Below, piece after piece: positions 1 to 64,000 of a DNA stretch of 64,000 nt (its first letter is position 1; each line of letters opens with the position of its first letter). The position numbers and the translations under genes were made by a program. Under the pieces are notes generated by a model. It did not search any database. It was not told where the DNA came from and was given only the letters and a program-made list of their open reading frames with translations. Source of the stretch: the human T2T-CHM13v2.0 reference genome, Homo sapiens; NCBI RefSeq assembly GCF_009914755.1, contig NC_060933.1, one strand, 5' to 3'.

Positions 1-1560
1 TGATTATAATTAATGCTGTACACTTATTCTGTTGTATATGTGAAGGACTTTTCCTAGATCATATATCTAGGAAAAGAATTGCTAGTTAATTAACTGTGCC
101 CATTAGTAACTCTACTGGTAATTTATAGACACCAGATATGTATGCATGTTCTCGTTTCTCCACAATCTCATCAAGATTTGTTAATAAAATTTTAAAAATT
201 TCCAATGTTGTATGTATAAGACATTATCTCATTGTGGTATTAATTTGTATATCCTAGATTGAACATGAGACTGAATATCTTTTCAATATTTCTTGTTCTG
301 CTGAGTTTTCTAGTCTATGCACTGCCAGTTTATTCTTTTGCCTGTTTTTTTCTTTCAGGTTGCTTGTCTTTTCTAATTGATTTGAAGAAATTCTTTATAT
401 GTTACACATACTAATTCCTTTTTAATTTTATATGTTACAAATATATTCTATTATTTCATAGCTGCTTTTCTCACTTTTTGTGTTTTCTAGTAGTTTATAA
501 TTTTAAGGTAGAAAAATTTGTCCATTTTTTCCTTTAATATTTTTGCTTTTTGTGCTGTGCATTAGTTTGAAGTAAATATGCCTTTTTCCCATATAGATTA
601 ACAATTATTCTAGCAATATCTATTGAATGGCTCATCTTCTTCCTAATAATTGCAATATTATGCCTGTCATACATGCTATTTGTCTATTCCTGCAGCAGGA
701 TATCCTGTCTTAATTACTATTGTTTTAAAATCAATCTTTAAAATCTGGTACCACAATTCACCCCACATTTTCTTCACAAATTATATTTTCAGAGCCTTTG
801 CTCTTCTAAATACTATCTTAGAACTGTATTGGGATTTTAACTGAAAATATGTTTGGTTGATCTTTTTGTTTCTCATTTCTTTTTATACCTACTGGTTTGG
901 TATTTAAATACACTAGCTCCATTCTGTTAATTGATACCATTGAAGCATGAACATGCATACTTAATAAAATCTAAAGTTAATCAGTGTCTTTAACTTCCCC
1001 CCAAACAGTAAACATATCTGAAAACATTTTAATTCTGATCTCTTCCTAGCTTACATTGCATAGCTTTTTTATATTTTACCTCAAGCTTTTTTTTTCATTT
1101 TAGTCCAACAAGTTAGATGTTATGATGTTTATTTTTAAGAATAGGTTTAAATCTCCCAACAAGTATGTCTTATTTTATTTTTGATCACATTCCTTTCTTC
1201 ATGTCAGATTTTCTCTGATGTCAATTATTTACTTCTGAAACATTCTCTAGGAAGTTAAGGTCTTTTGCTGATAAATTAAAAAAAAATTCTGGAATGGAAT
1301 TTATTTCCCTCTGGTTCTTAAAACCATAGTTTTATTGGGTTTCAAATTTTTGATTGTCAGCTATCTTTGGAGCACATTAAAGGTCCATTCCACTGGCTTC
1401 TGGATTCCACAGTTGTTGGTGAAAAGTTACCTGTCAAACTCATTTCTGATGCTTTGTAGGGGAGCCATCTTTTCCCCTCTGGCTGCTTTTAGGGGATAAA
1501 CCAAGGGGTTCATTCTTGAAATTCTAATGTCTATTATTTCATTGTTTGTTCTGGTTTCCA
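1..1560 (-). mobile_element. Ancient L1M (L1ME-like) remnant, fragmented
   Basis: T-rich antisense L1 3'-end motifs at 1-860. The minus-strand translation near 1430-1500 retains the ORF1 motif LKAAR-EK. Boundaries are approximate. Confidence 0.65.
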
Positions 1561-3181
1561 ACAAAAGACATTGGAAATTGTGCAGTAAGGTTGAAAATGG
1601 GAATGCATAGTGACAGAAGTAAGTAGGGGTACTTTTTACCAACATTTTGACGTGACTTAATGAAGTTTGACTGCACAGCTTACTGGTTTCTACCCCATAG
1701 AAAACTACAGTAAGTGACTCTAAAACAAAAACATTTTGGCGATGTGAACATGTGGTCAGAAAAATAAAAACCAGTCTGAAATCACAAGAAAACTGACAGT
1801 CAATGGACCACCAAGATGTGTTTCCACTAAATGGTATACATACATACAAGTACCACAAAATCTTAGATAGGAAGTAAGAGTTGAGTAAGGCCCAGTAAAG
1901 AGATAGAGTTTGTTGAGTATGATGAATTATTTCCCAGAAAATCATGAAATATATTTTCATCTAATCAAGTGAGTCTTACAAAAATGTGCTCCCATTTTGT
2001 ATACTATCTTATAGCAAAGGATACGGGTTGGACAGCTTATGAATCCACATGTATACACTTTATATACATTTGTCACATTTTATTCACTCATGGATTCATT
2101 CATTCACTTAAAACTATTATTAAGTCCATCTGTGTTCTGGGAACCCATGTTCCTATTTAAGTAAATGCATCAAAACTATTATCTTATTTTTTTCATAGAG
2201 ATAACAAAAACTCTCAGGCTATGAAGGCAATTGCAATGCAAGTATGCTATTTAATTACTTGGGGAAGAGTAGTTTCATTAAAATGTCAGCTAAATTGAGT
2301 AGAAAAGATGCAAAAAAATAAAAACCAAAACCCACTCCAATGTTATCTAGAGATTTTTCAATGGTTTTACTTTATTATTTGATATGGTTGTAAAAAAAGA
2401 AAGAGAAGAAAGAAGAAAGAAGTAGAAAAGAAAGATAAGAAAAGGAAGAATCCTCAATCTAATAACCTCATGCTCAATTTTCAGTTACTTGTCTTTGTGA
2501 AAATGAACCTACTCTACTGCTTCTTTGAAGGAAAAGAGCAGGCCTGATTTCATGATTAAGCGTCAACTCTAGAGAATGATGTGGTTGTAATCTGTCTGCC
2601 ATATGTGTTATGGTTAAGTGGTGGTTTAACATATCTTTTTTTGTAAAACTTAAAGCTTAACAAATAAACAAATAAATAATGGCTCTTGCCTTAAAATATG
2701 CTGGTAATGTATTGACAGAGAAAAACATAACCCTTTTACTCCTATTTATATTCCATCATTTCTGCCAGTGAGAAGGATGGTCAGGCTAGTAAGAGGAGCA
2801 GATATTTGCGAGAGGAAATTGAAGCCCAACAAGATGAGTTAACACTCAGGAAGTGTGTGTCTCCTGCCCAGATAGAACTGCAGGCATGCAGGGCAACTGA
2901 GAGGATGTGCAGTTTAGTTTGCAGAGTTGCTACCAGCAATGTTTGAGGAATATGGAGAGCAGAATAGGTATTAAAGGACTGATTAGGACAATATGATGAT
3001 GAAAAAAACTTTAGAGAACTTAAAGAAATGTCTAAATCTGATTTTTAAATAGACTATTTTTTTTTAGGATTTGTGAGCACATGGAAAAAGAATAGTGATC
3101 CTAGGAGCTACCATATATGCCTTATTGACAAATTATGTTATATTGACCTTGCTTTATTTTGGGTTAAGATCTCCAGACTCT

Positions 3182-3673
<492 letters not shown>

Positions 3674-4239
3674 TTAAATTCTTTAAATTAAGATTTAAGT
3701 GAAGATATATTTGTTAAATTTGCAGGTGACAAGAAACTTGAAATACTACTATTAGGCTTTAAAGCAGGATCAGGTTTTAACACAATCCCAACTGCCTAAA
3801 AAGATGAAATTTAATATAGATAACTGGAAAATCTAGCACTTGAATATAAACATGATTTACTGAGTAAAATTTAACTTAGCAGGCAAAAACACCAGGGTTT
3901 TAGGAGAGCATACCCAATATGAGAAGGTGATGATAAAAAGCAACCAGCCACACCCAAAAGACTCCAAGAATGTCTTGGTGAACACGAGTTAACCAGTCTG
4001 AAGGCACTGTGAGCCGTTCGTTTTTATTTCAGATTTTCCACACTCTTTTCAGTTACTCTAAAATAACTAACAATGCTCTTTACCTTTATAAAACTACTTT
4101 ATCGTTTGAAAGCTTATGCTCTCTGTCCCCTTCCTACACTTTTTGTTTGGTTTAGAGCATAGTAAATAAGCACAATAATTTTTTAGATCTCCTCTGCTGC
4201 ACTTAATACTTCTTGTTTATAAAAAGATACCTGCAATTA

Positions 4240-5370
4240 TTTTTATCCAGGATAGATGTGAGCTCCTGGAGGTTGAACTGCCACAAGTTTCCTTATAAGT
4301 CTATAAATACAGGCTCTGCAACTGATCTCATTTATTTCCAAGGTTTTAAATGCCATCTGCATGGTGGAAACTTCCAAATGCACATCTCCATCTCTGATCT
4401 CTAGCTTCCTTTGTCCTGCATCCTTGACATCTTCTGTTGCATGTCACATCAAATATAACATAACTCCAAACAGACCATGTGATGTTTCCTTCTAACCAGC
4501 TTAGCTGTCATTATGCGACATCTCAGTAAATAATATGAGCCTCAACTCCGTTGCCGAAGTAAAAAATGCAGGTATCACTCTTGATATTTGTCTTCCCTTT
4601 ACACCCTGCCCATCATCAAGCCTGTCAGCTCTACCTCCAAAGTAACTCTTGATAACAACCCAGTCTGTCCCTTTCCACTGTTATGCCATAGTCTAAGCTA
4701 CCAACATCTCTCATTATTTCCAAGGCTTTCTATCTGATTCTCTGATTTCACTTATGCCTCCCATGGGACATGTTCCAAATAGTAGCCAAAGTTGTCTCTT
4801 AAAATACACATCATGTTTTCTTATGTCTTTGCTTAACGTTATTTTATGGCTTTTAATTGCAATAATAAGAATACTGAAATTTCTACCATGGCATATGACC
4901 TCCTACCTGATCGGGTCTGGTGGAGTTTTTCCAGCTTCTTCTTCTGTCGCTCTTTTACTTATTCACTAGAATCAACTCACGCTGGCTTGCTTTCTATTCT
5001 TTAAACATTCCAAACTCATTCCTGCTTTAGAGACTGTAGATTTTTCTGGTCTCTTTGGTTGAAATTCTCTGATCCCAGATTTTTAAATGGTTGTTTTCTT
5101 CTTGTCATTTGCATCTTAGTTCAAATAATACCTCCTTAAAAAAAATTCCTACCTTCCCCAGTTACTACCAGCACATCCTATTTGAATGACACCAAAGCAA
5201 GTATCACCATGGGAAAATTATTTTGTTTGTTTCTTTATTGACTATCTCCCCTCACAAGGTGTAGACAGAATAATGGGGTCCTATCTGTGATTGCTACCAC
5301 TGCACCCTTAAAGCCTGGAACAGAGCATGGCACATAGTAGGCAATCAATAAATATTTGTTGAATGATGGA
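4240..5370 (+). mobile_element. L2a 3' portion
   Basis: Typical L2 body motifs and the 3' terminus ggcacatagtaggcaatcaataaatatttgttgaatga. Confidence 0.8.
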
Positions 5371-5680
5371 TTCTATAATTAGTGAAGAGAGGTCTAAAGT
5401 GTAGGTTCTTAAATTCTAAAAAGAATGTACTCTTACTCAGTTAGGACAAATGACTGATAGCAGATACTTTCAGCTTTAATGGGAGGAGGCCATGAAGAGA
5501 ACAGAAAAGGCTTGACGTTCTGAAGTGAAAACGGTGTTAGTCGTTGGATGACAGCAAATGGGATAGAGTATCTGTGGCAGGAGAAGGTAGCCTGGAATAG
5601 AAGATAAGTTGCACTTTTATTAATTAAAGTTTAGAACTTCCTTTCCAGAGGATTCACTAATTGAAAACAACAACACAAAG

Positions 5681-5899
5681 CAGGGTTTCTCAACCTTAGG
5701 ACTGGAGACATTTGGGGCTGGATAATTCTTTCTTGTGCGGGCTGTTCTAGGCATTGTTGAATATTCAGCAGTATCCCTGGCCTCTACCCACTAGATGCAG
5801 TAGCACCTTCCCTGTTGTGGCAAATAAAACTATCTCCAGACATTGCCAAATGTCCCCAGGGGGAAGGAGAGGCAAAATCACCTCTGGTTAAGATTCAAT
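5681..5899 (+). mobile_element. MER20 (hAT-Charlie MITE)
   Basis: cagggtttctcaacc start, atccctggcctctacccactagatgc core and ctccagacattgccaaatgtcccc near the end. Confidence 0.9.
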
Positions 5900-6244
5900 A
5901 CTCAAAAAAAAAAAAAAAAAGTTCACATTCACATTTTATTCACATCTATCTAATAGACAAAATTATTTGTAATAAATTACCTCTTATGATGAACCACTTA
6001 ACAATCCTCAAGCAGGAAATAAAAGAGGGAAAAAAGTGCCTAAATTTTAGAGCTTGGTAGGCTTTCATGTGGTATATAATGGTAATGTTCATTTGGGCCC
6101 AATTGTAAAATTTCAACATTAAAAGAAGAAAGGTATTTTATTCAATTACAATTTATGGTCACTTTGAATACATAAACCTAGAAAGGTTTTGTGGAATTCT
6201 GGATAGAGAACGAGCTATATTGATGGAAATCTCAGCTCTGTTTT

Positions 6245-6440
6245 AAAATCTCAGCTCTGCTACTTACCCGCTGTATGACCTTGGATGAGTTACTTAATGA
6301 AGCTGAACATCACCTTCTTTTGCTGTAAAATGGGAAATGCAATCCCTATATTTTAGAGGTGCTGTAAAGATTAAATGCAGTAAAATTCATGCAAACAGTC
6401 CAGCTGCATGTGTAGCACACTCTCTTTGAATGTTAGCAAT
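6245..6440 (+). mobile_element. MIR
   Basis: Core ctctgctacttac..tgtatgaccttggatgagttactta..ctgtaaaatggga. Confidence 0.8.
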
Positions 6441-8099
6441 TGTTTTTTTTTCTAAAGTAAATGGCCTTTTTCTTTTTTATGTCATATAAAAGTAGCTAAT
6501 GCAGATGTATACCATGATACAGAATTAATATACAGTGAAACACACTAAGGGAATGCCTTCATTATTTTCAGGCAAATAGCTTTTGACAGGAGTCAAGTAT
6601 CAATTAAGGTACTGTCTTCTGATTACACATGGGACTTCTTGATCATAAAAACCTCTATTAGATGTGATCCTTTATGCTTTTGACACATGCTATCACACTC
6701 TCAACTTTGTTTCGTTGAGGTCTATCTTCCTGCCAGAAGTAGGTGGGGGTAGTCTTCTGTCACCTTGGATTTTGAAGCCCATCAAAGGCAAAACAAAACA
6801 AAACAAAAATCACCTTCTGAAACCTTATTAAGACACATGAAATTTTAGGCTGTCATCTTTGTTGATTTTGAAAGATCTCAACTCTAATTGGTAATGGAAA
6901 CTTAAGTCATCTCATATGGGCGCAGGTATGATAACCAGTTTGTGCCTAAACTCAGTACAAAATTTTCAACATGATTACAAATTGTCAGATTTAAAAAAAT
7001 CATGCTGTTGGTTGTGTGATTATGGGTCAAACTTTTAATGCTATCTGAGCACAGAAATAAGTCACATCTTAATACAATTTTTTTTTCATTTTTACAAAGC
7101 TGTGAGTATGATTTCTAGCTGTAAATTATGGGTATAACATTTGAGTAGGAATTTGCAATGAGACATTTTGAAAGTGGCAGTAAACAAATGGACAAATACT
7201 AGAGGCTTTGAAAACTTTAAACTGGGCTTTCAAAGCCATAATTAGTTTTTCTAATCAGAGTTGTATTATTTAATTTTTAAAAACTACGTTCTATTCTCCA
7301 CTTCACAATGAGAAATACCTCAGTTAAAGAAAGAACATGTTCTCTCTCTCACTGTCCTTCCCTCTCTGGATCTCTTTCTCTCCCTCTGCGTTTTTCTGAC
7401 TCATATGGTTTCCCCTCTGTCTGGATTGTCCTGCCATCTCATTATCCTTCAGTCGGTAAAATCAGAGCCAAAACACTAAATGTAATTGTGCAACCTTTAA
7501 GGCTTGTGTTTCTGGTTTCAAATTTTCCCTCTGTTAGCATCTTAATGACCCACACTGATCGTTATTGTCCCCTCCTCCAGGTATACTTTGGTACTCCCAT
7601 AGCACTGGTGTTTACCTCTGTCTTTGCACCAGTCCATGGTCCTGTAACTCCTTCCTTACTTGCCTGATTCTCTACTAAATTGACGGCACTTCTCAGACTT
7701 CAATACCCACCTCTAAGAGTAGAATTATATGCTGAGACTCACATGCATTGCTAAACATTACCTCCCAAAACAAGATTCCCAGATAGGACCTGCTTTTGGT
7801 GAGCACAAGGACATCCCTGTGGGCAGGAAGCCTGAGTGTTTGCTCTGGGAAAGCCCTGTAGGGCTCTGTCATTCCTGGCTTTGGCCCCAGCTCCCTTTTT
7901 GACTCTAGACAATCGTGCTTGGTCGCTACAAGGAGTGATCAGTCTTCTCACCTGGCTCTGCCTCTGGGTGATGGTGAGAACCTTCTTCAATAAGCTGCTT
8001 CTGTTCTAATTTTGAAAAGACTCTCCTGAGTGGTTAGATTATAAGAACAGGGGTGCTACTTCCTCCCCCAATAGGTTGACTATTATGGATTACCTGTTA

Positions 8100-8220
8100 A
8101 TTGCTATAGTTGCCAGCACATTTTACAGTTTCCTCTGTGGCACAGAGGGAAAGCCAGGAGTTACATTTCTCAGAATCCCCTTCTCTTTATGGTTGTAGGT
8201 TAGATTTGGCCACATAATGG
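8100..8220. mobile_element. Possible ERVL LTR (LTR33/LTR16-like) fragment
   Basis: ttacatttctcagaatcccctt...ggttagatttggcca resembles LTR33-family motifs, but the match is short. Confidence 0.35.
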
Positions 8221-9089
8221 TTCAATAAAATACCACATGTGAAATGCCAAGCATAATGCCTGGTACAGAGTAAGTAGCTAATCAAATTGGAGTGTCTTTC
8301 TTTCTCAACTTTTGTTACCGATGCCACATTAAGGGCATACATATCAAATTTAATGAATTTATAACCTTCAGAAGGCCATCAGATATATTCATTAATCAAT
8401 AGTATTATTTTTTTCTTGAGTTTGTTAACTATAGTAATTGCAAAACCTGGAAATGACCTAGTGTGAAGTCAAAGTGAAAAAGGAATAAAGAACAGTTAAG
8501 AGGATGTATGTGTTGAGAAATTCAAATAATAAGGGTAATTGTACACTGTGTGTCCACATCAAGATTATAATCTGTTTTTTAATTAACTAATAATGATTAT
8601 GCTATAATTTTACTGTGTTTTGCATATCCTCCTAGACCTTCTTGGACCTTAGAGTACAATCTGATGAAATATTAATTAAAAGAAAATTAATATTTCTGTA
8701 TTAATTTCTGTGCATTCTATAAAGCAATGGTAGGGAAGAAGGCAACCATATATACAGCCCTCAGAGCATATTTATACCGTTTTAAAGAATTTGTTATAGT
8801 CTAGTTTAGGGTGTTTCATTGTTTTAAAAGAGACAACTTTGTTGGTACTAAAATCATTCTAATTATGTTCTTTGTTTTATTTGGCTTTTAAAAACAATTT
8901 AAAAGTATCAGTCACTTGGTATCTATTATGCACCTGCAGGTGCTGAGCTCTCACATGGTAATTTGAGACAGGGGGGCAAAAGATAAGTAAAATATTTATA
9001 ATAAATACGAATTGGATGAGTCTCCATTCCAAAGAAATACCTAAATTGATATCAATCACATATGCTAAAGTGAAGGAAGGAAATTAGCA

Positions 9090-9310
9090 GTTAACATATA
9101 CCTGGTATACGCCAGGTACTTATCAATATTATCTTAAATTTAATTCTTCAAATTAAAGTATTCTATTAAAAACCTATGAGGTAGACTTTCTTATTCCTAT
9201 TTACTGTATGAAGAAGCTATGGCTCATTTTGTTCAAGACTCCCAGTAGTAGGTGAAAAAGCTAGAATCCAAACCCGCTGACTCCAGATGCTGTTTTATCT
9301 GTACTATGGT
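9090..9310 (-). mobile_element. MIR
   Basis: Antisense MIR: acctatgaggtag..ttattcctattt..tagaatccaaaccc..tgactccaga. Confidence 0.65.
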
Positions 9311-9589
9311 ATTTACCTCTAAAAAAAATTAAATTAGTTTTCATTAGTTGTGTCATACCAAAAGTATGGTCTTGTACCTAGTAGATGTTTCATCCAGCAC
9401 TGCTGGGCCTTACTGAGGTCCATGGGCCAGAAAGTCTGTATAAATAATTTTCCTGGGAAAGGAGAAAGCCAGGAGTTATGATGGATTTGAAATGGGTGAG
9501 GGCCCTTGGAGAAGGAAAGTATGAGAAGATCTTTTGCAGGAGCTGGCACATTGGCCTAGTTCAAAATTATAGCTACCATGAATTGCTAT

Positions 9590-9760
9590 ATAAGGTACTC
9601 TATGAGCATTTTACACATAATATCTAATTTAATCTTTAAAACAGTCTGTGGACCAATGAAGCATTATTGACCCAGTATTACAGATGAGAACTCAGAGACA
9701 GAGAAAGCTCAAAAAACTTGCCTATGGTCCTACAGAGTCTAGCTGATCCTGAAGTTCATG
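9590..9760 (-). mobile_element. MIR
   Basis: ttacagatgagaactcagagacagaga..aacttgcctatggtcctacag. Confidence 0.65.
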
Positions 9761-10499
9761 GTAATGAACTTTATACTGTATTTTGCAATTAAATATTAGA
9801 CTATATTCTACAATGTAAAATGCTCACCAAACTTAAATTTGATTGCATTGAGACATAAATGTCATACTGTAGAAAGTCTTGTTTTATCTATAACTCCCAA
9901 ACCATGGTGGCAATTGGAGAAGAGGGGCCCTTCCACCTGACCCATTCCTGATGTCTTCAAAACCTTTGTGATATAGAAGTATGGAGAAGATGTGGCTTTT
10001 ACATATAACCTTTAATGGATCTGTCCTACATCTTGGTTTCTTTTCTGAGGGCCTCTAGGGTACTACTAGAGCTGGCTTTAACGTGAGAAAGCAAGCAGAG
10101 TAATTGTTTATCACTGATGAAATGCATGTCTGGTGTATCAGAAAATAAACACTTGGGTTTGAAAGTGAGAAGCAAAGTGGACCAAATGGACTGCCTTATT
10201 GGAACCACTGCTGGCCATTCTCAGACCTCACTGGAAAAGCTAAGGCAGAATATCCCTATAATATAGAAATATTCCAGCGATCCCAGAGAATGAGGCATGG
10301 AAAGGAGGGTAGGCATCTCATTACCTCTTGAGAGTGATCAAGATTGCAGGACCCATCTGAGACAGATAAAATCTTTAACATGAAAATGGAAATCCTCAAG
10401 AATAGTGTGTGGTTAACACATGAAGGGAGGCAAAGAAAGGGACGCTGGTGAGGTATTTTACTGGGCGGTATGATACTTGAATTCGTGAGTGTCTATAAA

Positions 10500-10830
10500 T
10501 AAAATGAGGTAGTTCTCTATGTACTGACATGAAATCTCTAAGATAAATCATTATGTGAAACAAGTAAGGTTTCACTTACACGAACAATGTGCATGGGTAG
10601 TATGTTTATATTAAAATAAGAGGTGTGAACAGCTGTATAAAAATATTTACATATGCTTACCTGTACATAGGACAGCCCTGGAAGGACATATCCCATATGC
10701 ATTTGGACAAGGAGCTAGCAGTTAACAGTGGGAGGGAAACTTACTTTTCACTGAAACACTTTTATGTCATACTACAAGCATATATTGTCTCTTGCCTGAA
10801 AATCAACATTTTTAACAATAAAAAAATCCA
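10500..10830 (+). mobile_element. Old L1M (L1ME/L1MC) 3'-end fragment
   Basis: aaaatgaggtag..ctatgtactgacatg and gggagggaaacttacttttcact motifs of L1ME 3' UTRs. Confidence 0.55.
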
Positions 10831-11479
10831 CACGTCTCTGAGCTGACAAAATTAAAACATATGGAAAAATGCTGCACTATATTCAAAATGAAAAGATGAC
10901 GCTGATTCAGATTTAAAAAATGATACAACTCAGAAACCAGAAAGAATGGGAAAAGCCTATATTTCATTGTTCTCCATTCAAAGCCGCAAGTACAGAGATA
11001 TAATCTTTACAAGATAAGTAGCCAATATAACTAACTTTAAATGAAGTTTTTCCTTTCCAAACACCTGCAATAAGCTTTCCTCATTTGAAACAAAGAATAT
11101 ATTTCTGGGCATATCCATGTGTGAAAGTTGAACCTCAGGAGATCCCAATCTCATTTCTCCTGCCTAATGAAAGGGGAAGAAAAATTAAAGCTAATTTGGG
11201 CGTACTTAATTTCAAAGTTAAAAGCTCTGAATTTATATATGTCAGAAAACGGTCTTGATGGCAAATTTTTAAAGAAAAAAAAACATGTCCCAAATGGCAT
11301 CACACACAATGCAGCAATCCCTGGACGAGTGAGAGTGAAAAACTTGAGTTCCAACTTGGCCACAAACTTATGAGACTTTAACAGAGTCACTCTTTTTATT
11401 TTTCACGTCATCCATCTCAAGGCTATAATTTTATTGACATTTCCTTCAGTACAGGCAAGGCTTAAATAGCAAGTATTCT

Positions 11480-11958
11480 AGATTGATTATAAAAATGGCT
11501 CCAATTCTTTCTTTCCCTGTATCCACAGCACTCACAATATGACTTTGAAGTTATTTTCATGACAAGAGTCTATTTTTCCAACCTTTGGATCAGAGTTAGA
11601 CTTGTGTGACAATGTGCCAGTTTCAAGCCCAGGCTTCACATGGCCTGGCATGCTTCTAATCACTCTCTGCTGTACCTTTGGACAAGTCCAGACTAGCTTT
11701 TTGAAGAAAAGAAAGCATAAACAGGAGAGCCAAGTCATGTAAGCTGAGGCCATCCCAGACCAGTTAGCTCCTAGTCCACTTGCCAGCTGACTACAGATGC
11801 ATATGATACTCCAGCAGAGATAAGATGAGATTAACTGAGCCCAGACTAGATTGTTGGAAGTGCCCAGCTGACCCATAGACTCATGAGGTTTTATTGTAAA
11901 TTACTTGCTTTGGGGTTATTTGTTATACAGCATTTTTGTAACAAGAGATAAACTGTAT
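11480..11958 (+). mobile_element. MLT1 (F/G/H-type) MaLR solo LTR
   Basis: aaaaatggctccaattc near the start, agctgaggccatcccagaccag core, and ttggggttatttgttatacagca..agataaactgtata end. Confidence 0.75.
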
Positions 11959-12649
11959 AGGAAGAAAAAGCACTTTTAAAACAATATGTGTTTTACCAAT
12001 ATTTCATTCTAATCATCACTATTAATTAACATTTCCCTTAAGGGTAAAAACGAATACCTCTAAGCAGAAATATAAGTAAAATATATTCATGAGAAAATTA
12101 TTTTTCTTTTGAGTTCCCTAAGATTGAAAGTTTACCTGTGACTTAGGGTGAGATTCTTTCATTCTTCATTCATTCTTGGTCCTATCTGGGGAATCTTTTC
12201 CTGGAATGATCATGAAATAGATCCCTATGTGTGGTGTTCAGCACCCAGATACAGGAATATGCCACATACTCCACATGCATTTCCATTTTCATGCCCCCTC
12301 TCACAACTCAGCCAGCTGCTTTGAGCCAAGTACACCAGTGGCCCTTACCTAATTCCTGAGACAATCTTATGGGAATTAGCATTTCATTGGTACATATTTC
12401 CAGATTTGTGTGTTCACATTTCCAGTCCTGTAACATGAGTAACCCATGAGATAGCTCCTAGTCTTCAATAGCCACAATTTCCTCCATGGCTACCTAAGAT
12501 ACTTTAGTACCAGTAAAATAAACTCTTTGGTTTCAGCATTCCCAATCACTATAATATAATGACTCAGTACAGAATAATAGGCATCTGTTCTGATAACCAT
12601 ACTATTCCTTGACAGTTCATGCTATTTGGATGTCCAGTGAAGCAATTTA

Positions 12650-12800
12650 AAGGAACAGATTTTGGAGTTCAAATCGTGGCTCTGCCATTAACTAATTTCG
12701 GATAAGAGATTTAATTAATCTGAACATCTGTTTTCTTATCTATAGTATTGGGATAACAATACCTCCTGCATAGGGTTTGAGGAGATGAAGAAATAAGATT
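12650..12800 (+). mobile_element. MIR
   Basis: gagttcaaatcgtggctctgccatta..ctgttttcttatctatagtattgggataacaatacct. Confidence 0.7.
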
Positions 12801-12843
12801 ATATATATATATAATTATACACACACACACACACACACACACA
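12800..12843. repeat. (TA)n/(CA)n compound microsatellite
   Basis: Read directly from the sequence. Confidence 0.95.
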
Positions 12844-13242
12844 TATAATGGTTTAGTACAACTAATGGGTACATAAATGGAAAAAGTGATGGCACCTGAA
12901 GTTCAGTTACATACAAGGCAACACATTGGACCTGCTTCTAGTATATACATTTGGACCATGGCTAAGACTGCTATGCCCTTTAGACTCTGGCCTTCATTGC
13001 CAGACTACCCTGATAAAAGCAAAATGTTAAAACCAAGATCTTCCTTTGCAAACACCATAGTAATCTGCATTCCATCTGATTCTGGTTTTCTTCCCTCATC
13101 CCTCTCCCCTACCTTGGGATCCCTGGATGAAATGTAGGTATATCCCAGGTCTAAGTCCTCTGGGTACTGACAGAAACACATATTGTGCAACATATGGAAG
13201 ACCACAGAAATAGAGCCTTTAGCACGGGATTAAGACCAAGCA

Positions 13243-17348
<4,106 letters not shown>

Positions 17349-17469
17349 CTGAAAGGCAGTTTTCACTATCCAAAACCAAGCAGCGTCTTTCCTTACTTGT
17401 ATGATCAATAATAAGAATGTGACATCCTTAAATAATAGTGAACATTTTATGACATAGTATTATAAAAAT

Positions 17470-17705
17470 AGTTACTGTTTACTGAGCCCTTCTCATATAC
17501 CAGACATTGGACTAAGTGCTTTCTATGCATCATGGCTTTTAATTCTTATCACAACCTTATGAGTTAAGTGCTATCACCATTTCCATTTTATGGAAGGGAT
17601 GCCAAGATAGGCTAAGTTACTTGTATAGGGTCACACAGACTTAGCAAGTTGAACAGGTAAGATTTAAACCCAGGTAGTCAGACCTCTAAGTACATGTTTT
17701 TTATC
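17470..17705 (-). mobile_element. MIR
   Basis: acaaccttatgagttaag..catttccattttatggaag..ggtcacacag..gatttaaacccaggtagtcagac. Confidence 0.8.
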
Positions 17706-19117
17706 TCTGTGCTAATTACCCTGGGTGCAATGTGCGATGTTGCCAGGGTTCTGCTTTTCAATTAACTCTTAGACTAGTTCTAAGGCTCTGCTGCCTAAGA
17801 GAAAGAAATGTAAGAAGCAATTTATACAGTGCGTTTTTTTCCAGAATGAAAGGACTCATTTCCTTGTCACAGAGCTGCAGACACCTCTGTGAAAAAAAAT
17901 CCCTGGTCATTACCAAGAGCATTAGTGGCAATCTCTGACAAGGAGCAAAGGTTTCTTTGTTCTGATAATGACAAAGATGGGCACTTGGGTGAGGCAGACC
18001 GTGACACTGCAGTGTAACTCGCTTTCAGCATAGCAACACGTTAGTTTAGGGTCACTGCGAAACTTAAAGGAAGTCATTCATGGACTGTATTTAGTGTGGC
18101 AATTAGTATACAGTAAGTACTCACTAAACATTAGTTTTTTTTTTAACCGTCACTTTTGCCAAAACTTTTAATATTTTTCTAATTAATTATTAATGTCAGA
18201 CACATTATGACACCTTTTTAACCCTCAAGAAACCCTTTTGTTCCTGGAAAATGGCTTTTTAAAAGCCCCTGCTTCTTCTAGTCTGAAGATGCAGTGTGCT
18301 GCTAGCCTAAATAATCCCTTGCCATTAGAGTGTCTTTCTCACACTCTCAACCAGGAGCATTAGTGTGGCAGACTGAGCCACGAGAAAGCAAGGGCTGCTA
18401 ACCACACTCCGGGAAGACCTTGAAATGTGTCTCTTTCCCAGTAGCTAAACATTTTTTTTTTTATTTAACCATTGACAACCGTGCAAAATTTTGGAAATCT
18501 GACCATGGCCACTTTTTAGGAGATTGTAGTGAAGGTACATGCTTGAGGAAGATTATTATGTCTCATTTATTACAAATTCTGAATCCTCCAATACATCTTG
18601 GATCTGGCAGCTAGTAGAGGACCTGGCACATGCTAGGCAATCAATAAATGTGATCTGAACAATGAGCTCTTTGAAAAGGCCAAATGGCCAAATGTTACAT
18701 ATAATTAGCATAAAATATCTCCCAAGAATCAGAATTATTTTCACAAAATGTGGTATAATGAGGGTAACCTATTTAGGGAAGAAAATGACTGTAAGATGCA
18801 TAAGTTGACTGCCAAAGGAGGAATAGTAACTTAATTAAACTATCTAGATAAGATGCTGGAGAAAATTTTAACTCTTGTCAAATGAATACCTTTCTGCTGT
18901 TGCTTGTATTTCAGCAAGCTATAGCAAGTAACAGGAAGTAGTTTGCCTATATTTCTGTAAGGTATTTTCCTCACCTCTCTAACCCAGAATGTCCCAAAAT
19001 GACTTCGGTGTATGCCAGCACTTATAAGAAAGGCCATCTTGAACAAATCTTCTAAATTTGGTAAAAATCTGTTGAGCTGTATTTTGCATGATGAAGCAAT
19101 AGAGAGAGAAAGGGGAT

Positions 19118-19118
19118 A

Positions 19119-19156
<38 letters not shown>
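19118..19156. repeat. (TG)n(AG)n microsatellite
   Basis: Read directly from the sequence. Confidence 0.95.
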
Positions 19157-19982
19157 TAAATATTTCATTTTATTTATATGTTTTAGACTAGGACAATCTG
19201 TTCTTTTGATAATATTACAATGATAGCATGCATTTCATATGTGTGCTAAAGGTGAACATAGACTTTTTTTCCATTGAGCAAATACTAGTGTACTTAATAA
19301 GCTACAATTAGAACAAGTGTTCAATTTTCATGTCTTTCATTAACAACATTTGAGATGAAATCATACTGAAAAGTAGGACTCCTCTGTACCATACTTTTTT
19401 TCCCACTCAACCAGACCCTCAAAGCTAATTGTGAAGTTCTTAAAAGATAGTAATAGCAAAAGTCCTCTTACTTAAATTAAGTTTGCTTAGAAGCATAATG
19501 CACTCTACATGGCCTCTTAGAGGACCTAGGAGATAGGACATAGGTGGACACTAATTGCATAAAATCCACTTCAGAAGTAATTAGATGCCTCAAAACCTGT
19601 AATATAATATTTTAAAAATTTAGTAACCATCTAATTAGAATTCCACAATTAAAAGTTTAATATTTACATTATGTCTGAACTCCAAAATTTTCCATTCAGA
19701 TTTTTGAAAACAATTACATATTTTATTTCCCTTGAAAGACAGAGCAACACCTTCAGTGTGACTCCCAAAAACCATTGAAGAAAAATATATTCATTAGCCT
19801 AAAAATATCCTACCCACAGGAGGGCCTATGACCACTGAAATGCTCTGCTATCATCACAGCCCAATTAGCAGTAGGCACAGGGACAGTTCGCCGTATCCCA
19901 ACTACTCAGTCAGCAACCGCAGCACCAATGTTGTTTTTCCAAGGAAAGCAGGTGGTGAATGTCATAATAAAGATAAGCTTAA

Positions 19983-20510
<528 letters not shown>

Positions 20511-20542
20511 TGAACAGACACTTCTCAAAAGAAGACATTTAT

Positions 20543-20765
20543 TCAAGATCAGCCTGGGCAACATAATGAGATCCCATCTCTACAAAAAGATTAAGAAATT
20601 ATCCAGGCATTGTGGTGTACACCTATAGTCCCAGCTACCCAGGATGCTGAGGTGGGAGGATCACTTGAGCCCAGAGGTTCAAGGCTGTAGTGAGCCATGA
20701 TCACATGGCTGCACTCCAGCCTGAGTGACAGAGCAAGATCCTGTCTAAAAACAAACAAACAAAAA
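20543..20765 (+). mobile_element. AluJ-type, 5'-truncated (inside the insert)
   Basis: J-type gggaggatcacttgagcccagaggttcaaggctgtagtgagccatgatc and an (AAAC)n tail. The first ~80 nt are missing. Confidence 0.9.
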
Positions 20766-21655
20766 GGATAGTTCTGTTGCCTACAAAATGGAATAATAGC
20801 ATCTACCTCACAGAACAGTAATAGGGATTAAATAAGTGAATGTCTATTAAGTACTTAGGATAATATTTATGGTATTTGAAGCTTTCAATAAATGGTAGTA
20901 AATTACTATCATTAATAATGCATTAGACACATTTACACTACATATGTAATTTTATTTTCATCTCTTACTCCTTATTCATTTTAATTTATGGTAAATTTTA
21001 GCTTATGATTTCATGAACACTTAGCAGTGGAAAAAGAACATGGAAGATCTCATATAAATGCTCCAAAATGGAAATTACTTATGTCACTTCTTCTCACAAT
21101 TCCTTGGCTAGAAGTGGTTAAATGACTGTACCCAATCACAGGGTAGAAAGACAGAAAGTATTGGCTTTGTAGTGCCTAGACAGAGAGACAGCACTAATGA
21201 CTACCATACTCAATCAGTCACTTACCCACCCAACTACCTACCTACCTACTCAGTGCTGATCCGGTGTCTTTTATATGTCAGGCACTGGGCTAGGTCCTGG
21301 CCAGGCACAGATGAGTATATCCTGAAGGAGTTCAAATTGTACTTGTTGACCATTCCAATTGCATATACTCAAACTTATATCTAAACAACATGGAAAACAC
21401 TGAAAATTTTGTAATGTCTTGGCATTCATCTGACTCCGACACACAGATTGCTTCAAGAAATAGCCCTGAAGTGAGGCGAATTTTTAAAATGTTTTCATGC
21501 TTAACTTGTCATCATTATAATAGTTTACTGACCTGTTCTGTATGTACATTAAAGCACATGATAAAAAGGAACTTATTTATTGATACAATCATTCAGTAAT
21601 TAAAAATAATTGTTTTGCCTATCTTTATTATAATAAAAGAAACAAAATTGAAAAA
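20543..21655 (+). mobile_element. TPRT-inserted non-L1 sequence (orphan 3' transduction or retrocopied transcript 3' end)
   Basis: Perfect 16-bp TSD aaaagaagacatttat (20527-20542 / 21656-21671), AATAAA at 21632-21637, A-run from 21651. Contains AluJ, MIR, MLT1-like and L2 fragments. Confidence 0.88.
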
Positions 21656-22634
21656 AAAAGAAGACATTTATGCAGCCAAAAAACACATGAAAAAATGCTC
21701 ACCATCACTGGCCATCAGAGAAATGCAAATCAAAACCACAATGAGATACCATCTCACACCAATTAGAATGGCAATCAGTAAAAAGTCAGGAAACAACAGG
21801 TGCTGGAGGGGATGTGGAGAAATAGGAACACTTTTACACTGTTGGTGGGACTGTAAACTAGTTCAATCATCATGGAAGTCAGTGCGGCGATTCCTCAGGG
21901 ATCTAGAACTAGAAATACCATTTGACCCAGCCATCCCATTACTGGGTATATACCCAAAGGACTACAAATCATGCTGCTATAAAGACACATGCACACGTAT
22001 GTTTATTGCGGCACTATTCACAATAGCAAAGACTTGGAACCAACCCAAATGTCCAACAATGATAGACTGGATTAAGAAAATGTGGCACATATACACCATG
22101 GAATACTATGCAGCCATAAAAAATGATGAGTTCATATCCTTTGTAGGGACATGGATGAAATTGGAAACCATCATTCTCAGTAAACTATCGCAAGAACAAA
22201 AAACCAAACACCGCATATTCTCACTCATAGGTGGGAATTGAACAATGAGATCACATGGACACAGGAAGGGGAATATCACACTCTGGGGACTGTGGTGGGG
22301 TCGGGGGAGGGGGGAGGGATAGCATTAGGAGATATACCTAATGCTAAATGACGAGTTAATGGGTGCAGCACACCCGCATGGCACATGTATACATATGTAA
22401 CTAACCTGCACATTGTGCACATGTACCCTAAAACTTAAAATATAATAATAATGAAATAAAAAAATAAAAGATACACAACCTCTAAAAAAAAAATTGAAGG
22501 GAGCTTATAGGGAAAGGATGAGATGAGCTGGATACCTAGTTTAAGGAAAGTCTGCCAACAGGCCTTGCTTAGCCAATGCTTCTCTTCATTCATTCTATTT
22601 TAATAAAAAGATGTTTTTAAAAATCGATACCAAA

Positions 22635-23030
<396 letters not shown>

Positions 23031-24139
23031 ACATGTCATATTTCTTTGTCACTGTCTGTTTCCTAAACCTGCACCACAAATTTGGCTTGCTGTCTGCTTA
23101 GCACTTTCACATCAGATTATATACTTCTTAGCACCTGGCCTTTCCTGATGTAGGGTAGTTACATCCTTCAGGCATGGATCTTTCTTTTTTCGTCTATATA
23201 CTAAATATCCTCTGTGTTATTCTGATATTTTTATGTGTGGATACTGGTCACTGGCCAAGGCACATGTGAATTATAAGAGTCAAGAATGCTAAGCCCCATG
23301 TGGAGATGCTTAGAGTACCAGTTGGTAGGTGTTAAGCATTATAAAATATCAAGAGTTCACAAAACAATGAGAATGTTACACAGAATATGTCAAGTGGAGC
23401 AGGCAAAGCTTGCACCTGTCTTGACAGGGGTCCACAGCTTATTTGAGATACAGAATGTTTTGATAATGGATGGTGCTGATATGGGAGGAAATGGTGAATA
23501 TGTTTGTGTTATTGAAAAAAATGGGGTGAACATCCTGTGTAACCTTCAGTTAGGCTTTTTGGCTGGCTTTGAAATGTATTTCATGCTACACTGAAGCTGG
23601 TGGGTAAGGGAATGAAAACAAACCCATAGGAACTTCAGGTCACATTGATTCTGAATTCAAAACATTATGCTAATAGCATAGAAAGACTGTATGTACTAGA
23701 TAGGACAGTAGCAATAACATTAGTATTACTAGTTAAATTAACATAATATCTGAAAGCTCCACAAGGTTCCTTACAGGTGATTTTTTTTTGGTATCTTTCA
23801 TCTGTACCTAAAAGCCATAGCCCCTATTGTGTGTCCTGGGACTGACTATCAGTGGAGCAAAGCATCTAGTGATTATTTTAAAGTGCCAATTCACGGATTT
23901 GAATAAATACAACAAAATATCAGCAAACAAAAAGGCTTTTTATTTTTGAAAAATATTTATACAATTTGTCTGTGCTTTCTTGTTTTTTGTTTTGTTTTCT
24001 TATACCCTAATGTTTGTTCCATGATGGAAGCTTAAATACCACGTGGACAAGTGGAGAAGAAGCTTAGGCTTCATCTTCTCCCTTTTTTCCTACATAGAAT
24101 CAATGAAGAGTTCTCACTGATTTAGCCATTGGGATAAAT

Positions 24140-24830
24140 TGATACTGTCCAATCTCTCCATCTTAGCTGACACCATCCTGGCCCAAGCCACCACTGTATC
24201 TACTTGGACTATCACAATACTGTTCTGTCACCTCAGAATTATGTTTGTTCTACTCTCTATTGAAGCAAGAATGATTTTTAAAAGGCAAATATGATAATAT
24301 TAGTCTTTAACACTCTTAACACCCAAACTATCCTCATGAAATATTGATTCACACTGATAAAATGGCTTTTGAGGCCAGGAGAAATCTGGTCTTAAAAAAC
24401 CTACTTCTCCAACTTCATTCTCCACCACTGCCCCCAAAGTTGCCATGCTCTTGCCCTCCTGTCCTCTTGTTCAACTCAGACCCTTTACTAATGCTGCTCC
24501 CTCTGTCTGAATGTTCTTTCACTCAGTTGATTGCTGCACATTTTACAAGTGTGATCATATTACTTCTACAAATAATATGTTTTTACCTCTGAAAATCTAC
24601 TGTGTTCTCTGCTATCATAGCATCATGTACTTCTGCTCTTAGCACATAACAAGATCATATTCAAAATATTATTGTGGAAGTATTTGTTTCAAATCTGTTT
24701 TCCCATTAGATTGAAAGCTCTGGGGGCAAACATTGTCTTATTCACTGGTATATACTTCACACCTAGCATCGTACCTAAAATATATTGGAAGTTCAAAATT
24801 ATTTGACACATAAAATCATGAATAAAATCA
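24140..24830 (+). mobile_element. L2 3' portion
   Basis: ctggcccaagccacca..cttggacta and ttagattgaaagctc..cacctagcatcgtacct motifs. Confidence 0.7.
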
Positions 24831-24909
24831 ATAGAGTCCCCATGAAAGCTTCTCTTTCTGTAATAGCAGGTGCACCACACATTTCAGAGCAACAAAAATC
24901 TCTTACAAT

Positions 24910-25090
24910 GTGAGCTCTTAGCATGTGCTAGGCACTAGATATGCAGAGACAAATGCAATGCTCCCTGCTTTCAAACAGCTAACTCATAGTTTAGAGGGAG
25001 GTAAGCAGAGGGCTTAAATAGATAAATCAGAGTAAAATGTAGTAAATGCTAACATGGAGATTTGAACAATGTTATGTGAAGTAGAGAGAA
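24910..25090 (-). mobile_element. L2 3' end
   Basis: catgtgctaggcactagagatgcagag..ctccctgctttc. Confidence 0.6.
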
Positions 25091-27887
25091 ATGAACACAT
25101 GCTGATGAGGAACTAAAAACTTGCCCTATTGTAAAGATATAAAATGTAGTCACATTTGAGTCCAAAAAGAAAATTAATTCAGTGTTCAGTATGTAGAAGA
25201 AGACAATTCTAGTTGGGCACACTACTATCCAGGCTTGTTTGTGGCCATTAATGTTTCCTTGCTAACACAGAACCAAAGCATAAAGACCCCTGTGCAAATT
25301 GAGGCTGTAGTTACCTTATTCATCTCAGGGATTATTGCTTCCCATCCTCCACTTTGAATTGTCTTGCCTTCCTTGAGTTGATTCAACTTCTATCCCACAA
25401 AATCCTTCAATGTCTGACTTATTAGAATTGATGAATTGACTGGGAATGAGCTTTGCGTACGATTGTGTTTCATCTAAGTTCTGTTTTCATGTTTGCTCTT
25501 ATTCGCCACCCACGAAAACTACATTTTGGCAGTGTATTTTAGAGGGTCATTGCATCGGTCAATATATGAGTAAATGAAGATACACAGATAAGGGTAGAGT
25601 TGAGAGGAAGCTGAGTGAGCAACTGCTCCTTTGAATATCTTCTAAAATTACACATTTTTTTTTTCAATTTTAGGGGAATATGATGTTGAAATGATTTCTG
25701 TTTTTAAAGAAAAGATAAAAAGAAGTTATGGGAGGCATTGTGAAACTAAAGCTATGAGACAAAGAGAGAAGACAATAAAATAACATTTGTTTTTGATACA
25801 TATGGTCTCCCTCTCCACTGCTGGCCTATTTCTCTTTATAGTTAGACCTTGACTATTGATGGGGTGTCCATCCTAGATCAAAATCTTGAGTATAGAGCTC
25901 CAGTTTTCAGCTTTGATTACTGAGTCCTGAGTTTGCTAAAGGCTATGTATTTTTACTAACAGAGCAACCAAATGTTAGTATACAAAATTAAAGTAAGACA
26001 GCACTTCAAAATAAACTATAAACATGACTTTAAGTAGGTCACTTCAAGGCTATTGCTAGGGGAGAAAAAGGCTTCTAATTTCTTGCTATTGTCAATGCTG
26101 CACAGCCTAATACCTCACAGTGTGAAGAGTAAATTAGAACAACTTTTCACTGACAAAGATTAAACTTTTTCATCATTCCTAAATTCCTGGGGATTTCTCC
26201 CACTGCTTCTACATGTTTTAAGCTTTTCAATTAAATCTCCTGGGTATTGGTTGCAAGAATGCCCACGGACAAGGGAATATTTGTCTCTGGGAGAGTTAAA
26301 CTATTGCAACAGAAGTTTGTCTTGGTTACTCCTGTATGGGCTAAATCTCTCAGCAATAGTGCCTTATCAGCCCACACTGCTAGAAGCCAAGTGCGGATTA
26401 CATTCCCCTGCCATCAAAACTGAACTAATGATACATTTAGTTTGGGGAAGAGAAAGAGTTTATGAAAAGTCGGGAAGTCAAGAACAGTCAACCTTGATAA
26501 CTCACTTGTTTTCCCTGGGATAATTTATTTTGACATTTAGGAGTCACGCACCAGGAATATAAACCCTCATGAACATGCTGCCATAGACTGGTGTGACAAA
26601 TATAAGCTTCTGCCTTCCAATTTTCCATCAGCTTTGCCTCCAACTCACCTTGATCCCTCCCACTGAGCATTTTGAATGCTTTGTTGGGCTGCCACAGAGA
26701 CCACGTTGGAATCAAAACTGTTTTGGTCTGTCCCAGGGCAGGAGCAGTCAATTAAAATCAGCTTAGAAGCAGCCCTGGGAAAGGCTGTATTTTTTTTTTT
26801 CTATAAAATATTTCTGGTGGGACTATGGGAAAAGACAGCTTTCAATTTTAAACAGTATATACGCTTGAATGAGAGATCAAAACAGCCATGTGGGAAACTA
26901 GTAACTTGGAAAGCTGAGGTGGAAATAACAATAATATTTTAAATTCAAGTATTAATTCTGATTGAAAAACACAAACCAGAGAGGGGGATCCCTAGCTGCC
27001 AGAAATGAGGTAAAAGATGAATTCATTTAAGAGATCTTTATTTTTTAAAACTCAAAATTGCCTTAAGCAAGAAAACATTTGCAAGATATTACAGATGGGA
27101 GAAGAGGGCAAACGGATCAGTAATTTTATTTTAAATATGCTGTATGTGTTTAATTAGTTTCAAAACAAGGATCAATGTGAGAGACTGCAGCTGGGAAGGG
27201 AAAGGGGTTATTAAAAAAAAAATTGAGCAGCTTAAAAATAAGCCAAATTCAGATTTGACAGACACTTACAACCCACAGTATCAGTGATAAATTGGGCATC
27301 CCAAACCATAAAGAGCCATACGAGTTTGATCCCTTTTTATCACTAATAAGCATAAAAAATGTTCACTAGCCTGTTTTCCAAGCCTTTATTCACAATAGCT
27401 TGTACCTACTATGACTATTTGAAAGTGGAATGTGGGAGAAATTAAGTGGACAGACATTCTTCCATGGAAGCCTGGCAGTCCAGCACTTAGCAATGAACTA
27501 AGCTTTGGAAATGGAAGAGCTGCAGAACTAGTATATTTCAGAGTGATTATTCTGAATATTTCTGCTTTAGAAGCCAGGCTGGTATGTTAACTCTGGAGAA
27601 TCCACAGTGAATTCAAAATTTTCTTTGGTTTGCCTCACTACATTTTCTACTCAGCTTGATTCAAAACATACTTATATATAGGTCATTAGCATTCTTCCAA
27701 GTTTAGATTAGCCTGGATTCTAGAAGACTTATTAGTACAAATTTCTGTTAACTTAAGGTGTTTAAAGGTAAACATATGTAACCTATGAAGGTGTAGCTTG
27801 AGATTCTTTGAATTTTTATGGAAAGTTGAAAAGCATAATTAAGTGAAAATTAAAGAAAAATGCATCTGTATTTTTATTTACATGTGC

Positions 27888-28369
27888 TGTGTTAGATTAC
27901 ATAAACGGTCATGATTCTCCATGGCTCTTTTCATTTAAGAGGTGGAATCTATTTCTCCATCTCTTGAACTGGTTGGTCCATGGCTTATTTTGACCAACAG
28001 TTTTGGAAGTGAGATGATGCAACTTCCCAACCGAGGCCCTAAGAAGCTTTGTCTGTTTCTATGTACTGTCTTGAAACTCTGAACCACCATATGAACAAGC
28101 CCAGGTTAGCTTGCTGGAAGATGAAAGACACATGGCCTACTTGCCCTCATTGCCCCATAGCCAACAGCCAGCAGTCCCAAGAAGCAGAACTGCCACACTG
28201 ACCAGCAGCTTACCTCAGCCACATAAGTGAGTCCAACAGCCCAGCAGAACTATTTAGCTTAGCCTAATCAAGATTGCTGACCAAAAGACACATTGACAAA
28301 GAAATAATTGTTGTTTTACTTCACTAAGTTGTGGGGTGACTTGACATATTGTGAAAAATAATCAATACA
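27888..28369 (+). mobile_element. MLT1 (G/H-type) MaLR solo LTR
   Basis: aagaggtggaatctatttctccatctcttgaa core and ttgttgtttta..cactaagttgtggggtg..aatcaataca end. Confidence 0.75.
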
Positions 28370-29924
28370 TGTACACATAGAGAATAAATGTGACAAAACT
28401 ATCATTTTTCTATTGCACTTAGATCTGCCATTTTAACTCTTTTGAATACCCAGAGAGTTCATTTAAACTTTAAAAAGTCTTTTTCTTTGCTCTGGAAACA
28501 ATGAGGAAGTAGGGTGAACTATTCTGGAACTATGTTGACTTATACCAATCATTGGGTAACTTAAATTACTTTTCCTTTGATTGCAGATTTTTATTAAAGG
28601 GTGCTTTTAATAGCTACCCACTGTAACCTCTTTTTTCTATTACCTATTATTTTAAAGGGGGAAAAAAACTCCTATAAAATAATTCTGCTGGACACAAAAA
28701 GCATCCAGCACATATTATGTACAGAAAAAGCAATGACTCCTTGTCCCCTACTCCTCTCTGTCCTTCTTGGGTTATAATAAGGACAGGAAGGGTAAGTAAA
28801 GAAGAAAAGCTGCCTTAACTGTATGAGAAGAGTAAGGAGTAGGGATTTGCTTTTCCCCAGTACAAGTTTTTTGTTTGTTTTTTTTTTTTTTTTTTTTGCT
28901 TTTTTTTCCCCAAGCAACAATGACGAATGAGATACATGATGTATAAGTGTAACAGTTATTACCTATCTTAGTTTAACCAGAATAGAAGCAATGTGTCTGC
29001 ATTTTTCAGAGCCACCATCTAGCACAGAGATTAAAATTAACTTTTATAAATAACTCAAATTCTCCCTCTATGATCTCATATTTTGTATGAGGCGCAAACC
29101 TCATTCTCATTCCTCCTTCAGACCTCCCAATATAGAGCACACTAAGGACACTACCTCTAATGACCATTTTGTTTACATGTTTTTTTTCAATTACAATTCC
29201 ATGATCCTAAGATGGAACACCCTGACTCTCCATTATTGTGGTGAAAATAATGTCAATCCTTTTGTATTTCTGTATGTTTTTTACTAACTCTTTCTACTAA
29301 AACTTACACATTTCTTCTCAAATTTGCCATAATTTAAATCCGATTCTCCCTTGTTAACACTGATGTGCTTTCTTCTTTGATAATGCCAGTCTTATCAATA
29401 ATCATGCAAAAGAAATCAAAGAAATATTGTTCTATTTTTATTTTAGAAATATTTATAATGAGAAGATAAATACAGTATGGGAAAAATATAAGGTAGAATC
29501 CGCCCCCCACCGACCCACACACACACAAATGAATGTGCTAACAAGAGAGTTTCACTGCTGGGCTCACTATATAACAGATCACGTTTCCATTTAAACATTG
29601 ATCAACCTGCCATATGTACCTCCTCTGAAGAACGGGGACCAAGAATCACTCATCATTTCAACCTGATTGCAATTAGAGTTAGGAAGTCAGATTGGCACAC
29701 TTTATTCTCTGTGTATGCAGTAATAGACATCTAGAGAGAAAGTAAGAATATGCATGAACAGCTGAAGACAAAAATACTCCACTTCTGTTTTCCCTCTCAA
29801 CAACTGTTCTGAAACACCAGGGGGTGGTTTTTCTTGTACTGATGAGAAGTCACGTTATTAGGAAGTGTTCAGAAAATGTGCTCTCCAGTGAAGCTCTCAC
29901 AGAATATAAGCTCTTCTCTTCATA

Positions 29925-30160
29925 AGCAAATGTTTTCTGGTGTCCTGTTTGTGCTAGGCACTGTTCTAGGCTCTGGGAGTATCATGATGAACAAGAAACA
30001 ATAGTGGTCTAATGGAGTTTGCATTCTACTCTGGGGAGATAAATCATGATAGTGAAAACTAAACAGATAAATACACGAGTAAGAAAAATATCCAGCAGTG
30101 ATAACTGCTATTCAGAAAATTCAATAAGGTGATTAAATGTAGGAAAAAAATAAAATGAAG
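29925..30160 (-). mobile_element. L2 3' end
   Basis: gtgctaggcactgttctaggctctgggag..gatgaacaaga..atggagtttgcattcta. Confidence 0.75.
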
Positions 30161-30901
30161 TGCTATGGACTGAACTGTGTTCCCCCCAAATTCATACATT
30201 GAAGCCCTAACCCCTGTGTGACTACTGGGAGATGGGGTCTGTGGGAGGTAATTAAGATTAACTGAGCTCATACAGGTGGAGTCCTAATTAAATTGCATTG
30301 GTCACTTTATAACAAGAGGAACCTGTCTCACTCTCTCTCTCTCTCTCTCTTTCTCTCCCCACACACATGCACTGAAGAAAGGCCACGTGAGGACACAGAG
30401 AGAAGGTGGCTGTCTACAAGCCAGGAGGAGAGCCCTCACAAGAAACCAAATTGACCAGAAACTTGATCTCGGATTTCTGGCCTATGGAACTGTGAGAAAA
30501 TAAATTTCTCTTGTTTAAATCAGGGGTCCCCAGTACCCAAGTCATAGCCTGGTAATGGTCTGTGGGCTGCACAGTAGGAAGTGAGGGCTGGCTAGCAAGC
30601 ATTACCAACAGAGCTCTGCCTCCTGTCAGATCAGCAGCAGCATCAGATTCTCATAGGAGCCCCAACCCTGTTGTGAACTGCTCATGTGAGGGATATAGGT
30701 TACATGCTCCTTATGAGAATCTAATTCCTGATGATCTGAGGTGGAACAGTTTCATTCTGAAAACACCCCCTTACCCCTCCGAGTCCGTGGAAAAACTGTT
30801 TTCCATGAAATCAGTCCCTGGTGCCAAAAAGATTGGGGACTGCTGGTTTAAATCACCCAGTCTGTGGCATTTTGTTATGGCAGCATGAGCAGACTAAGGC
30901 A
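30161..30901 (+). mobile_element. MLT1A-type MaLR solo LTR, interrupted by MER1B
   Basis: tgctatggactgaa start, gaactgtgagaaaataaatttc, and gcattttgttatggcagcatgagcagactaaggca end. Confidence 0.88.
30521..30845 (+). mobile_element. MER1B (hAT-Charlie MITE)
   Basis: TIRs caggggtcccca / tggggactgctg and a perfect 8-bp TSD gtttaaat (30513-30520 / 30846-30853). Confidence 0.92.
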
Positions 30902-31559
30902 AAAGGAAGACCCACACAATTTAAAGAAGAATCTTCAGAAAATTTTTCTCATTTTCTTCCATGTTGGACACAGAGACAGAAATAATTCAAGCCTGACAAC
31001 TGTTCTTATTACAAATTTCAAATTTTTTGATTGCCTTCTCTCCCCTCTCCGTGCCCCACCCCTAGGGGATACCATGCAAGAATGAAAAAGTCGAAGAGGA
31101 AAACTTCTTATTTAATCTCATGCCTGACTGAGAAATTTACTATTGAGGCTACGTGGCTTTAGAGCCATATACATATCCTCAATTCACATACACATTCCAA
31201 GTTTACTGCTCTAGTCTTACCTGTTTCTTCCTTCAGCATCTCTTCACAGCCTCCTCATCCCACCACCCACCATTTTCTTGCCCAGAACTACCACAGTGTT
31301 TTAAAATCCTACAGTCTGACAGTTCTGTTCACTAGCAGTGAAGCCTTCTCAAATTCTTTAAACTTTTCAAACTTTGGTTACTTTATCTGTAAACTGGGGG
31401 AAAAATAGCTATATCACAGGGCTTTTGGGAGAATTACATAAAATAGCACAAATAAAAGTATCTTGTTTATGGCAAAATGAATGTTGTTTTATTTACATAC
31501 TTTTTCCTTCGCCTTCTTACTCCTGTCTCTCATGCTCATGTGATTACTTACCACACAAG

Positions 31560-31945
31560 AAAAACATTCTGAGCTTTCTCATGAAGTTTCCATGGTGTTT
31601 CTTTACCTAGAATGCTCCATGCACCTCTCCCCCATTCCTTAATTCCTCCTCCTGGCTAATTCCTTGGCTTCTTTGTTTTTCGGATCTCACTTCCCTCCTC
31701 CAGATGGTTTCCTTGTCTTCCCAATGCTGCCTTCTATTATACGTTCTCATAGCACTACACAACTCTCTTGCACAACATTTAACAGAAGTATGTCTTTAGA
31801 TTTATTTTGTATGATTGTTTGGGGTCTTTCCCCCACTAGCCAAACGTCTATGAGGGCAGAAATCATATTTGTTTTGGTCAATATTATATTCCTAGCACCT
31901 TTTACAATGCTTAGTGTGTAAAATGTACAAAAATATTGAATAATT
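31560..31945 (+). mobile_element. L2 3' portion
   Basis: cctagaatgctc..cctggctaattcc..tatgagggcagaaatc..ttcctagcacct. Confidence 0.6.
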
Positions 31946-33339
31946 TCTAAATCTTTATTTTGTCCATTTTTCTTTGGTATTGCCATTTGAAATTTCATAT
32001 TTTGGGATACATTCTGACTTTGGGACAATTACTTTCTCTTGTAGCTCAATTATTGGTTAATCTATAAATCATTGAGTTGGGTTAGAGACACTCTAAGGTT
32101 TCTTCTACCTCTAAAAATCTATGACTCTCTCTACTATGCATATTTCTGAGCCACTCCATTTCATCTATTTGTTTCAGTAATTACTGCTGCTTTAGTTCCA
32201 ATAGTTGTACATTTACCTCTATTAGTTATAGGACAGAGTATTTCTTAAGAGTAATTAGAAAAGCGTATAAGGTAAACCTTTCTCAAGCAACATAGAGGAC
32301 AAAGCAAAAAGGGCCAGTGGTAATTCACCAATACAATTTCAAATGGAAACCTCAGTTGGATGTTTGCTCAACCTCATAAATGATTCATTTCTAAGGGGAG
32401 TCTGTGCATTTTTTGAGATATAAAACACCTCATATGCTTGGCTACTTTTGAAAATAGGTAAGTCATCAAAGTCTAAAATTCATAGCTACTGCAACCTCCC
32501 TTACATGTATCCCTTCTAAGAAAAAGGCACTCATTTTAGAGACCCACTTCACTTTTCAGGACATAGAATTGCAGTCTAAAGTAGAATCCACAGGAGTTGT
32601 TATAAAAGGAACACAGATATGAAAATAATAGCAGTGCAAGTTCACTGATGCTCAGACACAAATGGAAGCAAAAAGCTAGCAGCACTGCCAGAACCTCATT
32701 CAAATGGGAGTACATATAGGTCTTAGAGCTTTCCCTGAATGAGTCTTGCCTTTGCACTCGATTCCGAAAGCTCTCTCGCAGCTACAATACCCAGTGACTC
32801 AATACCAAATGCTATCTTTGAAAGGGAACACAGACTATGAGGTCCCTTTAAAGTCGCAATTAGGTTGTTTCCCCTATGAAAAGACTGGAGGAAAGAGGTG
32901 TGAGCTAACTCTTTCTTCTCAGATAAAATTACCTTTGAAGAGTCTTCAGGCAGCCAAGTGTGCTACAACTATTAAACAGCATGTCACACTCGATGTGATG
33001 ATTTGATGCTCTGGTACTCTTCCATGTAAGGAAGATGCAGTGTGAAATTTCTTTTGCCTTACACTGGCCATCGATCTTTTATACTCACTCCATGGCACCT
33101 TCATCTCACTTAGAAAAGTCTGAGAGTAACATCAAATCCAAGAAGGAGATAGGGAAGGGAAAGAAAAAATATATTCTCAGGAGTGTAACTTTCTGAGCTA
33201 GAGGCCTCTTAGTACTTCCCTCTTTACTTTTCCTGTTAGGTTTGTTCAGAGTAAAAAAGGCAATAGTACAGAATGCAACCTGGAACTATTAGTTCCTGGT
33301 AAAAAGAGTCCCAAAGGATGGAAACCAACAGTCCTTGAA

Positions 33340-33520
33340 TACTTATTAAGTATCAGGCACCATTCTGAACACTTAGTTCTTTCCTTCTATTTAATACATC
33401 TACCCTGAGAGATAAATATTTTATCCATGTTTTGTAGATGAGGAAACTCAGTCTCAGAAAGGTATAACAATGTGCTGAATTTCATACATGGAGATTAGAC
33501 TCAAAGCCATTCCAAAATTA
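33340..33520 (-). mobile_element. MIR
   Basis: ttttgtagatgaggaaactcagtctcagaaagg. Confidence 0.7.
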
Positions 33521-33577
33521 TCTGAGACATAAGCCTGTGCTTTGTCTTCTACTTCATGCTATAAAAAAAAGGAAAAC

Positions 33578-36023
33578 CCTGATGAACATCAATGAGAAAA
33601 TCCTCAAGAAAATACTGGCAAGCCAAATCCAGCAGCACATCAAAAAGCTTATCCACCACGATCAAGTCAGCTTCATCTCTGGTATACAAGGCTGGTTCAA
33701 CATATGCAAATCAATAAACATAATCCATCACATAATCAGAACCAATGACAAAAACCACATGATCATCTCAACAGATGCAGAAAACTCCTTCAATAAAATT
33801 CAACATCCCTTCATGTTAAAAACACTCAATAAATTAGGCATTGATGGAACATATCTCAAAATAGTAAGAGCTATTTATGTCAAACCCATAGACAATATCA
33901 TACTGACTGGACAAAAGCTGGAAGCATTCCCTTTGAAAACCAGCCAAGACAAGGATGCCCTCTCTCACCACTCCTGTTCAACATAGTATTGGAAGTTCTG
34001 GCCAGGACAATCAGGCAATAGAATGAAATAATGGGTATTCAAATAGGAAGAGGTGAAGTCAAATTGTCTCTGTTTGCAGTTGACATGATTCTATATTTAG
34101 AAAACCTAATCCACTCACCCCCAAAACTCCTTAAGCTGATAAGCAACTTCAGCAAAGTCTCAGGATACAAAATCAATGTGCAAAAATCACAAGCATTCCT
34201 ATACACCAACAATGGACAAGCAGAGAGCCAAATCAGGAATGAACTCACATTCACAATTGCTTCAAAGAGAATAAAATACATAGGAATATAACTGACAAGG
34301 GACATGAAGGATCTCTTCAAGAACTACAAACCTCTGCTCAAGGAAATAAGAGAGGACACAAACAAATGGAAAAACATTTCATGCTCATGGATAGGAAGAA
34401 TCAATATTGTGAAAATGACCATAATGCCAAAGTAATTTATAGATTCAATGCTATTCCCATCAAGCTACCGTTGACTTTATTCACAGCATTAGAAAAAAAA
34501 ACTACTTTAAATTTCATATGGAACCAAAACAGAGCCCAAATAGCCAAGACAATTCTAAGCATAAAGAACAAAACTGGAGGCATCATGCTACCTGTTTCCA
34601 AACTATACTACAAGACTACAGTAACCAAAACCGCATGGTACTGGTACCAAAACAGATATCTAGGACAATGGAACAGAATAGAGACCTCAGAGATAACACC
34701 ACACATCTACAATAATCTGATCTTCAACAAACTTGACAAAAACAAGCAATGGGGAAAAATTTCCCTATTTAATAAATGGTGCCAGGAAAACTGGCTAGCC
34801 ATATGCAGAAAACTGAAACTGGACCCCTTCCTTACACCTTATATAAAAATTATCTCAAGATGTATTAAAGACTTCAATGTAAAACTCCAAACCATAAAAA
34901 CCCTAGAAGAAAACTTAGCAATACCATTCAGAACATAGGCATGGGCAAAGATTTCATGACTAAAACACCAAAAGCATTTGCAACAAAAGCCAAAATTGAC
35001 AAATGGGATCTAATTAAACTAAAGAGCTTCTGCACAGCAAAAGAAAAGTAGCATCAGAGTGAACAGGCAACCTACAGAATGGGATAAAAGTTTTGCAATC
35101 TACCCATCTGACAAAGGTCTAATATCCAGAATCTACAAAGAACCTAAACAAATTTACAAGAAAATAAAACCATCGAAAAGTGGGCTAAGTATATGCATGG
35201 ACCCTTCTCAAAAGAAGACATTCATGCAGCCAACTAACGTATGAAAAACTCATCATCACTGACCATCAGAGAAATGCAAATCAAAACCACAATGAGATAC
35301 CATCTCAAACCAGTCAGAATGGTGAGTATTAAAAAGTCAGGAAACAGCAAATGGTGGCAAGGCTGTGGAGAAATAAGAATGTTTTTACACTGTTAGTGGG
35401 AGTGTAAATTAGTTCATCCATTTTGGAAGACAGTATGGCGATTCCTCAAGGATCTAGAAGCAGAAATACCATTTGACCTAGCAATCTCATTACTGGGTAT
35501 ATACACAAAGGATTATAAATCATTCTACTATAAAGATACATGCACATGTATGCTTATTGCAGCACTATTTACACTAGCAAAGACTTGGAACCAACCCAAA
35601 TGCCCATCAATGATAGACTGGATAAAGAAAATGTGGCACATATATATCATGGAATACTATGGAGCCATAAAAAATAATGAGTTCATGTCCTTTGCATGGA
35701 CATGGATGAAGCTGGAAGCCATCATTCTCAGCAAACTAACACAGGTACAGAAAACCAAACATCACATGTTCTCACTCATAAGTGGGAGTCGAATAATGAG
35801 AACACATGCACACAGGGAGGGGAACATCACACACCCGGGCCTATCGGGGGCTTGGGGGCTACAGGAGGGATAGCATTAGGAGAAATACCTAACACATGTG
35901 GGGCCTAAACTCTAGATAATGGATTGATAGGTGCAGCAAACCACTATGACGCATGTATACCTATGTAACAAACCTGCACATTCTGCACATGTATCCCAGA
36001 AGTTAAAGTAAAATAAAAATTAA
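33578..36023 (+). mobile_element. L1PA8A/L1PA10-like LINE-1, 5'-truncated in the RT region
   Basis: Degenerate ORF2 pieces (FAVD instead of FADD). 3' UTR cacatgtggggcctaaactctagataatgg. Perfect 15-bp TSD aaaaaaaaggaaaac (33563-33577 / 36024-36038). Confidence 0.93.
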
Positions 36024-37117
36024 AAAAAAAAGGAAAACGAAGAGGCTGACATCATGCGTTCCTCCTATGTGAGTTTACTGGAATTGTACAGAAAAAAAGG
36101 CTCTAGGAAACTTTTAACTCGGGCCAGCTGTTTTGTTGACTTATAATCATGTTTTAGGAAGGGAATAATCCAAGTGAATGTGGCTAGTTCAGAGTAATCA
36201 TTCTTCTAATTATTCATTCCTTCAACAAAAATGTGCTCCCCCTTTCTGCAAGGATCTTAAAATCAGGAAAGGGGAGATTGGAAAAAGATAATTGTAGTAC
36301 AATAAATGTAATGCAAAGGGCTTCACCCATATTAATTGATCAATGAAGTATAGTTATCTTCCTTTATTAAAACCAGGAAAGAATGCTGCAACAGAGATAT
36401 ACAAGGGCTTTTAGAGTCACACAGGGGAGAGTGATGCATTATTTCTGGAGCACTCACTATATATGAAGGTGATATTCAAACCATATCTTAGATGATAGAA
36501 TAAATGTTTATTTATTTATTTATTTATTTTTTATTATACTCTAAGTTTTAGGGTACATGTGCACATTGTGCAGGTTAGTTACATATGTATACATGTGCCA
36601 TGCTGGTGCGCTGCACCCACTAATGTGTCATCTAGCATTAGGTATATCTCCCAATGCTATCCCTCCCCCCTCCCCCGACCCCACCACAGTCCCCAGAGTG
36701 TGATATTCCCCTTCCTGTGTCCATGTGATCTCATTGTTCAATTCCCACCTATGAGTGAGAATATGCGGTGTTTGGTTTTTTGTTCTTGCGATAGTTTACT
36801 GAGAATGATGGTTTCCAATTTCATCCATGTCCCTACAAAGGATATGAACTCATCATTTTTTATGGCTGCATAGTATTCCATGGTGTATATGTGCCACATT
36901 TTCTTAATCCAGTCTATCATTGTTGGACATTTGGGTTGGTTCCAAGTCTTTGCTATTGTGAATAGTGCCGCAATAAACATACGTGTGCATGTGTCTTTAT
37001 AGCAGCATGATTTATAGTCCTTTGGGTATATACCCAGTAATGGGATGGCTGGGTCAAATGGTATTTCTAGTTCTAGATCCCTGAGGAATCGCCACACTGA
37101 CTTCCACAATGGTTGAA

Positions 37118-40591
<3,474 letters not shown>

Positions 40592-40627
40592 TTAGTTGAT
40601 GCAGTTTCTTCCTAGTCTCGATGGTCT

Positions 40628-41641
40628 TTACATTTTGGCATGATTTTGCAGCGGCTGGTACCGGTTGTTCCTTTCCATGTTTAGCGCTTCCTTCAGGAGC
40701 TCTTTTAGGGCAGGCCTGGTGGTGACAAAATCTCTCAGCATTTGCTTGTCTATAAAGTATTTTATTTCTCCTTCACTTATGAAGCTTAGTTTGGCTGGAT
40801 ATGAAATTCTGGGTTGAAAATTCTTTTCTTTAAGAATGTTGAATATTGGCCCCCACTGTCTTCTGGCTTGTAGGGTTTCTGCCGAGAGATCTGCTGTTAG
40901 TCTGATGGGCTTTCCTTTGAGGGTAACCCGACCTTTCTCTCTGGCTGCCCTTAACATTTTTTCCTTCATTTCAACTTTGGTGAATCTGACAATTATGTGT
41001 CTTGGAGTTGCTCTTCTCGAGGAGTATCTTTGTGGCGTTCTCTGTATTTCCTGAATCTGAACGTTGGCCTGCCTTGCTAGATTGGGGAAGTTCTCCTGGA
41101 TAATATCCTGCAGAGTGTTTTCCAACTTGGTTCCATTCTCCACATCACTTTCAGGTACACCAATCAGACGTAGGTTTGGTCTTTTCACATAGTCCCATAT
41201 TTCTTGGAGGCTTTGCTCATTTCTTTTTATTCTTTTTTCTCTAAACTTCCCTTCTCGCTTCATTTCATTCATTTCATCTTCCATCACTGATACCCTTTCT
41301 TCCAGTTGATCGCATCGGCTCCTGAGGCTTCTGCATTCTTCACGTAGTTCTCGAGCCTTGGTTTTCAGCTCCATCAGCTCCTTTAAGCACTTCTCTGTAT
41401 TGGTTATTCTAGTTATACATTCTTCTAAATTTTTTTCAAAGTTTTCAACTTCTTTGCCTTTGGTTTGAATGTCCTCCCGTAGCTCAGAGTAATTTGATCG
41501 TCTGAAGCCTTCTCTCAGCTCGTCAAAATCATTCTCCATCCAGCTTTGTTCTGTTGCTGGTGAGGAACTGCGTTCCTTTGGAGGAGGAGAGGCGCTCTGC
41601 GTTTTAGAGTTTCCAGTTTTTCTGTTCTGTTTTTTCCCCAT
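40628..41641 (-). CDS. ORF1: L1 ORF1p RNA-binding/chaperone protein, 337 aa (one-codon deletion)
   Basis: MGKKQNRK..LQNHAKM. DELREGF instead of the canonical DELREEGF (3-bp deletion near 41511). ARR, REKG and YPAKLS motifs are intact. Confidence 0.97.
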   Translation of the reverse strand: MGKKQNRKTGNSKTQSASPPPKERSSSPATEQSWMENDFDELREGFRRSNYSELREDIQTKGKEVENFEKNLEECITRITNTEKCLKELMELKTKARELREECRSLRSRCDQLEERVSVMEDEMNEMKREGKFREKRIKRNEQSLQEIWDYVKRPNLRLIGVPESDVENGTKLENTLQDIIQENFPNLARQANVQIQEIQRTPQRYSSRRATPRHIIVRFTKVEMKEKMLRAAREKGRVTLKGKPIRLTADLSAETLQARRQWGPIFNILKEKNFQPRISYPAKLSFISEGEIKYFIDKQMLRDFVTTRPALKELLKEALNMERNNRYQPLQNHAKM

Positions 41642-42477
41642 CTTTGTGGTTTTATCTACTTTTGGTCTTTGATGATGGTGATGTACAGATGGGTTTTCGG
41701 TGTAGATGTCCTTTCTGGTTGTTAGTTTTCCTTCTAACAGACAGGACCCTCAGCTGCAGGTCTGTTGGAATACTCTGCCATGTGAGGTGTCAGTGTGCCC
41801 CTGGTGGGGGGTGCCTCCCAGTTAGGCTGCCCGGGGTTCAGGGGTCAGGGACCCACTTGAGGAGGCAGTCTGCCCGTTCTCAGATCTCCGGCTGCGTGCT
41901 GGGAGAACCACTGCTCTCTTCAAAGCTGTCAGACAGGGACATTTAAGTCTGCAGAGGTTACTGCTGTCTTTTTGTTTGTCTGTGCCCTGCCCCCAGAGGT
42001 GGAGCCTACAGAGGCAGGCAGGCCTCCTTGAGCTGTGGTGGGCTCCACCCAGTTCGAGCTTCCCGGCTGCTTTGTTTACCTAAGCAAGCCTGGGCAATGG
42101 CGGGCGCCCCTCCCCCAGCCTCGCTGCCGCCTTGCAGTTTGATCTCAGACTGCTGTGCTAGCAATCAGCGAGATTCCGTGGGCGTAGGACCCTCTGAGCC
42201 AGGTGTGGGATATAGTCTCGTGGTGCGCCGTTTCTTAAGCCGGTCTGAAAAGCGCAATATTCGGGTGGGAGTGACCCGATTTTCCAGGTGCGTCCGTCAC
42301 CCCTTTCTTTGACTCGGAAAGGGAACTCCCTGACCCCTTGCGCTTCCCAGGTGAGGCAATGCCTCGCCCTGCTTCGGCTCGCGGACGGTGCGCACACACA
42401 CTGGCCTGCGCCCACTGTCTGGCACTCCCTAGTGAGATGAACCCGGTACCTCAGATGGAAATGCAGATATCACCCCC
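41642..42477 (-). promoter_or_regulatory. L1HS 5' UTR: CpG-rich internal sense promoter plus antisense promoter, first ~70 nt (YY1 site) absent
   Basis: 836 bp versus ~907 canonical. On the minus strand it starts gggggtgatatctgcatttcc and has no caagatggccg motif. Confidence 0.9.
42097..42312 (+). CDS. ORF0: L1 ORF0 (antisense, 71 aa)
   Basis: MAGAPPPASLPPCSLISDCC..RCVRHPFL, with ATG in gcaATGg context. Both internal donor-like sites (cag/gtgtgg ~42203, cag/gtgcgt ~42288) are present. Confidence 0.85.
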   Translation: MAGAPPPASLPPCSLISDCCASNQRDSVGVGPSEPGVGYSLVVRRFLSRSEKRNIRVGVTRFSRCVRHPFL

Positions 42478-42568
42478 AGAATAAATGTTTATTAAAAAGA
42501 CCAGGCTTAATAGCACAAGACATGGGGGCAGCAAGAATAAAGGCATGAAGTGTAAAAGAGTCCAGAGA

Positions 42569-42857
42569 TAGGAATGTAAATTAATTCAACCATTGTGGAA
42601 AACAGTGTAAGTGTCTTACTTATAAGTGGGAGCTGAAAAATAAGAACACATGGACATAGGGAGGGGAACAACACACAGTGGGGCCTGTTGGGGGGTGGAG
42701 TAGGGGAGGGAGAGTATTAGAAAGAATAGCTAACACATGCTGGGCTTAATACTTAGATGATGGATTGATAGGTGCAGCAAACCACTATGGCACATGTTTA
42801 CCTGTGTAGCAAACCTACACATCCTGCACATGGACCCCCAAAATTAAAATAAAAATT
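42569..42857 (+). mobile_element. L1PA13-16-like 3' fragment with internal deletion
   Basis: 3' UTR gaatagctaacacatgctgggcttaatac. Perfect 12-bp TSD agagtccagaga (42557-42568 / 42858-42869). Confidence 0.88.
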
Positions 42858-43855
42858 AGAGTCCAGAGAATGCAGGAGTGTGTGAATTGAGTATGGAGAA
42901 CTGAGAGGAAAACACTGCCTGTCTTACTTCTAAATGAATAGCAGGTATTATTTAGATTGATTTGAACTTACTTATAATAAGCCATATCCAGTTGTCTCCA
43001 GATTTTCAAAAATAATGCCAGGTTTTCATCAACATTAGCTAATAAGTACGCTTGTTAGTTTAATAAGGAGAAGGCAGTGCTTCTAACAGTGCAATAACTT
43101 ATTCAGTAAGCTATCTAACTTTGGAGTGGCAAGTAGAAAATCCGTGCATATGAGGAATGAGAAAGCTTGAGAGTGGGCATTATGAGAAGATAGTTCAGTG
43201 TGATTTTTGGGAGAGTAGTAACTAATATGTGATCTTCACAAAATAACAAACTAGGAATAAATTATAATTGCAGCATTCATATACAATTATATGTACATTC
43301 AATATTACTGTAAAATTAACTTATGCTTCATAAGTGCTAATTATTTGTGCTGTTTTGGAGATTTGCTAATACATATTATCTTACTAGTATATGAAGTCTA
43401 CATCTAGTAAAGGACAAAATACTAATAGACAATAAATATCCTGCAAGATAGAAAATGATCCTTGCCATGAATAATGCAACAAAGAAGTCTGGGGGTTTAA
43501 TAGCAAAAGAGCCCTCTTCTGACATCTTATATAGAAGTTGATGCTACATATTTATCATAAGGGCTTGGAAATTAATTGTATAATTTACCTGTGGTCCCTG
43601 GATCATTGCTAGAGCCTGGGTTAAATATAATTTTCGTTAAAACATTTTACCTTTGGCAGTCAAGTAAAAAAAAATGTGTTTTTAAAAAAGAAGCTCACTA
43701 CTTCTCTTAGACTGCTATAATGGAAGTGCACAGTGTGAATAAATTCTAGCAAAATCTGAGTCTCGAAAAGGCATCATAGGTGGGTCAATGGATTTTAGCA
43801 TGTAGGTCAGTAACCAGCAAACCCAATAACCTTGTGAGGGTTCCCAACCTAGAAA

Positions 43856-43946
43856 CCTCAGCCTCCTGAGTAGCTGGGATTACAGGTGCCCATGCCCAGC
43901 TAATTTTTGTATTTTAGTAGAGGTGGGGTTTCACCACGTTCTCCAG
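43856..43946 (-). mobile_element. Internal Alu fragment (no head, no tail)
   Basis: cctcagcctcctgagtagctgggattacagg..taatttttgtattttagtagaggtggggtttcacc. Confidence 0.9.
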
Positions 43947-43974
43947 AAATACATGATTTTAAGCTGTAATGAAG

Positions 43975-44210
43975 TAGTTAGAAGCATGGGGTCTAGAACC
44001 AGAGGGCATGGAATTGAATTACAGCTATACTGCTTAACAAACATATATACTTGGGCAGGTTAATACAGTCTTAGTCTTGATTTATCTTTACAATGGGCAC
44101 AATAATAATAATACATAATTCATGGGGATGTGCTGATTCAGGCATCTAAGTAAAGCTTTTAGCAGTGTGGCTGGCACAAAGTAAACATTCAGTGACTAAC
44201 AGCTCTTATT
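43975..44210 (+). mobile_element. MIR
   Basis: agaagcatggggtctagaaccaga..cttgggcaggttaa..ttagcagtgtggctggcacaaagtaaac. Confidence 0.75.
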
Positions 44211-47200
44211 AATTTTATCAAACCTTTTGCCTGATATCTCATTCTACGATCTAACAAGATGTAAGTTACTCCCCTCTCCAGATTTATAATTTTAGAGGCC
44301 TACTGTATGAAGTCTGGCCCTCTTTTGGCAAATATTACAGAGGGCTTGGTTAATTAAAAGCCTAATAAAATGTATCAATCTGTCTCTAGTAAAATTTAAA
44401 ACCAGTCACCTGTGTCACCCTTACCTTAGAACTATAGGTAAATGCACTATGAAAAATAAACAAGCACAAAAACACCCTTCAAGATTTCAAGTCAAATTTG
44501 AAATAATCCCACTATAATTAATTTATTTCACAGGTCAGACCACAGGTTAAAATACTAGAGTTTCTTTATTCCCAACATACCTATTGTGGAGAAGATAGAG
44601 AAAAGATAGAATAAAAAATGCACCTTTATTTTGAAAGCTATGAGCTATACTTAAATTTCAATTGGGAACGGCTCTTTAAAAGGTAATACGGCAACTTAAC
44701 AAGTAAATTTCCTCTAAAACAAACTGGAAAGAAATAGGATTGATGCTAATGGAACTAAGGAGGAAACTACATAGACCATAAAAGCCTCGGCTGCTATCCC
44801 AGGCACAAAAAGATTGGGAAAACCAATCTAAGGTAATTCAGTTCATCACAAAAACACACTGTCCAATTGGAGGTACTGTGAATAATACCTTAACGCCTGT
44901 CACAATAGATGGGGACGGTCTTTCTTTTATTCTTTTATTCTGAGGCAATCTCTTTGTGGAACTTTATTTGTATAGCTAACAATCTGAATGAAGGCGCTCC
45001 TGTGAGGACTTGTGCATCTTTATTGTTGCCAGGGAAACTGGGTCTTAATTTCTAGTGGCTGAATGCCAAAGAAAACAGGCTATACAGAAAGGGAAGAAAC
45101 TTGGTAACACTGCATTTGTTGGAAATATTCAGTGTTAAAGGGTCCTTTTCTGGGACCCACAATTTTAGTAGGTCTACAAATACCCGCCTCCCTTTCTTCA
45201 CCCCACTGCTTTCAAATGAACTACCAAATATCAGTTTGGTTTTTACTTGATGCAGCAATATGGTAATTATTATTCACAGAATTTCTAGATGTAAAATGGA
45301 AAAAAATTAATAATGAGTGTAGTTCCTTGTTAAATTCCGGTTGAAGCAACACATAATTATCCTTCTGACAGTTCAAGCCAGCTTATGAGGAAAAGCCTAC
45401 TGTTTCAGTTTACAAGGTTCTCCTTGCCCAGACCAGGAAGCTTTACGTACCTTTTGTGGTATTGCTTAATAGTTCACGACAGTGTTGCTTTAAGTGAAAT
45501 AGGAAAAAAAAGTAAGAAACAAAACTGCCTGGATTTAAAAACAACAAAACAAAAAGACAAAACAAACTCTTATCATACACAAAAACATCTGTTACATATT
45601 GATTTATTTAAAATCTGTCTGCTTCAACTTGAGAATTTTGGGGGCTATGTTTCCCTCAAAATTATATTTTAGATACACTGATAGAAGATTTTTGGGTCTC
45701 CAGAACACAATTATTCATAGACTGTAAATTTGTGGCAGAAAAATACCATAAAACAAACTAGAAAGAAATAAGAATAAAGGGGAAATAAAAGTGGTGAAAA
45801 AATGCTAGAGAGCAATTGTATATATGCTGTTTCTCAGTGCAGAGGTTTTTTTTTACTAACGGCACATGGATTCCTCAGCAAATCCGCTTTTCTGTAACTA
45901 AACTAAAAATCATTTTTAAATATTGGTAAAGGACTTTGGTGGTTTTACTTTACCTATGCAATGTAGGAATAATCCATCTATGTTCTTTTAGAGTTTTTGT
46001 TCTTGCTTTATTGTTACACAGGAATTTTATCTCGTTAAAATTTAAATTCTTTATCTTTGATTATCCTTACTTCCTTCCACATTCTTTTTTCTTTCTTGTT
46101 GTTGGACTTGGTAGCACTCCCATGGAACCTTCAGGAAAACAAAGGGACATAGTCCTTTTTGTGCTTGGAGCTACTGCAGCCAATAGATAGGCAATCTAAA
46201 TGAAATCAGCCGGGTCTCTTGGCAGAGAGCCATAAAAGACAATAGGACAATACAGTCTAAAATGTGTCCCTTACAAGAACATTCCTCAGAGAAATACCCA
46301 AAGATTTATGAACTATAACTTTGGAAAGATTGTTTTACTTAAGGAAAAAAGCTCTTCCAAAGACCGGTGAATAAAGAAAACCTGCACACTTAAAAATCCA
46401 ATTTCTTGTCATTACTCCACTAGAATATGAATCAGTGAAAATAAGCAGGAAGACTTCAGAACCGATGAATTATATATTCAAGCTTGGTGCTATTAAAAAT
46501 AAATATCTTGCAAAAATGCAATATTTAATGCTCTTTTAAATTCCTAGGAATTGAAAATTTCATAACATTGCCAAAAATAAATGCCACCATCTCTATTTTA
46601 TATATGGGAGAAAATAAGATAAAAGATGAATTGACTTACATGGAAAAATCAGAGCTGGGAGAGGACTTAATTCCTGGTGTTCACAAAACTAGCGCATGAT
46701 ACTACTTTTTACTTAATTTCCTAATTTTAATGTGTCCAACTGTCTTGAGACAGTACATAGGAAAGCTTAAAACGAAACATTCAATAGTGTATGCTTTCTC
46801 AGTGTCCAGTTTGGGAATAGATTACTAGTATCAAAAGCCATTAAAAATAATTTTCAGGAAAGATAGACTCAAGCTATATGATGTTATTATCAGCAGCACA
46901 CTTTTTAAAATATTATTTAAATGTTTTAACAATTCATAGTGAAATAGGGCTATGTATATAAACACACGGATTAGAAGAAGGAAAATAACAAGTGCTTAGG
47001 GCTTCACTACATTCCAAATAAATGAAAAATCTTATTGAAACTCACATCTTACAGGATACCTATCAGCATTATTGTTTTGTCTATAAGAAAATAGAGAATC
47101 AGAAAGTTTTGCTAACCTGTCCAGAATCACACAGGTCCAAATGGAATGAGAACCACAGATGTTTGTTTCCTAAACCCTTATTTTTCCCACCATGTTACAG

Positions 47201-48280
47201 AAGAGTCGCTCTGTGGGTTTCAGTATGAAAGTTGTACAATCGTTCCTCCTCCTGGACTTCTTCCTGGGAATTAAAAGCAACCTATCCCAGGATGATGGTG
47301 ACTTAGACTTTTCCTTGTCTTTTTCCATTTCCAAGCCACTATCACAGCATCAAAAGAACCACAAGTTATGTTTTTCAATTCATTTCATATAAGAGTTCAA
47401 TTACATTAAGAGAATTTTGAGAGCTTTATGTTTTTAAGTATTGTAATTATTTACTGGTCTAAAATGTGCTGAGAAATTGGGTGACGCCTATAGCAGGCAA
47501 CATGCCTACTGCTGACTGATTTATTGTGCTAGGATTACAAATGGCCAATTTGTCAAAATATATTTATGATATCTAAATTGTCTCTTTTCTATTTCTTTTA
47601 TGTTTTTGTTTATTTGTTGGTTTTCTATCTTTGGACCAAATTCTCAGCATTTGAAAAATACTAAGTTATGTGTCAACATTTTCTTCTCATTCTTGTGCTT
47701 ATCTATTTTTTGTTGAGATCAAAGTTGAACCAAAAATTTGAGAGGATTGAATAACGGTGAATGGAGAAAAGGGGCCACTTCGTATTTCCCAGGCTTTTAC
47801 AAAAACAAAACTAAGAATAATAACATTTCTTCTAGTTTTAATTATCTCCTAAAATCATAGTCAGGTTTCAAAAAGGAAATCTAATTAATAAAATATGAAG
47901 AAAGAAGAACCTTAAAAATAGAGCATATACTTAGATTTACTTGGCTATGTGAAAGGTAGGAGCAATCTGGACTTGATTCCAGCACTGAGTCTATTCATCT
48001 ACCTGGTCAGCAGGGTCTTCCTGTTTCTTTCCTTTTCTCTCAGTTGTAAGTGTGTCCTTCTCAAGGCTGCACTCTCAGGAATGAAGGACACATTTTCTAG
48101 ATAGGAATCTGCCTTCAGTCAAGAGACACTGGTGTATATAGTCCTCATGGCACAGAATATTGCTTCTGGAACTCATCTGGCATTCAAAAATGCTTCTGTA
48201 ATTGGCCTTCTGACTAAAATTAAACAAAATGTGAACCCTTCTATAAAAAAGGAACAGGTGGACATTTAAAAAATATTTGA

Positions 48281-48575
48281 TTTTTTTTTTTTTGACGGAG
48301 TCTCATTCTGTCGCCCAGGCTGGAGTGCAGCGGCGTGATCTCGGCTCACTGCAAGCTCTGCCTCCTGGGTTCACACTATTTTCCTGCCTCAGCCTCCTGA
48401 GTAGCTGGGACTACAGGCACCCGCCACCACTCCTGGCTAATTTTTTGTATTTTTTTCAGTAGAGATGGGGTTTCACCGTGTTAGCCAGGATGGTCTTGAT
48501 TTCCTGACCTCATGATCCACTCACCTTGGCCTCCCAAAGTGCTGGGATTACAGGTGTGAGCCACCGCACCCAGCC
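48281..48575 (-). mobile_element. AluY-like, full length
   Basis: tgcaagctc, gggttcac and gttagccaggatggtc diagnostics, poly(T) at 48281-48293. TSD-like tatttgatt / tatttaatt. Confidence 0.93.
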
Positions 48576-51500
48576 TATTTAATTCTTATATGGAAAAAGC
48601 ACAATAATGTTATATAATATCCTAGGACTTTTTTCAGCCTATTTTTGATAATAGAAAACACAACTCCCACAACAATGGAGATGTCATTTCAAGCTCACTT
48701 ATTACTGTGGATTCTCTCAAGGAGTGGCTTTAAAGACAATTGGTCTATTCATTGAAGCATTTGCTTGGTGGTAGTCTGAAGGATACCATATGACTTGGCA
48801 CTCATTAACCCTGCTCACAGTTTAGAGTTTGAATCCCATCTAGATTCAAGAAATCTGATTCTACCTTATTTCGTTAAGAAGAATGTTTGAAGTTAACATG
48901 TTAAAATCATGCACTTAAGTTTAGGAACAACATCTAAGATAAGACTTTGGGAGGACTAAACTACTTCTCTTTACAGGAACAGAAGATTACACTTCAATTT
49001 TTTTCCACTGGCAATTTCAAAATCAAACAGGTGAAAAGAAAGGAAGTTTTCCCTCAATCACAGACATATCACATTTATAATGATGCATATTATACCATCT
49101 GTACACTCCTATTAAAGCAAGAAAATACCTCAGAGACAAACTATGTTTATCTTGTTCTTTGTTTCTTTTTTGAATAGTTTATGGATGCACATATAATTTT
49201 TTATTTACCTCTGAGTAAACAGAGATCAACTTATTTTTCCCAGTGAAACATTAAAATATTGCACTCATCAGAAATTCCCCATTGGCTTCCTGAGAAATGG
49301 GATCACTATCAAGGCAGCTGCTAGCATTCATTAGTAATGTTCTGGGACATAGACTAGCTGTTGGGGAGAGATGGAATAAATACAGGAAAAGAAAAACAGG
49401 AAGAAAAGGAAAGCTCATGCCTTTCTTCAGTGATTCTTGCTGTGGCCTTTCATTGAATCAAGTAAATCTCTAGCGAACAAAAATAAATACTACCAGTAAT
49501 AATATAAGGGAAGACTGTTTAGAAGATAATGACATGTGCCATAAAAGAGAAGGCTGTGTATTATTCACACTAAACACATAGAATGAGATAGATACCCATA
49601 TAGAAAGAAGGTTGGCAACCAGCAGTATCCTAAATGCCATTTCAAATCTCTTGATGTCAAAAGGAATTGTGCTTCTGGTAGGACATTCAGAACTCTGGAG
49701 CCAGAAAACACAAAGTGAAGAGAACATATATTCTTCAGCAAAACACTGGGGATAGTGTAAGGAAGAAGAAAAATGTGTGTGCATTGGCTATTTGGCTAAA
49801 GCTTCTCAGTACCAGAGGGAAGCTGTGGCTATAAATTTCTTTAGACCTTTCAGAAGCCCAAGCAGCATAACAATCCATTGGCTTAAAGAGAAATAAAAGA
49901 CATGTAGTTTCTTCTGTAATTAAAGATCACTGTTGATCTAAGTACATCTGTTTATTTTAGCAGTCTATATTTAATACGTATATTTGTTTCAGAGGATACT
50001 AAAAACAAAACTGCTTATATGCAGCATACATAAAAACTTCTTTTAGCACATTAATTTATGGAATATTTTAGTGGCACTCTGGACATAAAGTATGGTAGAA
50101 TTTTCTGCCCAAATGCTGAAGCTAGACTGTTATGGTTCTCCTAGTATTTTTCTGCAGCCAAATTAGACCCAACCTTATGAACATATGCTGTTGACTGCAG
50201 GGCTCTCTTAGAGTCTCATCCCTGGAATAGGAGAGGTTTCAGTTCCAGATCATTAAGGCCCACGTAGATTTCCAAGACCAGAACTCAGGGGAAATAAGAA
50301 GGACAGTGAAAAAAAATTGAGTGACCTTCTTTTCTGTGGGAGCCAAAGGGTGAGCTGAGCCCATGAAACTAACTGGTGACATTAATGAAATACTATAATA
50401 CTGCCTAAGGCTGATCAATCACTAAGAACAGAACAGCTACTTTCAAATCCAATTCCAGAGGTTCAGTTTTTACATTTCCCAAATGTCTCTAATTGCCAGC
50501 ATATTTATCCCATCATTTGTGGTAAACACTCTCTGGTGAAAATTGAGTACCAACCAAACTGCACCTGTTATACTCCATATCAATAGGATCTCAAATTCAA
50601 ATCATTCAAATTAATCTTAACAAGGCTGATTTAAATAAAGGGCCTTAAATACTAAGCAGCTCTGTCATGTTAAAAAGAAAATTTTTGATAAAAGGCCATA
50701 GAATTTGCCTCCTCTAAAGTAGTCTGTGATATTAATTCCTCAACATAATTTTTGTAGTCAAGGAATGTGATATCATATTCTGTGCTGTATTTTCATGACG
50801 TGGCTTATAGTAAAATTTCATATCTAAAGGGTGAAAGTTCCAGATAACTGTATTTTATAGGCTTTGGCTACTACAAAAACATAAAACCTAGAATAAGTAC
50901 TGAATCATTCCAGCTGCAAGGGTATTTTTCGAAGGTTCATTTAGAAGACTAGTCAAAGATAATGGCTTTAAGTGGAAGGGGAATAAAAAGACATCCTCAC
51001 TGACCACCGAGACCAATATAATTCATTAGATAACAAAGAGTTGTATATGGAACTCTACCATCTTGTAGGGAATCTCCCAAACGAACTGATGTTGCTGTCC
51101 CTTTCAGACCACATCCTTGTGAAAGCTGCTGCATGACATTCCCAAATGTGTCTGACATGTTTGAGATGGCATGACTTAAAACTACAGGCCATTAGGCAAA
51201 GGTGAAGTTCACTTTGGGGCACCTAGGGGTCCCTCAAAGAAACAGGCAATCATACAATTAGAGGCTTATGACTCTCAGTTGGTAGAGACTTGCAATATGC
51301 ATTAACAAGCCAGAGACACAACAAATAAATATCAACTTTACATACATGACAAATCAAAAGTCCCAGCCCATGGCATTCCTATTTTCAGGTGTTACATTTG
51401 TTTATATGGTTAATAGCTCTTCAACTGGGGATGCTCAGCAGTGAGCAGAAGGATATTATTCTCCTTCAGAGAAACAGTACTCTCTAAACTTACTTCAATT

Positions 51501-51739
51501 TGTTCTTCTTCATGAAAGCATTACAGAAAAAGAAAAGGAAATAAATGTATACCTAACATTTTTTATAAATAAAGAATTTTGTTAGACACATTACATGCAC
51601 CATTTATATGAGTACACACAATCTTAAAATCAGCTATTTTAAAGATGAGAAAATTGAGATTCACAGAAGTCCCTTAGGTATTAGGTAGATGAAATTTCGC
51701 TGGAACTCAGTTCTGCCTGTCTACAAGATAGCCCCTGGC

Positions 51740-52060
51740 AATTTCTTCCTTCTCTGTACTTGCCACACCTTTCATCTAGAAGTAGAAACGTAAGTCCTTT
51801 CACTTGAATCTGGTATGGCTTTATGACTGGTTTGGTGAATAGAATGTAGTATAAACGATGTCCAGGGATTTTGATGCTTATGCCTTCGGGGCCTTGGAGT
51901 GTTTGCTTTCACTCTTGGAAGACAGCCACATGTAAAGTACAACTATACTGTTGAAGAGAGGCAGGCCCTGGAGGATGAGAGACTACATCAGCCTCAGTCA
52001 AGATGCCCTCCCAATACTGCATGAAGCAGAGATGAGCATTTCCATCAAAACTGTAATGCT
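51740..52060 (+). mobile_element. MLT1 LTR fragment
   Basis: cacttgaatctggtatggctttatgactggtttggtgaatagaatgtag. Confidence 0.6.
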
Positions 52061-52246
52061 TAATTTGAAAAACCTGTACTACATACTACCCTAAAGAACT
52101 TTCCTTGAGGAGTAGATGTAGACAGTAAACAAGCAAGTGCATCCTTCTTGGAATGTCACAAATATGGGATTGCTGAATAGAGGATGCTTCCCATGGAATC
52201 GGACAAGGAACCTATGAATAGGGAATGCAAGCCTAACAAGTGGCAA

Positions 52247-52323
52247 AATGTCCTCTCTATGGTGGAAATGTCCTCTCTATGGTGGAAATGTTCTCTCTAT
52301 GGTGGAAATGTCCTCTCTATGGT
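52247..52323. repeat. 20-bp minisatellite, ~4 copies (ggtggaaatgtcctctctat)
   Basis: Units at 52261, 52281 and 52301 plus a partial upstream copy, with one substitution. Confidence 0.97.
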
Positions 52324-53381
52324 AGATTCTTCACATATTCTTCACCGTTATGAACAGCAATTCCCAGGTAGGAAAATAAAACTAGCATCTTCACCTTTGA
52401 TGCCGTTTTTGCTACGATTTTTCTGATTCAGTGTAGAGTTTGATGTCAGAAAGACCTGGGTTTGAGTAGGGGCTTGCCACTTACAAACTCTATGACTTTA
52501 GAAACTTACTTTATCTCTTGTCTCTGCTTATATTAAGAAAATGGAAATTCTTCAAAATACAAGAGAGGAAATTCAGTCATGCAGCCTTTTCATTAAGTGT
52601 CTCTATTTAAAAAATCAAAGCAGTTATTTTTCTGTCCCAAATCTCCACATGTGGAATCTGTTAGTTAGGTACCTGTTCTGGAAAGCTCTGGTTAAAAGTC
52701 AGGCTTGCTTAATGGAGTCACAGGAAGGTAAGTTAAAAATATACCCATAGAGATCATCTGTCTAGCTCAATCCCTTTATTTCACAGAAGAAGAAAGATCT
52801 AGAGAGGAAAAGTGAGTTGTACAAAGAATCCAGCTTGTGAGCCACAGAAAAAGTACAAGAACCATTGTTTCCTGACTCCTCAATCAGTGCTCTTTCCATC
52901 ATAACTGGAGCTTCCCCTGGGTGAGGAAAATGTAACTAGAAATAGCCCTAATTGTCATTATGAAAATCATCATTCCCAGATTAAAAATTGTCATGAAAAG
53001 GCCAAACAGGTACAAATAAATCAAACATCTTAGCATTCCTCTTATATATGTAGGTGAAAAATACCAGCCCCATCTAATTCTCCCTGCCTCTGTTTCTCTT
53101 AATTTCCCACGCATGATACCACATGGTTCTAAGTCTGGACATGATTTAAGGAGAAAATATTTCTAAAGTCTCAGCTAAAGTTGGATAAGGGCTGCAGTTA
53201 AATTGAATTTAACTGCAGTTCATTCTCCCTCAATGCAGTGCTGCTCCAAGGCTGACCACTGGTCTTTTGGACTCAACTTCTCTACGGTTCTGACCTGGGG
53301 CTGAACCAGTGCTGATAATGCTCTGGTGAGGTCCAGCCCTGGTAACACAAAACAGATAACAGAGCTGCCTTTGTTCCCCAT

Positions 53382-53935
53382 TGTGATGGTTAATATCAAG
53401 TGTCAACTTGATTGGATTGAAGGATGCAAAGTATTGTTTCTGACTGTGTATGTGAGGGTGTTGCTAGAGATTAACATTTGAGTCAGTGGACTGGGAAAGG
53501 CAGACCCACCCTCAGTCTGCGTGGGCACCATCCAATTGGCTGCAAGTGCCGCTAGGAAAAGCAAGCAGGAGGTAGAAGGAGCTAACTTGCTGAGTCTTCT
53601 GGCCTTCATCTTTCTCCCATGCTCTATGCTTCCTGGCCTGAAACATCAGACTCCAAGTTCTTTGACTTTCGGAGTCTTGGACTTAACACCAGAGGTTTGC
53701 CAGAGGCTCTCAGGCCTTTGACCATAGAATGAAGCCTGCACTGTCAACTTCCCTACTTTTGAGGCTTTGGGACTCGGGCTGATCTACCACTGGCTTCCTT
53801 GCTCCTCAGCTTGCAGGCAGCCTATCGTGGGACTTCACCTGGTAATCGTGGGAGTCAATTCTCCTTAATAAACTCCTTTTGGTATATACATATATCCTAT
53901 TAGTTGTATCCCTCTGGAGAACCCTGACTAATACA
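53382..53935 (+). mobile_element. MLT2A-type (HERV-L) solo LTR
   Basis: tgtgatggttaata..gtcaacttgattggattgaaggatgc start, gagaaccctgactaataca end, TG..CA termini and a perfect 5-bp TSD cccat. Confidence 0.93.
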
Positions 53936-56900
53936 CCCATGTTTGGTTCTTGTTTTGTTGTGTAACTGTGTACTTCCATAGCTCCTGAGAAGCTGAGGCC
54001 CTGACTCATTTTTCTAGCATGGCATTTGGGTACTCTTCACCCAAAAAGAGATTCCTAAGTATAACTCTTGGCCGGCCTGGATGTCTCATCACAGAAACAG
54101 CCTATCCAGTCGTACCTCTTCAGTCCTCAGACTGGGTCCTGCCCATGTGAATGGATCTAGGATTACTTCCCTGACTCTTCCCAACTCACTTGACCTATCT
54201 GCCTGTACGTAAGTAGCTAAAACTCATCAATCACCTGAACTAAGGCAGTAAGTGGGGGAGAAAATCTTTGAAAAATCCAAATTAGTTTTTATTAGTGGTC
54301 CCATTGTAAATTTGAAAATTTCATTGCTCAAATGTACAGAAATTTGGTATAGACATATTGCTGGTGATTTGAAAACAATAACCTAGTCATAAGCTTTTAT
54401 TTTTTATATTGTTTATTTTTGGTTTAAGAAGGTGAAAACATTCATAGCAGAACACTTGGAAAATAAAGAAACATGCATAGAAAAAATATGTTGTTCTTTT
54501 TATAGAATGAGAAATAACTAAGATCCGTGTTTTGAGCCAGAACATGTGAATCTTTGTGGTATAACAACTTATGTTCCAGTAACTTCTATTTTAGTAGACT
54601 TTTTTCCTCTAAAATTCAAGAAGCCACAGAGTAACCTCTTCAGACTACTTCATATGTTTCAGCGTCTCATGAATATAGTTATTGATCTTCAGGTAAACTC
54701 TTGGGGATTTTGTCAATTCTGACATTGATTCCCATGTGGAACAGAGGACTTTTCTAGATTTAGAGTTGTGCCTTCATTTTAACCACTGGTTTGAACTCTA
54801 GACCCTCTAAAATAGACCTTAACACACTTCATCAGATTTTGAAACTTGCTGCTTATTTTCTGATTCAATTGTATTTGTTCTGCTATGACTGTATTAGTTT
54901 TGGATTCAAAAAGGTTAGCCACTGATAAGTCTTATATTCAACTCTCCCTCTAGCTATGAGACTGTAGAAGGTATTTAAACATTCACAAGGACAGAGCTAT
55001 GTTGGGAGACAGTGCCAGACTGCTAAACTTTAAGTTCTTTTTCTTCCCAATTTAAATTTAAGTCAAATTTTTGTGAATCTCTCACCATGTTACCACTGAC
55101 AGTCATTTAATCTCTGTTAGAAATACCTGTAGAAATAGGACATTGCTCCTATGTCAAGGAGTTTACAATATAGCTGGAGAAACAGAACACCTACATGTAA
55201 AGATATAACCAATGTTATCAGAAAGCACATCATAAAAGTCATTAATAAATATAATAATAGTGTCATGGTATGGAAGCCAGAGGGTCAGAGAGTGACCTTA
55301 GGGCTAGGATGGCCAGAGTTTCAGATAATAGAGAAGAGTAGGACACTGTTCTTATTATATTATCAGATATTCTGGGCCAAATGTGCAGAAATGGAAAAAG
55401 ATTAGATTCTGAGAAGTAGTACAGTTTGGCTACAGAAGGAAGTTTATGTACATATGTTCCCATGAATGCGTTTGAGGCCTTTCAAAATAGGGCCTCACAT
55501 CTATATTTGTTTCAGTTTTCTGTCTCCAAATATATAGCCTGTATGATAGACAAACTGGAAAACTTTGGATTTCCCAACAATGTATACGCCTTCCCATCTC
55601 TGCCTTTACTTATGTTTCTTCCTTAACTTCTACCATGCTCCCAGCCTCCCTCCCCTTATCTCCTCATAATGAAGGTTTTTTAAAAATAAGTTTTTTCTCT
55701 GCTTTCAACTCTGATAAACTGGCAAGGTTTCCTGAGAGTGATATGAGGGAAAAATTCCAAAATCATTTCATCTTAAAAAAAAAAAAAAACATGAGTGATT
55801 AGTGATGTCTAACAAGGTACGACTTTTGGAGCAGTGTTATAAATGTCATGTATTTTGTATTTTGCAAACACCATTCAAGGCCTAGAAAAAGTATCCCCCT
55901 GAGTCATATGGATCTTTGGGGTCTGTTAATCAAATGAACTCCTTCTTCCTTAAAATCCTACTGCATTTTCTATTTCTTTTATGTCACTTAACTTATTCCA
56001 CTTTATGTTTGCACTTGGCTTATCACTGGCAATAAACTTAATCTCTTTTAACAGTAAAAAATGTATCTCACTCATCTTTTTTATCTCCCCAAAATGCCTA
56101 GCATAATAAATATATGCTTAATAAATATTTCATGAATTGAATATAATGGAGGGAAGAAGAAGGATCTAAGGCTGGAAAAGTAAATTGCAGATAGATTATA
56201 GAAACCTAAATAGTAGAGTTTAGCTGGTAATTTTTTTACAATAGTTTCATGTAATGTGGCTGTATGCCCATAATAATCAGATGCTTCCAGGTAGAAGCCC
56301 TTAATACATTCTCACTCACAAACTCCAATAATAAAAGGTTGCTGACCCACCACCTAGGGATTGAGTTCTTCAGCTGGAACAAATCAAAGGTAACAAAATT
56401 TATCAATGCATCACACCTCTAAGGTGATTTCAGGGAAATTTACATTTTGAAAGAAGAAGGCTCAATATAGAAGGAAAGATATGCCTAGGGTGAAACCTGA
56501 CTTAAAAAGAAATAATGAAAACTGCTCAGCACATTGTGGTAGAAATAACATAGATTTGGGGGATCAAGGCTTGACATTCAAGATCAGATCTCAACTCTAC
56601 CACTCTCCAGCTATGCTCTTGGGTGGATTAAGTAACTTCTCTGAACTTCCATCTCTTTCTTTGTAAAAGTAGTATAATTATACTTGTGCCAAAAAGTTCA
56701 AAGCTAAATATGCAGCCCAGTTTTAGTAACTAGTTTTAGTAAACTGATAGATATGTAAAGCTTGCTTATGTACTACAAAATCTTTTGCATATTATGTTCT
56801 ATGTCGTCTATGTTTCTACTGACCCTGACTTTTCTTTCTAGTTTATTATATTGGCTAAATTATTGTAAGCCACCTCTAATTGTTTTGTGTAAGTATATGG

Positions 56901-58299
56901 GCTATAAATATATAAATTGAGTTATACCCATGTGTAGAGCTATTGAAAGATAAAATAGGATAATGTCTAGATAAAAACCTTTTACGTAGCTTAATGTGGT
57001 TTCTCCCAACTCAATTGCATCTGCCCATCAAAAACATGACTTAAAGAGACTTTCCAAGGCAAGAGGGCAGATACCAGGAGTTATAGCTGTCAGAATTATA
57101 ACCATTGCAGGTACTTCAGTTAGATAGCTTTTAGCTCCATGGCCAGTTATTTAGATTTCCTGAGGTTGCATAGTTTGAACAGGTAAAAATTTTGAGGTAG
57201 AACGTTAACAAAATCTAGTAACTGCTTTATACATTTTTACCACTTTCTGTCAAAGCCCCTTATTTTAATAAATCAGGTTCAAATGTAATAAAACTACAGC
57301 TGCTTCTGGTTTTCATATGTTGATTCAACGAAAAGACTGAGTTTTAATCTGTTGTTCCACTTTGTGTTATTAAGGTCCCAGAGCATTTTATGCTCTTTCT
57401 TTAGATGCTACACTTTCCAAGGGGAAAACAAAGCTGACCTTGACCTGTTTGCTTTCAGTGGGCACTTACGTGAATAGTGACAGCAGTCACTGTGTCCTAA
57501 ACTGAGACCTCACATCATTTTGAGCAGACCCCCCTTTTCATCAAAAGGTAATGTCCATATTCATGAAGAAAACTCAGTGAGCTGTGGGTAAGGCTTTCAG
57601 CCCGTACATTTTTAACATAAATACCCTAAGAATAAGCAAGTTAAATGTCACAAAAATACAGGAAGGCAGAAAAAGCCTTTGCCTCATTATATCAAACCAC
57701 AAAGCAGCTGACATTTCTTAAGAACAGGATTATTTGAACAAAATTGCTGAAGAAAGCTGAGACTGTCCTATTCACAAGTAAACTTTGAAATATTAAGAAG
57801 ATAAAATAACAAAAAAAGAATATATTTTCCTGACTATATTATTAAATAAGTACCAAATACATGAATAATATATTACATATTATGCAATTATGATTATTTA
57901 CATATTAAAAGTTTTGGGTGATCTATTACTGTAGTTGTCATCAGAAAATATAATTTCACAAATGTCTGCTTCATATTTATAATTATGGACATATATATTT
58001 GGGATCCTATTAGACATTCATGTAGAGCTGTCAATTAGAAGGATGATATATGAGCTCTGGAAAAAAGTCTGGACTAGAGATATAAAGTTAAAGTTAATGA
58101 CATACAGATAGTATTTAAGATTCAATTGATACTATTAAAATATTACTCACTGGGTAAACTTTCACACTAAGAGTGAAATTTTGAAGTATTATCTTAAATC
58201 ACTGAGCTGAAGAGCAATGTGTTGAGAGACAGGCTCAGAAAGCACTGATGGGCAGCTTGGAGGCGGGGTTCATAGAACTCAGATTTCTTTTAAGTGAAA

Positions 58300-58870
58300 T
58301 GAGGCATTCTGTATACCTCAATGTCATCCCTCTTCAATCTTCTTTCCTGGCTCCTTAATTTCTCTTATTGTAAATGTTGGTGTCCTTTAAGATTTGGTCT
58401 TGGGATCTTTATTTTCATTAAACTCTCTCCAAATCTGATTTCCTCCAATTCCATGTTTTAAATGCCATCCATCATTTACTAATGCCCAAATTTATATCTT
58501 CAGTCCAGATTTGGCATTTCCTTACAGATGTCTTACAATATTATCCAATATCTAACATGATATGTCCAAAAAGAACTCTCAATAAATAATACCATCATCT
58601 ACCCTATTCTCCAAATCTAAACATATAGTATCCTTCCTGAATTGCTTTTTCTCCCTTATATACAACTCCCAATTCACTAATTTCTATCCACTCTACCTTT
58701 GAAATATATCTCAAATACATTGACTTATCTCTTCTGCCATACTACAATCTTGGCCACAATCATTGTAGCATGGACTACTGAAGTTGCTCCAAATTCTTCT
58801 GCTTATATATATTCTTGTCCCCAAACAACCCATTTTTCACTTAGCAGCCACAGTGATCATTAAAAATATA
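58300..58870 (+). mobile_element. L2 fragment (appears to resume at ~60150-60600)
   Basis: ttttaaatgccatc..cccaaatttatatcttcagtccaga and ctctacctttgaaatatatctcaaat motifs. Confidence 0.65.
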
Positions 58871-58899
58871 GAGAAAGAGAGACAGAGAAAGAAATCAAT

Positions 58900-60070
58900 A
58901 AGAACATGGTTGTAGTTCTTTTATATGGTTATTGTTTACCTAAGAACAACTCGCTATTCCTCTTAGAAACCATTAAGCATCAGGAAAACAAAGAAACAAA
59001 CAAACATATATAAAATGTCAAAAATTGCCTGACTTCAATTTGCAGAAACGTTAGCATATAGAAAGAAGCTGTAACTCCAATGATAAGTTAGTGCTACCAA
59101 GTGCCACTACGATCTGGGCAGAGCCACCTGGGAGGAAGGGAGGGCACCTGGCTGGTAAGTGCTTGGAGACCCAGAGGTAGCCGATTCCGGAGAGCACAAC
59201 ACAGATACACTCTCTAAGAGTAAGGAATCCCCTGAAATGTGAAAGTTAAAGCTGCTGCTGGAGATGTAGTAAACATGGCTGAGTTCTGAGAATGCTGCCA
59301 TCAGAGAGCAGTTGCCAAGGTGATGAATCTAATAGCCATGTCAGATTAAAGACAATGCCAGTGAAAACAAGTTCTACAGTGATTTGAAATAAATATTGCC
59401 TTGGACAACAGAGCCGTTTCCGTTTATGACAACGGCAGTGAAGAAATAGGGAACGTGGCATGCAGGGCTGGCAGCAGAAACTACTGGATATCTTAAAGAT
59501 AGCTGATTACACAGATAAGCTCAGACGCTCTATACAGGAAGAGAACAATCTAAATCCAAGAAGACTAAGAGAGACCCTTGAGCTGCAAAGCCTAGAAGGC
59601 TGCATAGGCCCACACCAGGAACCTCTTTCAAATTAACACCTGTTCCAGTAAAATCTTCTACATTCAACCACGAGTAACAAAACAGTAGAAGAAATAGCAT
59701 GGTTGTACTCTATGAAGAAGGTGTTATGTCATACCAATGAATAAAAAACAATCTCAAGAAAAAAATCACAATGAGCATATAAAATCGTAACCAAATATTT
59801 CATCATAGGCTTAAATAAATACATGAAGTGATTGCTATGAAAGAAGACCCTAAAGAGGAAATATAAGAACTCAAGGAAGAGATGTCTGGATGAAAGAAGA
59901 TGAAATGAAAGAAAAAAGAGATGAAATACAAGCTGCTAGAATTCAAGAAAGAGAAGAGAAAATAAAATGAGTAAAGAAGGCAAGATTAAAAGGAATACTT
60001 GGGAGAACAGACAGGATAAGAAAACATGGAAACTGACTCAGACAACAGAAATGAGAAAAATTAACAAAAC
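58900..60070 (+). mobile_element. Possible ancient L1M/HAL1 5'/ORF1-region remnant inserted in L2
   Basis: A/G-rich sense strand with a coiled-coil-like composition, interrupting the L2. No diagnostic motif confirmed. Confidence 0.4.
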
Positions 60071-60861
60071 AATACCATCTATTGTTTTATTTATAAAACC
60101 TGTTGATCTAGTATCTACTCAATAATAAAATTCAAAACAGAAAAAATCCTCCCCATATCATTTTCATTCTTTTAAACCTTTCAATGGCCTCTGATGAATT
60201 CTAAAATGAAAGTCAAACCTTGTATCACGGTCTGTTCTGTATTACTCCCACTCCTTTACAAATTTCAAGTCTTGCTGATCCCTCACTCAGCCACGTTAAT
60301 CTTTTATTTACATTGCTATTCCCCTTCAAGCTCAAACAGTCCCCAGAACTTCCTGCAGCTGATGAGTCTGAATGTATTGTCATAAAATGCCTTCCCTCTA
60401 CCCTCTCCCTGGCTTCTAAGGTATTTACCAGTGATTTTCTCTTCCATTATCCTGTTTACTTCCTTCACAGCCCTTATCTCAAACACAACTATCTCATTAT
60501 TTATATTGTTTACTGAGATTTTGTTTTTTTCCCTTCACTGCAATGTAATCTCCCTATGAACAGAGGTCTGTATAGTCCAGCATCTATCTAGCACAGTCAG
60601 CAGTGATAAAGTCTGATGGCTAGAGGAAGGTGAAATATATTATTTCTAAGGTTTCTTCAATTCTAATGTCCTGGTTATATCTAGTAATTCACTTTGTAGA
60701 GTCTGACAGACTCCACTAAGAGCATTTAACCAACTTTAAGTCTTTGTATACCTTGATTTATCAAGCTTATAATCACATAATTAATTATAGAATTTTTACA
60801 AAGTTACTGTGAGGCTAATGGTGGTAGTGGTGGTGGTGTACGATACTACTAGTTGATAATC

Positions 60862-60975
60862 AAGGCTGTTGCTGGCCCAGAGGGCGATATTGCATGAATT
60901 AGAAAAAGGCATTCCCTTCCTGCATTCAGATGCAGCTCTCAGCAGCTCTACTCAGGCTCTATACAGGACACTATC
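60862..60975. mobile_element. MER91-like (hAT-Tip100) fragment
   Basis: gaattagaaaaaggcattcccttcc..cagatgcagc resembles the MER91 core. Confidence 0.45.
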
Positions 60976-61322
60976 CAGGTTCCCACACAGGGTCTTCAGT
61001 TGTCATCTGGTAGAACACAAATCTGTGTATCACTGATGAAGCTTGACTGAGAATCACTCCACTTTTTGTCCAGTTAAGATTTATGGATTTGCTAATTCTG
61101 CCTAGCAGGGATGCTCAGGATTTCAGGGTCACTTTTCTGTTTTCCCACTCTAATCAGCACTTTTTCTCTTTTTTTGTGGTGATTAACATAAACATGACCT
61201 GGCTAGGGTAAGCTTTAGAGAGAATTCCTCCAGTGCTTTCTTAAAACCTTCATCAATGTTAGACTTTCTTATGTCCAGATGTTCCTCTCTTATATCACAT
61301 TAGAATATACCATATCCCATAA

Positions 61323-61867
61323 TGTAGTGTGGTAAATTTTGTGTGTCAACTGGACTGGGCCATGGAGTTCTCAGATAAACATATGGTTAAGCATTATTCT
61401 GGGTGTGTTCGTGAGGGTGTTTCTGGATGAGATTAACATTTGAACTGGTAAAGTGAGTAAAGCAGATTGCTCTCCCCAGTGTGGGTGGCCCTCATTCCAT
61501 CTGCTGAAGTCCTGAATGAACAAAAAGGCTGAGTAAGGGAGAATTAGATTTTTCCGCCTAATGGTTTTGGAGATTGGGATGTTGGTCTTCTCCTGCCTTC
61601 AGACATGGACTCGGACTGGAATTTATGCCTTCATCTCTCCTGTTTCTTAGGTTTTCAGACTTGATCTGGCACTATACCACTGGCTGCCCTGGGTCTCCAG
61701 CTTGCCAACTGCAGGGGAGTTGGGACATCTCAGCCTTTATAATCTTGTGAGCCAATACCTTATGATAAATATTTTTATATATTCATACATATATAGAAAA
61801 TCCCTGACACACACACACACACACACACACACAAATTGGTTTTCTCTAGAGAACCCTGGCAAATATA
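61323..61867 (+). mobile_element. MLT2C/D-type ERVL solo LTR with internal (CA)n
   Basis: gtgtcaactggactgggcca, gtgagggtgtttctggatgagattaacatttga, gagaaccctggcaaatata end, and (CA)n at 61807-61832. Confidence 0.85.
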
Positions 61868-62569
61868 TACATTTAACACAATGTAAAATGATTGTATACA
61901 AGTTGAATGTCAGTTGTAATATCTAATTAAATATTTATTAATTTAACTTCTTGTTAAGACTTAATTCTGTGCAGCAAGAGTGCTTGACAGTTAAAGTACT
62001 CCTGAACACCTCTACAACAAACCTGCTCTAGAGAAATTAAAGTAAAGCCAGGCCTAGGAAATTAATCTGGCAAGCTAGTTTATTGTTCTTGCGTCCTTCA
62101 CACTCATATTTAGGGCCTAGAATATTGGGTTCAAGTGGGTCATAGTTCTAAAAATTTCCTGGAAACATGAACCTTGTAATGACTTTATATATATTTTATA
62201 TATTTTTATTGATTTTCTCACTGGAATTTTTTAACATGAAAAAGTGAATATGTATTTGATAGAAAAGATTTTTTCTGAAGTCTGATGTATTCTTATGATA
62301 AATGAAAAGCCAGATTTTCATAATGATAGGCATATTACCTTTGAAGATTTTGATCACTTAAAGATAGACATAATCAAACTTTTTATAATAAAAAATAGAT
62401 TTTTCCCATTATTTAAACATGTATTTTGGTATACCTTTAGTTCTATGAGGTAAGAGGAAGAATTTCCCAAGCTCAGCACATAAAAGTTTATGTGAGAATA
62501 TTTTTGATTGTTCCATGAGTTATACATTTTCAGGAAATAGAATAAAATTCCTCCAAGATACATAGCTGC

Positions 62570-62770
62570 CATAAGCAACTGAGTGCCAAATTCTTTGCTG
62601 CTAAATGCTCTACATGCATTATCAAGTTTGTTCTTATAAAAACTCTGGAAGGTAGATATCATTCCTATTTTATAGAATAAAAAAATCTGCCTCAGAAAAG
62701 TTAATAAATTTGCTCAAGATCACCTTGACACTTAAAAGTAATCGGTGGCCAAGGTTTGAGCCAAGGTTTG
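62570..62770 (-). mobile_element. MIR
   Basis: gaaggtagatatcattcctattttataga..ctcagaaaagttaataaatttgctcaagatcac. Confidence 0.75.
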
Positions 62771-64000
62771 ATCTTAGCTCCATCTATCTCAAGACTCTGG
62801 TCTGCACTATCAGACTCCCCCAAAGATTAAAGGCAAAACAGTTTTCAATTTACCTAAAACACTGTTCAGTAATTCTCTCTGGACTCTGATTTTTTTCCTT
62901 TGCTTTACTTCAACCTATCTCTAGTAAGAGAAGTAGCTGAAGACTATAAAATGTGCTTTGTCTACATGTATGGAATACGGGAGGAAAAGAAAAATGCCTT
63001 CATAAGACAACAAGTCGATGACAAAGCTGGGAATTAAAAGTTTTAATTTTGCCCAGCTCATCAAATGCAGAATTGACACATCTTTTTTTTGTGAGGCCAC
63101 TTTTCATATTTGAATCTAAGATAAGTGATGTAGTGAGATAATGTAATTTTCCTTCATTGCCTCCAGTCTTTGATTAAAGAATTATAGCCTTGCTTTGAAA
63201 AGTAGGCATTTTTCAGTGACTCATTAAACTAATCATGAATTTTATTCCACTTCCTTTTGTAGTGGAACTCTTGTCCTTAGGCCTCCTTTAAGAACATCAT
63301 ATAAAACCTTACTAATGCTAATATTAACAAGCACATAAACTGTTATAATAACCACTCCTAAAGAATTTACATAGACTAATGCATTCATGCTTATTTTCAA
63401 CGACTATACATCAAGTATGTACAAGATTGAAGTTCCACAACGCAAGACCTTCCCCTACACAGATGAAAAGTCAAGGGACAAAGAAGGAGAGAGAAGTATC
63501 AACCCAGTTCCAATATGTAAGGACTGTTATTTGTCTAAGAAAAAAAATGGGTTATTTCTCGCTAATGGTCAGTTTCACTAAGAGTTTCTCCCTCCACTAT
63601 CAGTAAGTCTCAAAAAGGCCTGGCTTCTAGGAGGCAGTGGTCTGTTCAGTCATGCCTGAAGCTATTTTTCAGGTTAGTTAAGTATCAAAAAACTTAGAGC
63701 AGTGCTGCTGAGTGCATCATTATCTGCCAGTGAAGAGAGAGAGCCACAGTTGTGCAGCTAAGTGATGCAGGGTATGGACCTTAGCAGTAACTCTACCAGC
63801 ATCTCAGTTATTACTAAAAAAGTCACCAGAGACATAACCCTGGCCATTGGCATTTTGCTTTTGGCAAAAACCTTGGCTTCCAACAGCTTTCTACAGCTGT
63901 TTAAAACACAGTTTACATATACCTTATTTATATAGTATAGACAAATAGTGGATACATGTGCATGTGGAATAAAGTATCCTTAACTCAAATTGTGTGGGTA

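What the first reader, a model, noticed from the sequence alone, without database searches (positions are those of the whole stretch)
20527..21671. 1.1-kb orphan transduction/retrocopy of old-repeat-laden DNA inserted into a young L1
Seen: the L1PA3 ORF2 breaks at 20542 and resumes at 21656, with the 16-mer aaaagaagacatttat duplicated exactly. The 1113-bp insert ends with AATAAA (21632-21637), 13 nt, then an A-run. The cut site reads 5'-TTTT/GA on the bottom strand. The insert holds a 5'-truncated AluJ (20543-20765), MIR (~20770-20910), an MLT1J/K-like piece (~21030-21210), an antisense L2 end (~21210-21345) and unique DNA, but no L1 or SVA sequence of its own. Established: TSD plus poly(A) plus an EN site is the signature of L1 target-primed reverse transcription. 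AluJ, MIR, MLT1 and L2 stopped transposing long before L1PA3, so they cannot have inserted here individually. Inference: a Pol II transcript from another locus was copied as one unit and 5'-truncated inside the Alu. It is either an L1/SVA 3' transduction truncated past its driver or the 3' UTR of an mRNA/lncRNA. Repeat annotation would fragment it into unrelated hits and hide it.
Basis: partly seen in the sequence, partly recalled or inferred. Interest (0 to 1): 0.82.

Follow-up and report, generated by a model that had tools for sequence, protein, structure and literature searches.

The report
Inverted retrocopy of PRCP intron RNA
A 1.1-kb piece of RNA transcribed from inside the first intron of the PRCP gene on chromosome 11 was copied by LINE-1 machinery into an older LINE-1 on chromosome 9, with its front part flipped; it is a clean but ordinary example of a known process.

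Summary
An exact 16-bp target-site duplication (20527-20542 and 21656-21671) brackets a 1113-bp insert that splits an L1 ORF2.

The predicted source locus exists and is the only other copy found, on contig C11 at 82,829,022-82,830,503. It has a complete Alu with its own duplication. It has no A-run after the AATAAA, so the A's in the copy are untemplated.

- **Two pieces, opposite orientation.** They join at a TTTT microhomology, and 376 nt of source between them are missing. This is the topology of an L1 twin-priming 5' inversion.
- **Source location.** It lies in intron 1 of PRCP on the gene's sense strand, about 6.2 kb below exon 1.
- **No driver element.** No L1 or SVA lies within about 21.5 kb upstream on that strand.

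The event is therefore best read as a retrocopy of an intronically polyadenylated PRCP transcript, not a true orphan transduction. Copy and source differ by 3.4%. This is a new member of a known kind, of low to moderate interest.

The parts
19981..19995 (+). Left target-site duplication of the host L1 (AAAAATGGAAGGGAG)
   Evidence: matches 22489-22503 at 14 of 15 positions.
19996..20542 (+). Host L1, left part (5'-truncated element; ORF2p residues about 904-1070)
   Evidence: colinear with the full-length L1 at 36495-42501, 96.55% identity; PDB L1 ORF2p, E=1.6e-89.
20527..20542 (+). 5' target-site duplication of the retrocopy (16 nt, exact)
20543..20999 (-). Inverted cDNA. It equals the C11 plus strand 82,830,047-82,830,503, which is antisense to the source RNA. 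It contains the partial Alu (20543-20765) and an old-repeat-like stretch.
   Evidence: 458-nt ungapped alignment (window 20542-20999, including the last TSD base), 17 mismatches (96.3%).
20996..20999 (.). TTTT microhomology at the inversion junction; both source segments match these 4 bases
   Evidence: both source strands aligned across the junction; alignments overlap at 20996-20999.
21000..21651 (+). Sense cDNA. It equals the C11 minus strand 82,829,665-82,829,022 and ends at the cleavage site.
   Evidence: 20 substitutions and two 4-bp indels.
21632..21637 (+). AATAAA poly(A) signal, conserved in copy and source
21652..21655 (+). Untemplated A's (4 nt; up to 8 if the first AAAA of the duplication belongs to the tail)
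   Evidence: the source reads ...AAATTGA then TATATAG..., with no A-run.
21656..21671 (+). 3' target-site duplication of the retrocopy
21672..22488 (+). Host L1, right part (ORF2p residues 1081-1275 ending near 22241, 3' UTR, A-rich tail)
   Evidence: PDB L1 ORF2p, E=1.9e-129.
22489..22503 (+). Right target-site duplication of the host L1 (AAAAATTGAAGGGAG)

Best explanation
An RNA polymerase II transcript from the minus strand of C11 (chromosome 11) was cleaved and polyadenylated 13-14 nt after an AATAAA inside intron 1 of PRCP, on the gene's sense strand. The L1 ORF2 protein then copied it in trans into a pre-existing 5'-truncated L1 in a LINGO2 intron on chromosome 9.

Proposed steps (all are inferred from the sequence; the shown facts behind each are listed in the For line):
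1. The L1 endonuclease nicked the bottom strand at TTTT/GA.
2. The exposed T's primed on the poly(A) tail and produced a 652-656-nt sense cDNA.
3. After second-strand cleavage 16 nt away, the top-strand 3' end primed a second cDNA 376 nt further upstream on the same RNA. This priming point lies inside an antisense Alu. The second cDNA ran about 457 nt towards the RNA 5' end.
4. The two cDNAs were joined at a TTTT microhomology.

The result is TSD, inverted 5' piece, sense 3' piece, short A tail, TSD. This is a twin-priming 5' inversion with an internal gap.

The transcript was most likely PRCP pre-mRNA, or a PRCP isoform, that ended at a cryptic intronic poly(A) site. I give that sub-claim about 0.55-0.6. 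The core claim (L1-mediated, twin-primed retrocopy of this C11 locus) I give about 0.9. The event has no evident function.
For: Shown directly:
- An exact 16-nt duplication flanks the insert. The host L1 is colinear across it.
- Every base of the 1113-bp insert is explained: 457 nt inverted, 652 nt sense, 4 A's.
- One other locus in the 3.1-Gb assembly matches it, C11:82,829,022-82,830,503, in two pieces on opposite strands at 96-97% identity or 95.7% and 96.3%.
- In the source, the AATAAA is followed by ...TTGA and then TATATAGATTTTTGT..., with no A-run. The A's in the copy are therefore untemplated and sit at a canonical cleavage distance, with T/GT-rich sequence downstream.
- The topology is as twin priming requires. 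The inverted piece comes from further upstream in the RNA, its 3'-most RNA end abuts the 5' duplication, and its 5'-most end abuts the sense piece. There are 4 nt of microhomology at the junction.
- TTTT/G counts as an L1 endonuclease motif in PMC12016303 (Table 1 legend, passage seen).

Source context:
- Peptidase_S28 exons lie on the C11 minus strand at 82,761,432, 82,786,775, 82,789,617 and 82,796,457.
- The last of these exons matches PDB 3N2Z, lysosomal Pro-X carboxypeptidase (E=2.8e-28).
- An ATG ORF with a signal-peptide-like start lies at C11:82,836,593-82,836,862 (minus strand), inside a CpG-rich block.
- The source therefore lies between that first exon and the exon carrying Pfam positions 2-41.

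No driver element:
- C11:82,830,504-82,852,000 has no L1 similarity to a window that holds a full-length L1; only Alu matches appear.
- There is no VNTR-type tandem array in L009 6500-10000 or L010, which together cover up to C11:82,842,000.
- The CCCTCT hexamer run is absent from 13 of 13 loci held at that time.

Precedents from papers:
- 5' inversions were seen in 3 of 23 processed pseudogenes and 165 of 897 germline L1s (PMC12016303, passages and section 8).
- A TMF1 semi-processed pseudogene ended at an intronic poly(A) signal (PMC4151081, passages).
Against: - The A tail is very short, 4-8 nt. New insertions have median tails of 27-39 nt. Shrinkage with age is my inference, not something shown here.
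- The 376-nt gap between the two cDNAs is larger than in the 132 of 287 twin-primed L1s whose cDNAs lie within 20 bp. The other 155 of 287 also exceed 20 bp.
- Complementarity of the top-strand primer to the internal priming site is weak. There is 1 terminal base pair and 7 of 14 matches, and 4.2% of 7655 positions in the transcribed interval do as well or better. Internal priming is not independently supported.
- The copy holds no PRCP exon or splice junction. The link to the PRCP promoter rests only on strand and position.
- Whether the poly(A) site is used today could not be checked.
- The exon-1-like ORF gave no PDB match. Its identity as PRCP exon 1 rests on my recall of the protein's N-terminus and on its position.
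Confidence: 0.8

Rival explanations
1. This is an orphan 3' transduction in the strict sense. A full-length L1 or an SVA once sat upstream of the source on the same strand in PRCP intron 1. It read through to the intronic poly(A) site, and reverse transcription never reached the element. The driver was polymorphic and has since been lost, or is absent from this haplotype.
For: The insert has the operational look of an orphan transduction: unique non-exonic DNA with a poly(A) end and a target-site duplication. SVAN would label it so, because at least 75% aligns outside exons (PMC12350158, methods passage). Lost or low-frequency source elements are reported for SVA transductions (PMC12593883, passage).
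Against: No L1 similarity lies in the 21.5 kb upstream on that strand. There is no VNTR up to C11:82,842,000 and no CCCTCT array in the loci held at that call. The PRCP promoter and first exon lie only about 6.2 kb upstream on the same strand and supply a transcript without any driver. No other copy of the segment exists in the genome, so there is no transduction family.
Confidence: 0.08
2. The mechanism is the same (L1-mediated and twin-primed), but the template was an independent, unannotated transcript with its own promoter inside PRCP intron 1, such as a lncRNA or a repeat-driven RNA, and not PRCP pre-mRNA.
For: The copy carries no PRCP exon or splice junction. Only about 1.48 kb of the RNA's 3' end is represented, so its start is unknown.
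Against: No CpG-rich block or other obvious promoter feature was seen between the source and PRCP exon 1. The only CpG-rich block upstream of the source within C11:82,812,001-82,842,000 is at 82,836,600-82,838,400 (one other CpG-rich window lies downstream at 82,819,001). Sense-strand position 6-8 kb inside a long first intron is typical for premature cleavage and polyadenylation; that is my knowledge and was not tested here.
Confidence: 0.25
3. The inversion arose by template switching and not by twin priming. The first cDNA reached position 82,829,669 and then jumped to the 3' end of a second, antisense RNA from the same locus.
For: The final sequence is topologically the same as under twin priming, and a 4-nt microhomology at the junction fits a jump. 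Weak primer complementarity at the left junction does not favour internal priming.
Against: It needs a second RNA from the opposite strand of the same 1.5-kb locus, ending exactly there. Twin priming needs only one RNA and is the common cause of such inversions: 18-22% of L1 insertions and 3 of 23 processed pseudogenes.
Confidence: 0.05
4. This is a DNA-level event (templated insertion during break repair) or an assembly error, with no RNA intermediate.
For: Microhomology at the internal junction and a very short A-run.
Against: The right end coincides with a canonical cleavage site 13-14 nt after AATAAA and carries untemplated A's. There is a 16-nt duplication and a TTTT/G nick site. The host L1 is exactly colinear across the insert. 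Copy and source differ by 3.4%, which does not suggest a recent artefact.
Confidence: 0.02

Closest known systems
Twin-priming 5' inversions of L1 insertions and processed pseudogenes (Ostertag and Kazazian 2001, recalled and not held here; surveyed in PMC12016303)
   Same: One RNA gives two cDNAs of opposite orientation. The inverted piece comes from upstream RNA and lies next to the 5' duplication. There is microhomology at the junction, and a target-site duplication, endonuclease site and A tail are present.
   Different: The template is intronic host RNA, not L1 or a spliced mRNA. The gap between the cDNAs is 376 nt, outside the within-20-bp class that holds 132 of 287 L1 cases.
Semi-processed pseudogene from an intronically polyadenylated transcript (TMF1 insertion into CYBB, described in PMC4151081)
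   Same: The parent gene's transcript ended at a poly(A) signal inside an intron and was retrotransposed by L1.
   Different: The TMF1 copy kept exons 1-8 plus intron sequence and had a 100-bp tail. This copy keeps only intron sequence, is inverted at its 5' end, has a 4-8-nt tail, and differs from its source by 3.4%, which points to an old event.
Orphan L1/SVA 3' transductions (Solyom et al. 2012, seen only as a reference entry; catalogued in PMC12350158)
   Same: Unique non-exonic DNA with a poly(A) end and a target-site duplication, without any L1 or SVA sequence in the insert.
   Different: A defining same-strand driver element upstream of the source was sought and not found within 21.5 kb.
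Classical processed pseudogene
   Same: Mobilised in trans by L1, with a target-site duplication and a poly(A) end.
   Different: It contains no exon and no splice junction of the parent gene.

Membership tests
L1-mediated (TPRT) retrocopy | Target-site duplication flanking the whole insert | tested here: met
   16 nt, exact. The host L1 is colinear across it.
L1-mediated (TPRT) retrocopy | Untemplated poly(A) at the 3' end, placed after a poly(A) signal of the source | tested here: met
   The source has no A-run after AATAAA+13-14 nt. The tail is only 4-8 nt.
L1-mediated (TPRT) retrocopy | L1 endonuclease-type nick site | tested here: met
   The bottom strand reads TTTT/GA. TTTT/G is an accepted motif in PMC12016303.
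Twin-priming 5' inversion | Two segments of one RNA in opposite orientation, with the inverted one from upstream RNA and its 3'-most end next to the 5' duplication | tested here: met
Twin-priming 5' inversion | Microhomology at the inversion junction | tested here: met
   TTTT is shared by both source segments.
Twin-priming 5' inversion | The two cDNAs abut on the RNA, with a small gap or overlap | tested here: inconclusive
   The gap is 376 nt. Only 132 of 287 L1 cases are within 20 bp, so larger distances are common.
Twin-priming 5' inversion | Complementarity between the top-strand 3' end and the internal priming site | tested here: inconclusive
   1 terminal base pair and 7 of 14 matches. 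322 of 7655 positions (4.2%) do as well or better.
Orphan L1/SVA 3' transduction | Same-strand L1 or SVA directly upstream of the source sequence | tested here: not met
   No L1 similarity in C11:82,830,504-82,852,000. No VNTR up to C11:82,842,000 and no hexamer array in the 13 loci then held. Only this one assembly was examined.
Orphan L1/SVA 3' transduction | The insert lacks the driver's own sequence and ends at a downstream poly(A) site | tested here: met
Classical processed pseudogene | Contains spliced exons of the parent mRNA | tested here: not met
   The source interval lies between the exon-1-like ORF (82,836,593-82,836,862) and the next Peptidase_S28 exon (82,796,457-82,796,579). The insert contains neither.
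Retrocopy of an intronically polyadenylated transcript of the host gene (semi-processed type) | The source lies in an intron on the gene's sense strand and ends at a poly(A) signal there | tested here: met
Retrocopy of an intronically polyadenylated transcript of the host gene (semi-processed type) | Physical link to the gene's exons or promoter, or documented use of the intronic poly(A) site | not testable with these tools
   The copy ends 5' at C11:82,830,503. No annotation or 3'-end sequencing data for chromosome 11 were available.

The most novel reading that the evidence does not exclude
This is a driverless retrocopy made purely of intron RNA. It would record that a cryptic poly(A) site about 7.8 kb into PRCP was used in the ape germline or early embryo. 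It also suggests that catalogues calling any non-exonic poly(A)-tailed insert an 'orphan transduction' (rule seen) contain an unknown share of retrocopies of prematurely polyadenylated pre-mRNAs that never had an L1 or SVA driver. Such inserts could then serve as a historical record of intronic polyadenylation in the germline.
Probability: 0.55. Interest if true: 0.4.

Novelty: new member of a known kind. Interest (0 to 1): 0.3.

Why it matters
The event itself is ordinary. L1 mobilises cellular RNAs in trans, and 5' inversions are common. Three modest points make it useful:
- **Annotation.** It is a fully resolved example in which repeat annotation alone (Alu, old repeats, unique DNA inside an L1) would hide a single retrotransposition event.
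- **Interpretation.** The apparent '5' truncation in the Alu' is really the start of an inverted second cDNA.
- **Classification.** A non-exonic retro-insert need not be a transduction. Here the nearest upstream same-strand promoter is that of the host gene PRCP, and no L1 or SVA is present. This bears on how 'orphan transductions' are counted in structural-variant catalogues.

No functional consequence for LINGO2 is evident. LINGO2 is on the minus strand (gene table supplied with the finding), so the insert's poly(A) signal is on the strand opposite to it.

Tried and rejected
- **Ostertag and Kazazian 2001 (PMC311219):** not held. The twin-priming model is cited from recall and from passages in PMC12016303.
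- **Pfam on the two L1 reading frames:** 0 families for 2 of 2 proteins. ORF2 identity was obtained from PDB sequences instead.
- **PDB search with the exon-1-like ORF (57 aa):** 0 matches at E up to 1. The gene was named from its last exon instead.
- **Genome search with window 21030-21350, to test the MLT1/L2 claim:** only the 2 known loci matched. The claim stays unconfirmed, not refuted.
- **Primer-complementarity test for internal priming:** not significant (4.2%).
- **Literature:**
  - 'retrocopy' plus 'intronic polyadenylation' gave 0 papers.
  - A five-term search including PRCP gave 72 papers holding at least 2 terms. None of the 15 listed contained PRCP.
  - I found no description of this insertion in those two searches. 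Supplementary tables of retrocopy and structural-variant catalogues were not examined and may list it.
- **DNA-level insertion or misassembly:** considered and rejected because of the untemplated A's at a canonical cleavage site, the 16-nt duplication and the 3.4% divergence.
Full report
**1. The observation**

The 16-mer AAAAGAAGACATTTAT occurs exactly at 20527-20542 and 21656-21671.

The DNA on the two sides is one L1. Positions 19996-20545 and 21656-22468 align colinearly to the full-length L1 elsewhere in the window (36495-42501, minus strand). Both align at 96.55% identity, and the two alignments overlap by only 19 nt, that is the 16-nt duplication plus 3.

The left flank encodes L1 ORF2p residues 904-1070 and the right flank residues 1081-1275, by the numbering of PDB entries 8SXT and 8UW3. 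Pfam recognised neither frame.

AATAAA is at 21632-21637. It is followed by 13 nt and then nine A's, of which the last four belong to the duplication. The bottom-strand nick site reads TTTT/GA.

The host element is a 5'-truncated L1 of about 1.36 kb. It has its own 15-nt duplication, matching at 14 of 15 positions, at 19981-19995 and 22489-22503.

**2. The source**

I searched the window's own 3.1-Gb assembly with 20770-21650. The search found one other locus, on contig C11, but in two pieces on opposite strands.

A local alignment of window 20400-21800 to C11:82,822,001-82,832,000 refines this:
- Window 20542-20999 equals the C11 plus strand 82,830,046-82,830,503 (458 nt, 17 mismatches, no gaps).
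- Window 20996-21651 equals the C11 minus strand 82,829,669-82,829,022 (20 mismatches, two 4-bp indels).

Together with four A's, these two pieces explain all 1113 bp of the insert.

The junctions were printed base by base:
- **Right end.** The source reads AATAAA...AAATTGA and then TATATAGATTTTTGTAATC..., while the copy reads ...AAATTGA followed by A's and the duplication. The A's are untemplated and sit at a canonical cleavage distance from the signal. T/GT-rich sequence lies downstream in the source.
- **Inversion junction.** Both source segments match the same TTTT (20996-20999).
- **Left end.** Homology starts at or one base before the end of the duplication.

The source holds a complete Alu of about 303 bp (C11:82,829,968-82,830,270). 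It is flanked by its own 14-nt direct repeat, GCAAGAGAACTATC as read on the minus strand. The copy begins 79 nt inside this Alu.

The 376 nt of source between the two pieces (82,829,670-82,830,046) are absent from the copy. They include the first 79 nt of that Alu plus unique DNA. They were therefore present in the source at the time of the event and are not a later insertion there (inference).

**3. Topology**

The RNA runs on the C11 minus strand. The sense piece covers 82,829,669 down to the cleavage site at 82,829,022.

The inverted piece covers RNA from 82,830,503 (5'-most) to 82,830,047 (3'-most). Its 3'-most end lies next to the 5' duplication, and its 5'-most end is joined to the 5' end of the sense piece.

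This is the arrangement expected from twin priming, in which one cDNA is primed on the poly(A) tail and a second is primed internally by the top-strand 3' end. I recall the model from Ostertag and Kazazian 2001, which is not held here. It is described in PMC12016303 (passages and section 8).

That survey reports:
- 5' inversions in 165 of 897 germline L1s, 328 of 1495 somatic L1s and 3 of 23 processed pseudogenes.
- The two cDNAs lie within 20 bp of each other in only 132 of 287 cases.

A 376-nt gap is therefore not exceptional.

My test for primer complementarity at the internal site was not significant. There were 7 of 14 matches with a terminal match, and 322 of 7655 positions did as well or better. 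Internal priming is inferred from the topology and has no independent support from base pairing.

**4. What the source RNA was**

Peptidase_S28 exons lie on the C11 minus strand at 82,761,432-584, 82,786,775-957, 82,789,617-742 and 82,796,457-579 (Pfam positions 2-41). The 3'-most of these matches PDB 3N2Z, lysosomal Pro-X carboxypeptidase, at E=2.8e-28. The gene is therefore PRCP.

An ATG ORF with a hydrophobic, signal-peptide-like start lies at C11:82,836,593-82,836,862 on the minus strand. It sits within the only CpG-rich block upstream of the source in the 30 kb examined, at 82,836,600-82,838,400. One other CpG-rich window lies downstream, at 82,819,001. That ORF gave no PDB hit. I take it to be PRCP exon 1 from its position and from my recall of the protein's N-terminus.

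The source therefore lies in the roughly 40-kb intron between that exon and the exon at 82,796,457. It is on the sense strand, and its 5'-most retained base is about 6.2 kb below the likely exon-1 donor.

Upstream of the source on that strand I found no candidate driver element:
- No L1 similarity up to 82,852,000, using as subject a window that contains a full-length L1. Only Alu matches appeared.
- No VNTR-type tandem arrays in L009 6500-10000 or L010, which together cover up to C11:82,842,000.
- No CCCTCT hexamer run in any of the 13 loci held at that call.

No further copy of the segment exists in the assembly.

The simplest reading is a PRCP transcript that was prematurely cleaved and polyadenylated in intron 1. 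There is a precedent in the TMF1 semi-processed pseudogene, which ended at an intronic signal (PMC4151081, passages).

I cannot exclude two alternatives: an independent intronic transcript, or a driver element absent from this haplotype.

**5. Age**

Copy and source differ by 37 substitutions in 1097 aligned positions (3.4% ± 0.55; K2P 0.035). Six of the substitutions are in CpG context.

From recalled figures, this is about the level of human-orangutan divergence. It suggests an event in the common ancestor of the great apes, or somewhat later. This fits a host L1 whose closest genomic relatives are 95-97% identical (40 of 3757 candidates scored).

No other primate genome could be searched here. 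The date is therefore an inference, and the subfamily name L1PA3 is untested.

**6. Comparison and verdict**

The details change in three ways:
- The insert is two cDNAs in opposite orientation.
- The 'truncation in the Alu' is the start of the inverted cDNA.
- The source is intronic RNA of PRCP with no L1 or SVA driver.

Under the operational rule of one recent catalogue (at least 75% of the insert aligning outside exons; PMC12350158 methods passage) it would be labelled an orphan transduction. The defining upstream element was looked for here and not found.

It is a new member of a known kind. It is a clean teaching example with a modest point about classification, and it has no evident function.

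I found no description of this insertion in two literature searches. Supplementary catalogues were not examined and may list it.

Noticed in passing
window 22470-22493: Between the host L1's A-rich end (to about 22469) and its right target-site duplication lie 14 nt of non-L1 sequence (GATACACAACCTCT) followed by a run of ten A's. This could be a very short 3' transduction carried by the host L1, or a mutated tail.
   Followed up: no
window 36495-42501 (minus strand): A full-length (about 6 kb) L1 that is 96.55% identical to the host L1 fragment over the shared 1.36 kb. Its reading frames were not examined.
   Followed up: no
G000:C2:101979633-101980524 (minus strand): A contiguous Peptidase_S28 match covering Pfam positions 1-196 with 5 in-frame stops, plus a nearby piece covering positions 356-409. 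It looks like an intronless (processed) pseudogene of a Peptidase_S28 gene.
   Followed up: no
G000:C2:224736504-224831245 (minus strand): Several separate Peptidase_S28 exon-like matches spread over about 95 kb, most with in-frame stops. This could be an intron-containing pseudogene or a degenerate paralogue.
   Followed up: no
window 22636-22945: A full-length Alu lies just downstream of the host L1 (Rfam SRP-type hits at 22636-22752 and 22771-22916). It is unrelated to the finding.
   Followed up: no
window 21181-21184 and 21231-21234 versus C11 source: The only two indels between copy and source are 4-bp gains or losses inside short tandem runs (AGAG and AACT next to an ACCT-type repeat). 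They look like replication slippage after the event. Positions are approximate, converted from alignment columns.
   Followed up: partly
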